A DNA stretch of 64,000 nt from Octopus bimaculoides (lineage: Eukaryota): contig NC_068981.1 of the NCBI RefSeq assembly GCF_001194135.2, forward strand, positions 52,953,901 to 53,017,900, in the 5' to 3' direction. Under the pieces are notes generated by a model. The model did no database searches and was not told the DNA's origin. It saw only the letters and a list, made by a program, of their open reading frames with translations. The translations under genes were made by a program, and so were the position numbers. This document shows, piece after piece, positions 1 to 64,000 of this stretch (position 1 is the first letter of the stretch; each line of letters opens with the position of its first letter).

Positions 1-380
1 ATATATTCTTTTATTCTTTCAATTGTTTCAGTCATTTGACTGCAGCCACATGCTGGAGCACCACTTTAGTTGAACAAATTGACCCCAGGACTTATTCCTT
101 GTAAGCCTAGTACTTATTTTATCAGTCTCTTTTGTTGAACCACTAAGTTACTGGGACATAAACACACCAGCTTCGGTTGTTAAGCAATGGTGGGGGACAA
201 ACACACACACACACATATCTGACGGGCTTGTTTCAGTTTCCGTTTACAAAATCCCCTCACAAGGCTTTGGTTGGCCCGAGACTATAGTAAAAGACACTTG
301 CCCAAGTTACTGCACAGTGGGACTGAACCAAGAACCATGTGGTTGGTAAACAAGCTACTTACCACATCCACTTATGCACA
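1..380 (-). mobile_element. SINE (second family; related partial copies near 39780-39945 and 45640-45720)
   Basis: Recurrent motifs gggactgaacc..aaccatgtggttgg.aa.caa.ctacttaccac and aaggctttggttggcccgag. Confidence 0.75.
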
Positions 381-1639
381 TGAATGCATATGGAGTAAAT
401 GACTTATGAGCATGGTACTTATGTAGTGCATTGTTACATAGCCACTTGAAATATATCTATTTAATGCATTTGAAAAACCAACTGTTGGTTTGTAATAAAT
501 TCTACATATATGTATGTGTGTATATATATATATATTTATATATATATATATATATATATGTATTTTATATCATGTTTGACCATTGGTATATTCTTAAATA
601 ATTATTAATTGTTTAAAATATATCCTTCGTAATATATTTTTACATTACTTTTTAATTATAAATATATATATATTATAGATAGATAGATAGATAAACATAT
701 ATGTTTACTCACACACTTACACACACACATACACATATCTACTATATTATATATTCATATTGCGTATCACTTAAAGTGGATGGAACTAATGAAAGAGAGA
801 GACTTAGGAAGGTTGTTGCTTTTGTGTGAATGTACACTTCATTGCACATTGCACCAACCCACTCAGCTGAAAGTGTGTATCCAATCCTGTGACAGACTGG
901 CATCTTGTACTCTAAATCTATACATCTTGGAAAATTTGAATAAGCTGGCTTCATGAGCCTGTAGGCTTGAGAGAAGCTTTTTACCCTGTTTTCTGTTACT
1001 GTTGTTATTGTTATTATGAATATTATCACCACCACTTTCACCATACCACTACCACAATTACTACTACTGCTGCTGCTGCTATTTACCTTGATTTGATTTT
1101 ATTTAATCTATTTTCAACTTTTGCTTCCTTAAATTTCTCTTTCCTAATCTAGAACAATTTTAGATGTAGCTTTTTATTTATTGATTTACTATTAGTAATA
1201 GACCAATACTATAGTGTGTTACCAATTCATTATTCCAATTCACTTTGAACTTCACCTCTAAATTACTGTGTTTCCTGCTACCTATAAGTCTTAGTACCTC
1301 TCGAAATTCTTTACTCAACCATATTACTACAATTCCATTACCTTTTCTTTTTCTTTCTCAACTTCATTGCATGAATCAGCAGTCATCCATGTTCAGATAA
1401 CATGGTTGCTCCATGAGGAAATACAAGAAAAAATGAGAAAAGGTTATGCAAAAAAAAACAAGAAAAAATGTTGAGAAACATTTTAAGACAAAGAAGATAA
1501 AGGTTATGTCCTTTTAACCCATTAAAAGAACATTGATAATGTCTAGTGTTTGCTTGCAAAAATAAAAAAAAGGCCTTGTGGGAGTATTTGACTGGGAGGA
1601 AGGCTAAAAGTATGCTAAACTGTGCTAAAGGTATGCTAA

Positions 1640-2195
1640 TTGTCATCATTTAATGTTCGTCCTGCCATGCTTGGGCAGGTCTTTTGCATTACATGTTGCC
1701 AATCAACACAACCTTTTATCATTTCATCTACTGGGTGCAACAATGCAGCGACTTTGTATCTGTTTTTGTCACTTTGCTCCAAATCTTCTTCACTTTCCTT
1801 TCACAAGTACCATTCCCTTTTGAGTGCATGGCCTCCTTCATACACATTGCGTATCTGTGCCAACACAGTCTTCTCTTTTGCACACTACTGATTGCACGTC
1901 TGGTACAGTCAGTAAGGTGTACAACTCCCACAAGTCATTCAGCTACTCCCAGCTTCCTCATCTCAAAGAAGGGAACCCCATCAAAGGCTTTCACTAGGTC
2001 AACAAACATCAGATATAGGGGATTATTTCTGGTTAGATATTCTCCAGCAGCTTGGAAGACAGCATTAGTAGTACTTCTTCAGGGTGCAAATCCAAACTGC
2101 ATCATATCTATGATATTTTTCTTCCTATGCAAGTGTGCTGTAACTTTTTCTGTTACCTTCATAAGCTGGTCCAACAGGTTAATGCCTCTTTAGTT
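1640..2195 (-). mobile_element. Internally deleted RTE LINE fragment
   Basis: RGINLLDQLMKVTE..MQFGFAP..STT.A.F...LYLMFVDLVKAFDGVP, followed by a decayed 3-prime tail ending ...acgaacattaaatgatgac. Confidence 0.8.
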
Positions 2196-3150
2196 TTTCC
2201 CCACTAATACATCTCTCTTGCCCTTGACAATGATAATGCTATGTCTGTTATTGAATACAATACCCTGTGTGTGTTTGCATGTGTGAATATATGTGTATGT
2301 ATGTGAGAGAGAGAGAGAGATACTATGCTTGTGCTTTTAAACTTTTGCTGTATTTATGTTGAATCCTTTTGTCTTGTATAATAGAGCATTTCAACCAACA
2401 GATATGAATAAACTAAGTACCAGACTGAAATGAGTACTGAGATTGATATGCTTGACTGAACTCTTGAAGATAGTACCCCTGCATGGACATACTCCAATAA
2501 CTAAAACTAGTAAAAGTGTAAAAGATTATTATCATTATCATTATTGCAATCATCATAGCTTTCATCATGCAAACACCACAGAGGTTGTCATGTTCTTAGC
2601 AAGATTAAAATGCTATCAGCATTTGTTCATCAATCACTTTATAGATTGTATTAGATGCATTTTATCATAGTATCTGGTCTAGAGAGGTTGACTTGTGTCT
2701 TGCAAAACTATAAAGTCCTTATTATTTAACAACAACGTTCTCTTTCATTCAAGGTAGATATGATCAAGATGGTGAAGAGAAGAGAGAGTATGAATATAAT
2801 TGTGATAAGTGAGACAGCATAGCAAGAGCAAAGTGGTACAAGAGGGAGTACTGAAACAGTGAAAATGATAAGCAGCTAAATGTATGGGGAAAACACAATG
2901 TTGAAAGGTGTAGTAATGTTGGGGAGTGAAAGGAGGAGCAATGGAGCTGGATGAAAATGATGTGTGTCAACAGGAGTGAAACAATCCATTTCAACAAAGA
3001 ATGAGAAAAGAAAAAGTTATGCATTAGTGAGAGTTGATGAATAACAATAAATATAGACAAGGATAAGAGAGAATAAGTGATGAATAGTAACAGACAAATG
3101 TGATGAAGAGTAGTGGATGTCAGTGAAGGATATGTGAGAAAATAATCTTT

Positions 3151-3464
3151 TCTACTCTAGGTACAAGGCCTGAAATTTTTGGGCAGGGGGCCAGTCAATT
3201 AGGTCGACCCCAGTACGCAATTGGTGCTTAATTTATTGACCCTGAAAGGATGAAAGGCAAAGTTGACTTTGGTGGAATTAGAACTCTGAACATAAAGACA
3301 GACGAAATACCACTAAGCATTTTACCTGGTGTGCTAACGTTTCTTATTTCTTTATTGCCCACACGGGACTAAACATAGAAGGGACAAACAAGGACAGACA
3401 AAGGGATTAAGTCGATTACATCGACCCCAGTGTGTAACTGGTACTTAATTTGTCGACCCTGAAA
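3151..3464 (-). mobile_element. SINE (third family) plus partial second copy; another copy at about 62195-62405
   Basis: Shared core gtcgaccccagt..caa.tggtacttaattt..gaccc.gaaaggatgaaaggcaaagt.gac and tRNA-like head (gaatt.gaactc..aac.taaaga). Confidence 0.75.
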
Positions 3465-3606
3465 TGTATATATGTATATATATGTATGTATATATATGTA
3501 TGCATGTATATATATGTATGTATATATATGTAAGTATGTCTATATATGTATGTGTGTATATATATATATGTATGTGTTTATATATATGTATGTGTGTATA
3601 TATGTG

Positions 3607-3655
<49 letters not shown>

Positions 3656-3812
3656 NNNNNNNNNNNNNNNNNNNNNNNNNNNNNNNNNNNNNNNNNNNNN
3701 NNNNNNNNNNNNNNNNNNNNNNNNNNNNNNNNNNNNNNNNNNNNNNNNNNNNNNNNNNNNCCCTATTATTATTTTTTCTAATATATAATTCCTGTACATC
3801 ACCTCCAAACCT

Positions 3813-3887
<75 letters not shown>

Positions 3888-4868
3888 AAGAAAGAGAGAG
3901 TGGGTGTGTGTGTGTGAATCAGACAGAGGCTGAGTATATTGTTTGTAGCTAGTAATTCTGTTTTGAAGTTTTCTAACATATTATTTGTGTAAATATAAGA
4001 AATGGAAATTCCTTTCTCAAGATCCTTTCTACAGATGGCTTCAGGAAGCTTCAATAAGACATCAAGTGACAATTTAAATTATATATATTCATCATCATCA
4101 TCGTTTTACATCTGCTTTTCCATGTTGGCATAGACAAATTATCATGAACGAAGTCAGTACTTATTTAAAATTACTGTCCTCCTAGATGGAGTAGAAACCA
4201 AGTCCCTAGTACCAGCTCTAGAGAGAGAGGCTTCTCATCCCTTGTTAGACTAAAGAGTTCTTTCTACAGTATCCTTGTTCATTTGTTTCATTCTAGTTAA
4301 ATACTAGCATTGAAAGTAGAGGATATGTGAAGGCTGAAAAAACATGAGACAAGCCAGCTCCACTGGATGACTAATGTTGGGATTACATGAACAACTGAGA
4401 GAAAATCTGGGTATAAGAGAAATTGGGCGTGGTGTGTAAGAAAGAAGACTTAGATGCTATAGACTTTAGTGTATATGTAGGATGACACATTGGTAAAGCA
4501 ATGTCAAGAAGTGCAGGCTGAAGTAAACTCCTGAAGAGGGAAGATTATGTAGCAAGATTTTGTACTGAAGAAGATGCACATGTACATCTCCTGCCAGGCA
4601 TGACAAAATGGATGTAAAGTGTTAATTACAGAGAATGAATATATAGTTGTCTATTAGTATTATATGTATATTCATATGGATTTTGTGTGTGTATGTGTGT
4701 AAAAAAAAGTTGCAGTTTTTAAAGCAGTTAACCATAAATGTTCTCTTTTTTTAAATTTTCAATAAAATGTTCCTAATCATCAAGAAACAGTCCTTCACAA
4801 CAGTACACAACTTGTTTTGTGTGATAGAAAGGAAAAATATCAGGCTCATTTTGTTCGCATTTTGGCAA

Positions 4869-5012
4869 AAGTTTTAATAGGAATGCTCTACCAATTTTCC
4901 TTGGGTGAAACTTTTAGATCGACTGAATGTCAGACGTGTGAGTGCATGTGAAGTTCAGTAGATGCAAAAGTTTCACCCAAGGATTACTGGTTGAACATTC
5001 CTATTAAAACTT
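4869..5012. repeat. Inverted repeat, 59-bp arms, 26-nt loop
   Basis: 4869-4927 vs 4954-5012, 51/59 complementary. Confidence 0.85.
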
Positions 5013-5031
5013 ATTTTATATCATCGTCGCA

Positions 5032-5108
<77 letters not shown>

Positions 5109-5959
5109 TTAATGTCTGTCTTTGAGACTAGCATGGGTTGGATGGTTCAACAGAATCTAACAAACTAGAAGACTGTGTCAAACTCTGGTGTCTGCTTTGG
5201 CATAGTTTCTATGGCTGGATGTCATTTCAAATTCTAATCACTTTACAGGCTGTACTGACACTAGTGAAGTCACTCAGTAACTCACAAGATGACCCTCTCA
5301 ACTGAGTTGGAGTAAAGTATTAAGGGAGATGGTTTTGTGCCAGGTGTTGAGAGGTTAAAATATAATAGAGGGATAGGAATAGGTATCTTGGTGCAGAGAA
5401 GATACATGACTGCCCCAGTTGGGAATAGAGGTAAAAATGGTGGTGATGAGGCATCAGGTCATACCCTCAATATACAAGAAGGTGAATATAAGGGAAAATA
5501 TGAATAGAGGATTGGAAAGGGTTGGTAAGTTTGCAAGAGTGTGAAAGAAGAGTGACAGGTGGTTGGAGATGGAGAAGAGGGGAATACAGTAAATAATAAA
5601 CATGGGTGATCAAATTTGAATATCAGATTAGGTGTGAGGAAGGTAAAGGAAATATGAAAGTGTCGGGGAGGAGGAGGCAATAAATAGTAGTAGAAAAAAA
5701 GGGGTTGGCTGCAACAGTATAATAAAACCTAGATGAGAAATAGGAAGATATGTAAAGTGTGATAGGGGTAGGTATGTTGAGTAATGAACAAAGATGGGAA
5801 GGGATGTAGTTGGTAAATATGAGTGGGTGTTCATGGGAAAGGTTTGTTCAATGGACAAAAAAACTATAAGTGATGATACTGCAAATGTGGGATGAATGAC
5901 AGAAAGAAATGGTTCCAAGGATAAAGAGATAAATGGTAGCATAAAGAGAGGATAAAATA

Positions 5960-7224
5960 CAGGGGTTGGACAAAATAATGGAAACAATTTAAAATTTCAA
6001 ACAAATTTATTTTAACATGGAGTAGGACTGCCTTTGGTAGTAATTACAGCTTGAATTCTATGAGGTATGGACTCATACAAAGTTTGAATTGTTTCCAAAG
6101 GAATTTTTGTCCATTCTTCAGCTAAAACAGTCTCTAGTTCTTGTAGTGATGATGGTGGAGGATATTGACTCCTTACTTGTTTTTCTAAAATGCACCATAA
6201 ATGTTCAATAATATTCAGATCTGGGGACTGTGGTGGCCAGATGAGATGTTCAACTTCACTAGAATGTTTCTCGTGCCATTCAATAACAACTTTAGCTGTG
6301 TGAATTGGTGCATTATCATCCTGAAAGATTGCGTTTCCCCCCGGAAACAGTTCCGACACCATAGGATGAATTTGATCAGATAAAATGCTTAAATAGTCTT
6401 AACTATTAATTCTGCCATGAACAGAAACCATTGGGTCAGCGGATTTCCAAGACATAGCCCCGCCAGATCATCACAGATCCTCCTCCATGTTTAACAGTTG
6501 GAAGAAGGCAGTCTGGGTCAAATGCTTCTTTTGGCTGTCTCCACATGTATACTTGACCAGTGGTTAGAGATAGGGTAATGGATGACTTGTCCAAGAAAAT
6601 AACATTCTTCCACTGCTCTAGGGACCAATTCTGTAGGTTTTTACTCCACTCTAAACGCTTTGCAATGTTTGTTTTTGAAAGTGGTGGTTTTCTGATTGCA
6701 ACCCTCCCATGAAATCTAACTTTGTACATCTCCTGGTGAACAATTTTTGTGGAAACTGGGTTCTCGAGGTGGTCATATTAAACTCTGCAGTAATTTTGGG
6801 AGCTGTACTTTTGTAATCCTTTCTAACAATTCGCATAAGAGTCCTATGGTCCCTATCTGAAAGTTTTGGTTTTCTTTCGGAGTTTTTGTTTCAACGAGGA
6901 GGTTTTTCCGTCTTTCTCAAAGACTATCATTACTTTTGAGACAGTACTTCTTGATACACCAAACATTTCAGCTGTTTTCATTATGCTAGCACCTGCAATA
7001 TGAGCACCAACAATTGACCTCTTTGAAAGTCCGATAGATCTGTCATTTTAATGAATTTTGATTCCCTTTTCTGATAATACTTGGAAAGAAACAGCAATTT
7101 TAGCAAAACATATTAAGCAACACTAATAATAAATCAAAAAACAAAAATAAACAAGCATTTGATGGTTTTATAGATATTTCAAAATTATGATGCTAAGTGT
7201 TTCCATTATTTTGTCTAACCCCTG
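5960..7224 (-). mobile_element. Full-length Tc1-family DNA transposon with DD36E spacing (Incomer-like), frameshifted transposase about 7046 to 6012
   Basis: 27-bp TIRs caggggtt(g/a)gacaaaataatggaaaca with 1 mismatch; TA TSDs at 5958-59 and 7225-26. Protein fragments MTDLSDFQRG, VKHGGGSVMIW, FQDDNAPIH...WPPQSPDLNIIEHLW; 36 residues counted between the second D and E. Confidence 0.93.
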
Positions 7225-7269
7225 TATGTGCAGTTCTGTTCCCATAAAATGACAGCAGCTGAGTAAAGT

Positions 7270-9940
7270 GCTATAGTTAGAAGAGTGATGGAAGGATGGT
7301 TATTAAGAAAATGAGTTGTGAGCAAGGCTTGATAGGGACAGGTTGGGTACAGGAACACACACACATAAAAGATGTGTTTTTAGGATCTCATTTTTTGCTA
7401 ATATGGATGGGTTGTCTTGAGCACAGTGAATCTTCAATCATTTTGGTCCTTTGTCATCTCTTTTGTGAAACTCAGCATCCGAGTTTGGTCTTTGTTATTT
7501 CATCCTACATTTTCCTGTGTCTCCTTCTTCCACTGGTTCCACCCACATTTAATGATCAGCACTTCTCTAATCCATATACATCACATGACCACACCAGCAC
7601 AATTTTCTGTCTTGCACACTGTATCTGATCCTCTTATGCCTAATTTCCCCTCAACATATTTGCACTTTGTTGTACATGCACACTGACATTGCACATCCAG
7701 CAGAGCATGTTAGCTTCATTTCTTTCTAGGTTTCACTTGTCCTCTCATTCACAGCCCACATTTCACTATCATTTGGCATTGTTATTCATACACAGTCATA
7801 ATACGCTCTAACTTTTATTCTGAGAGATAGGTTTTTGTTACCAACAGTAATAGCTCTCTGAACTTTCTTCATCTAGTTCTTATTCTTACACCTATACTTT
7901 CAGAACATGTTCTTCCACTGCTAATTTGGTTACCTATTTAATTGAAACAGTCTACTATCTCCAAGAGTCCTCCTGGGCATTTAAGAAAATCGATTCCTGT
8001 GTTCTTACTGTTTATTGCTCCTGTGCATCTGCCACAAGACCTACATTCTCTGTTAACTTTCTTTTGATTCGACTGCACTTCTTATGTGCCCTTAGTTTGT
8101 ATTGGGTGTACCATATAAAATTTCTACCTACACTTTTTTGACTTATTGAACAGGGCCATTTTCCTGAAAGGATTAGCATCCTATCTGTTTTCCTGCTTAG
8201 TAGAACTTTGGTCTTTGCTAATTTAACTCTGACTCTAGGTTTTGTTTCTACACCAGGAATCTCTCTTCTAATTCTACTTCAGATTCAGCTACAAGAACAA
8301 AGCCCTCAACATAGAGGAGTTGCTACAAGTAACCAATCTTAAACTCCTCTGTTATGGCATGCTGGACTATGATAAATAGGAGGGAACCAAGAACTAATCC
8401 TTAGTGAATTCCTACATTTATACTAAATGTGATGCTTACACATTACTCATCTTATGGCATGTATGGCTCTTACCAGCCTCTTGTCTACTCCTGGTTTCTG
8501 CTGTGACCACCAGATCAGGGAATAAGGATCCTGTCAAGAAGCTTTCTCCAGGTTGATGAATGGTTTGCTCTTGGTAGTTGCCTTACTAGTAAGTGGACAT
8601 CAGTAACACTTCTCCCTGGCACACAACCAAACTGCATCTCATCAAGTCTAACACTCTTCCTAATTATTATAACTCTTTGTGTAATTTTTATTAGCTGGTC
8701 CAGCAAATTGATTCCTCTGCAATTCTCTCTAAGACACCTCCTTTACCCTTGTATCAATTGACTATAATGCTGCTACACCAGCTTTTTGGTACAATATCTT
8801 TCTTTTACAACCTGATGAACTATATGAGTATCTAGTCTGTATTCCGCTCCACCAGATATTTTAAACACCTCAGTGGTAATTCCTAATGAACCAGGAACTT
8901 TACCTCACTTCATATCCTTAATTGCTTTATCTATTATGTTGCTTTTGACTAGAATGGTTGGTCCTTCTGTCAGGCTCACATCAGGAAGACTCTCATGCAT
9001 TCTCCACGTTTAGTTGCTTTTAGAAGTGGCACATCCATGCTTCTTTCTTTTCAAATTCACAATGTGCATGTGTGTCATTATCCAACTATATACACAATAT
9101 CCTATCCATAATATCTCAAGTTTCTCTAATACACTGTCTTGCACCCTGCGATAGAAAACCTCATGCACCTGATACTTATGCTGTAGGGCTTTGGAAACCT
9201 CTTCCTTTCTGCTTCTTCCCTTGCTAGATATACCTGTCATCTAACTTCCCTTCTAGCTACCTGATATAATTCTCTGTTACCACATTGTTCCAGTCTTTCC
9301 AAGTCTATCTCTTCACTTTTATGACTCTGTCTACCTCATTATTCCACTGTCACATTGCCCTTGATCTGGCTGGAACTTTGTACCAGCTCCAGATTTAGTT
9401 TGTAGCCTTCAATAGATTTACTTTTAAGAACTCTCAATTCTCTTTTGTGCTATACATCTGTCTATCTCCTCTTCCTTTTAGTCAAATGCCCCTACTAGTT
9501 CTCTGAATTTTCGACTGTTCAATGGATCTTTAAGTTTCCATATCTTCCTTTTCCAAACTTGTTTGTGTCCTTGAGTCCTTCTAGCCCTAAGTCTGAAATC
9601 ACTAGACACTTACCTATGTTTAATTGTATTCTTCACTTGGGAAGGACTTCACATTTACAAGCATCTGCCTATCCATGTTTTTGCTGAGAATGTCAATCTG
9701 GCTTGTGTTCTCACCAGATTACTAGGTGATCAGGTGGATGGGTGGTTTCTTGAAGTTAGTGTTGTAGATCATAAAGTCTCTTACATCACATAACTTCAAT
9801 AGCCTTGTTTACCTCATCTCTAGAACCAAAGCCATAACTGCGCACCATGAAACCAATTGGAGTGCTATCTAGCATGTCCATTGAAGTCACAAGCCACGAT
9901 AGTAAGATCATTGTCATTCGTCATCAATGTAATCTGTTAT
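7270..9940 (-). mobile_element. Long degenerate RTE LINE (APE endonuclease to RT C-terminus)
   Basis: Minus strand LTIVACDFNGH...SQIDIL (endonuclease, about 9930-9700), LDQLIKIT...LDEMQFGCVPGRS (8515-8706), RT C-terminal fragments at about 7600-7950; heavily mutated, boundaries approximate. Confidence 0.8.
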
Positions 9941-10884
9941 TTGTCATCAAAGTGTATATATATATATATAAAGAGAGAGAGAGAGATTATTTATTATATA
10001 ATATGTAAATCTGTATATATATTTATATGATATATATTATATTGTGTGCATATATACATATATATATATATATANNNNNNNNNNNNNNNNNNNNNNNNNN
10101 NNNNNNNNNNNNNNNNNNNNNNNNNNNNNNNNNNNNNNNNNNNNNNNNNNNNNNNNNNNNNNNNNNNNNNNNNNNNNNNNNNNNNNNNNNNNNNNNNNNN
10201 NNNNNNNNNNNNNNNNNNNNNNNNNNNNNNNNNNNNNNNNNNNNNNNNNNNNNNNNNNNNNNNNNNNNNNNTATATGTATGTATATCAATGAATATAAAT
10301 GTATATATAGAGGGATTCTTTCTTATATAGTTTTAGCAATGATGTCATGCTGTGTTGGAAAGTAATACCTTGAGAACATTTTAATATTATGATGATATTT
10401 AGGCAGCGTACTGGGAAAATCATTAGCATACTGGGCAGAGTTTTTTTCTGCAGTCTTCCACTTTATGTATTAGTAATAATAATAACTATAGTAAAAAGTA
10501 AGAAAATAAAGAACATCAGTAGAAGGATGAGTGCAAAAAGATTTCAAACTAGGTTTTAAAGTTAATAGTTGGAGACAGAGAGCAGATAGTAACTGAAACA
10601 GATTATTTTCAGCAGAATCAATCAATTAAAATAGAAAATAGGTACAATAGAAGTTTGAAAAATATTTTTTCCTAATACCTCAGTGATATCAGTAAACGTC
10701 AGCCTTCCATTGGCATTTGTATCTTCTGCTTATAATTTTCCATCCTTTTGCATGTAAATCCTGTTTAATAGTTGAATAGTGATGCACCATGTTAATTGCA
10801 ATACTTATTCCCAAAAGTTAAATACTTCTGATAAAGAGAAATTTTGTTGGACATCTAGTGTCTATATGTGTGCGTGTGTTATAT

Positions 10885-11265
10885 TGTTGTTGGCACTCCG
10901 TCACTTACGACGTCGAGGGTTCCAGTTGATCCGATCAACAGAACAGCCTGCGCGTGAAATAGCGTGCAAGTGGCTGAACACTCCACAGACACGTGTACCC
11001 TTAACGTAGTTCTCAGGGATATTCAGCGTGACACAGCGTGACAAGGCTGACCCTTTGAATTACAGGCACAACAGAAACAGGAACTAAGAGTGAGAGAAAG
11101 TTGTGGTAAAAGAGTACAGCAGGGTCGCCACCATCCCCTGCCGGAGCCTCGTGGAGCTTTAGGTGTTTTCGCTCTATAAACACTCACAACGCCCGGTCTG
11201 GGAATCGAAACTGTGATCCTATGACCGCGAGTCTGCTGCCCTAACCACTGGGCCATTGCGCCTCC
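10885..11265 (-). mobile_element. tRNA-head SINE
   Basis: Reverse complement begins ggaggcgcaatggcccagtggttagggcagc...gtttcgattccc (A and B boxes), followed by about 300 bp of non-tRNA body. Confidence 0.85.
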
Positions 11266-11287
11266 ACGTGTGTGTGTGTGTGTTATT

Positions 11288-11512
11288 CTCGGAGTGGTTA
11301 CACTCTCGGAGTGGTACACTCTCGGAGTGGTACACTCTCGGAGTGGTACACTCTCGGAGTGGTTGGCGTTAGGAAGGGCATCCAGCTGTAGAAACTCAGC
11401 CAAATTAGATTGGAGCCTGGTGTTGCCATCTGGTTTCACCAGTCCTCAGTCAAATCATCCAACCCATGCTAGCATGGAAAGCGGACGTTAAACGATGATG
11501 ATGATGATGATA
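11288..11512 (+). mobile_element. RTE 3-prime tail copy preceded by a 16-bp tandem reiteration
   Basis: Near-identical to 28090-28247. Unit ctcggagtggtacact occurs 4 times plus a partial copy at 11288-11364. Confidence 0.85.
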
Positions 11513-11519
11513 ATGAACT

Positions 11520-11940
11520 GAATTGACATGTTCAGCTGATGCTTTTGTGGAAGTATGACAGTCAGTGGATGCAGGATCAGTTGGCTGAAATTTGCAGCCA
11601 TGATGTTACTTGGCACACTCAAAGGTGATCTCCTGCATGCACTGAATGGGTTCACTGCTGAGTGCTGCAAGACAGGGATGAGAATTTGTGTTACAAAGAC
11701 TGAGTCATAGGTCCTCCCAAGAAAGTTGACCTAGTGCAGTCTGCATGTTAGTGAAACATCACCGAGACAAATGGAGAATTTTAAGTATCTCAGGACCATA
11801 TTCATGAGTGATGGAAAGAAGGAGGATGAACTGGATGCTATAATTTTAGGTGTGGGAACAGTAATGTACCAGTGCCAGCATTTGATCTTCAAAAGAGGAA
11901 GGATTGGTAAAGAAACCAAACTTGCTGTCTTCAGTTTAAC
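11520..11940 (+). mobile_element. RT fragment of another RTE-like LINE family
   Basis: LNGF..C..GMRICV.KTE...MENFKYLRTIFMSDGKKEDELDA. Confidence 0.6.
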
Positions 11941-12033
11941 TTTTTCACTTCCTGAGTGTTAAACTAATACATCTGTTTGTTGTCTACGCCGCCCATCCTG
12001 TCCTTGTCTTTTGTTTTTTTTGTAAATTCTCCT

Positions 12034-12076
<43 letters not shown>

Positions 12077-13653
12077 ATGTGTGTGTGTGTGTGTGTGTGT
12101 GTGNNNNNNNNNNNNNNNNNNNNNNNNNNNNNNNNNNNNNNNNNNNNNNNNNNNNNNNNNNNNNNNNNNNNNNNNNNNNNNNNNNNNNNNNNNNNNNNNN
12201 NNNNNNNNNNNNNNNNNNNNNNNNNNNNNNNNNNNNNNNNNNNNNNNNNNNNNNNNNNNNNNNNNNNNATGTGGTATATATATTTAATATATATATATAG
12301 AGAGAGAGAAAGAGAGAGATTTATGTATTAATGTGCGTGTATGTGTGTCTGTTATCATTATCATCATCATTTTCATTTTACATCTACTTTTAGGACTGGT
12401 ATGGTCTGGATGGGTCATTACATTTTGATTTGGTTCTTATTTAGAGATGCTAACACCCTTGGTGTGATTGTTGATCTTGCCTCACATGTCAGTTTTCATT
12501 TTGGCATAATTTTTATAACTGCATGTTCTTCCTAATATTTTACTGAATATACAAGGTCTAATTTATCAGTGCACCAGCATTAGAGAGGCTGTCATGTACA
12601 TGAAAAGATTCAAGAGTCTTCTTGACCCTATGATGTCTCTTGTCATTTTACAACCACTTTGTAGCGTGTGCTGATGGATATTTTATTGCAGAATCAGGTC
12701 TAGAGAGGTGTCACATTCTCAGCCACACAAGGCTAAGGTTTTCTCAGCCCTGTGATATCTCTACTCATTCATTACGACTATAAATAGTGTGTTGCATGCA
12801 TTTTATCATAGCATCCATACTTGTGAGCTTGTTTTGCATTGGAATCTTAGTTAAGCTTTGTTGTCACTGTTCAAGACATTGTGACTAGTATAGTGGGTTG
12901 AAGAAAAGGTTGTTGTGAAAGATGAATTTGGATAAGAGAGAGAAGGAAGAGAGTATAATAGGTGAAGCAATGTTGGTACAGAGGTAGGTGGGAGATGGGA
13001 GAGAGAGAGAGTGCTAGAGAATTAATGAGAAGGAAAAAGCCAAGTTGTGATGAGAGAGAAAATTATGACACAGGGTAAATAGTCAACATATGTTTGAAGG
13101 TAAAAAAGAGAGTGATTGATGATTAGTTGTAGAAATGGCCAATGGTAAGAGAATGTGATGGATATTAGTAATGAGTGTTATGCGGGAGAAAGTAGTGGCT
13201 AGTTGCATAGAAGTGAGTGGTAATGTTAGTTGGTAAGAGAGAAAAGGAGTGATGGAAAAGGTCAGATAAATGTCAATAGAAGAGTGACTTGAGAAAAAGC
13301 GAGTCATGATAGGTAGCATAGGAAGTTAAACGGAGAGTGTATTGGATACCAGTAAATTCAATACAATTCCTTCTTATTCATATAGAGATATGCATACATT
13401 CATATATAATAATAATATAGTAGGATCAATCAATCAATCATGGTAAAAACATTTGGTTAGTATCTAGCAAAAAAGTGGCTTGCATAGAAAACAAATAAAT
13501 CAATAATTGATCCATAAAGTTTATTAATCAGTTCATCAAATGCACTTTGTCCCATATTGAGATTAGATAGAAAATTCCAATAAGATGAGAGATGCTATAC
13601 AAATCCAGTTTGAAAGCATCAAATACTGCTTGTTATACAATAATCAAATCTAT

Positions 13654-40440: not shown

Positions 40441-43284
40441 GGTGTACTGCTTAGAGAAGAGAAGGAAAAAGAATTCTGCAAAGTAGGTGGAGATTCTTTT
40501 GGCAGGGACAAGAAGGATTGGCTGCAGTTTGGGAAGTGGGGATAGCTTGAGTGTCACATGATGCATGAAAACATCCTCTGCTGTCTTGTTTTGGAATGTG
40601 GATGAGTTTTCTCAGATGTTGTAGGCCTTGCCTTTTGCTTGAGCAGTCATGCCTGTTTGAAAATACTTTCTGTAAACATATTCCTTTTCATAAAATATTA
40701 GTTTTTATATAAGCATCTTCCTGCACCATCACTTGTAAAAAAAAAATTGCGACTTTTTTTCCTCTGTGCGTTGGTAAGAAAAATCTAAATTTTTTTTAAT
40801 ATATATTTGCAACATTAAATGTTAAGAATAGTGAATTAATTTCTTTGGGTGAAAAATGGCTACCTTGATATATTTTAGATGTAATATAAGCTTCTAAGCC
40901 CACAGTTCATTGAGCATATCAGTTACTGACTCTGCCTTCTGCAATAGGGCATGTTTATCATTTTAAAACCCTATTTCATAATCTTGACCTTCAGTTTAAA
41001 AATATGAAATCAAAAATGATTGTTTACAAAAGTGTATTTTCTAATTCATAGGAAAGCTGTCTTTATAACATGTACTTAGATTGTATAAAAATTTTGTATA
41101 ATGTAAGCTAAAGAACATTAATTATCTTGTGACAGGCTGAAGCAGTAGTTTATCAAAAATATATGATATTAAGTTTAGATTATTTGTTTGTCTCCCAATT
41201 TACTGGATCATTTAGCTAATACTGAAATCAATGAAAGAGTCACTCTTGGTCACTCACCATGTATTAGGTTATTTGCAAAGTATTTGCAGTCAGAACTGAT
41301 AACTGGACACTGACTTTCTTTTGTTAATGATTGGCACACTAGATCACTACTTTAAATGCATCACCATCCTCTAGTTCAAGTAAAGATGTATTAGAATATC
41401 AGTCCCCCACCCTACACATTTTTGTTTTCTTTTCACTTTTGAAAACCTTGTTGGAAGATTTGAACCCATCATTGCAAGCTATAGATATCATCATCAATTA
41501 TATTTTACTCATGTTGCTTAGAGTGGTAACTGTATATCTCCTAAAGATGTTGAAAAGTATGGTTCACTTATACATATGTATATTGTGCTATGAAGAAAGT
41601 ACCATCAGCACCATAAGCAATAGGAAAATAGAATCATTTAAACAATGAATAAAATGCCTTGTATTTTGTTATGGCCCTTTACATTTAAATTCCACCAAGA
41701 CTGAGTTAACCTTTCATCCTTCTGAGACCTATAAAATGAGTATCAGTCAAACAGTAAAGTTAATATAATCAACTGTTCCTTCCTCCCCAAATTTTCAATC
41801 TTATGTCTATCCTGGAAATCATTGTTTACATAATTGCAACAATTCTCTTTAAATATCAATGTTAATTACAATACTTGTATATGACTGCTGTGAAATTAAT
41901 TCATCAGATAACTGGAATAACTAATATAAACAAAAAAAAACTAATATGAACAAAGTTATCTTAGAGGTTAAAGAAAAAATAGTTAAAATAAAAAGCTTTT
42001 GTTGAAATTCCCTGAATTTAAGTGAGGAATAAATGTGCTCTGTTGATTGGCCAATTGGATCACTCTTTCATCTCAAATGTTCAATGAGGCTATTGCTCAA
42101 AATTGCGTGAAATTAGTAAAAATAAAATAAATAATGTGAAAAGACATCAGTTAAATTGTGCAATTGATTATTTTACTAATATTTTTCAGTTAAAAATTGT
42201 ATGTTTTAGCGTAATTTATAAACTGACTTTTTTTTGTTATAGTTAACAAAAATTTAAGTTGTTGTTACCATCATTCTATTTCCTCTTGACCTTGCATTAT
42301 TCTTGTGTATTAACCAACCACTTACCATAAAGGACTGAGTGCATTTTATTGTGGCACCAGCACTAGTAAAGTTGCCTGAAGTCCTCTCTATTCTATACTA
42401 TATCATTTGCTTGAGGCAACGTGTCTATGAATGATGGATAGAAAAGAGAGAAAGAGAGGGAGAGAGATGACAGCAGGAGAACCAGGATGGGTGGATGAAT
42501 ATAGTAAGATTATGAAGTTATGAAGGTGGTGACAGAATGATTGAGTTAAGAGTATGCTGAAGGGGGAGAAAGAGTGATGGATTGTCATAGAGGTGTACAA
42601 TGCTAAGAATAAGAAAGGGGTGTGAATAACAGCTTGGGGAAAATGGATTGATTGATGGAAGAGTGTTTTATATACAAAATGATCCAGTAGACTTCTTAAT
42701 ACACAGCTACAAGAGAGTTAGGATGATTAATTTGGTGGTAGTGAAGATTGAATATGAAAAGGTCCAGTAACACAGATGGCACGGTACAATAATTAAGAGA
42801 AAGGGTGAGTGCCAAAGAGATGAGAGGGTTAGACAGGCTCTATGTTATCCCTATATGTCTGGCAGCATGGTACAGTAAATGAGAAAGAACTACCTTGGTT
42901 ATACTGACTGCATAGCACTATGAATAGAAGACTGGGTAAGTGTTTGAAGGATGACTGGTAGAGAGATGATTGGGTATCAAAAGGGCAGGAAAGAGGCAGC
43001 AGGTGTTGACTAAGGACATACTGTGCAGGAGGCCTAAAGTAGATATATGTCATACCACCCAATCTCCATCACTACCACCATTTTCAGTGTTTGCTTCAAT
43101 ATGCTCACATGGGTATGTAAGGCTTGTCCAGTACTGTATGTTGCCAATCATTGCAGTCCATTGTCATTTCTTGACAATGAATTTGCTAAATCATTTTATA
43201 GCTAATTTTATGAAAATAATATTCCAAAATGGAATAAAAATATATTAAACTAAAATGCTTATTTTGTTTCTTGTTTCATTGCAG

Positions 43285-43426
43285 ATAATCTTTGCAACGG
43301 CAAATTTCATCAACATTTGCGTGATGTCTTTGCACCACAGGTTGTGAGATATGTTGATTTAATGGAGTCTTCAATTGCACAGTCAATTCATAAAGGTTTT
43401 GAAAAAGAACGCTGGGATGCACAAGG
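43285..43426 (+). CDS. CADPS: CAPS/CADPS next internal exon (MHD1/MUN region)
   Basis: Acceptor tttcattgcag, donor gtaaga; 142 nt, phase 1 to 2, in frame with the previous exon (G+AT=D). Translates (D)[46 protein letters not shown](G), matching [47 protein letters not shown]. Confidence 0.96.
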
Positions 43427-43965
43427 GTAAGATTACATTTGGTTTAAAAGATAAAAATATTTTTTCACATATATTGATTTTATTTTAATATCTATTTCTG
43501 ATTTTCAAATAATTGGGTTAAAAATTGGAATGAGAAACAGAAAAATCATAGAAATTCAGAAGTTTACTTATAGTTAATTCATAACATTTAAGTAGTTGTT
43601 GCATATGTGATTAAATATATGCAAGGATAAATGCATGTGTGTATGTATAAGAGAGCGAATGGTGTAAACGAAAGTGAGTGATAAACTATTTGATTGTTTA
43701 GGAGTAAAGCAGTTGCCTATTGAGTTCTAGTCAAGATTGAATCAGTAAAGACATAAATCTTTAAGCTATTTTTTTTTCTTTGATAAATGATTTGATGCCA
43801 TACGAAACAAAAAGTGGGGAAAGAATTTAATAAAATTGAATTTTTTACAACAACAACAAAAAAAAAAGACAGTTTGAATAATCTGTTAAAATATTTTCAA
43901 ACTGAAATAATACATATTTATTTTGACTTTATTGAGAAGAAAATGAAATCATTGTTAGTGTTTAA

Positions 43966-44186
43966 CCCTTTAGCATTTAAACCAGTCATATCCAGCCAAA
44001 AATTTTCTTACCTGTTCTATGTTCAAACTGGCCTGATCTGGCCTCTCACACCTACTTAAAAATGTCATTGAAAAATAAACAATCACATCATTGAAATCTC
44101 AAAGCTATGAGATAATGTATGATTAATTCAAATCAATGTGATTGAATATGTATTACATTTGATAGAGTAATCTAAATGCTAAAGGG
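43966..44186. mobile_element. piggyBac-type MITE
   Basis: TTAA TSDs (43962-65, 44187-90); TIR ccctttagcattta / taaatgctaaaggg. Confidence 0.85.
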
Positions 44187-45141
44187 TTAATGAATTCCTT
44201 TGCCTATTTTAAAAATTCATGAATTATATATAACAGTATTCAGTTTAGTTTTTTAATTATATTTTTTATATCCTAAAGTATTTTAACTGAAAGAATAATA
44301 TTCAATTATCAAAATTGATATAAAGAAATCAGTTAAATGCATAGGCAAACAAAATTGAATAGAACTGAATATCTATACTGTATTACACAATATATTTATA
44401 TATTTTAGCAAACATTGTAGGCCTAGAAAAATATAAACATCTTGTCTTTATATACAGTATCTTTGGGGATTAAAACAGATAGATCAGTTGGACAATTTTC
44501 AATCCCCTGTTGGAAATTCATCAATGACTCAACATGTTCTTTAACTGTCAACAGAGACACTGCTTGTAAACAAATTATTTTTAAGGACTTAAGTTATACT
44601 TAGCCAACACAATGTATACAGAGAGGTGCAAACACTTTGTCATTTTATACAATATCTTCATGAACAGGAAAAGATGGATTAGTCAGACTAGTTTCAATCT
44701 GTGTTGGGGTTTCTTCAGTGGCCAAGTACTGTCTTTAACTGACTACAGAGCTACTGCTTATTAGCCCAGTATTTTCAAGGGTTTATGTAAACTGGATAGA
44801 CCAATTTGCATATATAATTCATTCTTGACAGTTGGCTGTATTAATGAATTACTAGTGTGTTAACAGTGTTTTGTTTCAATGTTACATTGTACTATAGAAT
44901 ATTCCTAGAAAGTTTTAATTAACTCTGTATATCGATTATAACATTCTGTCTCCATTGGAGAGTTTGCCTCATAATGCTGGAAATAAGTTTCCATAGGATG
45001 TGTCCCATCCCAGCCAACCACGTATCCTTATCTTGATTTGGATTTTGATAAGTTGCTTGTTCACTTATTCCCACATCTAACCCAAAGGATATTTTGGAGA
45101 CATCTATTCATGAACATTTGGAGCTTGTCAATTGAAAACTT

Positions 45142-45220
<79 letters not shown>

Positions 45221-46867
45221 AAAACCAATCAGTAAGATCGGCCATAATGGATATATGATACTGTACACTTCAGTTAGTATATGTATATATATATGTATAC
45301 ACACACACACACACACACACATATAAGTATATCTGTATGTAAACATGTTTTTTATGTTTATTATGTATGTTTGTATGTGTGCGTGTGTGTGTGTGTGTAA
45401 AGCTTCATTGCATGGTTCAACATGGTTTCTAGGGTTGGAGGCTCCTCCTAACCGCCATCCACTTCACAGTGTTTACCGGGTGCTCTTTATGTGGCCCCAC
45501 TGGTGAGGTCACCAAGTAACTCACAAGAAAAGACCCTTCAACTGAGGGATGGAAAATAGTACTGAGAGAGGTGGCTTTGTGCCAGTTGATATGAGTTTAA
45601 AGTATGATAGGAGGGTAGGCACAGGTGTGTTGCTGTAGGGAAGACACAAGTTACCACACTGTGTGGCTGAACCTAAACTATGTGGTTGGGAAGCAAACTT
45701 CTCAACCACAAGGCTACACCAGCTCCTATCCACACCAATGCAAATGTAGTAGTAGTGTATTACGAAACTACCATATATTGTGTAAAATATTAGCTGGATC
45801 TGAGCTGTTTATTTCAATTAAATGTAAACAATTTTGCATAAACTAATAAATATACTAATATTGATTCAATATTAGTATATATATGCAAGCTTGCATTTTA
45901 CTTACACTTCATAAAAAATGTACCCCCTATGCAAATGTTTACATTACTATTTCAAATTAAGTAAAGACAGCATATTAAAAATTAAGATTTTTTATGTAAT
46001 GTAAATGTCATAATTTAGTATTCTTTGTAATTTCTTGTGTTCAAAATATTATGATATTTTCAAGCTACTTTTTAATCAGCTTGTCTTCTGCTTGTATTAC
46101 ATATTTCCAATACTGAGTCTAAAAATAAGTTCAATAAAATCCTATTTGTATAACATCAGTAAATACATTTTATTGGTTTTTAATCTTCAGTAAAGTTAAG
46201 CTAACTGAACAAACACTATAAGTTTTAATGGTGAACTAAATTAATTTATTTACACTATAATATACAATTTGTATCAGATACCTGGTTCAATTCATTAATT
46301 GAACTTACAACCAAATACATGTCCTAATAATGCATACAAATGTATTGAATTGCAGAAATCATACAAATGTAAACTATTTTAAGACTTAATTATCTTTATT
46401 AAAAAACTTGGAAATATTTTCATCATTGTCATATGATATGTAATTATCAAAAACCATGAATGTTATATAAGATAATATTGGACTATATTAGGGATCCATA
46501 ATTACTTAAAAGTATAATTTTTCTTTATATGTTGAAAACTAAAAGCTGGTCAAAGTTTCCTGCTAACTACTCTTATAGAATTGCACAAGATTACTTAGCA
46601 GTAAGAGCACCCAGTTTTGAAAGGGTAATGATATTTTGTGGTACTGATATCTGTTTGAGCATGCTGAATAATTACTCAGCATGTCATATCTCTATTTTGA
46701 TGAAATTTCAATATGTTCAATATTCTATAACTGAATTTTTAACTGAAAATTATAAAATTGAAAAGAATCAAAGAATTGATGGGCATTTTTGATAGGCCCT
46801 AGAAATGCCTATCAACACATACATATTATTTGTTTGTGTATACCTATATACATATTCATCCATATAT

Positions 46868-47225
46868 GTAATGTAGTAGTTGTGACTGATGCCGGTGCTG
46901 TCTGACTGGCGCGTAAAAAGCACCATTCGAGTGTGACCAATGCCAGTGCCACCTGCCTGGCACCCATGCTGGTGGCACATAGAAAACACCATTTGAGTAT
47001 GATCGATGCCAGTGCTGCCTGACTGGCTCCTGTGCTGGTGACATATAAAAAACACCCACTACACTCTTGGAGTGGTTGGCATTGGGAAGGGCATCCAGCT
47101 GTAGAAACCTTGCCAAATCAGATTGGAGCCTGGTGCAGCCTCCCAACTTGCCAGTCTTCAGTCAAACCGTCCAACCCATGCCAGCATGGAAAGTGAACGT
47201 TAAATGACGATGATGATGATGATAA
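46868..47225 (+). mobile_element. RTE 3-prime UTR/tail copy
   Basis: cacccactacactcttggagtggttggc..ggaagggcatccagctgtagaaac...gatgatgat; similar tails in both orientations at about 5030-5230, 12340-12450, 28970-29110, 32520-32620, 39520-39620, 49060-49230, 54360-54490 and 57570-57720. Confidence 0.8.
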
Positions 47226-47677
47226 TGATATGTTCTTAATAAATACAATCAAATCTGAACCTTTGCACCCTTGCAGCTCTGACTTTTCCATTATTATTAT
47301 ATACATCACAGCAAGAACTAAAGTATTGTTGTTTTAGAGGTTTAATTCATTCAACATTGCTCATTTGACAGAGTGATGTAAAATGATATTTTTAGGTTCT
47401 ACCATTGAGAGCTGAGTAACATATAGGACTCTACCCCATTGATGGTTGGGGTGGATGGTTTGTCTTTGATAGATGAACAGCTTAGTGAGATTGCTACGAT
47501 AATCATTATCAATATCTTAGTATTGCTAGTGCTGTTAAGCAGAAGGTTGTTACATATTTTGAGCTGAAAGATCTTCAGAAGTAATTAGTTTTCATGGGTA
47601 TATTTTGACACTATATCTTGTTTTCTAGCTTACCATTCATTTAGTAATTTTACTTTATATAATCATGTAGTTTAGGA

Positions 47678-48640
47678 GGCATAACTACAGGGTTTTACCC
47701 CCCAGATTTTGGGAGGTCATAACTTTCAGAAAAATGAATATTTTTTAATGAAATTTTCTATGCATATAGTATGTAGAATCCGAATATACAAAAATTTTAC
47801 TATGTAGAATCCGAATATACAAAAATTTCCGGTGAAAGTGTTTTGGAATGGGGGTGGGGGACAATTTTCGGAAATTCCAACAGAGTCCACTTAAATTCTT
47901 CTTAACTTCCAGGAAAATTAATATTTTTTCGTGAAATTTTCTACAAATATACCTTGATGTATGTACATTTCGAGCAAGTAGGAATTTTGAAGGAAACAAC
48001 TGCAGGTTATTTTTGAGAAGCGTTCCCCACTCGGTGGTGTTTCGGAGCAAGTNNNNNNNNNNNNNNNNNNNNNNNNNNNNNNNNNNNNNNNNNNNNNNNN
48101 NNNNNNNNNNNNNNNNNNNNNNNNNNNNNNNNNNNNNNNNNNNNNNNNNNNNNNNNNNNNNNNNNNNNNNNNNNNNNNNNNNNNNNNNNNNNNNNNNNNN
48201 NNNNNNNNNNNNNNNNNNNNNNNNNNNNNNNNNNNNNNNNNNNNNNNNNNNNNNNNNNNNNNNNNNNNNNNNNNNNNNNNNNNNNNNNNNNNNNNNNNGA
48301 AACACCACCGAGTGGGGAACGCTTCTCAAAAATAACCTGCAGTTGTTTCCTTCAAAATTCCTACATGCTCGAAATGTACATACATCAAGGTATATTTGTA
48401 GAAAATTTCACGAAAAAATATTAATTTTCCTGGAAGTTAAGAAGAATTTAAGTGGACTCTGTTGGAATTTCCGAAAATTGTCCCCCACCCCCATTCCAAA
48501 ACACTTTCACCGGAAAGTTTTGTATATTCGGATTCTACATAGTAAATACTATATGCATAGAAAATTTCATTAAAAAATATTCATTTTTCTGAAAGTTATG
48601 ACCTTCCAAAGTCTGGGGGGTAAAACCCTGTAGTTATGCC
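47678..48640. mobile_element. Foldback/long-TIR non-autonomous DNA transposon with 8-bp TSD
   Basis: Left arm 47678-48052 and right arm 48299-48640 are near-identical reverse complements around an N gap. Termini GGCATAACTACAGGG; TSD GTTTAGGA at 47670-77 and 48641-48. Confidence 0.85.
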
Positions 48641-49229
48641 GTTTAGGATTCATTCCCACTACAAGCACTACAGACTGATGCTTCCTACGATGGCCTTGGC
48701 TTCATCAATGCCTTTGGAGTGGAATCAGTAGGCTGAAACTAAGAAGCCCATCATATGGGCATGTGTGTATTGCCATACCTCACCTTTAACACTGTCCAAT
48801 CTTCTGTATCACTTCTCTTATATTCACTTTCCTCAATACTCTCTGCCTCATTTTCACCACCATCTCTTCTCTCTTTCCAACTGGAGTAACCATGTATCTT
48901 CTCTAAAGCAAGACACCCATACCTGTCTCTTATACTTAACTTCCCATCATCTGACACAAAGCCCCCTCAGTTGAAGTATACCCCCTCAGTTGAAGGGAGT
49001 ACTACTGAAGTTACTTGATGACTTCACTGGTACTGGTATCATGTAAAAAAAAAAAAAAAGCATACTCTGTAAAGTGGCTGACATTAGGAAGGGCATGCAA
49101 CCATAGAAACCATACCAAAGCAAACATTGGAGCTTGGTGCAGTCCTCTGGCTCACTAGCTTCTATCAAATCATCCAACAATCACCAGCATAAAAAACAAA
49201 CATTAAATAGCAATGATGATTGTAATGAT

Positions 49230-49900
49230 GATGATCACCCGGGCAACACCATGAGTAATGATGCGTCTTTTCATGTGAATATTACTAAAACTGCAATGAA
49301 ATGTGGGCAGCTGGTTAGATGGATACTATGAAATTTTAGAACAAGAGGTCAGGAAACCATGATAATCATCTACAAGACATTTGACCTCAACTGTTTAAAT
49401 TATGGTCACTACATAGTGTAAAATTAATGGCAAAAATTGAAGCAGTCCAATGCTGGTACATGAAGTAGATTGCCTCAGTGCAACAGATCAGCTGCTGGAA
49501 AAGACTGAAAAAGTTAAGACTCTACTCCCGAGAATGAAGACAGGAAAGATATGTTGTGATATACGTCCAGAAGATTCTGGAAGGACTTACATCAAATTTT
49601 GGAACTGAAAACTATACTGATCCCTAAAGAGGGTACAGCTCTCAAGAATGCCAAAGATCCCACCCTTGCCATCCAGATTTAAGATTAGATACTGTAATAA
49701 CTTAGGGCTCAAAGGGTCATGACTTTTCAATATCCTACAGAAATGCTTGAGAGACCAACATAGTGTCGATGTAGATGTTTTCAAAATACAACTGGTTATT
49801 CTACTATCTAGAATTCTAGACGAGTTTATTTCAAGGAAAGAAACACAACTGAGGGCAGTAATTTTGAGCTCTCTCATTCACCAAATGCCAACTAAAGGCA
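49230..49900 (+). mobile_element. CR1/L2-type LINE 3-prime fragment (same family as 31140-31905)
   Basis: FRTRGQETM...CWKRLKKLRLYS...RYVVIYVQKILEGL...LFNIL.KCLRD...FKIQL..LLSRI.D. Confidence 0.75.
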
Positions 49901-50008
49901 AATCAATAAAAGTGAAGCAACATCAATGGGTGTATCCCAGCATGGCTACAGCTCATTGGCTGAAAAACATTAAAAAAAATATTAAAATATGTGTGTGTGT
50001 GTATAGAA

Positions 50009-50083
<75 letters not shown>

Positions 50084-50566
50084 CACTCTATATTTATCTG
50101 TATTATCCATCTGGACTTTGGCTCTATAAACAACACCTTTGGTCAAACAATTCTCTCCTAAAGGACAGCAACTTTGGTTTTTGAAATTACATTTTCGGAT
50201 GTTTTCTTCAGTAGTACTGTTTGTTTGTTTAAAATTTTTGCATTGTGTTGGTTTACATGAGAGGCGAAATTCTTGCAACAAGAATAGCTGACCTTAAGTG
50301 TTCTCCTCTTGAAGATTCTATGGTATTTATGGCTGGCTAGGGAGTGCTTTCATACTAAGTTCAAAAATTCCTTACCTATATTAGTCTTAGTGGTAGTGCT
50401 GAAGGTTGGGTTGAACCACAAAACCCTTCTAGATCTAGTCCTATGTGCTCTATTTTGGCTCCCTTCACTACAAATGTATTGGATCTCCTCCAAGAATCCA
50501 CTTCTATGTAGAGCATCATTATAGTATGGAGTGGCATTTCAGAAGGCTACTTCATCCAAAGATAAC
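50084..50566 (-). mobile_element. Second, different Penelope-like element fragment (RT thumb-linker to start of GIY-YIG; Naiad-like)
   Basis: Minus-strand translation ATPYYNDALHRSGF...RRVLWFNPTFS..KTNIGKEFL.LV*KH...KVSYSC..N...NQHNAKIL, then (shifted) CNFKNQSCCPLGENCLTKGVVYRAKV. Clade name recalled, not searched. Confidence 0.8.
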
Positions 50567-50754
50567 AATGAAATCTGTTTCCCTATATTACTAACTATAT
50601 TCTTAAGTATGATGGGTGGGTGATTGGACTCTTTGTCAATATAGTATAGCCTTTCATTGGGCTTACAAAAGGGCTTAAATCTATTGGATTCTAAATCTAA
50701 ATTGATATCTAGGAAGTTAACATTTTTAAGGTTAGTATCTGCAGAAATGTATTA

Positions 50755-50875
50755 TTCTTATACAAGAATGCTGTTGATAGTGATTTCAAAGTTTTGGCCA
50801 GCTAAGCCATCATCTGACAATGGCTTAGCTGGCTGAAATTTCGAAATCACTGTCAACAACATTCTTGCATAAGAA
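50755..50875. repeat. Inverted repeat, 56-bp arms, 9-nt loop
   Basis: 50755-50810 vs 50820-50875, 49/56 complementary; all 7 differences are transitions. Confidence 0.9.
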
Positions 50876-50958
50876 GAATAAATTTGTATTCTACAAAAGT
50901 GTAGAGTAACCCATCAGAATTAATGTAAAATTGTTTTTATTATAACTGAACATAAAAA

Positions 50959-51001
<43 letters not shown>

Positions 51002-51967
51002 TGCATGAATCTCTCACATTATGGTTACCTCAGGTTACAGGATTTCATACATATGAAAATTGTAAAGTATGACCACTAATTTCAGGATATGGTCTGTTTA
51101 CTCCTCTTTATGGGAAACTTGGTTAAATTGTGAGAATTTAAAAAAAACTGCACTTTCTTCTAAGTCAAAAGGCTGCTTCTTGGTGTTTTAGCTAAGAGCA
51201 AATTAGTTTTGTGCACACATGCTTGTGCATGTGTGTGCACATATACATGTGCATGTGTGTGCATATATGTATGTGCATGTGTGCACACATGCATGTGCAT
51301 GTGTGTAAATGTGTATGCAAGTGTTGCATATGTATCATTATAAATATTTATGGAACATGAAGTATAAATATTTATGGAACATGATTTTTCCACTGAATAT
51401 TTTTGCATACTTTTTTGAGTTACAGTATGTCAGTTTTTTTGTCTGTTTGTTTGTCTGTATGAATGTATCTATCTATTTATCTATCCATCCATCAATCCCT
51501 CCATCCATCTATCTCTCTATCCATCTATCTATCTATCTATATCAATCTTCACCACCAATATTTATCAACACCAATACATCCAGCACCAAAACTAATATAA
51601 CTACTACCATTACCACTACCATCCCCTGAAAGCCAACAACAATAGTATGAAGAAGATTAGGAACTCCTAAAATATAATATCACATGGGGAAATGTAGTGA
51701 ATTTTAAGATTTGAATGAAATATCTTTTATCTTAGGTGAATAAGGTTTGATTTGAGACTAAACAGAAACAATACAATCAATAAATACATGATGATTGCAC
51801 CACCAAAAATACCCCCAACTTCATCATCACCACCACCAAAACCAATACAACTGACACCACCATCACAGCCAAACCATCATCACAGCCAAACCACCATCTT
51901 TTGGAAAAAAAACTTACTGGCAGCAACAAGAATAGTATCAGCATGATAGCATTGTGTGTGTGTGTGC

Positions 51968-52027
<60 letters not shown>

Positions 52028-52261
52028 AATAGAGTTTTTATGGTTCAAATTAGAGTGCAAAAAGTAAGGCTTCCATGAACCTGATAACACTTCAAATTAT
52101 TACTCCTTCACCCTTACATTTTCAAATTTCCATTCTTACATCCACAGGCTTAAAACAATTTTTTACTCTTAGTGAACTGTTCTTTCCTGGTGCTATTATT
52201 TTACAGTATAGTTGTTATGGATGATTGTTGATTGCTTTTGTTATTAGGTTTCCCTATAATT

Positions 52262-53400
52262 CAAAATGTCTGAAAAAAATACCATCAAGTGGAACTGAAA
52301 GCAGTAGTGGGGATTACACTGGATATTAAACTTGATGTTTTAAAGCAGTTTGATGTAGGAGGAAATAAATCAATTACATTGCCAAAATATTAAAGCATGC
52401 TATGTCAACAATGGGCAGAATATGTGGTAGTAGAGAAAAAGTTAAGTACTCAAAGCTACTCTGTTAACTACTCAGATTATTTTTTTTTCATAGATCTAAT
52501 CTGATGCTAAAAATAGCATGACTTTTGCATGTGTGGGCCTTGGATCATATTTGATGTAATGTGCTGATAAGAAACAAAAAAACAAGTTTGTAAGATGATT
52601 TGTTGAAAAAAATGGAGATGAAACTTCTAATCGAAAACCTTCTCTAGTAAAGGCTGATTTGAAAAGTTTGAGAAGGGCTCGAATTTGCACAACATAAAAA
52701 TGACTGGTGAAGCTGCCAGTGCTGATTCAAAGGCAGCTACTAATTATCCTGAGCAGAAGAGGAAATGATTGTGAAAAGGAGCTACGTATCAAAGGAAGTA
52801 TACAATGTCAATAAACCGGAACTTTTCTGGAATCTCATGCCAACTGGAACTTTATTTCTTGAGGGAGGAAATATATCACTTGGGATATGAAATAATAACC
52901 ATGATCCATGAACCACTCCCAAAATCCAAGGGCTTTCAAGACTTACACAAAGTTTAATTTACATCTGATTTGGCATTCAAATAAGACAGTATAGGTGACT
53001 CAGGGAGTTTTACAAATAATTTTGCACTGCTACAGTCAGACATAATATTTCAAATAAAGCATTGCTTCTTTTAGAGAAAGTATCAAATGTGAGAATAGAC
53101 TATATCCCCAAGAATATGACTTTGCTCCAGCCAGTGGATCAAGTTGTGATATTGTAATTAAAACATATCTAAGAACTTTCAAACCTCTTAAGAAAACAAA
53201 TGATAGGGAGGATAAACCTGAAGAGACTTCTGGAAGAAGTAACATAATGAATACTGTAAGTAACATGGGTGTGAAAACCCTCAATTTGAATAGTACTTGG
53301 TAAGATATACCATTTAACTGTATATGGGACTTCACAAGTTTTCTACAAGCAGAAAGTCTGCATTAAATTTGGAAAGAAATTGCAAAACTTGCAAATGATG
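52262..53400 (+). mobile_element. Degenerate Tigger/pogo transposase remnant
   Basis: Frameshifted motifs ITLDIKLDVL, LHNIKMTGEAASAD, YNVNKPELFWNLMP, NPRAFK, LLQPVDQ, typical of Tigger1-like proteins. Many stops; ends not defined. Confidence 0.8.
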
Positions 53401-53956
53401 TAAGGTTTGAAGAAGTCATACAGGATGATGTAGTTGAGTTACTAGTCCCATAGAAAAAGGTTTTTATCTAATCTGAGGCTTATGCTGTTAGAACAAGAGT
53501 AGATGCAAATACTCCATTTAAATTAACTGCAAAGAATTTTCCTAAAGGACTGATGCTCATAGAGGAAGGCCTGCAAATTTTTGCTAGTAATGATTTTAAG
53601 TGTGAATTTAACATAAAAATTACAAGAGGAGTTTACAATTAGCTTACTTTCTTCAATGAGTTGTACAAAGTGATGATGTATCATAATAATCACATGGATA
53701 GATATTGACGATGATAAATTATATAAGATAGAAGATAATATCCTCTGTTATCCCAGTAAATCCTGTTCCACCATTACCTCTCAGACAATAGACAACATCA
53801 TTTGTGGTAAGAACAGATCCTATTAATATATTCTATTTTTTTTCTATTCTTTAAGATATTTCTCTTCTAACATTTTTACGAGACTGTGTAGATTTAGAAA
53901 TTATTCTCATGCATAAAAGTTGCTTATTTTTCATCATTGTTGTTAGATTGATAGAT

Positions 53957-54031
53957 TTATATAATCTTGTTAATTCACCTCTTCAATATTCTTGCTGAAC
54001 ACTGAGGAAGTGAATTAACAAGGTTATATAA
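53957..54031. repeat. Pre-miRNA-sized hairpin, 29-bp stem, 17-nt loop
   Basis: 53957-53985 vs 54003-54031, 26/29 complementary. Confidence 0.8.
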
Positions 54032-55000
54032 TGTTTCATCAACATTTATGTGACCTTGACCATAATTTGATGAAATATGTGTATGTTATAATGCTTTATA
54101 AAGCATAGAATACCATATCTGTTTTCTGAATTTTAGTAATATTATTATGTGACTCATATTTCATGCTCTAGCCTATCACACAGTTTGATGCCCCATATCA
54201 GACTGCACTAGATATAGGAATGGAGTGAGGGACCCTCTACTGATCCCAAATTTTGTTATATGTTGGGCTTTACTGAGCATATATCCTATATATATGTGTC
54301 TATAACATGTGTGGGTGTGCAGATGCAGATACACTCTCACACATATTTATATACATATATATAATCATCATCATTTAACATCTGTCTTTTGTGATGGCAT
54401 GGGTTTGCGGGTGTCTGTGGCTTTATGCCCTTCCTAACAACCATTTTGCAGACTGTAGCGAGGACTTTTATGTGGTGCCAACATTAGTTATGGTAACTTA
54501 ATTCTTTGCAAAGCTAAGCCCCCAAATTGGCCCCTGTATCAGAGGGAGAGGAGGCAGAGGATGAGGAATTTATAAGAAGGAAGGTTGGGGAATATGGCAG
54601 GAAACAGAAGAGAGCTAAGGAATTGGTGACAGAGTTGAGAGAATGGAAGGGACAAAGTTGAAAAGTCAATAGGGGGTTTGTGTAGCAGAATCTGAGGGCT
54701 GTCAAACATAAGGGACATGTATGGACAGGTGTGAGAGACATGGGGCAAGAAGGGCGCAATAACCTTGAATGGAAAGAAATCCTGAATTAATCTATGAAGA
54801 AAAGAGATGTGTGGGGTGAGTCATGTTGGTAGGCCAGTGAGGTACAGATGAGAAGGGGTCTTTGAAGTGTTGAGGAGAGAGGGTTGTGAGAGAAAAAGAG
54901 GTAGAGAGGTGAAAAATAGATGCTGAAGGGTAGCATAGAATTAAAAAAGAAGAGCAGAGTGTGAATACCACATCTTAAATGGGAAGCAGTGAAAAGGAAG

Positions 55001-55066
<66 letters not shown>

Positions 55067-55249
55067 TGTGGGGCCAGTCTGGGTGGGTTCAGTAAAGAAA
55101 AGAAAAGACAGAGAACATTCTTACTGTATACACTAATTTTATATATTATGCAGCAGGGATATATGAAAATATATTTATTCATTTTATTTGTCTTAGCTGT
55201 TAATTTCAGTATGTATTCTATTAGTAATTATCATTGATCTGCAATACTG

Positions 55250-55281
<32 letters not shown>

Positions 55282-56137
55282 GCATGTGTGTGTGTGTGTG
55301 TGTGTGTGTTCAAAGCTGATGTTCCACTCTGATGCTAATCAGAGGGGGGGGTTTTTTCTATGTCTCTTTCAAATAACCTGAATAGCCATTAATTTGTTGT
55401 TTGAAATATCAAACATAGACTCTGGGTGATAACAGTGAATTCTCAGTTCTGAATGGATAAACAAACCTTGCTACATGTATTGAGAACTTTTTCTTCTATT
55501 TATATATCCATTTTATTGAGCAGTTATTTAACAACATGCATTCTCTTTCATATTAACCAAGATGATTTTGTGATGAAAGACCTTAGGAGTTTTAAAGCAA
55601 TCAAATAGAAAAATATATTCTAATAAATACTATCTTATAGTTTTTGTGAATATTGTTGTTCTCAAAATAATATATTAGATAGAATTTCATACAAAAACTT
55701 ATAATTTAATTTGTTTTTATTTTCATTAATTCAAAATCTAGAGATAATCAAATTACAAATTAGTTGCACCAAAATTGAAGCCCTTGTTTATTATTGGTAT
55801 ATAACTTTTAATTCTCTTTCAGTTATCTTATTATTTAATTAATAATAATTTTATATACTAATATTTACTTTGAAGAATTACTTCAGTTTAGAATCAAATT
55901 ATTATTTTGTAAGTCAGAAACAATAAATATTATTTAATAAGAATGCTTGCAATTTACACATGAAAGAAGTCATTTTGTAATAAAAAGGAACAAATGAAAA
56001 TGTCCTTCTTACTATAATTTTAAATTCATTTTTCATATTGTACAATAGAAATAAAAAAAAAACGAATAGACCAATGTCATATTTTGATGATTTTAATATT
56101 TTCACTTCAACATGATATTGAACTTATTTATATGCAG

Positions 56138-56155
56138 ACGTGCTTGGGGTTCCAG
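56138..56155 (+). CDS. Candidate 18-nt CAPS microexon ((G)RAWGS(S/R) in phase 2)
   Basis: Acceptor tatgcag, exon ACGTGCTTGGGGTTCCAG, donor gtatgt. Frame-preserving and open in the phase 2 required after exon 43285-43426. GC-rich island in AT-rich flanks. Confidence 0.4.
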
Positions 56156-57776
56156 GTATGTTGTTGTTATTAGTCTCTTTCTATCACTTAAATACAGCAC
56201 AAAACTTTCCTTTGCCTTCACTCACAACTTAACTAGAAAATTTATATTCCAACTGCTTTAGTTCATATAGTTTCCTGATCTAGGAATCACTTTGAATAAA
56301 TGGGTGTAAATAAATTAGACGTGATCATACACGCACATACATACACACATGCAGTAGCTCTAATTTTCAATAAGTTTGAGTGTGGTTGTATCTGTTATAT
56401 ATATAAAGTCTGTGTCTGCTAAAGTGAAATATAAAAGATATTTTCTTTAAAATAGTATAGGACTTACAAATCGTAAGATATATTTTAGTATTAAAATTTG
56501 TATAAAAAATTCTGAAAATGTAGCAAAGAAAAAAAAGCTTTAAACTTAGATGTATTTGCTGAATATGTACATCTCAATTTGTAAATTAAGATAGACAACA
56601 GAAGAAAATTTATATTAAATTTCCACTTAATCAAATTCTAATGAAATCTATCATTTTCTTTAACCATATAAATTAAAATTTAGAAACATATATACTTTTT
56701 ATTCTTCAAGTTATATTTATCAATATAGTAGATTTAATATTAAATATAATAGATTTTTTTTTAAATGATATATTTGACATTTCTTATACATGATTTTTAT
56801 TAAATCCATCTTTCATCAGTATTACTTTCTAGAAGACATTGACCAGCAATTGAGGGACATTATTTTCCAATTTTATGAAGCTTATTCAGTGTAAAGGAAA
56901 TCAAATAAACTGTCAGCATATAGCTTTTTCATATATTTTTTTAATTTTTAGAAAAGAGGGTCAATGATTTGAAACACAAAATATCTGTCCTATAATTTAG
57001 TTATCAATTATAAGAGAATTTTTATGTATACTTGGATACACATCTCTTAGCCCCTGCAATACTTACTATACCCAAAAAACACTTTTCATGATTATTCTTG
57101 CAGGTAGATACACATCTTGCACAGTGCACTTTGAATTAAACTAACATCTTATTGCATGATATACTTAACAATGACTGTTAAACTTTACAATTTTTTCCTA
57201 TACTTCTTCCTTTGAAAACAATTAATTTTTCACCAATTTCATTTTTTCAAATTTAAAACATTTAAATGTGATGATCTATATATAAATTTCATATTTTTTT
57301 AAGCATTTATATATCTTAGGAACCTTTCATTAGAAGTGGAGATAATCTGCTATTTGTTTCTTCAATACCTAGTCAAAATTAATATCATAGTAACTGCAGC
57401 AAATTTATTATTCATTCTAAAGTTACTATATATTATTCTTAAAATTAAATCTCATGTTTCATCAAATTCAATTTAAGACATTTCATTATGATTTCAGAAC
57501 ATTTTGATTCTATCTGTAGTTCATTGACTTAGTGTACTTAAGAAATATTTGTGCTTGACATGTGGCCAAGTTGTATCATCATCACTTAATGTCCACTTTC
57601 TCATGCTTGCATGGGTCAGACAGAGTTTATTGTGGCAGATTTTTTACGGCAAGATCCCATTCCTGTTGCCAACCCATAACTATTTCCAAGCAAGATAATA
57701 TTCTCCAGGGTCATGCGACACACACACATTCACATATATATTTTAATGCATATAGGTAGGTATATAAATGTATGTA

Positions 57777-58330
57777 CAGGGCCTAAATTTGACAGTTTGC
57801 ATAAAAAGAAAAGAAAACAATATCCCAACCAAAAAAAAAATATTTAAAAAAAGAATAAAAAAATATCAACCTGATTATGGCTGGGAAATAACAGTTTACA
57901 CAAGGTAGCCACTTTCAGCTTCCACCATGGCCTCAAGACAACTATGGAACCAGGTGCATGCTTTCCTCACTGTGTACCTTGGAAGATCTTTGAACACCTC
58001 CTTGATCTTAGCCACCAGTTCAGCTTTAGTGTTACAGGCAAAGCAGTTGGTGTCTTTCACAACTGCACCCCACACATAGTAATCCATGAGATTACAATCA
58101 GGAGGATTTGAAGGCCACAAATTGGAGCTTGTAAAGTAGTAGAAATTCCCTGACAACCACTTTTGGTTCTTTCCAGAGGTATAGCAAGGAGCCAAATCCT
58201 GCTGCTGCACATATGACCTTCCAGCAGCAACCACCATCTCCAGTCTCCAGCAGCTTCACATAACCATCTGAATTGAGCACTAATGCATGAAGCTGTTCCT
58301 GAAAAAGAGGAGACAATCAAATTTAGCCAA
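57777..58330 (-). mobile_element. maT (DD37D) Tc1/mariner transposase C-terminal fragment
   Basis: ORF 57896-58237: QQDLAPC...LWPSNPPDCNLMDYYVWG, 37 residues between the Ds. TA-cagggc terminus at 57775; the other end was not found. Confidence 0.8.
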
Positions 58331-58745
58331 AACACCATTATGTATGCATATATTTCTTTGCACATGCCAGCAAGTTTATTATATGTTGTTTACATATAAA
58401 AACTAAAGTTTTTAGTAGACTATAAATAATAGCTTTGGTATATGCAGCTGATGTAGCATAGTTTTGCAGGCACATGTACCTTACAGTTTGATGGTGTTAT
58501 TCATAATTCAGCTCACCATATTTTCACTCATTGCTTTGCAGAGTTTGTATTTTTTTTTTTTTTTAGACAAACACAAATTTTTTAAATATATTTTTACACA
58601 GCTTTATTTATAATCACTGATGCTTAGTGCGCCGTTAGTTAAAATGTATGAGTGGGTGAATGGATGGATGTATTATGTAGATATCCATCCTTGCCTATGT
58701 GTGTCTGCATGCATGCATGCATTTATGTATGTATGCATGCATGCA

Positions 58746-58781
<36 letters not shown>

Positions 58782-58793
58782 TGTATGTATGTA

Positions 58794-58830
<37 letters not shown>

Positions 58831-60091
58831 TTCAGGTTGAGTAAAAAGTAAATAACGTTTTGAACCATGCAGAATTTGTACCAGATTTTTGTAGAGTTTT
58901 GAATTTTTTTTACCATTTTTTTGCAGTTGTCTGATAATACAGACGTAGACTTGCCCAAATACATCAATAAATTAACATTGATATTTTTTCTCTGTTGTTA
59001 CAATCATCTGAAATTGAACTGTCAAAGTGCGATATTTGAGCAATTTTGCTATTCAACTTCAAAAAAGGACATAAAGCAGCTGAAACTGCTCACAATATCC
59101 ACAAAATGTTTGGTGAGGAAATGGCCAGTGAGAGGTCAGTTTGAAAATGGTTTAAAGGATTTTGCAGTGGAGTTCTGATCCTTGAAGATTGTGAGTGTAA
59201 TGGTCAATTAAAGACTATCATTGAGAAAGATCCATGTAAAACCACTCGAGAACTGGCAAAAGAACTTCAAGTCAGCCAGAAAACTGCCTGCAGCTACTTG
59301 CATGCGATCGGAAAATCAAAAAAGCTCGACAAATGCATACCACACGATTTGAATGAAAATCAGAAAATGTGCAGATATGAAATTTGCTCATTGCTTCTTT
59401 TCCATAACCACACAGTTCCATTTCTTGACTGTATTGTAACTTATGATGAAAAGTGGATTCTGTGCAATAATGAAAAATGTTCTTCACAGTGGTTGGGCCA
59501 AAAGGAAGTACCAAAAACCTTCCCTAAACTCGAGCTCTTCAAAAAGAAGGTTATGGTGACTGTTTGGTGATGTACTGCTGGACTCATCCACTACAACTTC
59601 TTAAAACCCAGAAAAACCATTACTGCAGAAACATATTGCCATGAAATTGCCAAAATGAATGAAAAACTGCTACTCCTCCTTTCCAGACTGGTCAACAGAA
59701 GAGGGTCAATCATTCTTCATGACAATGCTCAACCACACGTTTTACTAATGACACTCCAGAAGTTGAGGGAACTTGGCTATGAAGTTCTTCCCTACCCAGC
59801 TTATTCCTCAGACCTTTCTGCTACGGACTACCACTTTTTCAAGCACCTTGATGGTTTCCTGCAAGAAAAGGAGATCAAAAATCAAGCCGATGCTGAAAAT
59901 GTATTCAAAGGGTTCATCAGCTCCAGAACTTCAGTTTTATATGTCAATGGAATAAACAAACTTGTAACTTGTTGGCAAAAATGCGTTGATTATAATGGCA
60001 CTTACTTTGATAAATAAAATTTCCACATTGTTGAAATATATTGTGATGAATTTCATGTTTTGAAATGTTGCTTACTTTTTACTCAGCTTAA
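58831..60091 (+). mobile_element. Full-length mariner (DD34D, Hsmar1/cecropia-like) with decayed transposase about 59005-60017
   Basis: Imperfect TIRs tcaggttgagtaaaaagtaa / ttactttttactcagcttaa inside TA repeats. Motifs IPHDL, VTYDEKW, HDNAQPH, YSSDLSATDYHFF (D34D counted). In-frame TGA at 59568-70 and an upstream frameshift. Confidence 0.93.
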
Positions 60092-60113
60092 TATATATAT
60101 ATATGTATGTATG

Positions 60114-60194
<81 letters not shown>

Positions 60195-60506
60195 GTGTAC
60201 ATTTAATACACATTAGAGTTGAATTGTTTGGCTAAACCTTTCGAAGTAGGCTTCAGCTAGGCTACAGTCCAATGACCCAAAAAAGTAAAAGATAAAAGAT
60301 ATATGTATATATATTTGTATCTCCTTGTCTTGGCATCTGCCGTAATTGGAAATGGATGTAACTGTCTCACAGTTTTCTGTGAAAACATGTTTCACTATGG
60401 GGGAAATATTACCTTGCTTGGAAACAAGAATGACATCTGGCTGTAGAAAATCTACCTCAATGAGTCCTAGTTAACCCATGCAGGTGTAGTAAAGTGGCAT
60501 TGAAAT

Positions 60507-61967
60507 TGTGGTGTTATGAGCCAGGCTGTGTTGTAGGGAAGGATTGGAAGTGAAGGAGTAGGCATGTCCTGTCGGAAGTGGTACTTATGGATCTCATCTC
60601 AGGGCCAGGTTCAGCCCTTTCATCACGGTATCCAGCCCCACCACATTGATGTGGTTGCAGTTGTCCTTCTTCCTAAGCCAGGCCGCATCCTCCACCTCGA
60701 CACCTCCAATTTCCAGGAAAACTCCCGTCGCCATGCTGCTGGCATCACACCACATGACCCCCTTCTTCAATTTGGGCACATACCAGTTCCCTCTTACTGG
60801 GTCCTCTTCAGTCACCCTCTCCAAGACTTCTTGTATCATGGCAGTTGTCTTCTCGCCCATGTTATCACTCCACCTCACTCCTTCAGCTTGCCTCTTTATG
60901 AAGCTGCATTCTGTCTGGAGCCATCCCCATCACAACATTAATCCCGTCTACTACACAATCAATTACAATAGCCCGCAACCTCAATCTTGTTCCTCGTACC
61001 ACTCTCTCTACATCACTACTTCCACTGCATTCAACTTCCAAACCGTCAACAGCCCTTACACTACTCACTCCACTCCATTCTTCTACCACTTCTGGAGTCA
61101 TTAGGGTTGTTGAGCAGCCTGTGTCTATGAGGGATCATGACACCTTTCCGTTCACCACGACTTCTCCTTCTGGCAATGACACCTCTATTCCTTCGATGGG
61201 ACAACTACTGGCGCAGTAGTCTCCTTTGGACTGTTTCCCTGCATGCATTCACTAGCAATGTGGCCTATCTGTCTGCATCGATAGCGAATCACTCCAGGCC
61301 TGGGTTCCTGCCTGCTCATCTTTGAGCCCAATTCTGGGATCTCATTCCCTCTCCGAAACACCAACATGCCAGCCTTGTCTCTCCTTAGCTTGAGTCCCAG
61401 GGCAGCTCCTCCCTCCATTGCCTCCGGTGGTTTGGCAGTTAGCCCAAAACTCCTCAGGTGGCTTATGACCTCCTTTGCCGACGCTATTCTCTCATCCACC
61501 AAGATGTCATAGATATAGGAATTGGTGGCTCTTTTCACTTTGTCGGCCTTTCCCAGGATGGTCTTGAGAATTGTCGCCATAATCTTCGGTGCTGAATTCA
61601 GTCTGAATCCCAACCTGGTCAGGCAGTACGTCTGTCCTTTATACCTTACCAGCTGATATTTCCACAGTCTCTCTTGAACTCGCTTCTGGCATCCCCTTTT
61701 CAGAGTATGCTGATAGCAGCCTACTGCGTTCTTCAATGTCGGAGGATCTCCCTTCCAGTGCCATTCCACTGTCCATTGCCGGCCATCGAACATAGTTCAA
61801 AAATCATTGTCTGTGATGGTGTGTGCAGCATATTTTTCTTCACAGCTCTCACCACTCTCCTGTCACAAACTCACAGCGCATCACGCCCCCCCTCCCAACA
61901 CCGAACACTACACCAGCTTCATTGACCATAACACCTCCCAAAACACAGCCTGGCTCATAACACCACA
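60507..61967 (-). mobile_element. LTR-retrotransposon-derived (Gypsy-like pol) element with 26-bp terminal inverted repeats and scrambled internal domains
   Basis: Ends tgtggtgttatgagccaggctgtgtt / aacacagcctggctcataacaccaca; 5-bp TSD GAAAT (60502-06, 61968-72). Contains RT (YCLTRLGF.LNSAPKIM, SYIYDILV), Gag knuckle (RCRQIGHIASEC), protease (LIDTGCSTT, 61117-25) and RNase H (WCDASS, HINVVGLD). Confidence 0.88.
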
Positions 61968-62087
61968 GAAATTATGTTGATGATAATGATATATGTACAC
62001 ACACACATACACACTCACACCTCATAACACCACAGAAATTATGTTGATGATAATGATATATGTACACACACACATACACACTCACAC
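61954..62087 (+). repeat. 67-bp direct tandem duplication spanning the right end of the LTR-derived element
   Basis: 61954-62020 equals 62021-62087; includes the last 14 bp of the TIR, the TSD and host flank. Confidence 0.9.
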
Positions 62088-62881
62088 ACTCACACACACA
62101 CACACAAACACACACACTCTCTCACACACTTATTCTTAATATATTCAAGGCACAAAATATATCATTAAGTCATATGCATATAAAAGTAATATTGATTTCA
62201 AATTTTGGCACAAGGCCAGCAATTTTAGGGGAGGAGTATGACAATTACATCAACCCCAGTTTTCAACTGGTACCTATTTTGTTGACCCCAAGAGGATAAA
62301 AGACAAAGACGACCTCAACAGAATTTGAACTCAAAATGTAAAGATGGCCAAATGCCACTAAGCATTTTGCCTAGCATGTTAACAGTCCTGCCAGTTCACC
62401 ACCTTATAAGTAATAGTAATAGTAAACAGTAAATATTTTTACTTAAATCTAAATTTATTTTGAATTTTATTTGACACAATTAACTGTATGTAAGTTATTA
62501 ATCCTTTAAGTTTGAATACTTATCACAACATTAGGAAAAATATTTTTAAATGTTTATAACTACATGTTAATTACTGATAAGAAAGAGCTGGAATCTGATT
62601 TATAAGAAAAATCTGTTTTTAAAAAAGTGAATTAGTTTAGTACTTTTATATCAATATATATGTGGGGGGTATATTAGTGTATGTACAGGTGTGCATGTAT
62701 AAGTGTGGACATGTATGAGAGATTTGTTATCTATTTATTAAATACATAACTCACAGAATTGTCAAAGATCCCTCATCTTTTCATTTTGATGACTTGTCAT
62801 TGTCTTTACTGCACTCCTATTCAGAGTGAATCTGTTTTCTATTTACATATTTTTTTCTTTTATGCATTCTAATAGTTCATA

Positions 62882-62912
<31 letters not shown>

Positions 62913-64000
62913 TTCTGTTATACTTTCTACTCCATCTATTTTTGCTTCTTCAATATTCTCTTTTTGCATAACTTAAAACTTTCTTCGCTGATTATATAGC
63001 CTTGATATTTATATTTAAAAGGATATCCAAAAGATATGAATAATCTGAATATGTTTAATCATCAAAATTTATTGAAATATTATTACTATATCCCTTTTGT
63101 TAATTATATTTTCTTAAATATTTTTGAATGCACCGTATTGACCATACTTTTTTGTTACTTATTTACAGTATATAAGTAAAATTAGATTGTGTTTATTNNN
63201 NNNNNNNNNNNNNNNNNNNNNNNNNNNNNNNNNNNNNNNNNNNNNNNNNNNNNNNNNNNNNNNNNNNNNNNNNNNNNNNNNNNNNNNNNNNNNNNNNNNN
63301 NNNNNNNNNNNNNNNNNNNNNNNNNNNNNNNNNNNNNNNNNNNNNNNNNNNNNNNNNNNNNNNNNNNNNNNNNNNNNNNNNNNNNNNNNNNNNNNNNNNN
63401 NNNNNNNNNNNNNNNNNNNNNNAATCCAATAACATATTTTTTCCTTCATTTTAAAATTACAAAACAATTTCTTTCACCTTTCATTGCTTAACTGTTACAA
63501 AAACATAAAAAATAAATAAATAAAAGTTGGATTGCTTTCAGCCTCTTTTGTTTTGAAAAATAGAATGGTGAATGCTTTTGAATAACAGATTCTGGTAAAC
63601 CAAATCTGTGACTAAGTTATGATTTCCATTTGAAAACTTTTTGTTTCATGTATACTTAGTAATAATCCTCAGGAGATAAATCAGAAAATTAAGATGTCTT
63701 TTTTCTCTCCTCAAAAGTTTGATGTCATGTAAGAAATCATTATTTTATAAAATGGAAATAAAGAACTCTAAAAGTCCCTGTTTTATATGTAGAATTTTGC
63801 TAATGTATATATTATGTAAGAGTGAGTAATCATAATTAACATTAACTAACTGGAATTTTTAGTGTGGATGTGTACAAATTTTAGATATTATTATGTACAA
63901 AATCATATTTTTAATATATTGTATTCATGAATCTTTGCTTTTGGAAGAAGTCTGAAAATGGAAAATAGGACACTGCATTTGATGCCTAAAATAATGATGC

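Follow-up and report, generated by a model that had tools for sequence, protein, structure and literature searches.

A single-copy, internally scrambled LTR retrotransposon relic with two exchanged coding blocks in the genome of Octopus bimaculoides

The locus described here lies within a stretch of 64,000 nucleotides of Octopus bimaculoides DNA, hereafter referred to as the window, in which positions 60507-61967 constitute a 1461-bp insertion of LTR-retroelement origin. The termini of the insertion are TG...CA, and its first 26 nucleotides, TGTGGTGTTATGAGCCAGGCTGTGTT (60507-60532), are the exact reverse complement of the last 26 (61942-61967), the match being 26/26 and, when extended, 29/31. 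This inverted pair was detected by blastn in the 64-kb window with an E-value of 2.9e-07 and is the sole internal repeat of the element. The reference also shows an apparent 67-bp tandem duplication at 61954-62087. The coding remnants are all on the minus strand and, read in the sense direction, the element consists of a 26-bp end, block B (61941-61310), block A (61309-60921), block C (60926-60597) and an LTR end of about 75-91 bp. The features of the locus, the five internal junctions (J1 to J5) and the evidence for each are given below from left to right, with L001 denoting the closest relative, a locus of Octopus sinensis (CM016859.1).

60502-60506, no strand: left target-site duplication, GAAAT (5 bp); the motif occurs once in paralogous host-repeat copies
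60507-60532, minus strand: left 26-bp terminal inverted repeat, which is the 3' end of the 3' LTR (U5 att end, ...AACACCACA); the terminus is common to other contigs with unrelated flanks
60507-60597, minus strand: retained 3'-LTR end piece of about 75-91 bp, with 60507-60581 being family LTR and 60582-60597 probably its diverged continuation; family reads, L001 LTR match
60597/98, minus strand: J5, N-terminal part of RNase H joined to the LTR piece, about 5 nt of microhomology (CCCAC); loose end before 60598
60597-60926, minus strand: block C, DUF7047 connection domain and N-terminal part of RNase H (WCDASS, 60752-60735), cut off at the LTR piece; DUF7047 Pfam E = 3.4e-08
60921-60926, minus strand: J4, N-terminal part of the protease joined to DUF7047, 6-nt microhomology (GGATGG in sense); contig 60867-60979, exact, at unique depth, in 4 runs
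60921-61309, minus strand: block A, Gag end with a CCHC knuckle (61286-61245) and the N-terminal two thirds of the protease (61248-60922, LIDTG at 61131-61117); Pfam, homologues
61305-61310, minus strand: J3, C-terminal part of RT joined to the Gag knuckle, microhomology of 2-3 nt; in-frame fusion, contigs
61305-61673, minus strand: block B2, C-terminal part of RT, with YIYD replacing YIDD at 61517-61506; 81% to L001 RT_RH
61673, minus strand: J2, RT-internal deletion removing about 270 bp that are present in L001 (9638-9907), microhomology of 2-3 nt; alignment with homologues and L001
61673-61941, minus strand: block B1, C-terminal part of the protease (LGGVMVNEAG, 61941-61912), linker and N-terminal part of RT (FDGRQWTVEW, 61790-61761), with several stops; homologue alignment, translation
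61941/42, minus strand: J1, 26-bp end joined to mid-protease; contig 61836-61983, exact, at unique depth, also spanning the right flank junction
61942-61967, minus strand: right 26-bp terminal inverted repeat, which is the 5' end of the element (TGTGGTG...), joined straight to mid-protease at J1; exact inverted match to the left end
61968-61972, no strand: right target-site duplication, GAAAT (5 bp); the motif occurs once in paralogous host-repeat copies
28942-29125, 39499-39657, 57575-57687 and 12337-12375: host-repeat paralogues continuous over the insertion point, with (G/A)AAAT once in each

The reconstructed empty site (60340-60506 joined to 61973-62020) aligns without a break with the four paralogous host-repeat copies in the window. 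An earlier reading, made from the sequence only, had described a clean insertion with perfect 26-bp inverted ends and a 5-bp GAAAT duplication, placed within an older repeat; the 26/26 match, the presence of GAAAT on both sides and the continuity of the joined flanks with the four paralogues bear out both statements. TG...CA termini, a target duplication in the range of 4-6 bp and a continuous empty site are all found at this locus, as in integrase-mediated LTR insertions, and the best explanation is that the integrase of the parent family placed the element in the tail of an older host repeat.

Pfam analysis of the element itself recognised the CCHC knuckle, the aspartic protease and DUF7047 and found no RT domain in the RT fragment of the window, which was identified by its homologues. 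The C-terminal part of the RT (61688-61305) corresponds to residues 75-202 of L001 RT_RH with 81% likeness and block C to residues 218-327 of the same protein with 72% likeness. The RT and the knuckle are joined by J3 in frame within a 202-aa ORF (61793-61185), block A carries one frameshift and one stop codon, and a 1-nt insertion is present near J2, at 61697. The RT is without about 90 residues and has YIYD where L001 has YIDD; it is dead, as had been stated earlier on the YIYD motif.

Both ends of the element were analysed in relation to the LTR of the family. At the left, family reads depart at 60581 and go on as GGCCTGTGGATCCCACC..., where the window has the similar TACTTATGGATCTCAT, and the family LTR probably continues in diverged form to 60597, the RNase H homology starting at 60597/98. 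An antisense 12-mer match between this piece and the L001 LTR has a z-score of 5.3, and the extent of the piece (60507-60581/97) agrees with the LTR-like 3' end of about 80 bp that had been proposed for the element. The LTR-like sequence of about 150 bp that had been proposed for the 5' end of the minus strand has to be withdrawn, since other family copies read 60921, 14 nt and 61941 as one continuous protease; 61941-61800 is thus the C-terminal half of the protease together with the linker, and the LTR-derived part comprises 26 bp only. No direct repeats were found at the ends of the element, the LTRs of the relatives L001 and L002 being 272 bp long. The PPT motif of the clade (GATCTNTAGATCAGGGNGGCG) is absent from the window and coding sequence adjoins both end pieces. 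The element is accordingly devoid of a PBS, a PPT, R and a full LTR.

A comparison of the joined translation with a large protein collection identified 85 relatives, the best named ones belonging to Octopus sinensis and O. bimaculoides (62-79% identity) and others to crustaceans and nematodes. On P0001, one of these proteins, the protease maps to residues 3-74, the N-terminal part of the window RT to 153-183, the C-terminal part of the RT to 277-404 and DUF7047/RNase H to 422-529, and residues 184-276 have no counterpart in the window. Five octopus relatives were compared with the element at their genomic loci, the closest being L001 and L004 (CM016862.1) of O. sinensis and L002 and L005 of O. 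bimaculoides. L001 and L004, with 78-84% DNA identity to the element (the range also found for the RT and RNase H of L001 at the nucleotide level), show the parental layout base by base: knuckle and N-terminal part of the protease, 14 nt, C-terminal part of the protease with linker and N-terminal part of RT, 270 bp, C-terminal part of RT, 44 bp, and DUF7047-RNase H. The 270 bp between the two parts of the RT are absent from the window. L001 is compact, and its 272-bp LTRs (TGTGGTGTC...CACACTACA) accompany Gag, protease, RT-DUF7047-RNase H and integrase; the LTRs of L002 (TGTGGTATG...ACACCACA) are also 272 bp long, and its target duplication (ATTTC) measures 5 bp. Both the interior and the terminus of the element show homology to this family with its full LTR structure. 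Natively, the parent family runs from Gag(CCHC) through protease, RT, DUF7047 and RNase H to integrase. The architecture of RT, DUF7047, type 1 RNase H and integrase is widespread in molluscs, crustaceans and nematodes; a search of the full-text literature returned no papers naming the domain DUF7047.

The superfamily of the parent was examined with the domains of the relatives, in which Pfam detected RVT_1, DUF7047, RNase H type 1 (RVT_3/RNase_H), Integrase_H2C2 and rve, arranged as PR-RT-RH-IN, and detected neither RT_RNaseH nor Peptidase_A17. The RT-RH protein of L001 had no match in PDB by phmmer, and a PDB profile search gave weak matches only, to retroviral, foamy and caulimovirus RTs. 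The label 'Gypsy' for the parent family is not confirmed by these domain and profile comparisons.

The family is moderately abundant, with word depths of about 1800-2500 for the interior and about 11,000 for the LTR terminus, as against about 40 for unique sequence. The same left terminus occurs with unrelated flanks in 14-18 contigs per run, and the family numbers tens of copies for its interior and a few hundred for its LTR ends. Family contigs carry many other deletion joints. About 85 sites (approximately 6%) distinguish the element from the family majority; it is therefore old, with time for changes in place.

The native order of protease, RT and DUF7047/RNase H is found in at least 30 homologous proteins, and at the DNA level in L001 and L004. 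In the element, the knuckle and protease piece is placed between the C-terminal part of the RT and DUF7047, so that the parental order A-B-C has become B-A-C by a swap of two adjacent blocks. The permuted domain order, with RT ahead of knuckle and protease, had been recognised in the sequence-only reading and is upheld by these relatives, and the swap of A and B likewise sustains the earlier point that deletion alone could not have produced it. Parental positions are re-used in the process, the end of block A being 14 nt before the start of block B and the end of block B about 44 nt before the start of block C. Contigs from other copies in the same genome have 60921, 14 nt and 61941 adjacent, and also 60924/26 joined to 61309/26. 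The minus-strand translation over the former joint (...GINVVMGM-DAIVR-LGGVMVNEAGVVFGVG) is that of a continuous protease and corresponds to ...VVMGMDAITHLGGVTVNEAGVTFGF of L001, while native Gag extends past 61309 in contigs of other family copies.

Microhomology at the junctions had been suggested as a check on the origin of the permutation, and 2-6 nt of it are present at J2-J5. Together with breakpoints that match the order of minus-strand synthesis, it is consistent with template switching, without being exclusive to it, and makes a mosaic formed by several template switches, as envisaged earlier, a reasonable origin. The RT deletion at J2 may pre-date the other junctions.

The structure was examined in public runs of the same organism, four of which (X1, X3, X6 and X7, from three studies of 2015, 2022 and 2025) provided exact contigs. 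At 100% likeness, contigs of 105-148 nt cross both flank junctions as well as J1, J3, J4 and J5 in these four runs, and overlap each other across most of the element. Their depths were as follows.

X1: junction contigs 32-50; unique flank contig 37
X3: junction contigs about 42; flank bin 60340-60395, 48
X6: junction contigs 14-29; unique flank contig 16
X7: junction contigs 52-75

When the likeness was lowered to 88%, J3 was crossed by one contig per run only, and by that same exact one (depth 32, 41, 23 and 64), while the family contigs on the Gag side, whose word depths add up to about 800 in X1, part from the window sequence at 61306-09 and run on into native Gag. A blastn search found no second copy of the element within the 64-kb window, and several copies of the same structure at different sites with different target duplications were not found. 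No empty-site joint was reported in four runs (X1, X2, X5 and X6), and no intermediate, less rearranged allele was seen in six. The unique-depth contigs over J1, J3, J4, J5 and the flanks thus indicate that the permuted form is real and present as a single copy; as far as short-read contigs show, it is not the misassembly that had been considered as a possible source of the permutation. The element is a one-off, single-copy, non-functional and internally scrambled relic of an LTR retrotransposon.

How the blocks came to be exchanged is less certain, and we lean towards the view that the rearrangement preceded integration and took place during minus-strand DNA synthesis, the integrase having inserted an aberrant, template-switched cDNA. 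The plus strand of the window is the minus-strand DNA of the element, and left to right is the order of minus-strand synthesis. Synthesis would have begun in U5, with 75-91 nt copied, and an early jump into RNase H would have been followed by copying back to the start of DUF7047. A jump ahead to mid-protease and copying back to the Gag knuckle would come next, and then a return to RNA not yet copied, from the RT end to mid-protease, with one further skip in the RT, the template ending 14 nt short of the earlier landing because RNase H would already have destroyed what had been copied before. A second end recognisable by integrase would finally have been gained, either from the inverted end of the LTR itself or from the 5' end of a minus-strand DNA, and integrase, requiring just two terminal att sequences, would have inserted the dead molecule.

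Re-use of breakpoints is expected where RNase H destroys the copied RNA template. That the last stretch stops where the earlier excursion began, and that the return lands beside the point of departure, would follow from such destruction, and this argues for a role of RNase H and for timing before integration. The same timing is suggested by the two minimal ends and the target duplication, which are intact around five internal junctions. A copy without PBS, PPT, R and a full LTR would be unable to replicate again, which fits the uniqueness of the element.

Two origins of the 26-bp inverted repeat are considered, independently of how the blocks were exchanged, and the balance between them is close to even. 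The LTR of the family may natively start with at least 26 nt that are the reverse complement of its end, in which case the right end of the element would be a remnant of the 5' LTR; alternatively, the right end may have arisen anew by inverted duplication of the U5 end, the growing minus strand having taken the 5' end of a minus-strand DNA as its template, so that a U5 att sequence would stand at both ends. The LTR ends of L001 have extended inverted repeats. Their inverted similarity over about 30-45 nt (z = 5.0) speaks for the native origin, yet it is imperfect, with 82% over 28 nt; the family may have unusually long LTR terminal inverted repeats, as had been proposed. Contigs, raw DNA reads and RNA reads at the left end gave ambiguous candidates for a U3 start, departing at 60537 (AACGGTGAATCAAGG...) and at 60551. 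The read class departing at 60551 is weakly co-linear with U3 of L001 and L004 (z = 3-4), and depth about halves from 60550 to 60581, both of which favour a native repeat, but it consists, in part at least, of a U5-type variant that lacks 8 nt. Before 60507, a PPT-like prefix (..ATCTTTATCAAAGGAAC) is present in some runs and absent in others (X1, X13), a variation that counts against the native origin; the prefix was not relied on. The native origin further demands that the breakpoint fall in the first 10% of the LTR. For the copied U5 end, the match is perfect (26/26), whereas the inverted repeats of the relatives are imperfect, the repeat stops exactly at the start of the protease, and run-off on a DNA 5' end would yield an exact terminus with nothing else required; against it, such an event is rare and is without direct support here. 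With a long and perfect native inverted repeat, the sequences predicted by the two origins would be identical.

A normal full-length insertion could instead have been scrambled later, in place, by double-strand breaks with the loss of most fragments and the reinsertion of the Gag-protease fragment nearby; in a variant, replication-based template switching (FoSTeS/MMBIR) takes the place of the breaks, with separate ordinary deletions in addition. Old copies of transposable elements commonly gather internal deletions, and the many deletion joints of the family and the divergence of the element, about 6% from the family majority, are in keeping with such a history. Microhomology of 2-6 nt fits end joining or MMBIR too, a single break at mid-protease accounts for block A ending 14 nt before the start of block B, and a cluster of double-strand breaks with reinsertion of a fragment also accounts for the re-used breakpoint. 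Scrambling in place is nevertheless the less convincing course of events and is considered unlikely, as all five junctions would have to lie between two very short ends (26 and about 91 bp) that stayed intact, the target duplication remaining perfect and the flanks unaffected. The perfect 26/26 match would moreover be unexpected if the native LTR inverted repeat were as imperfect as in L001, and the runs listed above gave neither an intermediate allele nor an empty-site joint, the scrambled form itself being present as exact contigs in X1, X3, X6 and X7.

Autointegration connects the last nucleotide of the LTR with a site inside the element and gives circles; it was rejected, as here LTR nucleotide 26 joins the protease and nucleotide 1 joins host DNA. 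Because terminus and interior are homologous to an LTR element, a TIR DNA transposon, of Ginger type or other, was rejected as well.

The sequence-only reading had also entertained a mobile, non-autonomous (MITE-like) family that shares the permutation and is mobilised in trans, to which the two integrase-type ends with their target duplication and the very abundant left terminus might seem to point. It had itself noted that a single copy with junctions unique to the locus would speak against such a derivative, and four runs show contigs of single-copy depth over J1, J3, J4 and J5. A single contig per run spans J3 at 88% likeness, at the very place where the Gag-side depth of about 800-fold departs, the window contains no further copy, and reverse transcription would be impossible without PBS, PPT and R; a family of this kind is thus very improbable. 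Mis-joining of repeat contigs in a gapped draft is the least credible source of the permuted order, for although the window is a draft with 12 N-gaps, the parent family is repetitive and 9 bp after 61178 are present in run X1 and missing from the reference, the exact unique-depth contigs of 105-148 nt over the flanks, J1, J3, J4 and J5 come from runs of 2015, 2022 and 2025.

The nearest known systems are rearranged or deleted LTR retrotransposons with the order PR-RT-RH-IN, of the Ty3/gypsy, BEL/Pao or retrovirus type. The element shares with its octopus relatives the protein domains, the TGTGGT...ACCACA LTR ends, a 5-bp target duplication and an LTR piece homologous to that of L001; unlike them, it has no direct LTRs, PBS or PPT, two adjacent coding blocks are swapped, and its LTR ends are reduced to 26 bp on one side and about 91 bp on the other. 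By analogy, its several junctions with 2-6 nt of microhomology, its deletions running in the direction of minus-strand synthesis and its re-use of breakpoints would resemble template-switched retroviral and retrotransposon cDNAs (forced copy choice, non-homologous strand transfer). It differs from these in one backward jump, which yields a permutation beyond deletions alone, and in a 5' end that is not a normal LTR. We know of no genomic copy with exactly this layout.

TRIM and LARD elements retain two direct LTRs, a PBS and a PPT and form multi-copy families. The element is like them in having a non-coding or non-functional interior and an integrase supplied in trans, and unlike them in being unique and without direct LTRs, PBS and PPT. 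MITEs and Ginger-type TIR transposons likewise have terminal inverted repeats that begin with TG, as well as short target duplications; the element is set apart from them by a left terminus and an interior of LTR-retrotransposon sequence, by its single copy and by coding remnants without a transposase.

The element is a rearranged, dead copy of a common octopus-type LTR retrotransposon and not a new mobile-element family. It is of little import for genome biology, being a dead repeat copy with no sign of mobility, of function or of a new element class. Its modest value is that of a worked example, in which swapped blocks, re-used parental positions and microhomology make the breakpoint pattern unusually legible. 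A fuller reading, speculative and of rather low probability, is that the element is the fossil of a single failed reverse transcription, in which the gaps at the re-used breakpoints (14 nt and about 44 nt) would be the trace of copied template lost to RNase H, and the copying of the 5' end of a minus-strand DNA would have placed U5 att sequences at both ends. If true, it would provide evidence, from nature and in vivo, that a pair of U5 ends suffices for concerted integration. If the rearrangement indeed pre-dates integration, the element shows how badly reverse transcription can err and yet yield a substrate for integrase.

The right edge of the scrambled element (window 60507-61967, minus strand) is marked by a duplication that extends into its flank.

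Window 61954-62087: perfect 67-bp tandem duplication, with copies at 61954-62020 and 62021-62087

The duplicated unit (61954-62020) takes in the element's final 14 bp, followed by the GAAAT target duplication and 48 bp of the flank. Since it spans all three, the tandem duplication must be later than the insertion, or else an artefact of assembly. The window is a gapped draft assembly with 12 runs of N (10-830 bp each) and a base composition of about 66% A+T. On the left of the insertion, the immediately adjacent host repeat (60396-60451) reaches a summed word depth of ~57,000-66,000 versus ~40 for unique sequence; it is part of a highly abundant interspersed repeat whose copy number is well above one thousand, and its paralogues inside the window are terminated by ATGATG-type and AC-rich simple repeats.

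Within the protease stretch (61178-61235), a contig of the public sequencing run X1 covering 61096-61274 at unique depth carries nine additional bases (ACTGTAAAC) after 61178, and an exact contig across 61180-61235 was found in none of the runs examined. Because these bases restore three protease codons that are present also in the related Octopus sinensis element L001 (IEVCLQSLP vs IEARLSSLP), the reference either has 9 bp deleted here or contains an error in its consensus. Exact pieces of 60470-60700, including the unique junction region, were observed among the contigs of RNA runs at a very low depth of 2-4. They reflect read-through transcription that is weak at best, or else carried-over DNA.

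Among the related octopus elements L001 and L004 (both O. sinensis) and L002 (O. bimaculoides), a polypurine-tract region immediately 5' of the LTR is strongly conserved in all three.

L001, 11930-11955: polypurine-tract region, GTGATCTNTA(A)GATCAGGGNGGCG
L004, 9980-10002: the same region
L002, 11780-11802: the same region

The sequence following the 5' LTR in the three elements is AGCTATTTC(A/G)G and not a TGG-type tRNA primer-binding site. In L004, the LTR (10002-10060) has its own start (TGTGGTGTTGG...) repeated 42 bp inward, and the 5' LTR lacks both its U5 end and the leader.

Among the 85 homologous proteins (P0001-P0085), the order RT-DUF7047-RNase H (RVT_3/RNase_H)-Integrase_H2C2-rve is recurrent: it occurs in cephalopods, one gastropod, numerous crustaceans and the genera Trichinella/Trichuris. 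A single entry carries the label of a Pseudomonadota MAG and is probably a contaminant. No paper mentioning DUF7047 was found in a full-text literature search. At other genome loci, the first 31 nt of the terminus (60507-60537) recur in a minor class of reads and contigs, which then continue with AACGGTGAATCAAGGAAAGCATTCTGATCC, identically in several runs. This class could mark where the U3 of a subfamily begins, or could come from a different element with the same end.
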